Part shown: in pieces, positions 1-32,000 of the stretch
Position numbering within the stretch: the stretch's first letter is position 1
How the letters are laid out: the number at the start of each line of letters is the position of its first letter
Origin: Alkalicoccus daliensis
GTDB lineage: Bacteria; Bacillota; Bacilli; Bacillales; Salisediminibacteriaceae
Direction: 5' to 3'
NCBI RefSeq assembly: GCF_900103955.1
Contig: NZ_FNIL01000014.1
Coordinates: forward strand, 1 to 32,000
DNA: 32,000 nt
Notes under the pieces: model-generated
Told to the model about the DNA's origin: nothing
Databases searched by the model: none
The model's input: only the letters and a program-made list of their open reading frames with translations
Position numbers and translations under genes: made by a program

Positions 1-790
1 GTAAAATAAGCGGGCAAGCGAATAAATTAGCTTCTTTTCCTCTGTCATTTTCCATTATGGGAATGGTTTGAATGAAGGAGGTCATATGCTTTTACAGGGT
101 TTGCCGTACCGAGCCGGCGCAGGCATAGCAAGGTGGAGTGCAGCATAGCATGGGTGGATTAAAGTATAGGAAGTTTTTATTAAAGTATGGGCGGATCGGA
201 GTAAAGCATAGCCTGTTTTCATGTCATTATAGGCGGATCGGAGTAAAATAGCAGCCACGACAGTAAAATAAGCGGGCAAGCGAATAAATTAGCTTCTTTT
301 CCTCTGTCATTTTCCATTATGGGAATGGTTTGAATGAAGGAGGTCATATGCTTTTACAGGGTTTGCCGTACCGAGCCGGCGCAGGCATAGCAAGGTGGAG
401 TGCAGCATAGCATGGGTGGATTAAAGTATAGGAAGTTTTTATTAAAGTATGGGCGGATCGGAGTAAAGCATAGCCTGTTTTCATGTCATTATAGGCGGAT
501 CGGAGTAAAATAGCAGCCACGACAGTAAAATAAGCGGGCAAGCGAATAAATTAGCTTCTTTTCCTCTGTCATTTTCCATTATGGGAATGGTTTGAATGAA
601 GGAGGTCATATGCTTTTACGGGGTTGCCGCACCGAGCCGACGCAGGCATAACAGGGTGGAGTGCAGCATAGCATGGGTGGATTAAAGTATAGAGGAATTG
701 GGTTAAAGCATAGGAGGTTTGGAGTAAAATATAGAGGAGTTGAAGTAAATTAAAGGGAAGATCAGTAAAGTATAAGCAGATCTGAGTATA
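1..790. repeat. Higher-order tandem repeat array 1. The unit is 262 bp. Units 1-262 and 263-524 are identical, and the third unit (525 to about 790) is diverged. Each unit has a roughly 70-bp core plus about 10 degenerate 20-21-bp sub-repeats (GCGGATCGGAGTAAAGCATAGC-like).
   Basis: Direct reading shows the sequence from 1 repeating exactly from 263 and again from 525. The identical 65-aa shadow ORFs at 82-279 and 344-541 confirm the 262-bp period. The array touches the window edge, so it may extend upstream. Confidence 0.9.
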
Positions 791-889
791 TTAAGACGCC
801 ACCAAGTGAAGCGGCATCACTTTCCTTCCCCTCCCGAAACAAATATAATAATAAGCAACGATATTTTCGGGAAAAGAGGTGGACGCTCC

Positions 890-1744
890 ATGGATAAATA
901 CATACGAAGATTAACAGAGGATGATTATTCCCTGTTTCAGGCAATGGATACGGGGATTGAAGATGATTATATTTCTCATTTTTTTCATCGTTTTATTCAT
1001 TCGGGAGACAGGATTTACGGAATGTTCGTGGAGGAACAGCTTGCGGTAATGGCTGGATATTCTATATATGCAGAAAACTATGCGATGCTTGGCAGGCTGC
1101 GAAGTGACCGGCGGTTTCAGGGGAAATCCCTGGCGACGGAGTTAATGACCTATGTGAAACAAGAAGCGTTAAAAGAAGAAAAGGTGCACTGGGTGGGAGG
1201 AAATACGGAGGAGAAAAACATTCCGGCAAGAAGAGTGCTTGAAAAGGCAGGACTTGCGCCTCGGATTACGCAGTATGCAGCTGTTGCTGCGGAAGTGGGC
1301 ATGCTCGAATCAGGCGCAGCACCCTGGCAGGAGATAACGTCCCCTGCGCGTAAACGGGAATGGCTGGAAAGCACTTATGTAAAAGAAGGAAGCCTTTTTC
1401 CCTATCAGTGCTATTATCCTTTTCCGGCAACCGCTGCTCTTTTTGAAGAAAAGGAGCTGGCGTCCTGGAAAATGTACGAAAATCCTGGAGGAACAAAATT
1501 TGTGCTGGCAAAGCATGACCAGAAGCGGACGCATTACCTGCACGTCGGCTATCCGTGGGAGGATTTCCAGGAGCCGGGACTTTGGGAAACCATCACGTCG
1601 GCGCAGAGGTCGCTGGAAAAAGAAATAGAAGAGGACACAAAAGTCTGGCTGGATCTGCCGAAAGATGCGGCATCCCACCTGCCTGCGCAGCATCCATTTA
1701 ACCTGTCTTCCATCTGGGTGCTGCATGAGGCGGCTGCCGGATAA
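890..1744 (+). CDS. GNAT-family N-acetyltransferase with an extra C-terminal domain
   Basis: The ORF 806-1744 contains a GNAT acetyl-CoA motif region (RRFQGKSLATELMTYV ... NIPARRVLEKAGL). The start was moved to the ATG at 890, which follows AGAGGTGGA (MDKYIRRL...). Confidence 0.6.
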   Translation: MDKYIRRLTEDDYSLFQAMDTGIEDDYISHFFHRFIHSGDRIYGMFVEEQLAVMAGYSIYAENYAMLGRLRSDRRFQGKSLATELMTYVKQEALKEEKVHWVGGNTEEKNIPARRVLEKAGLAPRITQYAAVAAEVGMLESGAAPWQEITSPARKREWLESTYVKEGSLFPYQCYYPFPATAALFEEKELASWKMYENPGGTKFVLAKHDQKRTHYLHVGYPWEDFQEPGLWETITSAQRSLEKEIEEDTKVWLDLPKDAASHLPAQHPFNLSSIWVLHEAAAG

Positions 1745-1749
1745 AACAA

Positions 1750-2352
1750 TCAGCGGATCCAGCCGTTTTCCCTGCTTAAGGAAATTGCTTCGATGCGGTT
1801 ACTTACCTCCAGTTTATCAAGAATTAATGACACGTAGTTTCTAACAGTACCGTTTGTAATGTGCAGGTCTGCAGCAATTTCTTTTGTCGTGCGGCCATCT
1901 GCGATGAGCTGCAGCACCTGGCCTTCCCGTTCTGTTAAGGGATTTGGATTATCATATACCATATCAATCAGTTCCGGAGCATAGGCTCTGCGCCCGTCCA
2001 TAATCGTGCGGATAGAGTTGGCCAATTCTTCACTTGGGCTGTCTTTTAAGAGATAGCCCTTTACCTTGGCTTTCCGCGCTCGTTCAAAATAACCTGCGCG
2101 GGCAAAAGTAGTAAGAATAATTACTTTACACCGGTGGTCTGACAAATCCTCTGCCGCTTCCAGTCCGGTTTTGACCGGCATTTCAATATCCATAATGCAA
2201 ACATCCGGATCCAGTTCTTTTACGAGTTCCACGGCTCTTTCTCCATTTTCCGCTTTTCCTACCACTTCCATATCTTCTTTTAAATCCAGCAGGGAGCCGA
2301 GGGCCCCGAGCAGCATCTGCTGATCCTCGGCAATGACAATGCGGATCATCAA
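1750..2352 (-). CDS. desR: Two-component response regulator, NarL/LuxR family (DesR-like)
   Basis: It has a receiver domain (IVIAEDQ...DPDVCIMDIEMP) and a C-terminal LuxR HTH (LTEREGQVLQLIADGRTTKEIAADLHITNGTVRNY). Its start overlaps the upstream kinase stop by 4 nt (ATGA). It lies downstream of a desaturase and kinase, as in the B. subtilis des-desKR locus. Confidence 0.8.
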   Translation of the reverse strand: MMIRIVIAEDQQMLLGALGSLLDLKEDMEVVGKAENGERAVELVKELDPDVCIMDIEMPVKTGLEAAEDLSDHRCKVIILTTFARAGYFERARKAKVKGYLLKDSPSEELANSIRTIMDGRRAYAPELIDMVYDNPNPLTEREGQVLQLIADGRTTKEIAADLHITNGTVRNYVSLILDKLEVSNRIEAISLSRENGWIR

Positions 2353-3485
2353 GCTTCCTCCTCCTTTTTCATATGCTGCACCACCTGCGGTACGAACATC
2401 GTGATCTTTGTTCCCTTTTGCGAGTCCATGGTCAGGGTGCCGTTGACGAATTCCAGCCGTTCCTTCATGCCCTGTATGCCGCTTTCCTGCATCGTTACGT
2501 TCGGCTGGGAAATGCCGATGCCGTTGTCTTCGATCACGATGGAAATGGCGCGGGGGCTCTGGGTTATCGTAATATCACAGCGGGCTGCCTGGCTGTGCTT
2601 AACCACATTCGTTACCGCTTCCTTCATGCACATACTGAGTGCGTTCTCTACCAGGAGCGGTACATTGGTGAACTGCGGATTGCCGTGCACGTAAAGTTCT
2701 ATCTGCGCGACTTTCAGTATTTCCTGGATGTGCAGCAGCTCTTCGCGGACTTTCATTCCTCTCATATCAGAAACCATTTCCCGGACTTCTTTCAGCGCGA
2801 GCCGTGCTGTCCGGTTTATATCCTTCATTTCATTCTGGGCTTCTCCAGGTTTTGCTTCCACCAGTTTTTCTGCGAGATCGCTTTTCAATCCGATTAATGA
2901 AAGCTTCTGCCCGAGGGTATCGTGCAGATCCCGCGCAATTCTCTGCCGTTCCTCCATAACCATCAGCTGGGAAATTTTCTCATTCGCATTTTCCAGCTGG
3001 TTCTCCAGCATCTCCTGTTTATTCCGGTTATAGATCGTAAAAGGAAGGAGGATTACTCCGACGAGGCTGATGACAACAAATGGCAGCTGCATGGTGAAAA
3101 TTTCGCTCTGCATGTAAAATCCTAAGCCGGCAGAAGAGAGTGCGGTGATCAAATTAATTATATACAGCGTGACAAATCCGGCTTTATTTCGGATGTTTCC
3201 AATGAAAAAAGCAAGGAACAAGAAAAAGTATACATAACCAAAATACAGTGTCATGCCCGTGCTGATGACAAGTTCTATCCCTACAGCGACATAGACAGTC
3301 CAGCCCTCTTTAATGAACGAGATCCGGTATACTGCGAAAAATAAAACGATCATCAGGACGCCTGCGATTATTTCTGTAAACGTCGACAAACGTATTACAA
3401 AGTAAAAAGGAAGCAGACAAAAAATAAGCCAGGCATATAAACTTAATCCTGTGGTCTTTGGGACGATATGAAACCAGTTCTGCAT
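2349..3485 (-). CDS. desK: Membrane sensor histidine kinase, HisKA_3 type (DesK-like thermosensor)
   Basis: It has about 5 N-terminal TM helices, an H-box (RIARDLHDTLGQKLS) and an HATPase domain (IEDNGIGI). The start was chosen at the ATG at 3485 (MQNWFHIV), preceded by GGGAGG. Confidence 0.75.
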   Translation of the reverse strand: MQNWFHIVPKTTGLSLYAWLIFCLLPFYFVIRLSTFTEIIAGVLMIVLFFAVYRISFIKEGWTVYVAVGIELVISTGMTLYFGYVYFFLFLAFFIGNIRNKAGFVTLYIINLITALSSAGLGFYMQSEIFTMQLPFVVISLVGVILLPFTIYNRNKQEMLENQLENANEKISQLMVMEERQRIARDLHDTLGQKLSLIGLKSDLAEKLVEAKPGEAQNEMKDINRTARLALKEVREMVSDMRGMKVREELLHIQEILKVAQIELYVHGNPQFTNVPLLVENALSMCMKEAVTNVVKHSQAARCDITITQSPRAISIVIEDNGIGISQPNVTMQESGIQGMKERLEFVNGTLTMDSQKGTKITMFVPQVVQHMKKEEEA

Positions 3486-3580
3486 GGCGGGCCTCCCTTC
3501 TTTCTCTCTTTTACAGTGTAACAAAAAGCCCTTTCCCGTGGTGGCAAAAGAGCTTTCTTTCTTCTATTATATTGTGAAAT

Positions 3581-4606
3581 TTACGCTGGTACTTTCTGCG
3601 TTGGCTTCACTTTATAGTTCTTTTTGAATTCGCGGAAGCTGACGAACGTTTTGCTTGTTTCGTCATAAAGACGGAACTGAACAGCTTTTAAGCTGGAGCG
3701 AAGCGTAATCGTCGTAACTTTCTGCAATGGTTTTGTCTGCTCGTGTGTTTTTTCCAGATGATAATTCGGAACCTTCGGGCTTAAATGGTGTACATGGTGG
3801 TAACCAATGTTCCCAGTCAGCCACTGTACCACTTTCGGAAGCTGGTAGTAGGAACTGCCGTCTACAGCTGCTTTCACGAAGTCCCAGTCTTCTTCATTCT
3901 CAAAATAGGAATCTTCGAACTGATGCTGTACATAAAACAACCAGATGCCGAGAGAACCGGAAATCATAAGAATCGGAAGCTGAATGATTAGAAACGCCTG
4001 CAGGCCGATTGCCCAGATCAGGAGCGCATAAATTACAGCGATAGAAGCGGTAATCAAATGCGTGTTCCATCTTTCTTTGCTGCGTGCACCTTTTCGGTTC
4101 ACGCGGTTGTCCCAGCCGAATAAAAGAATCGGGCCAAGACCGAACATGACGATCGGGTTACGGTACAAGCGGTATTTGAATCTTTCCCACTTGTCTGCAT
4201 TTGCATATTCTTCTACTGTCATAATCCATACATCACCGGTGCCTCTTTTATCGAGGTTGCCGCTTGTTGCGTGGTGAATAGAGTGACTTCTTTTCCATTT
4301 ATCGAAAGCGAAATGCGTAATAATTCCTGTTAACGTACCGACAACCCGGTTAGCTTTTGTATTCTTAAAGAAGGAACCGTGCGTACAGTCATGAAAAATA
4401 ATGAACGTCCGTACGACAAAGCCTGCGGCAAGAATAAGAATCGGAATCGTCAGCCAGTATGATACTGCCAGGCTTTGGTAGGCAAGAAACCAAAGCAGGA
4501 AAAAAGGAACGAGAGAATTTACGAGCTGCCAGATACTCTGCTTCATATCTGAGTTTGCGAAAGGGGCTACACTTTTTCTTAGTTCTGCTTGTTGTTGTTT
4601 ACTCAT
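3581..4606 (-). CDS. des: Membrane fatty-acid desaturase (Delta5-Des-like)
   Basis: Three histidine boxes are present: HDCTH, HSIHH and HHVHH. The RBS is CCAGGAGG. It lies directly upstream of desK-desR. Confidence 0.85.
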   Translation of the reverse strand: MSKQQQAELRKSVAPFANSDMKQSIWQLVNSLVPFFLLWFLAYQSLAVSYWLTIPILILAAGFVVRTFIIFHDCTHGSFFKNTKANRVVGTLTGIITHFAFDKWKRSHSIHHATSGNLDKRGTGDVWIMTVEEYANADKWERFKYRLYRNPIVMFGLGPILLFGWDNRVNRKGARSKERWNTHLITASIAVIYALLIWAIGLQAFLIIQLPILMISGSLGIWLFYVQHQFEDSYFENEEDWDFVKAAVDGSSYYQLPKVVQWLTGNIGYHHVHHLSPKVPNYHLEKTHEQTKPLQKVTTITLRSSLKAVQFRLYDETSKTFVSFREFKKNYKVKPTQKVPA

Positions 4607-4663
4607 AGTATGCCTCCTGGTTTTATTTTATATAGTAGTGGGTTTGTTTAAGGTTATATTCTT

Positions 4664-4729
4664 ATTGTACAGCTCCTGTTAGGACCAGGTAAGACATACA
4701 TGTCAGCAATGTAATATGACAAGTGTCAT
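4664..4729 (-). promoter_or_regulatory. Putative des promoter with a DesR-type operator
   Basis: On the minus strand, -35 TTACCT (4687-4692) and -10 TACAAT (4664-4669) are separated by 17 bp. The inverted repeat ATGACA-ct-TGTCAT (4716-4729) and an extra TGACAT half-site (about 4699-4705) lie immediately upstream. Confidence 0.5.
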
Positions 4730-4974
4730 GGATATATTTCCAGTGAAAAGGATAATGGGTTAAAACATGGAAAAGAAATAAGAGAGAACAGGAAGGGATC
4801 CGGTGAAAGTGGAGCTTACAAATGACATCTCTGCCTGTTAAAGAAGGGCCGTTGAGAGCTCTTTGTTAAGCGCGGCACAGAATAAAAAATACTTTATTCC
4901 GGGTGGCACAAACAGGTGCGTAAAACAGCCTGTATGATATAATAAATTATATTGTACAGAAATGAGGGCTTGCA

Positions 4975-5736
4975 GTGGACGCTGTTGGAAGAATGCCGAA
5001 AGATATTTCCCTGATACATGCGCTGAACAGTATTGGAGAAAACGTAATTGTAGCTGATCTCGATTATACAATTACCTGGATGAACGTCAATGCAGTAAAA
5101 CTTTTTAAACAAATTGCTCCTCTTTACGATATAGAGCAAGTATCAGATATGATTGGAATGAACATGAACCGGTTTCACCGGAATCCTGCCCATCAGGAAT
5201 ATATCATGAAAAACCTGGATGAGGTGCATAAAACAAGAATCGTTATTCGCGACACGCTGGTAACGGATATTATTATTACTCCTATTAAAGGCAGCGATGG
5301 TATCGCAGAAGGTTATGTGATTATGCTGCAGGATGTAACAACGCGTGCGGAGGAAGAACGACGCAATGAAAAACTGATCGCCGAACTTTCTGTGCCGATC
5401 CTTCATATATGGGATAATACGATAGCACTTCCTCTTGTCGGATCTTTTACAGAGGATCGCGGAAAAGCGCTTGTATCCAAAGTACTGGAAGAATGCACGG
5501 AGAAAAATACAGAATATGTACTGCTCGCATTAAATGGGCTGGATGAATACGATGATGCACTCCAATACAGCATACGTTATTTGTATGACTGCCTGAAGCT
5601 TGTCGGTACAGAATGTATTATTGTAGGTATCACTCCAAAGCTTGCAATGACATTTGGGGAAGTGGATAAAAACATTTCCACGTTCAGTACGGCCCATCAG
5701 GGTCTCCATTACATTATCAGTCAATCTGCTAAATAA
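4975..5736 (+). CDS. PAS-STAS domain protein (RsbR/YtvA-like architecture, no LOV cysteine motif recognised)
   Basis: The N-terminal region is PAS-like (NVIVADLDYTITWMNVNAV...GYVIMLQDVT). After a linker helix comes a STAS-like C-terminus (PILHIWDNTIALPLVGSFTEDR...ECIIVGITPKLA). The GTG start at 4975 follows GAGGG. Confidence 0.7.
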   Translation: MDAVGRMPKDISLIHALNSIGENVIVADLDYTITWMNVNAVKLFKQIAPLYDIEQVSDMIGMNMNRFHRNPAHQEYIMKNLDEVHKTRIVIRDTLVTDIIITPIKGSDGIAEGYVIMLQDVTTRAEEERRNEKLIAELSVPILHIWDNTIALPLVGSFTEDRGKALVSKVLEECTEKNTEYVLLALNGLDEYDDALQYSIRYLYDCLKLVGTECIIVGITPKLAMTFGEVDKNISTFSTAHQGLHYIISQSAK

Positions 5737-5745
5737 TTTCCCAAT

Positions 5746-5783
5746 AAAAAGGAATCCTGCACCTTCCCGCAGGATTCCTTTTT
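5746..5783. terminator. Bidirectional rho-independent terminator between convergent genes
   Basis: The hairpin AAAAAGGAATCCTGC-loop-GCAGGATTCCTTTTT has A/T runs on both sides. Confidence 0.8.
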
Positions 5784-5794
5784 ATTGTTTCATG

Positions 5795-6493
5795 TTATTT
5801 CGTCTGCAAAGCCTGGATCTCTTCGGCCAGCCGGTAAATCTGATGCAGTGTTTCCTGCTGGCTCCGACTATGCTGGACTGTAATTGAAGCAGCTTCTTTT
5901 GCAGCGTGTAATTGCAGTGTTAAAGAAGCCAGCTGTTCATTTAATAAAGAAGCTGCAGAAACTTCTTCTCTTATCTGCGAAGCAGGGGCCGGTTCGTGGA
6001 GGCAAGCAGCGGTTTCTTTCATCTGCTGCAGCTGATAAGAAGCGATGGAAGTTTTATTATTCGTTTTATCTGCGGCAACTGCTGTGTCGCTGCATCCGCT
6101 CAGCAGCTTCTCTGCCTGCGCAGAGATACGGATGACGGCCTGCAGAAGTGCAGTGTGCTTGCAGCTGCCATCCAGTGCAGCGTCAGGGAGAACGCCCATG
6201 GTGAGACAGCCGAGTGTTTTTCCATTTTCCTGCAGCGGAATGCCGGTGACCACATAGGAGGTCCCGTAAGCTTCTTCTTCTACGTATTGTGTCACTTTTC
6301 TTCCTTCCTGCAGGACGGTTTCATTAACACCGCCTTTTCGGAAGGGCGTACCAGGCTGGATGCCAAGATCCAGATGTGTCCCTGGGAGATACGAAAGAAA
6401 CTTTGTCTGATCTGCAAGTGCGACAAAACAGTCGTCAGATTGAAGCTCCTGTATAAATGGGAGAGCGTCAGCTGCTTTCTGTAAAAGCTGCAA
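5795..6493 (-). CDS. Hypothetical signalling-type protein with an N-terminal sensor-like (PAS/GAF/Cache-like) fold and a C-terminal coiled coil
   Basis: The 232-aa ORF has a TTG start preceded by AAAGGAGG. The stretch YVVTGIPLQENGKTLGCLTMGV resembles ligand-sensor cores. The C-terminus is a heptad-rich helix. No family was recognised with certainty. Confidence 0.55.
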   Translation of the reverse strand: MQLLQKAADALPFIQELQSDDCFVALADQTKFLSYLPGTHLDLGIQPGTPFRKGGVNETVLQEGRKVTQYVEEEAYGTSYVVTGIPLQENGKTLGCLTMGVLPDAALDGSCKHTALLQAVIRISAQAEKLLSGCSDTAVAADKTNNKTSIASYQLQQMKETAACLHEPAPASQIREEVSAASLLNEQLASLTLQLHAAKEAASITVQHSRSQQETLHQIYRLAEEIQALQTK

Positions 6494-6564
6494 GGGAACT
6501 TCCTCCTTTATTTTTGTTTAAATTGAGGTAACAAGCCGCCAATGTGCAAAAAGCCAATGGAATG

Positions 6565-6623
6565 AAAAAAGAGCAGGCCGGACGCCGTTCAGCTGTTTCA
6601 GCTGAACGAACGCCGGCCTGCTC
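6565..6623 (-). terminator. Rho-independent terminator of the methyltransferase gene
   Basis: On the minus strand a long GC-rich hairpin (GAGCAGGCCGGCGTTCGTTCAGCTG-aaa-CAGCTGAACGGCGTCCGGCCTGCTC) is followed by TTTTTT. Confidence 0.8.
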
Positions 6624-6694
6624 CATGTCTCCTGCCGTGTAATTAACTTGTCTTCTATAGTACGGGGATCTACTTGAAAAAGCAAGTCTGCTCA

Positions 6695-7624
6695 TTATTC
6701 ACAAACAAGAATCTCCCGGGAAAACATCTTATTTTTGCCTGCAGTACCCCGATCGATAATAGCAAATCCTGCTTTCTTTAATAGATGATCCAGCGGTTCA
6801 ATCGTAATAATAACCAATCGTTGTGTGAAATTTCGTGCAGACTGCAGCATTTCCAGTTTCGTTTCCTCTGGTAAAACAGAACATAGGTTGTAAGGCATAT
6901 CAATCACTGCTGCATCGTAGCTTTTTTCTATCATCCGCATGTCTTGTAACGCCGTATCCGGCGCGAAACCGAAGTGGGACAAATTTTTTCGGAGCCCGTA
7001 CATTACTTTGGGATTCACGTCACTTCCATCCATTTGGATCCCCATCGATCTCGCTTCGATTACTACTGTTCCAATACCGCAGCACGGATCAATTGCATAA
7101 ATGCCCGAGGGATTTGGAACGGCAATATTTGCGGCACTCCTTGCCACTCTTACCGGCAGCGCAGTGGAGTAAGAGTGCGGCTTCTGCTCCTGCTTTTTCC
7201 ACGCGGAAGAACCGCAGGTCAATGGACCGAATACCCAGCTGTTTTGCGCGGGGAAAATTGCAAAAAGATGCGCCGGATCCGCCAGGTTTATTTTCCCATC
7301 GAGCATACCGGCAGCAGCAATTTCCCTTTGTTTTCGATCTTCAAATGAGGTAGGAAGGGCATGATTCTTCACGAATTGTACTTTGAAAGAAGCTGTCAGC
7401 GGAGGGTGGGCGCGGAGCTTTTCCAACAGAGCTTCCCATGTAGCACTTTCATATAGAACCTCAATTTTTTCTTTCAAAAAAGGGGAGCGGCCGGGGTCCA
7501 GGCTGATGCTGCTCCTTAACGAACCGCCGCTGCCTTCCTCTACGAAAAACGCTCTTAATTCAAGCGCGCACAAACTCTCTTCCTCCGCACGCGCATTATA
7601 CGTGTAAATAAAAGTATTATTCAT
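6695..7624 (-). CDS. SAM-dependent RNA (guanine-N2/adenine-N6 type) methyltransferase with a THUMP-like N-terminal domain
   Basis: Motif I is DPCCGIGT and motif IV-like is DMPYN. The N-terminal ~150 aa has the spacing typical of THUMP-methylase fusions. Confidence 0.7.
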   Translation of the reverse strand: MNNTFIYTYNARAEEESLCALELRAFFVEEGSGGSLRSSISLDPGRSPFLKEKIEVLYESATWEALLEKLRAHPPLTASFKVQFVKNHALPTSFEDRKQREIAAAGMLDGKINLADPAHLFAIFPAQNSWVFGPLTCGSSAWKKQEQKPHSYSTALPVRVARSAANIAVPNPSGIYAIDPCCGIGTVVIEARSMGIQMDGSDVNPKVMYGLRKNLSHFGFAPDTALQDMRMIEKSYDAAVIDMPYNLCSVLPEETKLEMLQSARNFTQRLVIITIEPLDHLLKKAGFAIIDRGTAGKNKMFSREILVCE

Positions 7625-7686
7625 TCATTTCATCCTTTTTCTATAGCTATCATGAAAATGAAAATTTACTAAAAAAGAAGTAGTAA

Positions 7687-7762
7687 TACTGCTTCACTTT
7701 TGGAGAGGCTTACCCAAGGGCTTGTTTTCGACTAAGTTCTCTCACAGGGCACGGCTTCCATC
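7687..7762 (+). repeat. Bipartite conserved motif, copy A (TACTGCTTCACT - 50 nt - GCACGGCTTCCATC)
   Basis: The 12-mer and 14-mer are identical to those at 15170-15248, with nearly the same spacing and the same orientation. Confidence 0.4.
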
Positions 7763-8023
7763 GATCCACAGACAGCATGGCAGAGACCGCCTCTGCTCTC
7801 ACTTTAGCGCTGAGCAGAAGAAAAAGCAAAGCGTTTAAAACTCGGTAGCTTTAAAAGACCATAGTCCCGGGGCAGGCTTGTACTGAAAGAGGAGAAACCT
7901 GGTACATTCGAAAATCGTGAATAAATGCTTCTGAGAAGAATTATACAATCCCCTCATGTTTAAGATCTTAGTAAGTGGGAAATTATTTTTTTAAGGAATA
8001 ATTTTTCGAAAGGATGACTGTAA

Positions 8024-8680
8024 ATGAAAAAGACACTACTCTCTACAGCAACTGCGGCATTTGCATTAACCCTTGCTGCCTGCGGAACGAACGATAATGA
8101 TGGAACTGATAATACTGCAAATACAAACACTAATACAGGAAACAATGGAGCAGATAACGCAGCAGTTGAAAATAATGAGGCAGAGAATAATCTGGACGAT
8201 ACGCCGGACAATAACGGTGCAGATACAGAGGAGACCAACAACGGCAACACGAATGAAATAGATGAAGTAGAAAACAACATGAATGAAAACGCAGGAGAAA
8301 ATGACGCAGGCACAGATGATAATTCTGACGAGCGTGCTGCAACAGACGGAGAATGGTATGAAGCATTAGGATTTAATGAGTTTCAGCTTGATGCAGAATA
8401 CGAAGATGGAGAATATGAGGTAGAGTACGAATATAACGATGGCAATCCGGAAGGCGAGATTGAAGACACCCGTGGCGGTGAAGATATCGAACTGGAAGGC
8501 GAAGAAGCCCTGCAGGAATTGGAAGAACCTTTAACAGAGCTTGATCTTACGGAGGACAGCTCCGAAGAGGAAATGATGGAGCAGGTAATTGCTGCATTTG
8601 ATCTGGAAGAAGATTATGACGAACTTGAAGTTGAAATTGAATTTATGGATGACAGTGATCTGGAATCAGAAAACGAATAA
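8024..8680 (+). CDS. Highly acidic lipoprotein with an N/D/T/G-rich linker and a C-terminal E/D-rich domain (possibly YusW/PepSY-like, unverified)
   Basis: The signal peptide and lipobox are MKKTLLSTATAAFALTLAAC. The mature part is dominated by N, D, E, T and G. The C-terminus has repeated 'EYEDGEYEVEYEYNDG' and 'ELEVEIEFMDD' beta-like motifs. Confidence 0.8.
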   Translation: MKKTLLSTATAAFALTLAACGTNDNDGTDNTANTNTNTGNNGADNAAVENNEAENNLDDTPDNNGADTEETNNGNTNEIDEVENNMNENAGENDAGTDDNSDERAATDGEWYEALGFNEFQLDAEYEDGEYEVEYEYNDGNPEGEIEDTRGGEDIELEGEEALQELEEPLTELDLTEDSSEEEMMEQVIAAFDLEEDYDELEVEIEFMDDSDLESENE

Positions 8681-8688
8681 TCAGATAG

Positions 8689-8717
8689 AATCAGCCGTAA
8701 TCTGCGGCTGATTTTTT
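8689..8717 (+). terminator. Rho-independent terminator
   Basis: The hairpin AATCAGCCG-taatctg-CGGCTGATT is followed by TTTT. Confidence 0.75.
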
Positions 8718-8779
8718 CATAACAGTCCAGGGAATTATCCGGTATAGTGAGAAAAAGAGAGGTTTTAAGGGGTGAGGAA

Positions 8780-9148
8780 ATGGAGAAGTTGTTACCTGTC
8801 ATGCAGCAGGGACTGGAGCTTGCAGTAACAGTGGAAGAAGCGGTAAAGCACGTAGAACGGCTGCTGAAAGAAAAGCATTTGGAAGAACCGCTTTATCTGG
8901 TAGAAGATATTATTTCCGCTTTTGCATCGATACAGCGGTCTTTTGAACCTGTGAAGAAAGAGTGCGACATGGAGATGGTCCATCTTACAGCGGCCCAGGT
9001 ACATCAGGCGCTGCAGAAAACTGTATACTCCTTTGAGTCTGGCAGCAGAGGAAAAGTGGAGGAAACAGTCGAGAACGAACTGAAGCCTGGAATTGAGGAA
9101 TGGAGAAAGGCGATGGAAGAAACTTTGCGCAGATATGTGACGCAGTAG
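8780..9148 (+). CDS. Hypothetical small helical protein, distant paralog of 29949-30347
   Basis: The ATG at 8780 follows AAGGGGTGAGG. The C-terminal pattern ELKPGIEEWRKAMEETLRRY parallels ETFIPALHQWHLTVQKY in the other ORF. Confidence 0.55.
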   Translation: MEKLLPVMQQGLELAVTVEEAVKHVERLLKEKHLEEPLYLVEDIISAFASIQRSFEPVKKECDMEMVHLTAAQVHQALQKTVYSFESGSRGKVEETVENELKPGIEEWRKAMEETLRRYVTQ

Positions 9149-9195
9149 AAATATTGTATGTAACGAAAAAAAGACGCTTCACTGCGTCAATTTTC

Positions 9196-9321
9196 TTAAT
9201 CGTCGTATTTATCAATTTCCGTTTGTTCTTCGACAGGATAAACAGTCTGCTGCAGTTCGTTGCAGCCGCTAAGTGCAAGGACTGCAAAAAGGCTGGTAAT
9301 CAGGGGAATAAGTTTTTTCAT
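9196..9321 (-). CDS. Small lipoprotein (41 aa) with an acidic tail
   Basis: The sequence MKKLIPLITSLFAVLALSGC gives a signal peptide and lipobox. A strong RBS (GAAGGAGG) precedes the ATG at 9321. The longer 98-aa version in the ORF track lacks an RBS. Confidence 0.6.
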   Translation of the reverse strand: MKKLIPLITSLFAVLALSGCNELQQTVYPVEEQTEIDKYDD

Positions 9322-9450
9322 GGGAGTGCCTCCTTCAAAGTGCGTGTCTTCTCCTAATTCCACGTGGAAAAACTTGTGAAACTTACAATTCTTAAAATAA
9401 GCATTCATGAAAGAAACTGAGTCTTTTATCATGGAACAGGAGGGTGCGGT

Positions 9451-11136
9451 ATGCAGAAACTTATGGAAGCAGTAAGGGCGGGACTGAATCACAATTCGGT
9501 AGAGATTCCACAGACAGATTATTCGCGTACATATTTCGACAAAGAGGAACAGGCGACTGTTTTTCTTTCTTTTTCAGAAAACGGTGCAAGAGCACGGGTG
9601 CTGCAGGGAAGAGGAGGCAGCCTCGAAGCAGCAGTGCAAGATGCAGTAAAAAAAGGAGAGGGCGTTACGGCAGATGCGGTAAAGCTGGACATTCTGACCG
9701 GGATACAGCCGGTAAATAAAGATACAAGCTGGATCAATATAAATAGACATGCACTTACTTATAAGCGCAGGGAAGACGGGCTCATGTTCGGTGACAGAAT
9801 CAGTCCGCTTATGTTTCTGCCGGAAGAAGTGGAAGCTTACGGGATGATCCGTGGCGGGAAGCTGCAGCAGGAGCATATTTTCCGTGCCTTTGATAAACAT
9901 CAGCTGCTTACGGAAGATCGTCTTTCCAAAGAAATCATTACTGAAGAATGGCACGACGTTTATAAATTCCGCACGCATTCTTTTTACATAGATGACGACG
10001 GTTACCGGGAGCTTTTCCGGGGACACCGTGTGTTCAATGAACTTCAGGCCGGAGATTTAAAAGAAGCTGTGAAGCTTTCGAGGGACAATTATTTTACGCA
10101 GGCAGTAAATGCCCAGGGGAAGTTCGTGTATTCCTTTCAGCCGCAGGATAACCAGGTTCCGAAAGGCTACAACATTCTCCGTCATGCAGGAACAGCCTAT
10201 TCCATGCTTGAAATACAGGAATTTTTTCCGGAAGAACAGCTGCAGCGCACGATTGAAAAAACGATCCGTTACCTGCTGAAGAAAGTGAAGCGGATAGAAG
10301 TGAACGGTACCGATGCGCAGGTTATCGTGGAAAACGATAATATTAAGCTCGGCGGCAACGGTCTGGGAATTATTGCGCTCGCGCAGTATACGAAGGTGAC
10401 AGGAGACAGACAGTATATTCCTCTTATGCGGGATATGGCGAAATGGATGCTCACGATTCAAGATGAGACGGGAAAGTTTTCCGTGCACAAACAGATTTAC
10501 TCCTCCAAGGAACATACGGATTTTGTTTCTCATTATTATTCAGGAGAAGCAATTCTTTCGCTTGTACGTCTTTATCAGGTAGATCCGGATGAAGCATGGC
10601 TCGACGCGGCAGAAGGAGAAGCAAATTATTTAATTCATCGCCGGGACAGCAAGGAGACGAAAAAAACAATTACACACGATCACTGGCTTCTTTACGCCTT
10701 AAATGAACTGCATCAGGAACGGCCGAAAGAAGATTACGCCGCGCATTCTTATTTTATTGCAGAAGCTATTATGGACACCCAGCGGCTGGATCAGCATGAA
10801 GTCGACAGAGAATGGGTGGGGTCCTATGAAATGAAAGGCATTCCCCGTTCGACACCGACTGCCTGCCGCACGGAAGGATTGGGCGCTGTCTACCGGCTGG
10901 CGCAGCGCCAGGAGAAAAAAGACATGGCAGAGAGATGCAGACATGCGATGGCAGAGGCTGTGAAATTCCAGCTGCAGATGCAGTTTCAGCCGGAAAGTGT
11001 ATTATATCTGGACCATAAAAAACTGTGCCTCGGTGCACTGCATGAAAGCTTAACAAGCTATGAAATCCGTAATGATTACACGCAGCACAACATTTCCAGT
11101 TTTTTATCACTTTATAAGATTCTGCTCGAAAAATAA
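9451..11136 (+). CDS. Hypothetical 561-aa protein with a likely alpha/alpha-toroid C-terminal domain (terpenoid-cyclase/prenyltransferase/six-hairpin-like)
   Basis: The RBS AGGAGGG precedes the ATG. Motifs include NILRHAGTAYSMLE, GGNGLGIIALAQY, QDETGKF and HYYSGEAILSLVRLY. No catalytic signature was recognised. Confidence 0.7.
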   Translation: MQKLMEAVRAGLNHNSVEIPQTDYSRTYFDKEEQATVFLSFSENGARARVLQGRGGSLEAAVQDAVKKGEGVTADAVKLDILTGIQPVNKDTSWININRHALTYKRREDGLMFGDRISPLMFLPEEVEAYGMIRGGKLQQEHIFRAFDKHQLLTEDRLSKEIITEEWHDVYKFRTHSFYIDDDGYRELFRGHRVFNELQAGDLKEAVKLSRDNYFTQAVNAQGKFVYSFQPQDNQVPKGYNILRHAGTAYSMLEIQEFFPEEQLQRTIEKTIRYLLKKVKRIEVNGTDAQVIVENDNIKLGGNGLGIIALAQYTKVTGDRQYIPLMRDMAKWMLTIQDETGKFSVHKQIYSSKEHTDFVSHYYSGEAILSLVRLYQVDPDEAWLDAAEGEANYLIHRRDSKETKKTITHDHWLLYALNELHQERPKEDYAAHSYFIAEAIMDTQRLDQHEVDREWVGSYEMKGIPRSTPTACRTEGLGAVYRLAQRQEKKDMAERCRHAMAEAVKFQLQMQFQPESVLYLDHKKLCLGALHESLTSYEIRNDYTQHNISSFLSLYKILLEK

Positions 11137-11171
11137 ATTTTTGCGCGCTACTTTATATAAAGCAGGTGAGG

Positions 11172-12188
11172 ATGATGAAGAAAAAAGTGAGGCTCGCACT
11201 GCTGGGCGGCTGGCATGTGCATACGGAAGGATTTATTGAAAAACTGGACGCTTTTTCCAAGGATAAAGTGGAATGGAAAGCAGTCTGGGATCACGATCAG
11301 GCAAGGGGAGAGAGGTTTGCAGAAAAACTCCAGGTTCCTTTTGTTCCAAAACTGGAAGACATCCTGGAAGATACATCGGTGGATGCAGTAATGATAGAAG
11401 CAGAAACGAACCTTCACCACGAATTAATTACGATGGCAGCGCGTGCAGGCAAACATATATTTACAGATAAACTTCTCGCACCGACGATGGAAGAAGCGGA
11501 AGATATTCGCTGGACAGTGAGGAAGGAAGGGGTTAAATTCGTGATCTCCCACGAGTCCCTTACTATCCGCGCGTATCAGTATGCAAAGGAAGAAGTGGAG
11601 AAGGGGAACCTCGGCGAACTTGTATCCATCTACTTCCGCCGGTCCCACGGCCTTGCGAAAACGGATGTTCTTCCTGCCAGCTGGTACGAACCCGAAACTG
11701 CGGGAGGCGGAGCGCTGATGGATCTCGGTGTACATGGGCTGTCTCTACTTGCCTATATCGGCAGTGCACCGGAAACTATCAGTGCTGTTACAAGGTACAT
11801 CTCTGGAAAGCAAGTGGAAGACAGTGCCAGCATCCAGGTCACATTCCAAGATAAGCAGACGATAGGACAGGCGCATACGAATTTAGTAACAGCACCGCTT
11901 GATAATCTGTTGGAAATCACGGGCACTGAAGGCAGCCTGCTGATCTATGGGGAAAAGGAGCCGCTCATCTATCAATCTTCCGGGCAGGACAAACCGTCCC
12001 GGGTAGATGTGCAAGAGACAGGCGAGGTCCCTGTAAATAAGTTCATTGATTTGGTGCTGGGAGAAGAAAATCAAACCGAGCTGACAGGGAGCGGACTGGA
12101 ACTGGACACTGCAGTGACCATTGTGCAAATGGCAGAAGGAGCCTATAAGAGTGTGAAGCAGCAAGGGAAGCCGGTTGTATTAAAATAG
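11172..12188 (+). CDS. Gfo/Idh/MocA-family NAD(P)-dependent oxidoreductase
   Basis: The N-terminal Rossmann strand is VRLALLGGWHVH. The length and C-terminal alpha/beta domain are typical of the family. The start is ambiguous (GTG 11166, ATG 11172 or ATG 11175). Confidence 0.75.
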   Translation: MMKKKVRLALLGGWHVHTEGFIEKLDAFSKDKVEWKAVWDHDQARGERFAEKLQVPFVPKLEDILEDTSVDAVMIEAETNLHHELITMAARAGKHIFTDKLLAPTMEEAEDIRWTVRKEGVKFVISHESLTIRAYQYAKEEVEKGNLGELVSIYFRRSHGLAKTDVLPASWYEPETAGGGALMDLGVHGLSLLAYIGSAPETISAVTRYISGKQVEDSASIQVTFQDKQTIGQAHTNLVTAPLDNLLEITGTEGSLLIYGEKEPLIYQSSGQDKPSRVDVQETGEVPVNKFIDLVLGEENQTELTGSGLELDTAVTIVQMAEGAYKSVKQQGKPVVLK

Positions 12189-12204
12189 AGGCTGGAGGCA
12201 GACT

Positions 12205-12415
12205 CTATGCTTGCGCAGCCGGGACAGTGCGGGGGATTTGAAAAAATGAATTCCACCGCTGGAAAAATGAATTCCTTCAAAATTCCCTTCTTAAAAATGA
12301 GTAACCCCCACTTACGCGTGAGTAAATGGTCTGCGCGAGAGTTAACCCCGAAGAAAAATGAGTAAACCTCTATTACGTATGAGAAAATGGTCTCTAAAAA
12401 AGAGTAAAAGCCATT
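12205..12415. repeat. Degenerate array of roughly 20-bp sub-repeats of the GAGTAAA type (AAAAATGAATTCC / AAAAATGAGTAAC / GTGAGTAAATGGTCT ...)
   Basis: Direct reading finds at least 7 related short units in an intergenic region. The array is preceded by GGAGG-N8-ATGCTT, resembling the core end (AAGGAGGTCATATGCTT) of the 262-bp repeat family. Confidence 0.5.
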
Positions 12416-12469
12416 TTTTTCCCGCACGGCCCGTCTGTGCCGCAGTTTCACTCTGTGAAATAAATATAT

Positions 12470-12503
12470 AAAGCCGCACGCCTGAAATCGGCGTGCGGCT
12501 TTA
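12470..12503. terminator. Bidirectional rho-independent terminator between the oxidoreductase gene and clpE
   Basis: The hairpin is AAAGCCGCACGCC-tgaaatc-GGCGTGCGGCTTT. Confidence 0.85.
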
Positions 12504-12512
12504 GAAAACAGC

Positions 12513-14633
12513 TTAAGACCGCTGTTTTAATTGAATTTCCTCTTTTTCCACAACTACTTCCACTTCACCGAGCACTTCCTGATCCAGGATCAGCTCGGTA
12601 ATTTTATCTTCCAGTTCATGCTGAATCGCGCGGCGGAGCGGCCGTGCTCCGAACTCTTTATGGTAGCCGAGTTCTGCAATCTTTTCTTTTGCTTCTTCAG
12701 AAATATGAATCGTAATTTCCTGCTCCGTCAGTGTTTCCTGAAGTTCTTCAAGCATGAGATCCACAATTTTCACAAGATGTGTTTTGTCGAGGTGGTTGAA
12801 TTCAATAATCGCATCAAATCGGTTAAGAAATTCCGGCTTAAAATAGCTCGACAGATTTTCAAGCATGGATTCTTCCTTTAATGACTCGCTCTCGCTGAAT
12901 CCGATGGAGCGTTGTTTTGCAGCACCGCTGCCAGCGTTGCTTGTCATAATAATCACTGTATCTTTAAAGCTTACAGTGCGTCCCTGGCTGTCTGTTAAGC
13001 GGCCGTCCTCCATAATCTGCAGGAACATATGCTGCACATCAGGATGTGCTTTTTCAATTTCATCGAGCAGAATAATGGAGTATGGGTTCCGGCGCACTTT
13101 TTCGGTCAGCTGGCCGGCTTCTTCATGCCCGACATACCCTGGAGGGGAACCGATCAGCTTGGATACCGCGTGCTTTTCCATATATTCACTCATGTCGAGC
13201 CGGTGCATCGCCTCGCTCGAGCCGAACATTTCTTTTGCCAGTGTTTTACTAAGCTCTGTTTTTCCGACACCGGTAGGCCCGACAAACAGGAAGGAACCAA
13301 TCGGACGGTGCTTTGGCTTCAGCCCGGCGCGGGAGCGGCGGACCGCTTTTGCTACCTTCTGCACCGCTTCTTCCTGGCCGATTACACTGCCGGAAATATG
13401 CTCTGCGAGACGCTTCATTTTCGAAGCTTCGTTGTCCTGCAGCTTGCCGACAGGGATTCCCGTCATTTTCTCGACAATTTTTTGGATATTCTCTGCTTCA
13501 ATCGTTTTCTTTTCTGCAGAGTGTTCCTGCTCCAGTTTTTTCTCCAGCGCTTCTTCTTCGTCACGAAGCTTTGCAGCTGTTTCATAATCTTCTTTTTGGA
13601 GCACTTCTTCTTTCTGTTTTGCGATACGCGCAAGTCTTTCTTCTACTTCTTTATGGGAAGTATCTCCGGACTCCAGGTTCATTTTTGCCCCTGCTTCATC
13701 CATCAGGTCGATTGCTTTATCCGGAAGAAAACGATCCTGGATGTAACGGTGGGAAAGTGTAACGCAGGCCTGCAGCGCTTCTTCACTGTAAGTTACTTCA
13801 TGATAATCTTCATACTTACTCTGCAGTCCTTTTAAAATTTCCATTGCTTCTTCCAAGGCAGGTTCATTGACCATTACCGGCTGAAAACGGCGCTCCAGCG
13901 CACCATCTTTTTCAATATTACGGTATTCTTTCAGCGTGGTCGCACCGATGACCTGCAGCTCTCCTCTTGCAAGCGCCGGTTTAAGAATGTTTCCGGCATC
14001 CATGGAACCTTCTGTTTTTCCTGCGCCTACAATCTGATGGATTTCATCAATAAACAGCAGCACATTTTTGCGTTCTTTCAATTCCGCAGTAAGCTGTTTT
14101 AATTTTTCTTCAAATTGTCCCCGCACCCCAGTATTTGCTACGAGAGATGCTACATCAAGAAGATAGATTTCTTTATTCAGCAGTTTTGAAGGAACGTCTC
14201 CTTTACTGATTTTTAAAGCGAGTCCTTCTGCGATTGCAGTTTTTCCCACGCCGGGTTCCCCGATCAGCACCGGGTTATTTTTAGTGCGGCGGTTTAAAAT
14301 TTCTGTAACTCTTTTCACTTCCTGATCGCGTCCGATCACAGGATCAATTAACCCGGCGTTTGCAGCGTTAGAAAGGTTGCTGGCAAGTTCATCAAGCAGG
14401 CTTTGACTTTTCTGAGACTGGCCGGGCTGTGCAGCTTCACTGTCTGAAGATCCGCCGAATTGGTTCATCATATTTTCTTTAAAGACACCAGCTGGATTTC
14501 CTGCATGATTTTTTGCAGCAGACTGGAGCTCTTCAAAACAGCTCTTACAAAGTTTTACGTGCTGCGCTTGTTGATTATATTGTAAACGTACATTGATCGA
14601 TGCTTCTCTAATATTACAATTTTGACATTTCAT
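12513..14633 (-). CDS. clpE: ATP-dependent Clp protease ATP-binding subunit ClpE (class III heat-shock AAA+ ATPase)
   Basis: The N-terminal zinc finger is CQNC...CKSC. Two AAA+ modules are present (GEPGVGKT and GPTGVGKT Walker A). The length matches ClpE at about 700 aa. CtsR operators lie upstream. Confidence 0.9.
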
Positions 14634-14674
14634 ATAAAATAACCTCCTAAGGAAATAAAGTTAGAAAGCGGATA

Positions 14675-14722
14675 TTTGACTATCTTTGACTATAGTATAG
14701 TTTGACCTTTACTGACTTTCAA
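14675..14722 (-). promoter_or_regulatory. clpE sigma-A promoter overlapped by two CtsR operators
   Basis: On the minus strand, -35 TTGAAA (14717-14722) and -10 TATACT (14694-14699) are separated by 17 bp. AGTCAAAgatAGTCAAA (14675-14691) matches the CtsR consensus (A/G)GTCAAA-NAN-(A/G)GTCAAA perfectly. AGTCAGTaaaGGTCAAA (14701-14717) is a second, imperfect site. Confidence 0.7.
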
Positions 14723-14760
14723 GAATTATGCTCACAGGTTTAATGTATACGGCTGCAATT

Positions 14761-14803
14761 AAAAAAAGATGTCTCCGCCTCCGTGGCAGAAAACATCTTT
14801 TTT
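14761..14803 (-). terminator. Terminator downstream of the lipoprotein gene 14810-15013
   Basis: The hairpin AAGATGT...ACATCTT is flanked by A and T runs. Confidence 0.65.
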
Positions 14804-14809
14804 AAGCAG

Positions 14810-15013
14810 TTACGTGTTGTTACTTTCGTTACTCGTACCTTCTTCATTTCCGGTGTCATGTTCCATTTCGTTTCCGGTATCAGTACTGTTGATTCCGTTG
14901 TTTTCATTGAATCCATTTTCCGGAGCGTTGTTATTATCTGTTCCGCCGCAGCCTGCGAGCAGTGCTCCCGCAAGAAAAGTTGCTGCAGCAGTTAATTGAA
15001 GTGATTTTTTCAT
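14810..15013 (-). CDS. Small hyper-acidic N/D/E/G-rich lipoprotein (67 aa), paralog 1 of 3
   Basis: MKKSLQLTAAATFLAGALLAGC provides the lipobox LAGC. The RBS is AATAGGAGG. The mature peptide is low complexity (N, E, D, T, G). Confidence 0.8.
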   Translation of the reverse strand: MKKSLQLTAAATFLAGALLAGCGGTDNNNAPENGFNENNGINSTDTGNEMEHDTGNEEGTSNESNNT

Positions 15014-15069
15014 TTTGGTATTCCTCCTATTATCCTTCGTTTATCTTCTCATTCACGGTTACAAAAAAA

Positions 15070-15099
15070 TTGAAACATATTTTCCAGGATTCATATAAT
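15070..15099 (+). promoter_or_regulatory. Candidate sigma-A promoter on the plus strand, divergent from the 15013 gene and pointing at motif copy B and antisense to 15311-15514
   Basis: TTGAAA (15070-15075) and TATAAT (15094-15099) are separated by 18 bp. No credible plus-strand CDS lies downstream. Confidence 0.4.
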
Positions 15100-15169
15100 T
15101 TCACACACGAAAACCAATGTTACCATGATGCTTCAGACGAAAAAGTATGAAGCATAGAGGAATTTCTAT

Positions 15170-15248
15170 TACTGCTTCACTCCCGGCAAAGTCTTTCTCG
15201 AAGGTATGCTCTCTATTAATTTAATCAAAGCGGTGCACGGCTTCCATC
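15170..15248 (+). repeat. Bipartite conserved motif, copy B (TACTGCTTCACT - 53 nt - GCACGGCTTCCATC)
   Basis: The blocks are identical to copy A at 7687-7762. It is preceded by the hairpin ATGCTTCA-N12-TGAAGCAT (15128-15155), which repeats the TGCTTCA core. Confidence 0.4.
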
Positions 15249-15260
15249 AATCTGCAGGAG

Positions 15261-15299
15261 CAAACATAAACAAGGAATTCTCTTTCGAAAGAGAATTCC
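15261..15299 (-). terminator. Rho-independent terminator of lipoprotein gene 15311-15514
   Basis: On the minus strand, GGAATTCTCTTTCGAAAGAGAATTCC is followed by a T-rich tract (TTGTTTATGTTTG). Confidence 0.8.
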
Positions 15300-15310
15300 C
15301 AGAAACCAGC

Positions 15311-15514
15311 TTACATATTGTTCTCGTTCTCTCCGACAGGTTCACCATTATCATCCAGCATCGTATTGCCGTCTGCATCGTTATCAATCAATTGTTCTTC
15401 TTCATTCACTTCATTGTTATCATCAATACCTTCATTTGCATTATTACCGCAGCCGGCAAGAATACCAGCAGATAACAAAGTGAATACTGCAGAAATTTGT
15501 AAAGACTTTTTCAT
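15311..15514 (-). CDS. Small hyper-acidic N/D/E-rich lipoprotein (67 aa), paralog 2 of 3
   Basis: MKKSLQISAVFTLLSAGILAGC provides the lipobox. The RBS is GAAGGAGG. The N-terminus is near-identical to those of the neighbouring paralogs. Confidence 0.8.
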   Translation of the reverse strand: MKKSLQISAVFTLLSAGILAGCGNNANEGIDDNNEVNEEEQLIDNDADGNTMLDDNGEPVGENENNM

Positions 15515-15604
15515 TTATAATTTCCTCCTTCAAAAATACTCTTCTTATAAAAAGACTATTACACGATTCTTGCTTTTTAAAACGTTGTTTTCCAGGAGAA
15601 ATAA

Positions 15605-15634
15605 TATAAAAAGGCTCCCGGAAGTCCGGGAGCC
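15605..15634 (-). terminator. Rho-independent terminator of the poly-Asp lipoprotein gene
   Basis: On the minus strand, GGCTCCCGG-actt-CCGGGAGCC is followed by TTTTTAT. Confidence 0.85.
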
Positions 15635-15645
15635 CGCTTTAAAAA

Positions 15646-16032
15646 TTAAAGGTCGTCGTCATCGTCGTCATCGTTCATCATGCCATCATCATCGTCTTCG
15701 TCATCGTTCATCATGCCATCATCATCGTCGTCGTCATCGTCATTCATCATTGCGTCATCATCATCATCGTCGTCGTTCATCATAGCATCGTCATCGTCGT
15801 CATCGTCATTCATCATTGCGTCATCATCATCGTCATCGTCGTTCATCATTGCGTCATCGTCATCATCGTCATCGTCATCGTTCATCATACCGTTATCTTC
15901 AGTATTGTTTACTGTGTTATCCGTTCCGGTATTCGTATTATTTACATCGTTATCTGCATCGTTACCGCAGCCTGCAAGCACCCCTGCTGCGAGTAGTCCT
16001 GAGATTGCTGAAATTTGTAATGATTTTTTCAT
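15646..16032 (-). CDS. Poly-aspartate repeat lipoprotein (128 aa), paralog 3 of 3
   Basis: MKKSLQISAISGLLAAGVLAGC provides the lipobox. The RBS is TAAGGAGG. An N/T/D linker is followed by seven MMNDDDDDDD(A/G) units. Confidence 0.85.
   Translation of the reverse strand: MKKSLQISAISGLLAAGVLAGCGNDADNDVNNTNTGTDNTVNNTEDNGMMNDDDDDDDDDAMMNDDDDDDDAMMNDDDDDDDAMMNDDDDDDDAMMNDDDDDDDDGMMNDDEDDDDGMMNDDDDDDDL
15649..15888 (-). repeat. Intragenic tandem repeat, 33-39-bp period x7, encoding MMN-(D)7-9-(A/G/L)
   Basis: The periodicity is visible in both DNA and protein. The units differ by synonymous GAT/GAC changes. Confidence 0.85.
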
Positions 16033-16397
16033 TGTAATAATTCCTCCTTAATAATTGCTTTCATGTCTCTACTCCCTCTCATTACACTTAGCCGTAATGT
16101 TAAAACATTCTACACGACTTTTTGACACTTTTTCATATTGTGCACCTATTTCATAATGGATGCATAACAAATGTCTACATATTAATAGCAAAATTAAACG
16201 ACGAAAGATTATCTTTTGAAAGAATTAAAATAAGAAAAAATGTGTATTTACAAAAGCAGCTAATTCCTCCATAAACCAATTTGTAATAAACTATTAATTA
16301 GGAAAATAGAAAACACTCCCCTTAAAGCGCTTGTTCGTAGTATGATAAAGAGATACTAATGAACCGGAGTACGGTTGGAAAATGAGGGAAATAAATA

Positions 16398-17831
16398 ATG
16401 AAGAACGGATTTACGCAGTTTGGATTAAGTGAAGAAATCGTGGAGGCGCTTGACGGTTTGAAATATAAAGAACCTACAGAAGTGCAGGAACGTGTGATTC
16501 CTGAAGCGATGCAGCGAAAAGATGTAGTGGTGAAGGCACAGACAGGAAGCGGAAAAACTGCTGCATTTGCAGCTCCGATATGTGAACAGATAGTATGGGA
16601 AGAAAATAAGCCGCAGGCATTAATTTTAACCCCGACAAGGGAGCTTGCGATGCAGGTAAGGGAAGAAATTCAAAATATCGGCCGTTTTAAAAGAATTAAA
16701 GCCTCCCTGCTTGTAGGGCAGCAGCCTGCAGCGCCGCAGCGGGTGGAGCTGAAGCAGAAGGTACATGTAGTAGTCGGAACGCCAGGGCGGGTCCTTGATC
16801 ATTTGAAAAAAGGAACGCTTGCGCTGGATAAGGTGAAGCATCTGGTACTGGATGAAGCAGATGAAATGCTGAACATGGGATTTATTGATCAGGTGGAGGA
16901 AATTATCGGAGAAGTTCCGGAAGCACGGACGACTTCTTTATTTTCTGCAACGCTTCCGAGAAAGGTAAGAGACCTTGCTGACTTTTATATGCGTTCTCCT
17001 GAAACAATTGAAGTAAAAACAGCTGCACAGAAGCCGGACATTTCTTTCCGCTGGATTCAGGCAGATGAGGAAGAGAAGTTTAAAGTATTAACACAGCTTT
17101 TAGCCGTGGAACGACCGGAATCGGCAATTCTTTTCTGTGCGAGAAAAGAAACAGTGGACGATGTGGAACGCCGGTTAACGGATGAAGGGATTTCTGCAGC
17201 AAAGATTCACGGGGGACTGGAACAGAAAGACAGAACGCGTGTGATGCAGGAATTTAAGCGGGGGACTGTGCGATATCTCGTAGCGACTGATGTAGCAGCA
17301 CGAGGGATCGATGTTTCCGAGATGCCGCTCGTCGTCAATTACGATGTACCGGAAGAAGCAGATAAGTTTGTACACCGTACCGGAAGAACGGCGCGGGCAG
17401 GAAAAAGCGGGGAGGCTATTACGATAGCTGCACCGAGAGAAAAAAGATTTGTGGCGGAAATTGAACGCTATACAAATGAAACTGTAAACTGGGAAGAAGC
17501 ACCGCTTGTTACGACAGCAGATCAGCGTGCTTTTGATCAATTAATGGAAACAGTGCCGCAGATGAAAAAAAATAAAAGTGCGCCGCTCGAAAAAAATATT
17601 ACCAAGCTGTATTTCAATGGCGGCAAGAAAAAGAAGTTAAGAGCTGTGGATTTTGTAGGAACCATTACGAATATTCCTGAGGTAACAGCGGATGATATCG
17701 GTGTTATTTCTATCGAACAGCTGGCAACCTATGTGGATATTCTCAATGGAAAAGGATCGGTAGTTCTGCAGGAAATGCAGGAGCGAACGGTCAAAGGCAA
17801 GCGGTTAAAAGTAAGGGAAGCAAGAAATTAA
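16398..17831 (+). CDS. dbpA: DEAD-box ATP-dependent RNA helicase with a C-terminal DbpA-type RNA-binding domain (YxiN/DbpA-like)
   Basis: Helicase motifs are present: Q-motif, AQTGSGKT, PTRELA, DEAD (LDEADEM), SAT and HRTGRTARAG. The C-terminal stretch YFNGGKKKKLRAVDFVGTI is typical of the DbpA RBD. Confidence 0.85.
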   Translation: MKNGFTQFGLSEEIVEALDGLKYKEPTEVQERVIPEAMQRKDVVVKAQTGSGKTAAFAAPICEQIVWEENKPQALILTPTRELAMQVREEIQNIGRFKRIKASLLVGQQPAAPQRVELKQKVHVVVGTPGRVLDHLKKGTLALDKVKHLVLDEADEMLNMGFIDQVEEIIGEVPEARTTSLFSATLPRKVRDLADFYMRSPETIEVKTAAQKPDISFRWIQADEEEKFKVLTQLLAVERPESAILFCARKETVDDVERRLTDEGISAAKIHGGLEQKDRTRVMQEFKRGTVRYLVATDVAARGIDVSEMPLVVNYDVPEEADKFVHRTGRTARAGKSGEAITIAAPREKRFVAEIERYTNETVNWEEAPLVTTADQRAFDQLMETVPQMKKNKSAPLEKNITKLYFNGGKKKKLRAVDFVGTITNIPEVTADDIGVISIEQLATYVDILNGKGSVVLQEMQERTVKGKRLKVREARN

Positions 17832-17844
17832 AGCATCAGTGGAA

Positions 17845-17883
17845 AGAACCTCTGCTCTTATTTGAGAGAGGTTCTTTTTTTAT
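17845..17883 (+). terminator. Rho-independent terminator
   Basis: AGAACCTCT-loop-AGAGGTTCT is followed by a T8 run. Confidence 0.85.
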
Positions 17884-17896
17884 AAGGTCGGGATTT

Positions 17897-18526
17897 TCAG
17901 CCGGAATCAGCTTCTTTTTTCATCTGCTGAAAAGCAACTACATTTGTTCCTTCCTGAATAAGCGCTTCTTGTTCCCGGTGGATTTTCCAATCAACAAATT
18001 TCAAGCTGCCTGCAAGAAGCTTTGCAATATTCATCACCGTATAAAGGCGGGTACTCTGCAGTACTGAGAGTTCCATAAAACCGGACACGTTAACAATGCC
18101 GGTTAAATAAATATCTCCTACAGGCGGCAGATCTCTTCCGAGTGCTGATCCTGGAAGCAGCGGTCCATCTCCAAGGACGATGGTTCCTACATTCTGATAA
18201 CTTCCGAGACAGGCATCGACCGCAATAACGAACGGGTCCTGGTGGTCTTCCTGGACCGTTTGTAAAACTTCCTGCAGATTTTTTGCATGCACAGGGGCTT
18301 CGAGTGTGCCGTACACATGAAAATGGGAGAGGCGGCGCTCTTTTAGGAAAGTGCCGGTCAGCGGGCCAAGTGAATCACCGGTGGACCGGTCCGTGCCGAT
18401 ACAAATAAGTACAAGAGGCCGTGAATCAGCCGGTATTTTACTTCGAAGCTGCTCAGACAGTTGTCGCATCGTATGAGGAGCATCCCAGAGAAAGCGAGTC
18501 TGCTCCACATAAAGTTTTTCCCTCAT
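17897..18526 (-). CDS. yyaC: Putative sporulation protein YyaC (GPR-like protease fold)
   Basis: It carries the family motif LICIGTDRSTGDSLGPLTG and is about 200 aa long. The RBS is GGAGGG. Confidence 0.75.
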   Translation of the reverse strand: MREKLYVEQTRFLWDAPHTMRQLSEQLRSKIPADSRPLVLICIGTDRSTGDSLGPLTGTFLKERRLSHFHVYGTLEAPVHAKNLQEVLQTVQEDHQDPFVIAVDACLGSYQNVGTIVLGDGPLLPGSALGRDLPPVGDIYLTGIVNVSGFMELSVLQSTRLYTVMNIAKLLAGSLKFVDWKIHREQEALIQEGTNVVAFQQMKKEADSG

Positions 18527-18714
18527 ACATAAAACCCTCCGTTCGTTATAAAGAATAATTGTATGTTCATTATAACGTACACAACTTATAAATCAAGACC
18601 TTTACTGAAAAATATATTTTTGTATTTTTAAAAAAAGAGCAGGTGGTATAGTATAATAGTTTCAGCGGTATTCCGCCGCACGGGAGACACTCCCGTAGAA
18701 AGGAGGAAGTTAGA

Positions 18715-18981
18715 ATGGACGTAGGCAGAATGTCAATGGCCACGAGTCAGGTCCAAACCCAGCAGCAGGCATCTGAACTGATGCAGCAGCATCAGCTGGT
18801 GGAGGAAGCAACTCAGCCGGAAGGACGTGCCGCAGCTGTAGGCACAGCTTCCGAGTTGAACAATCAGCAGCAGAAACACCAGCATGAGCAGCAGGAACAG
18901 CAGATCATGCAGCAGCTGATTGATCAGCAGCAAAGGTCGGTACAGCCGTATTTAGGCGGTATCGTTGATGTACGCGTATAG
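18715..18981 (+). CDS. YjfB-like putative motility protein with a Q-rich internal expansion
   Basis: The N-terminus MSMATSQVQTQQQAS and C-terminus QPYLGGIVDVRV match my memory of the YjfB family termini. The RBS is AAAGGAGG. Confidence 0.65.
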   Translation: MDVGRMSMATSQVQTQQQASELMQQHQLVEEATQPEGRAAAVGTASELNNQQQKHQHEQQEQQIMQQLIDQQQRSVQPYLGGIVDVRV

Positions 18982-19221
18982 TGCATCATGCGGAAAAGTC
19001 GTTCTCTATAGAGAATGGCTTTTTTGTATGCAGAAGCAGGACAGATTACAGGATAGACTGTATATTCCTTATTTGTTCCTCTCAAGAGTAATATGCATAA
19101 ATTCATTATATTTTAAAATTCTTAATTTTCAAAATAATATACTTAATTTTCTGCACAATTATGTTATATTAGTGGTATAATGCTGTGCTTTGAGTGAATA
19201 TCAAATATGGAGGGATGCACG

Positions 19222-19578
19222 ATGCAGGAAAAAGGCTCGCCCCCTGTCAGCAGTTCCGGATTGAACCAGAATACAGCAGCTACGTTAAGTTATGTGCTCG
19301 GATTCATTACAGGACTCATTTTTTTATTTTTGGAAAAAGATAATAAGTTTATTCGCTATCATGCCATGCAGTCAATAGTCATATCCCTCGCTTTTCTGCT
19401 TATCAACACGATACTCAGCTTTATTCCGATCATCGGCTGGATTCTCGCACCGCTGTTTGCACCGGTTGCACTTATCATCTGGATTCTTTGCATGGTGAAA
19501 GCTTACCAGGGCCACTGGTATGAATTTCCTGTCGCAGGGAAATTCGCCAGGGAACAGGTGGAGAAAATGCCGTCTTAA
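19222..19578 (+). CDS. Small integral membrane protein, DUF4870-like
   Basis: The motif LSYVLGFITGLIFLFLEKDNKFIRYHAMQS is present, with 3 TM helices. The ATG at 19222 is 7 nt after GGAGGG. Confidence 0.65.
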   Translation: MQEKGSPPVSSSGLNQNTAATLSYVLGFITGLIFLFLEKDNKFIRYHAMQSIVISLAFLLINTILSFIPIIGWILAPLFAPVALIIWILCMVKAYQGHWYEFPVAGKFAREQVEKMPS

Positions 19579-19587
19579 ACATATTGC

Positions 19588-19620
19588 AAAAAGGAGCAGC
19601 CTCTTGGGACTGCTCCTTTA
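19588..19620. terminator. Bidirectional terminator between convergent genes
   Basis: The hairpin is AAAAAGGAGCAG-loop-CTGCTCCTTT. Confidence 0.8.
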
Positions 19621-19621
19621 C

Positions 19622-20503
19622 TTATTCTGAAGAAGTAGACAGCGGGTTTTCCTTATCGCTCATCCATTCATTCAGGGAACCATCATACACTGCCGCTTCT
19701 TTTCCCAGAGAGGCAAGCGCAAGTGCATTCCAGGTAGCTGCCACGCCGCCCCCGCAGTACGTAATTACTTTTTTCTCCGGGTCAAGCGCGCCGGTGGAGG
19801 TGAAAATTGCCCTTAAAGTGTCTTCGTGCGGAAGAGAGCCGGAAGGCGTACTTAAATCCCCGAAAAACACATGCTCACTGCCGGGAATATGTCCTTTTCT
19901 CGGATAGTTGTTTGTCTCCCCGCGAAAATCTTCACTGGATAGGCAGTTCATAATAATTGTTTTTTCATCGTACATAGAATCTTTAATATCATTGATAGTA
20001 GCGTAAAGTTCCGGCCGGTATCTGCCGATAAAAGAACCAGCGGCCGTTAACGGGATTTCCTCTGTTAATGGTTTTGCTTCCTGTTTCCACTTGGGCAGGC
20101 CGCCGCCGAGAACAAATACTTTATTATGGCCGGAAAGTCGAAACTGCCACCATAACCGCGATGCCCAGTCTGAAGAAGTGAAGGTGGCGCCGACTACCGG
20201 ACCGCGGTCATAAATCACCACGGTAGTGTCATCGTCGATTCCGAGTCCCCTTGCTTCATGGACAAAGGACTCGTGCGGGAGAGCGGTAAGCGGCTGCGCG
20301 GCATCTACATCGGAAAACTGTGTAAGCAGGTTCGCGAAAACAGCGTTTGGCAGATGTGCCAGCTGATAAGCTTCCTCGCCGGGAGTAATACGAAGGCCTT
20401 CATCTGTCTGTTCCATAAATACAGTCGCATCAATAATACGAAGGTTGTCATCATCTTTATGCTCAAAAAGCCAATCTGTCGTTACGAGTGGATGTACGTC
20501 CAT
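19622..20503 (-). CDS. Tandem-rhodanese sulfurtransferase (thiosulfate/3-mercaptopyruvate sulfurtransferase, SseA-like)
   Basis: It has two rhodanese domains and the active-site loop YCGGGVAAT. The start was set at the ATG at 20503 (MDVHPLV), after AAAGGAG. Confidence 0.8.
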   Translation of the reverse strand: MDVHPLVTTDWLFEHKDDDNLRIIDATVFMEQTDEGLRITPGEEAYQLAHLPNAVFANLLTQFSDVDAAQPLTALPHESFVHEARGLGIDDDTTVVIYDRGPVVGATFTSSDWASRLWWQFRLSGHNKVFVLGGGLPKWKQEAKPLTEEIPLTAAGSFIGRYRPELYATINDIKDSMYDEKTIIMNCLSSEDFRGETNNYPRKGHIPGSEHVFFGDLSTPSGSLPHEDTLRAIFTSTGALDPEKKVITYCGGGVAATWNALALASLGKEAAVYDGSLNEWMSDKENPLSTSSE

Positions 20504-20595
20504 TAATATCACGCTCCTTTTTCCTTTTTAGTATACCGATAGATCCGTTTCGATACGAATAATATGCTGATGCTCAATTAAACAGGAGGATGCTT

Positions 20596-20823
20596 ATGAA
20601 TGCGAATGAATTGTTTCTTCAGGAACAGCTGGAGTGGACGAAAAAAAGAATGGCGCTTTATGATGCTATAGAAAATAAACTGAGAGAAATGCGGGAAATA
20701 GCGGAAGAAGCTGCGGACAACCGTGCGACTGATGCAGACCGGTTGCATCTGCAGCAGCAAATAGAAGAAAAACAGACGGAACTGGAAGAGCTCCAGTCGG
20801 AACTGGAAACAATCGTTCATTAA
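20596..20823 (+). CDS. Hypothetical 75-aa coiled-coil protein
   Basis: The RBS AGGAGG lies 6 nt before the ATG at 20596. The protein is heptad-rich and acidic. It sits immediately upstream of a sigma-D promoter and fliD copy 1. Confidence 0.5.
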   Translation: MNANELFLQEQLEWTKKRMALYDAIENKLREMREIAEEAADNRATDADRLHLQQQIEEKQTELEELQSELETIVH

Positions 20824-20896
20824 GACAAGTTGAGGAAGGAAGTCCCGCAAAAAATAATTCACCTTTCCGCCGCATGGAGAAATAATTAAATTTCCT

Positions 20897-20923
20897 TAAA
20901 CAAATCGGTGCACCTGCCGATAT
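20897..20923 (+). promoter_or_regulatory. Sigma-D-type promoter
   Basis: TAAA-N15-GCCGATAT (TAAA 20897-20900, GCCGATAT 20916-20923) is an exact match to the Bacillus sigma-D consensus. Confidence 0.7.
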
Positions 20924-21169
20924 TACACTTAGCGCATATAATGACTATATTTATCAGCAGAAGGTCCGACTGGATCAATTTCTACATGGAAATTCTAAAG
21001 TGCTGCAGAAAATAACGAAATTGAAGAAGATAAGCAAAAACAGAAAAAAGAAGCCTCGTGCCGATTTTTTCTGTTTTTTATTTTTTTCAGCATATTTTCA
21101 GGTGTTCTATATCTAACAAAGATGAATTACATAATGAAAGCATAACAGTAAATTCGAAGGGATGATTGG

Positions 21170-22777
21170 ATGGATGGCATGAACAGGATGACGGGGTTTG
21201 CCTCCGGAATGGATATAAACCAGATGGTATCAGATTTAATGCGAGCGGAGCGGCAACCGCTGGAACCTATGCAGCAGAATTCTATGGAGCTGCAGCTGAA
21301 AATTGATGAATACAGGCAGATGAATTTAAAATTTTCGGAGTTTCGCAACAACACGTTTGACGGTATTTTACGCTCCTCTAACATGCGGTCAAGAGAAACT
21401 GTCAGTTCCAATGAAGCTGCTGTGACTGCACGGGCTTCCGCAAGTACGCCAGAGGGAAGCTACACCATATCCGATGCTTCTCTCGCCAGGGCGGAAATGC
21501 ACGTATCTGAAGCGGCGGGAGAAAACGGGTCTTTTGTAAATGACCTAGCTGCATTTGACCGCAGTGAAAGTTTTCTCCAGCAGGCAGAACTTTTACATGG
21601 CGTAGAAGAAGGCCAGACCGAAGCTGCGTTTGCTATTGCAGTATTTGATGAAAATGGTGCTGCAGTGCCGCAGGAATTTACTGTGGATGAAAGCAGCAGT
21701 CTCGATGATATTCTCAATGATGTGAATCAGTCTGCATTAGGTGTACAGGCTTTTTATGATGAATTCTCCGGAAGGATTTCTCTGCAGAGAGCAGAAACGG
21801 GCGTTTTTAATGAGACTGGGAATGAAATTCAGTTTGGGGAAATAGATGCAGACGGGGAGTTTATAGAAGCTGAACCAGGAGAGCAGCATTTCTTTTCCAC
21901 GGCCTTTGGGCTGGAAAACAATACGCCGATGCAGGAAGCAGCAAATGCGGCCTTTACGATGAATGGGCTCAGTGAAATGGAAAGACGCAGCAATTCTTTT
22001 GAAATAAACGGGTTAAATGTAACTTTGAATCAGCCCTTCACTGAACAAGTATCGATCGGTGTATCTTCAGATGACGAAAAAATATTTGATACAGTAATGG
22101 GATTTGTTGAAGATTATAATGAGCTCGTAAGTGCAATGCAGGAAAAAACAGGGGAAGAATATTTCCGGGATTATGCACCTCTAACAGATGAGCAGCGGAG
22201 AGAATTATCAGACACAGAGGTGGAAATGTGGGAGGAAAAGTCAAACAGCGGCCTGCTGCGGAGAGACAGTATTATTTCGGGTGCGGTCAGCTCCATGAGA
22301 TCCCAGTTTTATGAACCGGTGAATACAGCGGATGGTGATCAGGCTTTCACACAGATTACAGAAATAGGCATAACTACTTCCACCGATTTCCGCCAGGGCG
22401 GGATACTGGAAGTGAATGAGGAGCAGCTGCGCGCCTCTATCGCGGAAGATCCGGATGCGGTATTTAACTTATTTGCCGCAGATGGAGAAACACAGGAAGA
22501 GCGCGGAATAGCGAGAAGGCTCCGTGCTACGCTCGACGACAGCATCCAGCAGATCGGACAGCGTGCCGGACGCACGGAAATGTCCGGGAATCAGACATTT
22601 ACTCTCGGCAGGGAGCTCGAACAGCAGTCAGATCAAATTTCGAATTTTGAGCGACGGATGCAGCAGGTCGAACAGCGTTACTGGAGCCAGTTCAATGCTA
22701 TGGAACAGGCAATGGCCCGTGCGAACGCACAGGCCGAACAGCTGATGTCGCAGATGGGCGGCAAGCAGGGAATGTAG
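21170..22777 (+). CDS. fliD: Flagellar filament cap protein FliD, copy 1 (535 aa)
   Basis: The N-terminus is GFASGMDINQMVSDLMRAERQPL. The C-terminal FliD helix is FERRMQQVEQRYWSQFNAMEQAM. Confidence 0.85.
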   Translation: MDGMNRMTGFASGMDINQMVSDLMRAERQPLEPMQQNSMELQLKIDEYRQMNLKFSEFRNNTFDGILRSSNMRSRETVSSNEAAVTARASASTPEGSYTISDASLARAEMHVSEAAGENGSFVNDLAAFDRSESFLQQAELLHGVEEGQTEAAFAIAVFDENGAAVPQEFTVDESSSLDDILNDVNQSALGVQAFYDEFSGRISLQRAETGVFNETGNEIQFGEIDADGEFIEAEPGEQHFFSTAFGLENNTPMQEAANAAFTMNGLSEMERRSNSFEINGLNVTLNQPFTEQVSIGVSSDDEKIFDTVMGFVEDYNELVSAMQEKTGEEYFRDYAPLTDEQRRELSDTEVEMWEEKSNSGLLRRDSIISGAVSSMRSQFYEPVNTADGDQAFTQITEIGITTSTDFRQGGILEVNEEQLRASIAEDPDAVFNLFAADGETQEERGIARRLRATLDDSIQQIGQRAGRTEMSGNQTFTLGRELEQQSDQISNFERRMQQVEQRYWSQFNAMEQAMARANAQAEQLMSQMGGKQGM

Positions 22778-22807
22778 GCAGGTTCCATACTGGCAATGCA
22801 GTTCATT

Positions 22808-23392
22808 TTAAAATATCATCAGGAGAATACTGCCAATTAAAGCAGTAATAATAAGAAAATGGACTGCTTTTAAAAGGGTTTTCCTAAATACAGAATTTTC
22901 TCCGAACTGGTAAGAGAGGTAAAAGCCTATCAGCGGATAAGCAGTAAATACAAAAGGAACTACAAAAAAGATACTTAAAATCCCGGTTATCCAGCTTGTG
23001 TACTGATTCAATAAGAACAAACTGAGCAGGAAGGGTACAGTGGTAAACACTGTATACTTTGCATAAGATTTCATTTGAGAAAGGTAAAATTCTTTCTGGG
23101 TGTCCGGGTCAGAATAAATCGGAGTCGTTCCCGCCGGAGCCCGGAAAATATATAAAGAGCCCTGGGAAGCAGCCAGCTCCCATCCTGCTGCCTCGAACAT
23201 CTCAAAATATTCTGCCTCCGGATTGTCCCGGAAATCAATTTTATAGGTGAAATCTGCGGGCTCTCCTTTTTCAAAGAGATAATTGAGTCCACGGAACCCG
23301 CTTAAATGATTTCCGTTCTGCGATTCCTCACGCAGCATTTCCATATCGTCAGACTCACCAAAAGCTAAACCGCTACTCCATTTTTTCTTCAT
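22808..23392 (-). CDS. DUF2812-like membrane protein (typical PadR partner)
   Basis: The soluble N-domain contains YFEMFEAAGWELA, followed by 2-3 C-terminal TM helices. The ATG at 23392 follows GGAGGG and overlaps the end of the PadR gene. Confidence 0.6.
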   Translation of the reverse strand: MKKKWSSGLAFGESDDMEMLREESQNGNHLSGFRGLNYLFEKGEPADFTYKIDFRDNPEAEYFEMFEAAGWELAASQGSLYIFRAPAGTTPIYSDPDTQKEFYLSQMKSYAKYTVFTTVPFLLSLFLLNQYTSWITGILSIFFVVPFVFTAYPLIGFYLSYQFGENSVFRKTLLKAVHFLIITALIGSILLMIF

Positions 23393-23717
23393 TGATATTT
23401 CCCTCCAGTGCAATTTTTCCGTGCTGTACCATCATTTCCCGGCGCACCACTTCTTTTTGCAGGACTGTTTTCCCATAATTTGAAATAAGATAGACTTTTT
23501 TATTGTTTTCCTCCAGTTTCTCTACGATCAGTTCTTTTGTTTTCAGCTTTTTCAGCGTGGTGTACATAGAAGCCGGACCAATTTTCAGCGTTCCATTAGT
23601 CATCTTTTCAATCGCCTGCATAATTGCGTACCCATGCATCGGCTGCAGCAGTGTGATTAAAATATAATACATTGTATCAGTGAGCTCTCCCTGCTTCAGG
23701 GATTCGTTTCTTGCCAA
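23373..23717 (-). CDS. PadR-family transcriptional regulator
   Basis: The winged-HTH motif is YYILITLLQPMHGYAIMQAIEKMTNGTLKIGPASMYTTLKKL. It has a TTG start 6 nt after GGAGGTG. Confidence 0.85.
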   Translation of the reverse strand: MARNESLKQGELTDTMYYILITLLQPMHGYAIMQAIEKMTNGTLKIGPASMYTTLKKLKTKELIVEKLEENNKKVYLISNYGKTVLQKEVVRREMMVQHGKIALEGNINEEKME

Positions 23718-23731
23718 TTACTTCACCTCCA

Positions 23732-23788
23732 TATATCGTTTAATGATATATCTGTTAATAATATATCATTAAACGATATAATGATCAA
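23732..23788 (-). promoter_or_regulatory. PadR promoter with a perfect 20-bp inverted repeat (probable autoregulatory operator)
   Basis: TATATCGTTTAATGATATAT (23732-23751) and its exact reverse complement (23761-23780) are separated by 9 bp. On the minus strand, -35 TTGATC (23783-23788) and -10 TATATT (23760-23765) are separated by 17 bp. Confidence 0.65.
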
Positions 23789-24028
23789 GTATTTATCTTA
23801 TGTTTCTGGATTGATTTAGCCGCATCAGCTTATAATTCCTGCTTAGGAAAGGCAGGTTTCTGTTGGGAATTGAAGGAGAACCTTAAATCGGTAAAATTAT
23901 CTATTTATGAAATTCTTTCTTCTGTAAACTCACAGACTGATGCATCTAAATCTAATATAAAAATACCAGCGGATTAAAAGCTGGTTTCTTGCGTAGAAAA
24001 AGAGGGCATGTTAAGATAAAATTATAAA

Positions 24029-24045
24029 TGACTGACAGTCAGTCA
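24029..24045. promoter_or_regulatory. 17-bp perfect palindrome, candidate TetR operator
   Basis: TGACTGAC-A-GTCAGTCA ends 16 nt upstream of the TetR start codon. Confidence 0.55.
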
Positions 24046-24061
24046 AAAGCAGGAGGGCGAA

Positions 24062-24634
24062 ATGAGAGAAGAAAAACAGAGGAAAATTGTGGATGCAGCG
24101 ATGGAAGTTATTGAAGAACACGGATTTGAAAAAGCATCTGTTTCTCAGTTTGTGAAAAGGGCAGGAGTCGCGCAGGGGACTTTCTATTTATACTTCTCCT
24201 CCAAAAATGAAATTGTTCCTGCGATCGCAGAAAGAATCTTGACAGAGCAGCTGAAAAGGGTGCAGGAGAGAGCAGGGGAAAGCCCTTCCCGCAAAGAGCT
24301 CCTGCACGCGCTGATTGATATTACATTTGATATTACAGAAGAATACAAATCGCTGATCAGCTTCTGCTACGCAGGGATTGCGCTGTATTATTCTTTCGAA
24401 CGATGGGAAGAAATCTACCGTCCGTATTACAGCTGGCTGGAGGAACAATTTGAACATCTGCGCAGCGATAAAAAAATAGCGGGAAATGTAGCGCTGGCAT
24501 ATCAGGTAAATTATACGGTCGGCTTAATTGAACACGGTGCAGAATCTTATTATTTATCCCATACCGCTGCTGGGGACAGGAAAGAAATGAAGAAGCAGCT
24601 TTATAAATTTACAAAACAGGCACTTTATGCTTAA
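24062..24634 (+). CDS. TetR/AcrR-family transcriptional regulator
   Basis: The N-terminal HTH is FEKASVSQFVKRAGVAQGTFYLYFSSKNEIV. The RBS is AGGAGGG. Confidence 0.85.
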   Translation: MREEKQRKIVDAAMEVIEEHGFEKASVSQFVKRAGVAQGTFYLYFSSKNEIVPAIAERILTEQLKRVQERAGESPSRKELLHALIDITFDITEEYKSLISFCYAGIALYYSFERWEEIYRPYYSWLEEQFEHLRSDKKIAGNVALAYQVNYTVGLIEHGAESYYLSHTAAGDRKEMKKQLYKFTKQALYA

Positions 24635-24662
24635 TGAACATTAAAAATTTTGAGGTGGAATA

Positions 24663-25574
24663 ATGAACGGCGTATCAGAAAAAAGAATTCTTTGGATGTC
24701 TGTAATTGCAGCCATCCTTTTTTCGGTGGCAGGAGTAACGCTGGGACTTCTGTTCGATTCTCAGATGATATTATTCGATGGCTTATATTCGTTTATCAGT
24801 GTAGGGCTTTCTTATATTTCTCTGGCAGCATTAAAATTTATGAATCAATCTGATTGGGAAAAATACCCTTTCGGGAAGGATATGTTAGAACCGATTGTTA
24901 TCCTTGTAAAATATACGGTCATTCTTCTGCTTGTCACAGGTTCCATCCTCGCAGCTGCAGTCTCGCTGTTTCAGGGCGGCAGGGATTTCCAGGTAGGCCC
25001 CGCCTTTTTATACGCAGCTGTATCTATGGCTGCTTGTCTTGGAGTGTACGTATATCTACGAAAGAAAAGTCACACGGGAAGCTCCTTGGTAAGGGCCGAA
25101 GCAAACCAGTGGATGATGGATTCGCTTGTGAGTGTAGGAGTATTTATTGGCTTTCTCGGTGCACTCGTATTGCAGCGCTTCGGCTATCAGGGCATCGTGC
25201 CTTATATAGATCCGGTCATGGTAATGCTTGTATCTCTCTATTTTCTGAAGTTTCCTTTAAAAGAGATGAAAAACGCCTGGAAGGAAGTACTGGAAATGGC
25301 GCCGGAAGATAATGTGCGGGAAAGAGTGCAGGAAAAAGTTGCAGAAATTGAGAAGCAGCACAAAATTGAAGAAAGCTTTATTAGAATCTCCCGCGTAGGG
25401 AGGACCATCTGGGTGGAAATCGATTTAGTGGCCGGCAGTGATCCTTCTCTGGAATCTTTAAGTGTCCAGGATAATGTAAGAGAAAAAATTGCAGAAGTGC
25501 TGGAAGGGACAGCTCCGAAAAAGTGGCTGACTGTTTGTTTTATGAAAGACAGGCGCTGGGCGGTAGAGGAATAG
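24663..25574 (+). CDS. Cation diffusion facilitator (CDF) family metal efflux transporter
   Basis: It has 6 TM helices, with SQMILFDGLYSFIS in TM2 and a C-terminal cytoplasmic domain (IRISRVGRTIWVEIDLV). The RBS is GAGGTGG. Confidence 0.75.
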   Translation: MNGVSEKRILWMSVIAAILFSVAGVTLGLLFDSQMILFDGLYSFISVGLSYISLAALKFMNQSDWEKYPFGKDMLEPIVILVKYTVILLLVTGSILAAAVSLFQGGRDFQVGPAFLYAAVSMAACLGVYVYLRKKSHTGSSLVRAEANQWMMDSLVSVGVFIGFLGALVLQRFGYQGIVPYIDPVMVMLVSLYFLKFPLKEMKNAWKEVLEMAPEDNVRERVQEKVAEIEKQHKIEESFIRISRVGRTIWVEIDLVAGSDPSLESLSVQDNVREKIAEVLEGTAPKKWLTVCFMKDRRWAVEE

Positions 25575-25626
25575 GAAAGAAGTGCGATGCTTGTATGTCT
25601 TAAGCCCTGTTTTCGGGAAAAATCCT

Positions 25627-25653
25627 TCAATCAGGAAGTGTAATAACCGATAT
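25627..25653 (+). promoter_or_regulatory. Sigma-D-like promoter upstream of fliD copy 2 (weaker match)
   Basis: The match is TCAA-N15-ACCGATAT. The CCGATAT core is intact and the -35 matches 3 of 4 positions. Confidence 0.4.
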
Positions 25654-25721
25654 GATAAATAGCATAATATATCGGGTAATTTACAGTTCCATACAACAGA
25701 ATAGTCAGAGGAGTGAAAGAC

Positions 25722-27509
25722 ATGCGGCTTAGCGGATTTGCTACCGGAATGGATATCAATCAGATGGTGAAGGATTTAATGCAGGCGGAAAAAATGCCTT
25801 TAAAAAAATTAGAGCAGAATAAAACATCTACACAGTGGAAGATTGATCAATACAGAGAAATTAATGTGAAGATGGATAAATTCAGAAACAATACGTTTGA
25901 TAATGTCATGCGACGTGCCAATATGATGATGAATACGGTAGTGAGTTCCAACGCATCGCTTGTCACTGCGACAGGAAATGCATCTACGTTAGAAGGAACG
26001 CTGCGTTTAACAGAAGTGAAAAAACTGGCTTCCGCAGCTTCAAATGCGAGCAGTGCTCCGGTAGCTGATAAATTAAATGTGACCGGAAAACTTTCTGAAC
26101 AGAATTTTAAAGCAGCGGAAGGGGAAATGTGGAAAACAGGAACGGTAAACAGGCAGACGGTGACCGTACAGCAGTCACAATCTACCATTGATTTGAACGT
26201 GGAGCTCGGAAATCCTGATTCCACAGTCGTGCGGGTCAATGGGGTTTCTTATAAGGTAGTAGAAGAAATGCCGGAAGGCGGACTAACTGCAACACAGGTA
26301 ATGCTTGATGCGGATTCCAAACAGCTTGTATTCGGCTCTGCTTTAGCCCGGAATGCTAAGGTGGAAGTTGTGACGGCAATTGAAGGAGAAGGAACGGATA
26401 AATTCTCCATGAATTCTATTACTACTTTTAATAAAGACGGCCAGGAAGTAAAGGAAAACTTTATTGTTACCGGTAATCAGACTATGAATGAAGTTATGTC
26501 TATGCTGAACCGTTCAAAAGCAGGCGTCAGCACTTTTTATGATACAGGAACGGACCGTGTCTCCATCGTACGGAACGATACTGGAATTTTTGCTCCGGAA
26601 GGCAGTGAAATGCGTTTTTCCGGCTCCTTTTTCGAACAGGGACTAAAGCTGAGCGATACGAATGAAATTGCCGCACAAAATGCAACGTTTACGATTAACG
26701 GTTTGGAAACAACGAGGCGTTCCAATACTTTTTCGGTCAACGGCATGAACATTACGCTGCATGAAACTTTTGCAAACCGGGAAGTGAATTTAAACGTTAA
26801 GCGGGATACAGATAAAATTGTAGAAACGATTATGTCTTTTGTAAATGAATATAATGAACTTCTCGAACTGGTGAATGGTAAAACAAGCCAGGAATTTTTC
26901 CGGGATTATCCACCGCTGACAGAAGAAGAACGGCGTGAGTTATCAGAGCGGGAAGCAGAACTCTGGGATGAAAAAGCAATGAGCGGCCTGCTCCGCAATG
27001 ATTCCATGCTGAGAAACGGCATGAATAATTTCCGCCAGCAGATGTACGGCCAGGTAACAGGCGGGATTGATACGCAAATACGGCAGCTTGCCCAGATAGG
27101 AATTACCACTACGTCCAATTTCCGTGACGGCGGAAAGCTGGAAGTAAATGAAGATCGTCTTCGTGCAGCTATCGAAAGCGATGCAGAGGGTGTCTATCAG
27201 CTGTTCGCGGCAGATGGTCCCACCCAGGCAGAGCAGGGAATTGCCAGAAGAGTCCGGACGAGTGCGAATACAATGATTGAAGCGATTGCGCAGAGAGCCG
27301 GAGGAATGCGGGGACGAACGGTGAACCAGCAGTTTACGCTCGGCCGGGAAATGAACAATATCGAAGACCGGATGACGAATTTTGAGCGGCGGATGAAGCA
27401 GGTGGAGCAGCGCTACTGGACACAGTTTACTGCGATGGAAAAAGCGGTATCCCGGGCAAATTCCCAGGGAGAAGCACTTTTTGCACAAATGTACGGAGGC
27501 ATGCAGTAA
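25722..27509 (+). CDS. fliD: Flagellar filament cap protein FliD, copy 2 (595 aa)
   Basis: The N-terminus is GFATGMDINQMVKDLMQAEKMPL and the C-terminus is FERRMKQVEQRYWTQFTAMEKAV. The ATG at 25722 is 8 nt after AGAGGAG. Confidence 0.85.
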   Translation: MRLSGFATGMDINQMVKDLMQAEKMPLKKLEQNKTSTQWKIDQYREINVKMDKFRNNTFDNVMRRANMMMNTVVSSNASLVTATGNASTLEGTLRLTEVKKLASAASNASSAPVADKLNVTGKLSEQNFKAAEGEMWKTGTVNRQTVTVQQSQSTIDLNVELGNPDSTVVRVNGVSYKVVEEMPEGGLTATQVMLDADSKQLVFGSALARNAKVEVVTAIEGEGTDKFSMNSITTFNKDGQEVKENFIVTGNQTMNEVMSMLNRSKAGVSTFYDTGTDRVSIVRNDTGIFAPEGSEMRFSGSFFEQGLKLSDTNEIAAQNATFTINGLETTRRSNTFSVNGMNITLHETFANREVNLNVKRDTDKIVETIMSFVNEYNELLELVNGKTSQEFFRDYPPLTEEERRELSEREAELWDEKAMSGLLRNDSMLRNGMNNFRQQMYGQVTGGIDTQIRQLAQIGITTTSNFRDGGKLEVNEDRLRAAIESDAEGVYQLFAADGPTQAEQGIARRVRTSANTMIEAIAQRAGGMRGRTVNQQFTLGREMNNIEDRMTNFERRMKQVEQRYWTQFTAMEKAVSRANSQGEALFAQMYGGMQ

Positions 27510-27576
27510 CACTTTCGGTGCTTTTCGACGGAAATCAGCTTGTTAATGAATTTTTGCTTGGGCAGGGGGAAGAAAA

Positions 27577-27933
27577 TTGACGAACTTAAGAGAACTGTAT
27601 GCTTCAACTCGCGCTCTTTACGATCATCTGCTGGAAGATTTCCCTAAAGAAGATGAAAAAAGAGACAATTATATTGAAAAGGTAAATCAACTTCTTGATC
27701 AACGGGAACAGCTTATGACATCTCTTCAGCCGCCCTCTACATCCGGTGAAAAAAAAGTAGCACAGGAGATTTTCCGGTTAAATAAAGAGATTCAGGAAAA
27801 ATTAAAAACAAATCAGCAGCGGATCCAGACAGACATAAATCAGCTTAATCAGAAAAAGAACACTGGCCGCCGTTATGAAAATCCATACGATGGTCCCACT
27901 CCAGATGGTGTCTTTTTCGATTCAAAAAAATAA
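27577..27933 (+). CDS. FliT-like flagellar export chaperone (tentative)
   Basis: The 118-aa helical protein lies 67 nt after fliD copy 2, with a TTG start after AGGGGGA. The C-terminal YENPYDG..DGVFFDSKK resembles my memory of Bacillus FliT tails. Confidence 0.5.
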   Translation: MTNLRELYASTRALYDHLLEDFPKEDEKRDNYIEKVNQLLDQREQLMTSLQPPSTSGEKKVAQEIFRLNKEIQEKLKTNQQRIQTDINQLNQKKNTGRRYENPYDGPTPDGVFFDSKK

Positions 27934-27949
27934 ATTTTAGAATTGAGTG

Positions 27950-27974
27950 TAAAATTGTGACTTTCGTCCGATAT
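27950..27974 (+). promoter_or_regulatory. Sigma-D-like promoter upstream of flaG (short spacer)
   Basis: The match is TAAA-N13-TCCGATAT. It shares ACTTTCG..CCGATATAAGGGA with the fliS promoter at 29171-29197. Confidence 0.4.
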
Positions 27975-28011
27975 AAGGGATGTGGTACTTCAATTACGAG
28001 GAGTTGATCAC

Positions 28012-28395
28012 ATGGAAGTGCAATCAATGCGCTCGGGACAGGAACTGCCGCCGTTGAAAAAAACGGAAGCAGCACCTGTTCAGCTGCGACAGGCTTCAAT
28101 ACCACAAGGAAGTGCAGACAAAGGCTCCCGGGAGGATGTAACACATTCTCTGGAGCGGAGCAAGGAGTGGTCGCAGGACGATCTCGACCGGGGCATAGAA
28201 GCAATGAATGATCTTTCTGTTTTCAGAGAGAGATCCCTTGCCTTTGAGCATCATGAAAAGCTCAATCGGACAATGGTAAAAATCATTGATCGGGAAACGG
28301 AAGAAGTTGTCCGGGAAATCCCTCCAGAAAAGTTTCTGGATATGATCTCCTCCATGCTCGAATTCGCCGGTATTATTATCGACGAAAAAGTTTAA
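28012..28395 (+). CDS. flaG: Flagellar protein FlaG (YvyC-like)
   Basis: The C-terminal FlaG signature is FEHHEKLNRTMVKIIDRETEEVVREIPPEKFLDM. The RBS AGGAG precedes the ATG at 28012. Confidence 0.8.
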   Translation: MEVQSMRSGQELPPLKKTEAAPVQLRQASIPQGSADKGSREDVTHSLERSKEWSQDDLDRGIEAMNDLSVFRERSLAFEHHEKLNRTMVKIIDRETEEVVREIPPEKFLDMISSMLEFAGIIIDEKV

Positions 28396-28397
28396 GG

Positions 28398-28457
28398 AAA
28401 ACACAAACAGCGGAAAGCCGGCAATGCTGGTTCTTTCCGCTTTTGTGTTTTTTTATT
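28398..28457 (+). terminator. Strong rho-independent terminator after flaG
   Basis: A long stem (AAAACACAAACAGCGGAAAG ... CTTTCCGCTTTTGTGTTTT) is followed by a T-run. Confidence 0.85.
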
Positions 28458-28461
28458 GATT

Positions 28462-29105
28462 TGGAGGAGATAGTTCAGGATAGCGTGGTGACATGTCAGT
28501 ATAGAGGATTTATGTGTCATTATAGAGGGTTTGCATGTTAGTATAGCCGGTTTGTATTAAAGCATAGCGGCATCGGAGTAAAGCATAGCGGATTTGGAGT
28601 AAAATAAGGTGCGTGACAGTAAAATAAGCGGGCACGGACGTAAATTAGCTTCTTTATTTTAAGTTTCTCTATCGGGGAACGGTTTTAAATGAAGAAGGTA
28701 ATATGCTTTTATGGCTTTTGAGTCCGAATCAGTACAGGATAGCGTGGTGACATGTCAGTATAGAGGGTTTGCATGTTAATATAGCCGGTTTGGATTAAAG
28801 CATAGCGGCATCGGAGTAAAGCATAGCGGATTTGGAGTAAAATAAGGTGCGTGACAGTAATATAAACGGGCACGGACGTAAATTAACTTCTTTATTTTAA
28901 GTTTCTCTATCAGGAAACGGTTTTAAATGAAGAAGGTAATATGCTTTTACGACTTGCGCTCTCGGGTCAGTAAAGTATAGCGTGGTGACATGTCATTATA
29001 GAGGGTTCGCATGTTAGTATAGCCGGTTTGGATTAAAGCATAGCGGCATCGGAGTAAAGCATAGCGGATTTGGAGTAAAATAGGGTGCGTGACAGTAAAA
29101 TAAGC
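28462..29105. repeat. Higher-order tandem repeat array 2. It belongs to the same family as array 1, with units of about 259 and 238 bp plus a partial third unit.
   Basis: The unit start CAGGATAGCGTGGTGACATGTCAGTATAG recurs at 28476 and 28735, and in diverged form at 28973. The sub-repeats (TAAAGCATAGCGGCATCGGAG...) and the core (TAAATTAGCTTCTT...GAAGAAGGTAATATGCTTTTA) are homologous to array 1. Confidence 0.9.
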
Positions 29106-29170
29106 TCCCCTCTTTCCCGGAACAATGAGCGGCTTCCCTTCATTTTGGAAAAGAATTTCTAGCATACACC

Positions 29171-29197
29171 TAAAACTTTCGACCTGTGTGCCGATAT
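29171..29197 (+). promoter_or_regulatory. Sigma-D-type promoter upstream of fliS
   Basis: TAAA (29171-29174)-N15-GCCGATAT (29190-29197) is an exact consensus match. Confidence 0.7.
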
Positions 29198-29285
29198 AAG
29201 GGACAGGTTGAAAATAACTGCTCGGCAGAAGAGTCTATGTGTTATGTGCCGAAGATTTTAATGATAGAAAGGGTGTCCATGTAGC

Positions 29286-29852
29286 ATGGCTGCAAACAAT
29301 CCATACGCAACATACAAGCAGAATTCATTTGAGACAAAGTCCGCAGGGGAATTAACGTTAATGCTTTATGAAGGCTGCCTAAAGTTTATAAAGCGGGCAG
29401 AAAAGGCAATAGATGACAATCAGATGGAAGAAAAGAATACGAATCTTATTAAAGCGCAGAATATTGTACGTGAGCTGATGGTTACTTTGGATATGAAAGT
29501 GGCAGTTAGTAAAGACATGCTGCCGATGTATGATTATATTTTAAATCAGCTGATTGAAGCAAATATGAAAAACGATAAAGAAGCACTTCAGAATGCTGCA
29601 CAGTTTGTGGCAGATTTCCGAGATACGTGGAAGGAAGTTATTAAAGCAGACAGGCAGTCCCGTCACGGGCAGAAAGCCGCCCCAGCTGAGCCGGCAGCAG
29701 CACCGTCTGAACCGGCCGCAGCTCCTTCGAAACAAGATGCTACCGTTAATCCGTATGCCAAGGCGCGGATGCAGAATCCATATGCAGCAAATGCATCAAA
29801 TCCTTATGCAAAAGCGAAGCAGGCAGCCGCCGCTGCTGCGGCAAAAGGGTAA
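29286..29852 (+). CDS. fliS: Flagellin-specific export chaperone FliS with a ~55-aa low-complexity C-terminal extension
   Basis: The N-terminus NNPYATYKQNSFETKSAGELTLMLYEG and a four-helix FliS core are present. The tail is AAPAEPAAAPSEPAAAPS followed by 3x NPYA. Confidence 0.85.
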   Translation: MAANNPYATYKQNSFETKSAGELTLMLYEGCLKFIKRAEKAIDDNQMEEKNTNLIKAQNIVRELMVTLDMKVAVSKDMLPMYDYILNQLIEANMKNDKEALQNAAQFVADFRDTWKEVIKADRQSRHGQKAAPAEPAAAPSEPAAAPSKQDATVNPYAKARMQNPYAANASNPYAKAKQAAAAAAAKG

Positions 29853-29858
29853 CACGCA

Positions 29859-29886
29859 GAAAACGTCCTTTGGGGCGTTTTTTTGT
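29859..29886 (+). terminator. Rho-independent terminator after fliS
   Basis: AAAACGTCC-tttg-GGGCGTTTT is followed by a T-run. Confidence 0.7.
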
Positions 29887-29948
29887 TGATGCTGGAGTAG
29901 GTGGTATATCTAATGATATGATGAAAAAAAGGTATATGGGGTGATAAA

Positions 29949-30347
29949 TTGAAGGGAATTACAGAAAAACAGCGTATATTTTTAACGCAGTATGCAGGAT
30001 TGCTGCAGGAAATAGATGATGCTGCGCAGTATGCAGGGGAGTGTTATATCCAGGGGGACGAAGACATTGCAGACAGGCTGCTTGCTTCTGTAAGTACCGG
30101 GCTTATCCCTTATAATCCGGAAAATATGACCCTCACCTCTATTTTCATAGAGGATAAAGAAGCGATGGATCAGCTCCAGCATCATTACAGCGCCGTTCTG
30201 ACAGCAACACAGCTGACAGAAGAATTCACATCTACAAAAGAAAAAATGCAATTTTTACACGAAACTTTTATTCCGGCACTGCACCAGTGGCATTTAACTG
30301 TGCAAAAATACAATCCAAACGGAGGAAACCAATATGCCCCTCATTGA
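29949..30347 (+). CDS. Hypothetical small helical protein in the canonical fliT position, paralog of 8780-9148
   Basis: The 132-aa ORF has a TTG start after GGGGTGA. Its 3' end overlaps the esterase start by 14 nt. Confidence 0.5.
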   Translation: MKGITEKQRIFLTQYAGLLQEIDDAAQYAGECYIQGDEDIADRLLASVSTGLIPYNPENMTLTSIFIEDKEAMDQLQHHYSAVLTATQLTEEFTSTKEKMQFLHETFIPALHQWHLTVQKYNPNGGNQYAPH

Positions 30348-31299
30348 TCTGCCTTTAGATAAACTATATACATATAATGGAAGGATGGCTAAGCCCAATG
30401 ACTTTGATGCTTATTGGGACAGAGCCCTGCAGGAACTTCAAGATACACATTCAGAAGTGGAAATTTCAAAAAGCAGCTTTCAGACATCGTTTGCGGACTG
30501 CTATGATTTATACTTTACGGGAGTAAAAGGGGCGCGTATTTATGCTAAGTATGTGCAGCCGCATCATCCTCCCGAAGGAAAAGATACGTTTCCAGCGGTG
30601 CTTGAATTTCATGGATACAGTATGAATTCCGGAGACTGGACTTCAAAGCTTGCTTACGCAGCTGCAGGATATGCTGTATTTTCTATGGATGTGCGCGGCC
30701 AGGGAGGGAAATCGGAGGATCCCGGCGGCGTTCAGGGGAATACACTGGAAGGCCATATTATCCGTGGGGCTGCAGAAGGAGAAGATTCGCTGTTTTTCCG
30801 CAATGTGTATCTGGATACAGTACAGCTGGCGAGAATCGTCATGAAGATGAAAGAGATTGATGAAACAGACGTCTCTGTAACTGGGTGGTCACAGGGGGGA
30901 GGGCTGACGCTTGCCTGTGCAGCTCTGGAACCGCGTGTGAAAAAAGCAGCAGCGGTGTACCCGTTTTTAAGTGACTATCTGCGCGTATGGGAAATGGATC
31001 TGGCAGTAGATGCATACAAAGAAATGCGCACACATTTCCGAAGACACGATCCGACCCATGAGAGAAAAGAAGAATTTTTTGCGAGGCTGAATTATATCGA
31101 TATCAGGCATTTAATGCCCCGGATAAAGGGAGAAATTATGATGGGGACAGGATTAATGGATACCGTCTGCCCTCCTTCCACGCAGTTTGCGGCCTACAAT
31201 AACATCACTTCCAAAAAAGAAGTTGTTATTTATCCGGACTTTGCCCATGAAAATCTGCCCGGGATGCATGATCGCATATGGTCATTTCTCACCAAGTAA
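30334..31299 (+). CDS. cah: CE7-family acetyl xylan esterase / cephalosporin-C deacetylase
   Basis: The N-terminus is DLPLDKLYTYNG. The nucleophile elbow GWSQGGG is present, with a C-terminal catalytic His in FAHE. The length is about 320 aa. Confidence 0.8.
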   Translation: MPLIDLPLDKLYTYNGRMAKPNDFDAYWDRALQELQDTHSEVEISKSSFQTSFADCYDLYFTGVKGARIYAKYVQPHHPPEGKDTFPAVLEFHGYSMNSGDWTSKLAYAAAGYAVFSMDVRGQGGKSEDPGGVQGNTLEGHIIRGAAEGEDSLFFRNVYLDTVQLARIVMKMKEIDETDVSVTGWSQGGGLTLACAALEPRVKKAAAVYPFLSDYLRVWEMDLAVDAYKEMRTHFRRHDPTHERKEEFFARLNYIDIRHLMPRIKGEIMMGTGLMDTVCPPSTQFAAYNNITSKKEVVIYPDFAHENLPGMHDRIWSFLTK

Positions 31300-31425
31300 C
31301 TCTAGGGAATTAGAAGTGTTTATGCAATTTTCTGACAAGAATGCTTTGTTTAGGTTTACCATCATCTGTTAAGTGATATAGAGACGTGTAGCGTAATTAA
31401 ATATATCAACAGGAGGTTTTAAGTA

Positions 31426-31743
31426 ATGGTAGATCCAAAAAAACAAGCGGAAGAAAAACTGGAAGATACTTCAGAAGATCGCAAACAGGAGATTCTTGAC
31501 AGCTTCCAAGGATTCCTTGATTATTTGAATAAGCAAGTAAATCGCGGTGAAAAGCTGGGTCTTGGTGAAGAGCAGCTTGCAAAAGGTGCGGAAAGAGTAG
31601 CTGAGCATTTGAAAAACCATGAAGAGCCTCAAAATTCGGAAGAAAAGCTTTTACAGGAACTCTGGAAAGTAGCAGAAGACGAAGAAAAGCGCCATATTGC
31701 ACGTGCGCTGGTACGTTTGGCACAGCAGGAAGGCAACGCATAA
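31426..31743 (+). CDS. DUF3243-like small protein (YmfJ-like)
   Basis: The RBS is AGGAGG. The motif EEPQNSEEKLLQELWKVAEDEEKRHIARALVRLAQ resembles my memory of the YmfJ/DUF3243 family. Confidence 0.6.
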   Translation: MVDPKKQAEEKLEDTSEDRKQEILDSFQGFLDYLNKQVNRGEKLGLGEEQLAKGAERVAEHLKNHEEPQNSEEKLLQELWKVAEDEEKRHIARALVRLAQQEGNA

Positions 31744-31756
31744 ATGAATTAAAAGT

Positions 31757-31790
31757 AAGACCGGCCGTTTTTTCTGCCGGTCTTTATTTA
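31757..31790. terminator. Bidirectional rho-independent terminator
   Basis: The hairpin is AAGACCGGC-loop-GCCGGTCTT, flanked by A/T runs. Confidence 0.8.
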
Positions 31791-31792
31791 TG

Positions 31793-32000
31793 TTATTTTG
31801 TTTTTAAAATCACCGCTTCCAATGGTGCGAGATCGATATGCAGCCTCCCGTTTTCCAGAATTTGTTCCTGATCATCTGCCAAATTATAAAAAGTGCCTGT
31901 ACCAAGGTCGGAAAGAGTAACTGTCTGCCTGTTCTCCGCACTGTTCATCACAATGATAAACCGATGCAGCTCGTCACTTCTTTCGTACGCGACATACTTT
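31793..32000 (-). CDS. 3' end of a GH13 alpha-glucosidase / oligo-1,6-glucosidase-like gene (partial, continues beyond the window)
   Basis: The minus-strand frame is open to the window edge and reads ...YVAYERSDELHRFIIVMNSAENRQTVTL...LAPLEAVILKTK*. This is typical of the C-terminal beta-domain of GH13 subfamily enzymes. It is absent from the ORF track because there is no start codon in the window. Confidence 0.5.
   Translation of the reverse strand, partial: KYVAYERSDELHRFIIVMNSAENRQTVTLSDLGTGTFYNLADDQEQILENGRLHIDLAPLEAVILKTK

Follow-up and report, generated by a model that had tools for sequence, protein, structure and literature searches.

Species-restricted composite repeats of bacteria, including BOX, RUP and SPRITE, have been judged parasitic (PMC3049150). 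The BOX element of Streptococcus pneumoniae is composed of boxA, boxB modules in tandem, and boxC (PMC3049150). STAR elements show locus-specific conservation, with loci that expand and contract (PMC3532100). The 32,000-nucleotide stretch of Alkalicoccus daliensis DNA analysed here (the window) carries a repeat family that resembles BOX in its build, since distinct modules, one of them tandemly iterated, occur at two loci of the window and at a third elsewhere. Like BOX, the family is intergenic, non-coding and composite, contains a variable tandem module and strongly base-paired parts, is limited to one species or its closest relatives, and can give rise to spurious open reading frames. It differs in that the tandem module measures 21 bp rather than ~45 bp, the whole composite unit is itself tandem, three loci are known as opposed to >100, and no terminal inverted repeats were found at the array ends; the likeness is one of description, and similarity to BOX in sequence is not expected. 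The STAR elements of Staphylococcus aureus, likewise found in a Firmicute, share the short direct repeats at fixed intervals, the intergenic position, the expansion and contraction, the sequence kept within a locus and distinct between loci, and locations that differ between species. However, a search for the STAR motif T(G/A/T)TGTTG(G/T)GGCCC(C/A) that allowed up to 2 mismatches gave 0 matches, and STAR repeats are 14 bp long, GC-rich and separated by spacers of at least 40 bp, whereas the present ones are contiguous, 21 bp long and AT-rich and are combined with a palindromic core. By sequence, the repeat is not a STAR element and presumably not a BOX element. Species-specific intergenic repeats are a familiar category.

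The iteron arrays of theta-replicating plasmids and the partition centromeres R1 parC and F sopC form another group of related designs. As in these systems, direct repeats of ~20 bp lie in helical phase (the 20–21-bp spacing found here falls within the 17–22 bp of tandem iterons) near an inverted motif, as in Rep operators; as in parC, the repeat blocks flank a central core and the DNA is predicted to be curved. The differences lie in the many more sites per locus, the several loci per genome, and the lack of a Rep or Par gene. With VNTR minisatellites and eukaryotic higher-order satellites, the arrays share a head-to-tail arrangement, diverged edge units, homogenisation and nested sub-repeats; bacterial VNTRs, however, are usually single-level and often coding, and the present arrays are tiny (0.65–0.8 kb). 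Among bacteria, it is uncommon for a higher-order structure with a palindromic core to occur at several dispersed loci.

Organisation of the two arrays

Array 1 occupies the beginning of the window and runs on the plus strand. Unit 1 (positions 1–262), whose left side is cut by the window edge, is identical to unit 2 (263–524) at every base, and direct comparison agrees in this with Tandem Repeats Finder (TRF), which reported a period of 262, 2.6 copies and 98% matches. The end of the contig may cut the array as well. Unit 3 (525–790), the edge unit, has an intact core followed by a diverged and degenerate sub-repeat block. Its global identity to units 1 and 2 is 83.5%, made up of 99% over the first ~100 bp, a 1-nt deletion, 83% from there to ~734, and degenerate 21-bp repeats up to ~790. 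A preliminary description of this DNA had reported a higher-order tandem repeat with two identical 262-bp units and a diverged third one from 525 to ~790, cut at position 1, and the present analysis bears out this structure; the core and the best sub-repeat that it quoted were also found where it had placed them.

The sub-repeat blocks of array 1 lie on the plus strand at 118–288, again at 380–550, and in degenerate form at 641–790, as delimited by a phased listing, autocorrelation and predicted curvature. Each block contains ~8 direct copies, a count that replaces the earlier figure of ~10 per unit, with the consensus GTAAAGCATAGCGGATTTGGA in a 21-nt register, and each copy consists of a conserved half of 11 nt (GTAAAGCATAG) and a variable, G/T-rich one. 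The 20–21-bp sub-repeats of the array 1 block are of the types ..GGATTAAAG, ..CGGAGTAAAG and ..CATGTCAT, with (C/T)ATAG after every copy, while a listing of both arrays gave three subtypes (..CATGTCAk, ..GGATTAAAG and ..CGGAGTAAAG). In the repetitive part of array 1, autocorrelation peaked at 0.44–0.64 at lags of 21, 42 and 63 and stood at ~0.25 elsewhere, in agreement with the phasing by two helical turns that had been proposed. The number and order of sub-repeats vary between blocks and between arrays, and the ~25 nt straight after each core are the most variable part of the unit. The plus strand of the arrays contains 28% G and 12–15% C. Pattern searches of the window returned 9 matches to the sub-repeat and 5 to the core, compared with an expectation of 0.00 from shuffles, which means that the repeat is not a product of chance.

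A second array of the same family, overlooked in the preliminary description, was found on the plus strand at 28455–29103. It comprises three sub-repeat blocks and two cores in a 238-bp unit (TRF period 238, 2.5 copies, 93% matches), has the same orientation as array 1, and aligns to it. Its units are alike at 91.7%, and its first block holds one more sub-repeat than its second. Units resemble one another more closely inside an array (84–100% identity in array 1, 92% in array 2) than between the two arrays (64–68%). A third copy of the family lies outside the window and is annotated as 'partial'. Relative to the gene downstream, the orientation of arrays 1 and 2 is identical.

Palindromic core and coding potential

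The core, of ~70 bp, lies on the plus strand at 23–94, 285–356 and 547–618 in array 1, where pattern matches and a nested hairpin in the minimum-energy fold mark it, and at 28641–28711 and 28879–28949 in array 2, where pattern matches, the fold and a covariance model do so. It had been taken for plain non-repetitive sequence and is actually an imperfect palindrome built of sub-repeat motifs, with the outline GTAAATTAGCTTCTTT ... inner hairpin ... GAAGGAGGTCATATGCTTTTA. A degenerate direct sub-repeat, GTAAATTAGCTTCTTT, forms the left arm, and the right arm, GAAG(G/A)AGGT(C/A)ATATGCTTTTAC, ends in an inverted one, ATATGCTTTTAC being recognisable as such because its reverse complement, GTAAAAGCATAT, resembles GTAAAGCATAG. 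Between the arms are a small hairpin, TTTC(T)C-loop-G(G)GGAA, and then GGTTT(T/G)AA. The core is AT-rich (GC 0.28–0.37) and is better conserved than its surroundings, with 96% identity between the units of array 2 and 78% between the arrays; of the three differences between the array 2 cores, one falls on a bulge, one on a position unpaired in the consensus fold, and one changes G-U to A-U. The covariance model of the core identified exactly 5 sites, all of them known cores, and no solitary core in the window or in the relatives' loci.

This structure also accounts for the Shine-Dalgarno-like sequence and ATG that had been pointed out at the end of the core. The Shine-Dalgarno-like GAAGGAGG pairs with CUUCUUU/CCUCU and the ATG sits within the inverted sub-repeat, so that both are better explained as the right arm of the palindrome than as a start site. 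The peptides that would follow (MLLQGLPYRAGAGIARWSAA, MLLWLLSPNQYRIAW and MLLRLALSGQ) vary in length and sequence, as the preliminary description had observed. A tandem type I toxin-antitoxin system of the Ldr or Ibs type was rejected, there being no conserved small hydrophobic open reading frame (ORF) behind a sequestered ribosome-binding site, and so was coding on the minus strand, where the ORFs (MPAYFTV...) are 39–41% identical between arrays and have no ribosome-binding site. A word-indexed protein search gave no match.

Genomic setting and proposed origin of the repeats

Array 1 ends ~100 bp before a gene for a GNAT acetyltransferase, with desR, desK and des coming next on the opposite strand. 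The space from the flaG terminator to the fliS promoter holds array 2, whose neighbours are FlaG, a FliT-like protein, FliS and DUF8042. Both flanking signals were read from the sequence, are on the plus strand and fall outside the repeat: the intrinsic terminator of flaG, on the left, is at 28401–28455 and is also found in relatives, and the fliS promoter (TAAA-N15-GCCGATAT), on the right, is at 29171–29197. The latter is of the SigD type, judging by the B. subtilis SigD promoter consensus, and a similar element precedes fliS in the relatives' loci L022, L023 and L026.

Both arrays are missing from the orthologous gaps of five relatives, in which the chromosomal gene order is conserved. The flaG-fliS gap lacks an array in A. 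urumqiensis, A. chagannorensis and a metagenomic relative whose FliS is 75% identical, and the gap upstream of the GNAT gene lacks one in relatives with 70% and 62% identity that keep the desR/desK/des order. Both arrays are therefore insertions into a conserved chromosomal gene order, and their absence in relatives shows that conserved cellular processes can do without them. The outer ends of array 2 yielded neither terminal inverted repeats nor a target-site duplication, the empty sites of the relatives being too diverged to align.

Searches for relatives of the repeat were negative throughout. No Rfam 15 covariance model reached its gathering score in the window, and at E values up to 10 nothing was found in either array except for a chance hit of 11.8 bits. 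A tRNA/tmRNA search was likewise empty and, together with a Pfam scan of the 20 large ORFs, agrees with the earlier statement that tRNAs, known RNA families and transposases are absent. Neither array matched any of 72,556 plasmids or 50,697 phages (blastn, 11-base words), and pattern scans of viral contigs gave 0 hits. Among 185,579 species genomes (one each), a sub-repeat-pair pattern returned chance single matches only, in a Vibrio gene and one Sporosarcina promoter region; the window itself was not returned, being masked or its genome absent from the set. A looser two-sub-repeat pattern gave 104 hits in metagenomes, all of them unrelated 21-bp tandem repeats.

We consider, with a probability of roughly one half, that the arrays represent a composite interspersed repeat confined to one lineage, a bacterial 'satellite' with a higher-order organisation that is akin in kind to BOX or STAR. 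It is non-coding DNA, most likely selfish or neutral. This reading is favoured by the identical units 1 and 2 beside a diverged edge unit, the identities within versus between arrays, the variable number and order of the sub-repeats, the second array in the window, the absence from relatives and databases, and the missing coding signal. Each locus is made of a sub-repeat block plus a palindromic core, this pair recurring a few times. Copies of the 21-bp sub-repeat may be gained, lost and reshuffled by replication slippage, while unequal crossing-over or gene conversion among neighbouring 238–262-bp units would duplicate and homogenise these, an exchange that would keep units nearly identical within a locus while loci drift apart. 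The high identity within arrays, compared with 64–68% between them, is the signature of such homogenisation within loci and fits the recent amplification or ongoing homogenisation suggested in the preliminary description; the edge unit is the most diverged, as unequal exchange would give. The family occupies at least three chromosomal sites, presumably reached by insertion, and the two that are seen in full each fill the space that separates a terminator upstream from a promoter downstream. With opposed sub-repeat motifs as its arms, the core can fold into a hairpin as RNA or single-stranded DNA and is a plausible trigger of slippage or handle for a trans-acting enzyme. The repeat would have no dedicated function, and effects on the host, such as strongly curved DNA just upstream of the GNAT and fliS promoters or hairpins in read-through transcripts, would be incidental.

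Several observations do not sit easily with this reading. No terminal inverted repeats or target-site duplication came to light at the ends of array 2, and three known loci are far below the numbers of classic parasitic repeats, although the draft assembly probably hides more. The better conservation of the core and the places where its copies differ hint at constraint, and further points against this reading are the plus-strand folding bias, the predicted curvature of the consensus (both described below), and the shared orientation of the arrays. If the repeat is what it seems, it adds one more species-specific family to the bacterial interspersed repeats, and its clear two-level structure provides a compact case for slippage and concerted evolution in a bacterial chromosome. 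Such arrays also break short-read assemblies of the genome and yield spurious 'hypothetical protein' calls, e.g., SDO53818.1. The import would be greater if the curved, phased sub-repeats bind a protein or are transcribed.

Less likely accounts: DNA binding, transcription, assembly and mobility

The geometric point that the preliminary description had made about the 21-bp phasing has a physical consequence, namely predicted curvature. A dinucleotide wedge model with Bolshoy-Trifonov parameters ranks the sub-repeat blocks first in curvature among 126-bp segments of the window, with predicted end-to-end/contour ratios of 0.75–0.80 versus 0.959 ± 0.035 for the window, these values being approximate. 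The block of array 1 has a predicted minimum of 0.76–0.78, and all 15 of the lowest ratios fall in the two arrays or in a weakly periodic stretch at 12.3 kb. The predicted curvature of the consensus sub-repeat exceeds that of 98% of its own permutations and is maximal at a period of 21. Not every 21-bp array is curved, as a 21/42-bp array of Sporosarcina ureae is predicted to be straight; 14–20% of random 21-mer arrays, however, equal the real blocks in predicted curvature. The predicted curvature supports the phasing geometry and does not identify a function.

On a rival account, the phased 21-bp sites would make up a curved platform to which a DNA-binding protein attaches sequence-specifically, be it a nucleoid-associated protein, a regulator binding head to tail (LytTR or OmpR, for example) or an adaptor like those of iterons or centromeres, and the inverted motif pair of the core would be an operator-like site. 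We regard such an architectural or protein-binding array as unlikely. The exact two-turn phasing, the alternation of the conserved 11-nt half with the variable half, the inverted motif copy in the core and the curvature of the blocks are all consistent with it, as is the fact that both arrays stop 30–70 bp upstream of a promoter -35 region. Against these points, no candidate binding protein, Rep or Par gene adjoins either array, DnaA boxes are lacking, the arrays are absent in relatives, random 21-mer arrays can be equally curved at the above frequency, and known regulator sites have 2–4 repeats rather than ~8 per block in three blocks. To our knowledge, no chromosomal curved, phased arrays of such a design have been described in Bacillaceae.

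On another account, the nested hairpin of the core, followed by GGUUU(U), would act in plus-strand RNA as an attenuator or terminator or would hide the Shine-Dalgarno-like sequence, while the purine-rich, C-poor sub-repeat tail would offer a single-stranded platform, possibly as a protein sponge. The consensus fold of the three distinct cores, a hairpin common to both arrays with several G-U pairs, has 25 pairs and reaches -10.4 kcal/mol on the plus strand versus -4.4 on the minus strand. Plus-strand folds of the array 2 cores (z = -2.5 and -3.5) and of the whole array 2 unit (z = -3.3) were in each case matched by 0 of 200 shuffles, whereas the minus-strand folds of core and unit gave z = +0.4 to +0.55. 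In line with a role as RNA, the inner hairpin was scored as terminator-like by a promoter/terminator scan, and the plus strand has the skewed C and G contents given above. Array 2 itself is situated among the late flagellar genes, on which CsrA acts in Bacillus. We nevertheless hold a plus-strand RNA element to be quite improbable. The array 1 unit has no fold advantage over shuffles (z = +0.2), and palindromes fold on both strands, so that a hairpin in the core is no proof of RNA. Covariation is minimal (2 pairs) because there are just three distinct core sequences. The scan detected no sigma-70-type promoter common to both arrays and none in or ahead of them, a visual check of the arrays for motifs of SigD, SigB and the sporulation sigma factors gave nothing consistent, a strong terminator lies upstream of array 2, and no Rfam family matched even at E = 10. 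GGA density in the arrays is 3.0–3.4 per 100 nt versus 2.4 in the window, which is no higher than base composition predicts. CsrB-type sponges carry about 5–6 GGA per 100 nt (~one per 17–20 nt), and a CsrA sponge of the CsrB/RsmZ type was rejected, as the GGA density of single units is not above that of composition-matched shuffles.

The perfect identity of units 1 and 2 and the count of two could in part be produced by the assembler, which would have chosen the number of passes through a collapsed repeat at a contig end; the array itself would then be real, and this account is compatible with the other readings. Independent Logan short-read contigs of this strain are interrupted in the two arrays (L001 begins at window position 663 and L021 at 29053), exactly at the last 31-mer shared between units, and with short-read assemblies interrupted in this way the copy number is uncertain. 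Array 1 begins at window position 1, the third copy, being annotated as 'partial', is taken as sitting at a contig end, and the species-genome scan gave no continuation of array 1. On the other hand, array 2 is internal to its contig and has the same higher-order structure at 92% identity, and the break points show at least two different continuations in the reads, so that at least two unit types exist. An artefact of this kind therefore appears rather doubtful to us.

A non-autonomous mobile element is very unlikely. Under this account, the core would be a miniature inverted-repeat element with the arms GTAAA(TT)AGC and GCT(T)TTTAC, and the arms and subterminal 21-bp repeats would bind a transposase encoded elsewhere, in the manner of the multiple 19–22-bp end-binding sites of Tn7, Mu or Tn402-type elements. 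The family does occupy at least three dispersed loci that are missing in relatives, is inserted in intergenic gaps, and has an inverted motif pair in its AT-rich core. However, neither a target-site duplication nor a terminal inverted repeat was detected at the outer ends of array 2, solitary cores were found neither in the window nor in the relatives' loci, the window contains no transposase, and the sub-repeats are nearly all direct instead of forming two inverted ends.

The analogy with iterons and centromeres drawn in the preliminary description was not supported beyond the geometry: the arrays are chromosomal, with a flanking gene order common to the relatives' chromosomes and no plasmid or phage similarity, no Rep gene adjoins them (the neighbours are GNAT, DesR/DesK, the desaturase, FlaG, FliT-like, FliS and DUF8042), no DnaA box (TTATCCACA with up to 1 mismatch) occurs in either array, and no ParA, ParM, TubZ, ParB, ParR or TubR, as expected for a parC, sopC or tubC centromere, was identified among the 20 large ORFs by Pfam. 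A CRISPR array was dismissed because the sub-repeats are contiguous and degenerate and the material between cores repeats from unit to unit instead of forming unique spacers. The Chi sequence of B. subtilis is AGCGG, which is present in 10 copies in the arrays, all on the plus strand; the idea of Chi sites was also abandoned, as array 1 has just 1 copy per unit and a skew of 72 to 34 already exists across the entire window.

Periodic arrays within and beyond the window

An intergenic array of 720 bp was located in Sporosarcina ureae DSM 2281 (L016, 6645-7364), immediately after a terminator. It repeats with periods of 21/42 bp (ATTGAGCGGATAGCACAACCG / ATAGAGCGCTCCACCCCCAAC) and with a higher-order period of 207 bp. 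Its architecture is of like kind to that of the A. daliensis arrays (window 1-790 and 28455-29103), but its sequence is different and its DNA is predicted to be straight. This suggests that higher-order arrays of 21-bp repeats are a recurrent feature in Bacillales.

Within the window, weak 21-bp periodicity was also observed in the intergenic stretch at 12238-12415, with autocorrelation values of 0.41 and 0.43 at lags 21 and 61, respectively. This stretch, which lies between a convergent oxidoreductase gene (11166-12188) and a Clp ATPase gene (12513-14633), contains recurring copies of an (A/G)TGAGTAAA motif and is predicted to rank among the most curved segments of the window. GAGTAAA is all that the stretch has in common with the sub-repeat motif of the two arrays, of which it could be an eroded relative.

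The Chi sequence of B. subtilis is AGCGG. The two arrays together contain 10 copies, every one on the plus strand, and the corresponding counts for the whole window were 72 (plus) and 34 (minus).

Flagellar genes

The fliS gene is preceded by a predicted SigD-type promoter, TAAA-N15-GCCGATAT (29171-29197). The fliS genes of A. urumqiensis, A. chagannorensis, and one metagenome relative have comparable GCCGATA-type elements upstream. Two fliD paralogues (21170-22777 and 25713-27509; 535 and 598 aa, respectively) share 70-80% nucleotide identity in patches. In the window, DUF2812, TetR, and cation-efflux genes lie between them; the two fliD genes of A. urumqiensis are adjacent.

Candidate regulatory sites and a lipoprotein cluster

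The TetR-family gene at 24062 has a perfect 20-bp inverted repeat, TATATCGTTTAATGATATAT / ATATATCATTAAACGATATA (23732-23780), approximately 280 bp upstream, and this repeat could be an operator. Upstream of the minus-strand ClpE-like ATPase gene, positions 14675-14693 read TTTGACTATCTTTGACTATC; the reverse complement, AGTCAAAGATAGTCAAA, resembles a CtsR operator, a heptad direct repeat. Three small lipoprotein genes are arranged in tandem on the minus strand (14810-16032), and the signal peptides of their products are near-identical (MKKSLQ..LAGCG). In the third lipoprotein, a poly-Asp + (A/G)MMN unit is repeated in tandem approximately six times; the underlying coding sequence is the 33-bp tandem repeat at 15652-15908.

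Follow-up and report, generated by a model that had tools for sequence, protein, structure and literature searches.

Three tandem genes for small, highly acidic lipoproteins beside clpE: candidate tether-only polyanions of a haloalkaliphile-like Bacillaceae

We sought to establish what is encoded by three consecutive small reading frames beside clpE in a stretch of 32,000 nucleotides (the window), whose predicted products are lipoproteins with extremely acidic mature parts, and what such products could do. The initial annotation had described a trio of minus-strand genes, each with its own ribosome-binding site and terminator, and all of these elements are present. The genes g1 (14810-15013) and g2 (15311-15514) are open reading frames for prolipoproteins of 67 amino acids each, and g3 (15646-16032) for one of 128 amino acids. 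As read from the sequence, an AGGAGG ribosome-binding site lies on the same strand 9 nt 5' of the ATG of g1 (15023-15028), 9 nt 5' of that of g2 (15524-15529) and 10 nt 5' of that of g3 (16043-16048). Each gene is followed on the minus strand by a terminator-like hairpin: that of g1 (14772-14792) runs into a T run and sits between g1 and the clpE promoter with its CtsR boxes, that of g2 (15273-15300) has a 12-bp stem and a weak T tail, and that of g3 (15612-15635) resembles an intrinsic terminator, with a 10-bp stem containing 8 G-C pairs and a T tail. A terminator scan detected 4 such sites in the region where 1.3 were expected. Upstream of g3 lies a weak sigma-70-type promoter-like site (16107-16136, minus strand; ATGAAA-18-TAGAAT, 9/12), while the same scan listed no comparable candidate, and no confident promoter, for g1 or g2. 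Since ~0.94 Mb of DNA flanking clpE in 80 other bacteria contained no short acidic lipobox reading frame with a ribosome-binding site, a chance origin of the trio is excluded.

The three products share their export signal. Predicted signal peptides comprise residues 1-21 and are encoded on the minus strand at 14951-15013 in g1, 15452-15514 in g2 and 15970-16032 in g3, with the codon of Cys22 following at 14948-14950, 15449-15451 and 15967-15969, respectively. We applied a lipobox rule in the style of PROSITE PS51257 (K/R in the first 7 residues; an uncharged h-region; [LVI][ASTVI][GAS]C, with the Cys at position 15-35) to the trio and to P0123, the g2 orthologue of a sister species (L085). All four proteins have 2 K/R within the first 7 residues and match the regular expression, with Cys22 in LAGC in the trio and in LTGC in P0123. 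Between 14 and 18 of the first 23 residues are identical in pairwise comparisons within the trio (BLASTP E 3e-11 to 5e-15), which bears out the near-identity of signal peptides and lipoboxes noted at the outset. The pN/pS ratio of the signal peptides was 0.16-0.41, at a pS of 0.6-0.8 that places synonymous sites near saturation. Outside this region similarity ends for g1, which aligned with g2, g3 and P0123 over the signal peptide only.

The mature parts are defined by what they are composed of. Mature g1 (46 aa; N13 G7 E7 T6) has a net charge of -10, mature g2 (46 aa; N12 E8 D7 G5) one of -15, and mature g3 (107 aa; D56 N16 M14) one of -58. The earlier statement that the mature parts consist almost only of N, D, E, G and T did not extend to g3, which is 52% Asp and 13% Met and contains seven 33-nt in-frame repeats. 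Not one of the 254 mature residues pooled from g1, g2, g3 and P0123 is Lys or Arg, against a background of 12%. This absence persists even though a single mutation can turn Asn and Glu codons into Lys. In simulations, the probability of finding neither a stop nor a Lys or Arg after 30-40% substitution was ~0.001-0.005. Searches of Pfam, NCBIfam and PDB with g1, g2 and g3 gave no match, and the AlphaFold2 model of g2 was of low confidence (pLDDT 58, pTM 0.20). On these model and search results the mature parts are probably intrinsically disordered and have no predicted fold, in keeping with the initial view that they show no recognisable fold and belong to no characterised family.

In g3 the acidic residues are arranged in a tandem array of seven [A/G]MMN(D/E)7-9 units with a period of 33 nt (15652-15891, minus strand; repeat family D2), which TRF delimited as 15662-15888, period 33, 6.6 copies. 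Codon differences among the seven MMND7-9 units were synonymous in 86 cases and non-synonymous in 6. Met makes up 13% of the mature protein compared with a background of 3.2%, and a Met pair always precedes each Asp run. An M(M)N-D7-8 unit is conserved in Alkalicoccus luteus and in L085. The number of units changes between genomes, from 7 here to 2 or 5 MMND8 units in A. luteus and Bacillus daqingensis, and the counts of 2 and 5 come from assemblies whose ClpE proteins are identical at 696/699 positions (99.6%), a difference in which short-read assembly collapse is possible. Judged by its composition, g3 would in effect be a lipid-anchored poly-aspartate. The conserved Met pairs are left unexplained by a pure charge model.

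A different feature stands out in g2, where a motif scan found a calcium-loop-like Dx[DN]xDG pattern in residues 44-55 (DNDADGNTMLDD; 15350-15385, minus strand). The core pattern occupies residues 44-49 of g2 and residues 51-56 of P0123, and occurs trivially inside the poly-D of g3. The string DNDADGN is identical in g2 and P0123, whose codons for it differ by 4 synonymous changes and no non-synonymous one, and the chance probability of a 7-mer common to the two was 0.0012. In the g2 model the local pLDDT climbs to 75 across residues 51-60. The linear motif Dx[DN]xDG recurs in Ca2+ binding (PMC3123361), and disordered proteins bind Ca2+ at ~100 uM through Excalibur-like DxDxDG..E and through condensed-charge Asp-rich motifs (PMC8391695). 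The first of these is approached by g2 and P0123, which have DNDADGN(T/I)..(D/E), P0123 fitting DxDxDGxIxxxE; of the second, g3 would be an extreme case, punctuated by hydrophobic Met. No family member matched the full 13-residue EF-hand loop (PROSITE PS00018), and none matched the Excalibur domain (DxDxDGxxCE): Pfam gave no hit, and the lipobox supplies the sole Cys. The g2 motif thus differs from known Ca2+ loops in that it lacks the full EF-hand pattern, the Excalibur Cys-Glu, and any flanking helices or fold.

We then compared the locus with those of relatives. In L085, whose ClpE is 92% identical to that of the host, the order is the 3' end of a g3-like gene, a terminator, P0123, CtsR boxes and clpE. 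P0123 is 49% identical to g2 (E 5e-16; profile hit E 8e-11). The preserved 3' end of the g3 orthologue is followed by a hairpin homologous to that of g3, and P0123 is likewise trailed by a hairpin similar to that of g1. There is no counterpart of g1 in L085, and g1 is therefore probably a lineage-specific duplicate. Both A. luteus and B. daqingensis have a g3 homologue, 64% identical over 100 aa, in the syntenic position 5' of clpE, so the family is not unique to the window. In these two species the small gene reads MKKSLKLTAATGMIAAGVLAGCGND...(MMND8)n, with n = 2 or 5, and is embedded in the order fliD, rhodanese, DUF4870, DUF1256, small gene, clpE, GH127-like gene, YusW; A. luteus has one copy only. 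Loss of the reading frames in relatives would have counted against genuine genes, and the frames are kept in L085, A. luteus and B. daqingensis. Reading frame, length, charge and synteny persist among species whose ClpE proteins are only 73% identical. By comparative sequence analysis, then, the trio consists of real genes under selection. No such gene was found 5' of clpE in A. saliphilus, the closest named relative, or in a JGI metagenome contig; in some haloalkaliphiles the genes are therefore dispensable, or located elsewhere.

Searches by similarity gave a narrower picture than synteny. Those with g1 and g2 returned the query alone, a search of metagenome contigs found nothing, and an HMM search of 1.84 billion representatives yielded 15 weak hits. 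Because this last search missed the Alkalicoccus homologues that synteny later revealed, the distribution of such lipoproteins is probably underestimated. Short acidic lipoproteins of an analogous kind are found in Evansella, Alteribacillus and Halalkalibacter, among them a 98-aa lipoprotein of Evansella built from NNDADVEVEE repeats.

The nearest ClpE proteins are those of Alkalicoccus, Evansella and Salipaludibacillus, and these relatives point to a haloalkaliphilic host, a member of the Bacillaceae resembling Alkalicoccus, in line with the halophile or alkaliphile proposed initially; A. saliphilus has its optimum at pH 9 and 15% salt (PMC6588035). The trio is flanked by housekeeping genes (clpE, a DbpA-type helicase and DUF1256), from which no functional link emerges. 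The window also encodes a 218-aa lipoprotein (8024-8680, plus strand) with a tether of ~95 aa rich in N, D, T and E. Its residues 118-209 match the YusW-like family PF14039 of Pfam at 73.5 bits (gathering threshold 27 bits), a family with no hit in g1, g2 or g3. The count of five membrane-anchored poly-anionic peptides in the window was overstated, because this product is a folded YusW domain carried on an acidic tether and not a peptide. The remaining member of that count, a 41-aa lipoprotein (MKKLIPLITSLFAVLALSGCNELQQTVYPVEEQTEIDKYDD; 9196-9321), is present and has an acidic mature part (22 aa, 7 D/E, 1 K), with its strand corrected to minus. The acidic tether of the YusW lipoprotein has the same composition as mature g1 and g2, and shows no detectable homology to g3 beyond composition; A. 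luteus has syntenic YusW lipoproteins. Long acidic, K/R-poor tethers are a trait of the lineage, borne by lipoproteins of its relatives. The N/D/E/T-rich composition is that of an ordinary lipoprotein tether of this lineage, and the trio is best seen as tether-only lipoproteins.

What such proteins would do we can propose only tentatively, by analogy: on the reading we favour, the trio may form a cation-binding polyanionic layer at the outer face of the cytoplasmic membrane. We infer from their signals that the genes are expressed and that the products would be exported by Sec, lipidated at Cys22 by Lgt and cleaved before Cys22 by LspA. Left outside the membrane would be a diacylglyceryl-Cys anchor carrying a disordered polyanion and no globular domain, and the three products together would add dense fixed negative charge, free of basic residues, to the space between membrane and wall. 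Such a layer would bind and concentrate cations. Within it, g3 might act as a condensed-charge motif that binds scarce Ca2+ and Mg2+ with low affinity and high capacity, the number of repeats (2, 5 or 7 units by genome) setting that capacity; g2 might bind Ca2+ more specifically at DNDADGN, and g1 would be a plainer, N/E/G/T-rich duplicate. General Donnan attraction of Na+ and H+ would also be expected. Carboxylates, with a pKa of ~4, provide no chemical proton buffering at pH 9-10, so any effect of the peptides on H+ would have to be electrostatic. Roles in handling cations and protons agree with published hypotheses for alkaliphile surfaces (PMC12457358), whose acidic polymers have been proposed to retain metals and H+ (PMC12457358, PMC4332470).

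If protons rather than metal cations were the ligand, the trio would be a dedicated proton capacitor, a free-standing "H+ carrier segment" that holds respiratory protons in a surface hydrogen-bond network for the ATP synthase. Yumoto and colleagues described such a segment, Asn-rich, acidic and hydroxyl-rich, in cytochrome c-550 of obligate alkaliphiles, where it joins the lipid anchor to the haem domain (PMC12457358), and the Asn-rich acidic tether of the Evansella clarkii protein has been proposed as an H+ capacitor (PMC12457358, PMC4332470). Its stretch Asn4-Asn37 holds 10 D/E and 9 N/Q, in a protein with <3 basic residues in all (PMC12457358, section 6.1). The composition of g1 and g2 (N 26-28%, D/E 22-33%, T/S, no basic residue) matches this segment, the host clusters with Evansella and Alkalicoccus, and the N-terminus of g1 weakly matches the NCBIfam cytochrome c551 family (E 0.01), at 15.8 bits against a cut-off of 118. 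However, the trio contains no cytochrome domain and no CxxCH, g3 is poly-Asp and not Asn-rich, the genes are missing beside clpE in A. saliphilus, and respiratory or ATP synthase genes were not found nearby. The capacitor idea is itself, according to the review, a hypothesis without mutant tests, and we consider its application to the trio unlikely.

Polyanions need not have a function at all, and the trio could be functionless or near-neutral young genes, lineage-restricted reading frames made of duplicated 5' ends (signal peptide plus tether) that lost the globular domain. The very narrow distribution described above fits this account, as do the resemblance of the mature parts to ordinary tethers, the missing g1 counterpart in L085, and the fast evolution of g2, at 49% identity where ClpE retains 92%. 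It is nevertheless improbable: reading frame, length, charge and synteny survive down to 73% ClpE identity, codon changes in the g3 repeats and in the g2 motif are overwhelmingly synonymous, neither stops nor Lys or Arg have built up although mutation would readily produce both, and each gene has retained its own ribosome-binding site and terminator.

The variable repeats raise the possibility of a size-variable surface coat of the kind formed by the Vlp, Vsp and Vsa lipoproteins of Mycoplasma, in which repeats varied by slippage would alter how readily phages, enzymes or predators reach the membrane. Clustering in tandem, conserved N-termini and divergent repetitive tails are shared, the N-terminal domains of Vlps being conserved and region III carrying their repeat units (PMC10535464), and unit number changes from 7 to 5 to 2 by genome, including 2 against 5 between assemblies with near-identical ClpE. 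Yet lipoproteins of thick-walled Gram-positive bacteria sit beneath the peptidoglycan rather than being exposed at the cell surface, Pfam shows no similarity to mycoplasma families, and the difference in repeat number may be an assembly artefact. A long promoter homopolymer tract for on/off switching is also lacking: only a T7 lies 5' of g1, and no tract of >=6 nt lies 5' of g2 or g3. We regard a coat of this type as distinctly improbable.

The Met pairs of g3 could, by analogy, serve specific capture of Cu or Fe for respiratory enzymes, the pairs and carboxylates forming a membrane-anchored sponge that supplies metals almost insoluble at pH 10, similar in spirit to SilE and PcoE, which are disordered, Met-rich periplasmic proteins. 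The excess of Met over background, its fixed position as a pair ahead of each Asp run, and the retention of the unit in A. luteus and L085 all point this way. [quoted passage not shown] Other short acidic lipoproteins of alkaliphiles also mix Met with D/E, but these hits are not independent evidence, because the profile that found them contains Met columns. Since g3 has no His, no Cys beyond the anchor and no MxxM or MxM spacing, and copper or iron genes were not found nearby, we give this function very little credence. Lastly, Enterococcus sex pheromones are cut from lipoprotein signal peptides, and the signal peptide is the best-conserved part of both paralogues and orthologues while the tails diverge fast, but signalling peptides with the acidic tails as mere carriers are highly implausible here, given that selection clearly acts on the tails themselves, that no receptor, Rap/PrgX-type or plasmid genes lie nearby, and that conservation of the signal peptide among recent paralogues is expected anyway.

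Returning to the tether-only reading, a wider form of it is doubtful. Haloalkaliphilic Bacillaceae might encode an unrecognised class of tether-only lipoproteins, including poly-Asp forms with tunable MMND7-8 repeats, that sets the fixed charge and the local activity of H+, Na+ and Ca2+/Mg2+ at the outer face and that cells require at high pH to conserve energy or obtain divalent cations. How alkaliphiles synthesise ATP and acquire metals at pH 10 is still argued, and the answers proposed involve negative charge and hydrogen-bond networks at the membrane surface. Candidates so far have been hard to remove cleanly, being wall polymers, an S-layer protein, or a tether fused to an essential-type cytochrome. 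A small conserved gene, separately transcribed, whose product is wholly a lipid-anchored polyanion would offer a clean genetic handle, and if the idea is true, the long-debated retention of protons or cations at alkaliphile surfaces becomes directly testable by deleting one to three tiny genes. Anchored poly-Asp peptides might also find practical use as cation binders or antiscalants. The case shows that low-complexity proteins escape standard searches, and should the function prove trivial, the trio would still be a tidy example of a lineage-restricted, fast-evolving gene family selected on composition.

Several known systems resemble the trio in part. The long Asp runs recall the acidic tail of calsequestrin and the proteins Aspein and Asprich, eukaryotic Asp-rich Ca2+ buffers or biomineralisation proteins. 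With these and with Starmaker, an Asp-rich biomineralisation protein (PMC8391695), the trio may by analogy share low-affinity, high-capacity Ca2+ binding and control of CaCO3, but they belong to unrelated lineages and are soluble or matrix proteins, not lipoproteins. Control of CaCO3 formation is of relevance in carbonate-rich soda environments. The Vlp, Vsp and Vsa families are likewise tandem clusters of paralogues in which signal peptide and lipobox are conserved while the charged tails diverge and are built of in-frame repeats, whose number differs among strains (here among assemblies, where collapse is possible); unlike them, the trio shows no sequence similarity, has no promoter homopolymer switch and carries repeats that are pure polyanion, and the host is a free-living, walled Gram-positive, so that the rationale of immune evasion is absent. 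The acidic lipoprotein LytA of Bacillus subtilis (NF058647) is comparable as a small, very acidic Bacillaceae lipoprotein of uncertain role. Membership of that NCBIfam family was considered and rejected, with g2 scoring 15.2 bits (residues 1-58) and the YusW-like protein 14.7 bits against a cut-off of 110, a match that covers the signal peptide region only; g1 and g3 were not listed. Context gave the same outcome: there is no lytB or lytC as in a lytABC-type operon, and the genes alongside are clpE, the DbpA-type helicase and DUF1256.

The closest parallels come from alkaliphiles themselves. Teichuronopeptide, poly-gamma-glutamate, teichuronic acid and the acidic S-layer protein SlpA are, as the trio would be, fixed polyanions outside the membrane (PMC12457358), and these wall polymers have been credited with retaining cations, metals and protons and with supporting growth at high pH (PMC12457358, section 3). 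They differ in being wall-linked polysaccharide or gamma-peptide polymers or a large S-layer protein, whereas the trio would be ribosomally made, lipid-anchored alpha-peptides of 46-107 residues in which repeat number is genetically encoded. Cytochrome c-550 of E. clarkii, also from an alkaliphilic member of the Bacillaceae, has a diacylglyceryl-Cys anchor (predicted in the trio), directly after which Asn, Asp/Glu and hydroxyl residues abound and basic ones are almost absent (PMC12457358, PMC4332470), and for both an action at the outer membrane surface has been proposed. The resemblance to this segment is one of composition only and not of demonstrated sequence homology. The trio differs from it in having no CxxCH and, in g3, poly-Asp with Met pairs; it has no cytochrome or other domain, so the tether is the whole protein. 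By these analogies the trio would be a protein-encoded counterpart of the acidic wall polymers of alkaliphiles and a parallel of the cytochrome c-550 tether.

The three small acidic lipoprotein genes upstream of clpE were recovered by an ORF listing on the minus strand exactly where the initial annotation had placed them: g1 at 14810-15013 (67 aa), g2 at 15311-15514 (67 aa) and g3 at 15646-16032 (128 aa). Their mature parts comprise 46, 46 and 107 residues with net charges of -10, -15 and -58, and none contains a single Lys or Arg. Each gene had been credited with its own ribosome binding site and its own terminator, and both were found for all three, as an AGGAGG read from the sequence 9-10 nt 5' of the ATG and as a terminator-like hairpin 3' of the ORF (four sites in the region, compared with 1.3 expected from shuffles). 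The near-identical signal peptides and lipoboxes also held up: all three products begin with MKKSLQ(I/L)(S/T)A...LAGCG and conform to the PROSITE-type lipobox rule at Cys22. The description 'N/D-rich' was right for g3 insofar as its mature part is 52% Asp, but it was incomplete, since a further 13% is Met (background 3.2%) and the gene consists of seven in-frame 33-nt repeats encoding [A/G]MMN(D/E)7-9. No promoter could be assigned with confidence to g1 or g2. By eye, TCGTGT(A/G) was seen 45-85 nt before each of the three ATGs (15090-15110, 15555-15568 and 16105-16118, minus strand), and the related TTGTGCAATAGT upstream of the gene for P0123, the g2 orthologue on the sister-species Logan contig L085. 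This sequence may belong to a shared promoter or operator.

ClpE, encoded downstream of the trio, matched best that of Alkalicoccus saliphilus (76%), followed by a JGI metagenome protein (75%), A. luteus and B. daqingensis (both 73%), and then Evansella and Salipaludibacillus. Since these relatives are haloalkaliphiles (PMC6588035, PMC13013795), we infer a haloalkaliphilic lifestyle for the host. On L085, where ClpE is 92% identical to that of the window in protein and 82% in DNA, the order is the 3' end of a g3 orthologue (reading ...TMGDDDDDDDDL and then the stop), a G+C-rich terminator, the P0123 gene, a terminator, CtsR boxes and clpE. P0123 is a 76-aa lipoprotein with 49% identity to g2. 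For the sole long identical stretch between the two, DNDADGN, the codons differ by four synonymous changes and none that is non-synonymous, and sharing of such a 7-mer has a chance P of 0.0012. The order fliD, rhodanese, DUF4870, DUF1256, small gene, clpE, GH127-like, YusW is common to the window, A. luteus and B. daqingensis. In the latter two the small gene product reads MKKSLKLTAATGMIAAGVLAGCGND...AMND7-8(MMND8)n and shows 64% identity to g3 across 100 aa (contigs L089 9573-9809, L091 2457-2795 and L093 2471-2809). No such small gene adjoined clpE in the clpE-upstream region examined in A. saliphilus and a JGI contig, and a first synteny comparison among GTDB representatives reached only the distant genera Gracilibacillus and Oceanobacillus, with no shared context. 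Two paralogues of fliD, the flagellar cap gene, lie 3 kb apart in the window (21170-22777 and 25713-27509), and A. luteus likewise has two (L089 410-2188 and 4476-6059). The 561-aa protein at 9451-11136, for which Pfam gave only a sub-threshold GH127-like match, has a conserved counterpart of 534 aa beside YusW and clpE in both A. luteus and B. daqingensis.

Several independent tests argue that g1-g3 are genes. Over the first 23 codons of the paralogues and P0123, pS was 0.6-0.8 and pN 0.12-0.26 (pN/pS 0.16-0.41), that is, synonymous sites are near saturation and non-synonymous change is limited. Comparison of the seven g3 units yielded 86 synonymous versus 6 non-synonymous codon differences, nearly all of them GAT/GAC swaps. 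Lys and Arg are absent from all 254 mature residues of g1, g2, g3 and P0123, compared with 12% in the window's large proteins, although a single substitution would turn the codons for Asn and Glu, both abundant here, into codons for Lys. In a simulation with random substitution at 30-40% of sites, an outcome free of both stops and Lys/Arg was reached in only ~0.1-0.5%. No short acidic lipobox ORF with a ribosome binding site turned up when 0.94 Mb of DNA flanking clpE in 80 other bacteria was scanned as a control. Frame disruption in relatives, named in the initial annotation as a sign against these ORFs, was looked for, and the frames proved undisrupted in L085, A. luteus and B. daqingensis. 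Judged by these sequence-based tests, g1-g3 very probably encode real lipoprotein-type products. The plus-strand ORFs at 15318-15785 and 15680-16051 (poly-Ser, His/Arg-rich) have neither lipoprotein signals nor start signals, and were rejected as genes, being mirror-image artefacts of the repeat.

The initial annotation had recognized neither a fold nor a characterised family, and the searches agreed. Pfam, NCBIfam and PDB sequence searches returned no family for g1-g3, only sub-threshold signal-peptide similarities, and AlphaFold2 run on g2 with the family alignment gave no confident fold (pLDDT 58, pTM 0.20), with a small local rise in confidence just past DNDADG. Membership of 'acidic lipoprotein LytA' was rejected because the score of 15 bits falls far short of the cut-off (110), the match lying in the signal peptide. 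Strict EF-hand and Excalibur patterns failed in g2, P0123 and g3, as did the defining features of cytochrome c551 and YusW when tested on the trio. Derivation from the neighbouring YusW gene was dismissed because the similarity is limited to composition, a mobile-element or defence context because the neighbours are housekeeping genes, and a functional operon with clpE because a terminator and the CtsR-box promoter region lie between. This CtsR-type operator, on the minus strand, separates clpE from the g1 terminator, with AGTCAAAGATAGTCAAA at 14675-14691 and GGTCAAA at 14701-14707; by their likeness to the consensus, we take these to be CtsR boxes. The clpE promoter region is nearly identical in L085 (836-940).

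Elsewhere in the window, two long, related tandem arrays were observed at 1-734 (262-bp unit, 2.8 copies, copies 1 and 2 identical) and 28497-29210 (238-bp unit, three copies, 89% and 61% identity). In both, the building blocks are ~21-bp sub-repeats (for example AGTAAAGCATAGCGGATTTGG), and GAAGGAGG plus ATG recurs in every unit; the first array is upstream of a GNAT gene (806-1744), the second upstream of fliS (29286-29852). The arrays had no Rfam match and could be regulator-binding arrays or repeated elements; Rfam and tRNA scans of the whole window likewise gave no match. A des-type cluster at 1750-4606, with a LuxR-type response regulator (1750-2352), a DesK-like histidine kinase (2349-3524) and a fatty-acid desaturase (3581-4606), would be relevant to membrane adaptation.

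Word-indexed homology searches with g1 and g2 returned only the query itself, and metagenome contigs, scanned by back-translation with the family alignment, yielded a single irrelevant match. An exhaustive HMM search of 1.84 billion representatives found one true homologue, P0123; its other matches were marginal and owed to the signal peptide. It missed the homologues in A. luteus and B. daqingensis, which came to light afterwards through synteny. Low-complexity proteins like these are systematically under-detected, and since composition filters hide them and even the exhaustive search missed homologues within Alkalicoccus, the distribution of the family is probably underestimated. Two short-read contigs, L081 (Logan SRR4159521) and L085 (Logan SRR34348042), both stop inside the g3 repeat array, so breakage of assemblies at the poly-Asp repeat may be another reason for poor database representation. 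The named homologous and analogous proteins are annotated 'hypothetical protein' in the protein collection. The searchable literature yielded nothing directly relevant on acidic or Asp-rich lipoproteins in Bacillus or soda-lake organisms, and no description of tether-only poly-acidic lipoproteins or lipid-anchored poly-Asp.

We tentatively favor a layer that binds cations, chiefly divalent ones. After processing by Lgt and LspA, a flexible polyanion would remain fixed to the outer leaflet through a diacylglyceryl-Cys anchor, and a layer of such chains would add fixed negative charge between membrane and wall and thereby attract cations. Free Ca2+ and Mg2+ are scarce in carbonate-rich alkaline brines, and a membrane-anchored high-capacity binder would thus be a sensible adaptation, its capacity presumably set by repeat number. 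In disordered proteins, Ca2+ is bound at ~100 uM by Asp-rich 'condensed-charge' stretches and by Excalibur-like DxDxDG..E motifs, with Asp favored over Glu and a contribution from hydrophobic residues (PMC8391695). In these terms g3 fits the condensed-charge type and g2/P0123 the Excalibur-like type, P0123 reading DNDADGNIIEEE, that is DxDxDGxIxxxE. Electrostatically, the layer would also increase H+ and Na+ locally, as proposed for the teichuronopeptide, poly-gamma-glutamate and SlpA of alkaliphiles, and likewise for the acidic, Asn-rich tether of cytochrome c-550 from E. clarkii, the 'H+ capacitor' (PMC12457358, PMC4332470). That the trio is a dedicated proton capacitor appears unlikely to us.

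Ordinary lipoproteins of the relatives carry acidic, N/S/T/E-rich, nearly K/R-free tethers of 50-100 aa between the lipidated Cys and the domain (ComEC-like Lactamase_B and YusW proteins; L082 10654-11952, L084 8151-9551, L090 13723-15090 and L089 14105-14710). Long tethers of this kind appear to be a lineage-wide trait, and the trio therefore looks like lipoproteins made of tether alone. The 218-aa acidic lipoprotein at 8024 indeed has an acidic N/D/T/E stretch of ~95 aa, behind which lies a YusW domain (PF14039, 73.5 bits) that the initial annotation had overlooked; the 41-aa lipoprotein exists, on the minus strand, so that its strand needs correcting. Evansella sp. LMS18 encodes, ~2.4 kb upstream of clpE (L090 7280-7576), a 98-aa lipoprotein with five NNDADVEVEE repeats, no Lys or Arg, a net charge of -33 and a signal peptide different from that of the trio. 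Alteribacillus (64 aa) and Halalkalibacter (67 aa), which like Evansella are alkaliphilic Bacillaceae, have short acidic lipoproteins of similar kind, and homology of these three to the trio was not demonstrable.

It is improbable that the products are near-neutral relics of tethers. A size-variable coat is very improbable. It would draw on the repeat number: one A. luteus assembly has two MMND8 units, whereas a second one has five, as does B. daqingensis. Between the two-unit A. luteus and five-unit B. daqingensis assemblies ClpE is identical at 696 of 699 positions and the small gene shows little or no difference outside the repeats, and the difference in repeat number is either a real slippage polymorphism or short-read assembly collapse. 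We give scant credence to capture of Cu or Fe through Met pairs. Met does recur in the acidic tails, as MMND7-8, EMEMEE and EDMEDEEEMEDD (g3, its L089, L091 and L093 homologues, and the database proteins P0124, P0127 and P0128), the last three having been picked by a profile containing Met columns and so not being independent evidence. That the trio is a source of signals derived from its conserved signal peptides is highly implausible.

The g1-g3 products would be classed, from sequence, with bacterial lipoproteins and alkaliphile surface polyanions. In architecture they resemble the Vlp-type clusters of Mycoplasma, in which a common lipoprotein N-terminus is followed by charged, repetitive tails that vary in length. 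In how the products would work, the nearest likeness is to the acidic surface polymers of alkaliphiles and the cytochrome c-550 tether.

Follow-up and report, generated by a model that had tools for sequence, protein, structure and literature searches.

In Alkalicoccus daliensis, the late flagellar genes flaG and fliS are separated by a spacer of 890 bp that holds a nested repeat array. This array (array 2) lies in the same orientation as a second array (array 1) at the opposite end of the window, that is, the whole stretch of 32,000 nucleotides that was analyzed. The locus raises the questions of what kind of element array 2 is, how it came to stand between two flagellar genes, and whether it has any effect on them.

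Gene context and flanks of array 2

The cluster begins with fliD1 (21170-22777) and continues with DUF2812 and PadR genes on the minus strand, a TetR gene, a cation-efflux gene, and fliD2 (25713-27509); these are followed by a fliT-like gene, flaG, array 2, fliS, a DUF8042 gene, and AXE1. The flagellar order fliD1...fliD2-fliT-flaG-fliS is common to all eight relatives examined and differs from the order in B. subtilis. The features around array 2 are listed below; both promoters were read from the sequence.

27967..27974, + strand: sigma-D-type -10 box of the flaG promoter, TCCGATAT, with TAAA at 27950-27953
28012..28395, + strand: flaG coding sequence (Pfam FlaG, 6e-25)
28397..28452, + strand: flaG intrinsic terminator (-31.2 kcal/mol, z -6.7, 0/200 shuffles)
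28451..29105, + strand: array 2, entire; three sub-repeat blocks with two hairpin cores between them
29106..29170, + strand: C-rich right flank (CTCCCCTCTTTCCC...), from array 2 to the fliS promoter
29171..29197, + strand: fliS sigma-D promoter, TAAA (29171-29174)-N15-GCCGATAT (29190-29197)
29286..29852, + strand: fliS coding sequence (Pfam FliS, 7e-37)

The folding energy and z-score of the terminator bear out the strong flaG terminator that a preliminary description of this DNA had placed on the left of array 2, and the left-junction alignment showed that the T-tract of this terminator runs into the start of the array. The flaG promoter, with a spacing of 13 nt, is less canonical than the fliS promoter. 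Both contain ACTTTCG, from which it had been proposed that a promoter was duplicated around the insertion. The distance from ACTTTCG to the -10 box differs between the two promoters; therefore, they do not represent an aligned duplication, and this proposal was abandoned.

Structure of array 2

Repeat finding and alignment confirmed the reported unit sizes of about 259 and 238 bp followed by a partial third unit, spanning positions ~28451-29105 of the + strand. Tandem Repeats Finder reported 28515-29103 with a period of 238, 2.5 copies, 93% matches, and a score of 1029, and it detected 21-nt arrays nested inside both array 1 and array 2. In a repeat search, the 238-nt copies began at 28497, 28735, and 28973. 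Each unit consists of a linker of ~27 nt, 7-8 degenerate 21-nt sub-repeats in a fixed order, and a hairpin core with UUUUA. The first unit measures 259 bp because it has one additional 21-nt sub-repeat (28500-28520), and the third unit breaks off within its own sub-repeat block; units 2 and 3 are 91.7% identical. The repetition exceeds chance: an exact 21-mer occurs three times in the sequence and never in 100 shuffles, and the self-identity of array 2 at lag 21 is 0.61, compared with 0.41 for the 99th percentile of shuffles. The parts of array 2 are as follows.

28479..28646, + strand: sub-repeat block a, eight 21-nt sub-repeats with the consensus YATAGCGGNTTTGGAGTAAAG, the additional one at 28500-28520 included
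28640..28712, + strand: core 1, a long imperfect hairpin and then UUUUAU (-23.1 kcal/mol, z -5.2)
28712..28737, + strand: linker 1, a fast-diverging segment 3' of core 1
28738..28884, + strand: sub-repeat block b, seven 21-nt sub-repeats
28878..28950, + strand: core 2, a hairpin of the core 1 type and then UUUUAC (-18.5 kcal/mol, z -4.4)
28950..28975, + strand: linker 2
28976..29105, + strand: sub-repeat block c, ending in ...CAGTAAAATAAGC, a motif that also closes array 1 (762-776)

Block a opens with the palindrome TGACATGTCA (28489-28498), and a perfect TGACATGTCA stands at the opening of every block of array 2. An inverted-repeat search placed the arms of the core 1 hairpin at 28644-28662 and 28684-28702, with an inner stem at 28663-28680; core 1 also includes the SD-like GAAGAAGG and an ATG. 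In all five cores of the two arrays, the stem closes with UGC, and UUUUA(U/C) comes next. The core of array 1 folds on the + strand with -18.3 kcal/mol (z -2.3), and the minus-strand folds reach -6.0 kcal/mol (z -1.0) in array 2 and -13.0 kcal/mol (z -2.5) in array 1. Folding the three distinct cores to a consensus gave 25 pairs; at two of them both sides have changed, in a comparison of three sequences only. As putative terminators, the cores offer stems of -18 to -23 kcal/mol (z -2.3 to -5.2) with a U-run no longer than UUUUA(U/C), and a simple terminator scan picked the inner stem 28663-28680 only. Over their whole length, units show no consistent excess of structure over shuffled sequences (z -2.7 in array 2, +0.2 in array 1).

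The linker is the variable part of the unit. Linkers 1 and 2 are ~56% identical (hand count of the alignment) and the rest of the unit is mostly near-identical; about half of all differences between such units are found in the linker. The + strand is poor in C (12%), with a GC skew of +0.39 against +0.08 for the window. In an independent assembly of reads from the same strain, the contig breaks at both edges of array 2. This indicates that the repeat is real; its copy number rests on what is apparently a short-read draft.

Kinship with array 1

Array 1, located upstream of a GNAT gene, was compared with array 2.

1..790, + strand: array 1, 262-bp units of which the third is diverged, then a degenerate 21-nt tail; cut by the start of the window

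Tandem Repeats Finder gave a period of 262 with 98% matches for positions 1-692, and the 21-nt tail extends to ~790. Units 1-262 and 263-524 are identical (100%); each shares 84% identity with the edge unit. Between the two arrays, identity is 64-69% with gaps counted and 75-83% without gaps. The sequence comparison thus upholds the view that the two arrays belong to one family and have the same orientation, and the estimate by eye that three quarters of the core positions are shared agrees with the computed 81/106 (76%). Units are also closer within arrays (84-100%) than between them, as had been reported. The divergence between the arrays is uneven: blocks with 16/16, 15/15, and 21/23 identical positions flank the hairpin, and the adjoining linker diverges fast. 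Both arrays end in CAGTAAA(GT)ATAAGC, and the flanks past this point are not significantly alike.

The family has at least two members in this genome, both of them within the 32-kb window, in unrelated terminator-to-gene gaps. The two arrays were also considered as the borders of a 28-kb island; this was rejected, as the DNA between them consists of ordinary chromosomal genes that are syntenic with those of relatives.

Empty sites in related genomes

The flaG-fliS spacer was compared with eight related loci. None of them contains the array (0/8), and their spacers measure 122-414 bp.

L008: 185 bp
L009, A. urumqiensis: 149 bp
L010, A. chagannorensis: 414 bp
L133: 180 bp
L132, which has the closest FliS (75% identical): 245 bp
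L155, B. daqingensis: 122 bp
L153, Salipaludibacillus: 186 bp
L154, B. selenitireducens: 156 bp

The spacer sequence itself was read in L008, L009, L010, and L132, and L133 was judged through its gene table only. In the four spacers read, the flaG terminator is followed by a separate sigma-D-type fliS promoter (...CGATAT...); another tally gave this arrangement for six of seven related spacers. The description of array 2 as an insertion between flaG and fliS is therefore sustained by the eight loci that lack it, while the related claim that it splits what is normally one unit is contradicted: relatives without the array already have the terminator and the separate promoter, which indicates that the array entered a pre-existing gap between them and that no operon was split. 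The layout of the flaG and fliS transcription units would thus predate array 2 and would have no need of it.

No target-site duplication was seen when array 2 was compared with the empty site of relatives, and the C-rich right flank (29106-29170) aligns only partly with the empty site of the closest relative. The site of array 1 is likewise empty elsewhere. The GNAT-desR-desK-des neighborhood is kept in two relatives, in which the spacer upstream of GNAT is just 95-130 bp long and array 1 is absent. The array family is lineage-restricted, with both of its sites empty in relatives.

Periodic arrays in other flagellar spacers of relatives

Four relatives of the Alkalicoccus clade have 21/42-nt periodic arrays of their own in spacers of this flagellar cluster other than flaG-fliS, each directly 3' of the terminator of the upstream gene.

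L008, 2758-2884: fliD1-fliD2 spacer, sub-repeat TATAATGCACNTTC...
L133, first array, 2722-2840: fliD1-fliD2 spacer, orthologous to the L008 array (z 26.8)
L133, second array, 6896-7022: fliS-DUF8042 spacer, sub-repeat CTATCTGTTCGAAC...
L009, first array, 2838-3006: fliD1-fliD2 spacer, sub-repeat ATGGGAATGG...
L009, second array, 6731-6902: fliS-DUF8042 spacer, sub-repeat ATGGGAATGG...
L010, about 700-900: after fliD1

In every one of these arrays, the value at lag 21 or 42 is above the 99th percentile of shuffles. They are built alike, from a head rich in G, 6-9 sub-repeats, and a tail rich in C; in some of them, tail and head are complementary, as in the L133 element, which has a G-box and a C-box of 12 nt that are 92% complementary. 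Different copies have conserved heads and tails. The head motif TGTCGAAAWTTGTTAT is found in both the L008 array and the second L133 array (z 10.6), and the two L009 arrays are 62% identical overall, much better in the sub-repeats and the tail (by eye), and differ by one sub-repeat. Copies within a genome are alike and the presence of arrays varies between species, as would suit a repeat that is dispersed and evolves fast. The sequences are unrelated to array 2; it is the architecture that is alike. A resemblance between the start of array 2 and the spacer after fliD1 in B. daqingensis was dismissed as not significant (z about 0), and no 21/42-nt array was found in the cluster of B. daqingensis or of two outgroups.

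The late flagellar cluster, on which the sampling was centered, holds in its spacers all six intergenic arrays found in relatives, and orthology reduces the six to about three or four independent events. Their placement could mean function rather than local hopping. Unrelated loci totaling ~944 kb served as a background; regions whose strongest period was lag 21/42 occurred there at 3.0 per 100 kb, many of them likely coding.

Database searches

Neither array matched a family in Rfam 15 at the gathering threshold or at E<=10, apart from terminator noise, and no tRNA or tmRNA was found in them. The core pattern GAAGNAGGTNATATGCTTTTA gave five chance matches, none in Bacillaceae, among 185,579 species genomes (one genome each), in a scan that returned no Alkalicoccus match at all, the source genome being seemingly absent or masked there. 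In metagenome contigs, the sub-repeat pattern yielded 119 loci with a single match each, which were judged to be chance, and BLAST and nhmmer with a profile of the unit found nothing real. Plasmids and phages gave no match to the array, and viral contigs gave chance matches only. A sub-repeat-like 21-nt minisatellite, GAGTAAAGCATAGTGATTTAA, in L042/L097 was rejected and treated as chance because its contig, with microsatellites and without long ORFs, seems to be eukaryotic and had been picked by the search pattern itself. A check by eye for promoters of other sigma factors and for the boxes of known regulators (Spo0A, DnaA, cre, RTP, and others) produced no convincing match. Array 2 is outside every curated family tested.

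Discussion

One explanation of these arrays is that each unit gives rise, on the + strand, to a repeated small RNA that ends at the core hairpin and U-tract and serves as a sponge or decoy, with GGA motifs as the bait for CsrA or with G-rich and SD-like motifs as the bait for C-rich sRNAs or ribosomes. This would fit the G-rich, C-poor + strand, the stable core hairpin with its strand bias in array 2 and UUUUA after all five cores, the very GGA-rich arrays of A. urumqiensis (7-8 per 100 nt), and the position within the late flagellar cluster, a site of CsrA action in B. subtilis. The 20 GGA triplets in the 644 nt of array 2 also exceed the number expected from dinucleotide shuffles (11.4±2.6) and from mononucleotide composition (15.3); however, their frequency of 3.1 per 100 nt is 1.3 times the 2.4 per 100 nt of the + strand of the window, where a rough count had suggested a twofold enrichment, and ANGGA is not enriched (2 observed, 3.3 expected). 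No GGA falls in a hairpin loop of the MFE structure in array 2 (0/22), in agreement with the earlier impression that no clear hairpin presents GGA, and 2/27 do so in array 1; in a partition-function fold of the + strand, the unpaired probability of GGA (0.41) is at the level of all triplets (0.39). For a discrete transcript, each core offers a terminator-like hairpin, but the array has no promoter of its own that could be found: as stated before, there is no convincing one, with no sigma-70-type site on either strand, and a strong terminator stands directly upstream. The uneven folding of whole units in the two arrays, the arrays of L008 and L133 with zero GGA on the + strand, and the lack of an Rfam match also speak against such an RNA. 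Compared with sRNAs of the CsrB/RsmZ type, array 2 shares a G-rich strand with repeated GGA near flagellar genes but differs in having its GGA outside hairpin loops, a marginal enrichment, and no promoter found. In B. subtilis, the known antagonist of CsrA is the protein FliW (PMC6546359) and no sRNA sponge is known. Overall, transcription of the units as a repeated small RNA appears distinctly unlikely. The CsrA-titrating RNA on which the preliminary description had speculated seems very improbable in view of these counts, and no sequence-level support was found for an RNA antagonist of CsrA at the flaG-fliS locus. A coding role can be regarded as extremely improbable. The period of 21 nt equals seven codons, which would suit small proteins with heptad repeats; the cores of array 1 contain AAGGAGG-N4-ATG, from which leader peptides might start; and minus-strand ORFs of 41-72 aa exist. 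However, the peptides from the core ATG have only their first three residues (MLL) in common (hand translation) and differ in length because of frameshifts between units, and no RBS precedes the minus-strand ORFs, whose frame is shifted by the 20-nt sub-repeats of array 1. A profile of the longest ORFs found no homologues among 5.8 billion proteins and, as a probe for further copies of the array, gave no match either, and no gene was called in the array region in the read assembly of this strain.

The period may be read differently, since 21 bp corresponds to two helical turns of DNA. The arrays could be cis-acting sites, phased at 21 bp, at which a DNA-binding or nucleoid protein tunes the sigma-D promoters next to them. 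Consistent with this, the 21/42-nt periodicity is significant in every array, the arrays lie 40-70 bp upstream of sigma-D-type promoters (that of fliS here, and those of fliD2 or the DUF8042 gene in relatives), the arrays of relatives cluster in flagellar spacers, and each block of array 2 starts with a perfect palindrome. The sole, marginal resemblance to an array of a relative runs in the opposite orientation, which would be fitting if real. By contrast, the sub-repeat sequences are not conserved between species, so that a conserved regulator would lack a conserved site. In relatives, the GNAT gene that follows array 1 lacks a sigma-D promoter; B. daqingensis and the outgroups have the same promoters without any array; and no candidate gene for a binding protein adjoins any copy. 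Direct repeats that bind proteins at a phasing of 21-22 bp are found in plasmid iterons and in the sites of LytTR regulators (9 bp with a 12-bp spacer). Array 2 is like them in its direct repeats with a period of two helical turns but differs in having 7-8 diverged copies per block and no adjacent gene for a cognate protein, in its position in a chromosomal terminator-promoter gap, and in the lack of sequence conservation between species. A role as a protein-binding platform is thus considered unlikely.

Our tentative preference, held with slightly less than even confidence, is that array 2 belongs to a fast-evolving, non-coding, minisatellite-type repeat family that colonizes terminator-to-gene gaps. 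Indels of 21 nt and identical inner units beside drifting edge units are the normal dynamics of tandem arrays (slippage, unequal exchange, and homogenization), as are the greater similarity within a genome and the patchy presence across species. Array 2 would then occupy a "safe" gap between the flaG terminator and the sigma-D promoter of fliS. Slipped-strand mispairing or unequal recombination would lengthen and shorten it in two registers, one of 21 nt (compare the 259- and 238-bp units) and one of the whole unit (compare the identical units of array 1), and inner units would be homogenized while edge units drift. The effect on the neighboring genes would be passive: the flaG terminator would have been pushed ~650 bp away from the fliS promoter, and the two hairpin/U-tract modules on the + strand would stop any read-through from flaG.

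As for the spread of copies, no associated transposase was found, and none of the 25 longest pairs listed in an inverted-repeat search joined one end of array 2 to the other; by eye, the ends show imperfect complementarity over ~7 nt (GGAGGAG on the left, CTCCCCTC on the right). No terminal inverted repeats or target duplication were found. Copies would have spread either by a copy-and-paste mechanism or through recombination. An arrangement of tandem MITEs, with the core hairpin formed by their inverted repeats, was also considered and rejected, as it predicts half-cores at the outer ends of the array and these are absent.

Some features count against a purely neutral repeat. The uneven divergence between arrays 1 and 2, with conserved blocks around the hairpin, hints at constraint, and the hairpin kept in both arrays, its + strand bias in array 2, and the skewed strand composition point the same way. 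The functional readings are kept alive by this uneven conservation, by the maintained hairpin, and by the recurrence of 21-nt arrays in the spacers of relatives. If recurrence after terminators reflects function, these arrays would represent an unknown layer of control over sigma-D-dependent genes, in which the repeat period, and not the sequence, is the conserved property. If the family is only selfish or neutral, array 2 would be an example of higher-order, satellite-like repeat organization in a bacterial chromosome. In practice, it is a source of assembly breaks and a possible locus for strain typing.

Among known intergenic repeats, BOX of Streptococcus pneumoniae and the MIRUs of mycobacteria occur in many dispersed copies with conserved module sequences, and MIRUs contain small ORFs overlapping the stop and start codons on either side. 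The array family is like them in being modular and intergenic, with a tandem internal module (boxB; MIRU units) and a variable copy number, and in being sited between genes of the same orientation. It differs in that many copies with conserved modules and overlapping ORFs of the MIRU type are not seen for array 2. The nearest described system is probably BrickBuilt of Porphyromonas gingivalis, a minisatellite-bearing MITE that has its 23-nt minisatellite between a leader and a tail, is present in 19 copies, and is always intergenic and species-specific (Klein et al. 2015, PMC4596501). The repeat of array 2 is 21 nt rather than 23 nt long; its sub-repeats are strongly diverged and stand in a fixed order, and the block with its hairpin core has been re-amplified as a higher-order unit of 238-262 bp. 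Array 2 also lies directly after an intrinsic terminator, has no convincing terminal inverted repeats, and shares no sequence similarity with BrickBuilt, whose host belongs to another phylum; two copies are known here, in a window of 32 kb, compared with 19. By analogy, the two systems nevertheless appear alike in being strictly intergenic and restricted to a species or genus, in having imperfect tandem repeats of ~20 nt without spacers whose number varies between copies, and perhaps in occurring as several dispersed copies per genome; leader-like and tail-like flanks are clear in the elements of the relatives.

Motifs within the arrays

Every sub-repeat block of array 2, the array between flaG and fliS, starts with the perfect 10-bp palindrome TGACATGTCA; this palindrome is not present in array 1, the array of the same family upstream of the GNAT gene. 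It could serve as a binding site for a dimeric protein. Directly 3' of each core hairpin, the segment TATGCTTTTAT shows 91% complementarity to the sub-repeat motif ATTAAAGCATA, indicating that the array 2 core contains an inverted sub-repeat fragment. The positions in the window are as follows:

28489-28498, 28748-28757 and 28986-28995: palindrome TGACATGTCA
28702-28712: post-hairpin segment TATGCTTTTAT
28556-28566, 28794-28804 and 29032-29042: sub-repeat motif ATTAAAGCATA

Window position 1 falls within array 1, which is thus known only from its right part; the contig start at this place is probably due to a draft assembly break in the repeat.

Periodic arrays in relatives

Four relatives (L008, L133, Alkalicoccus urumqiensis L009 and A. 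chagannorensis L010) possess 21/42-nt periodic intergenic arrays of their own, whereas none was found in B. daqingensis or in either of the two outgroups examined. These arrays, each with a G-rich head and a C-rich tail, occupy the spacers fliD1-fliD2 and fliS-DUF8042, where they follow immediately upon a terminator. Copies in the same genome are similar, and the sub-repeat sequence varies from species to species.

L008, 2758-2884: periodic array
L133, 2722-2840 and 6896-7022: periodic arrays
L009, 2838-3006 and 6731-6902: periodic arrays
L010, about 700-900: periodic array

Other repeats in the window

Between convergent genes, a 40-nt direct repeat occurs in two copies 61 nt apart with 83% identity (12293-12393), and by eye both copies carry the near-palindrome ACTTACGCGTGAGT; the pair may represent an operator pair or terminator elements. 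At 14740-16051, three small ORFs on the minus strand have repeats of 28-57 nt in common at their 5' ends. One of these ORFs contains the 33/69-nt tandem repeat TCGTCATCATCG… (15653-15888), with an acidic repeat as its predicted translation; an independent assembly of the same strain's reads is apparently also broken near it. The divergent PadR-TetR intergenic region holds a perfect 20-bp inverted repeat, TATATCGTTTAATGATATAT / ATATATCATTAAACGATATA (23732-23780), which is probably an operator.

fliS leader and fliD paralogues

The complementary pair CTCGGCA…TGCCGAA in the fliS leader (29222-29255) is kept in L132 (about 420-460), the relative with the closest FliS, despite diverged surroundings. 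It may form a leader hairpin; folded in full, the leader has an unexceptional MFE structure (z +0.7).

The window carries two fliD paralogues, with DNA stretches 70-80% identical to each other:

21170-22777: fliD paralogue
25713-27509: fliD paralogue

DUF2812, PadR, TetR and cation-efflux genes sit between them. The fliD pair is kept in all relatives examined, and in A. chagannorensis and B. daqingensis a TetR and an efflux gene likewise lie between its members.
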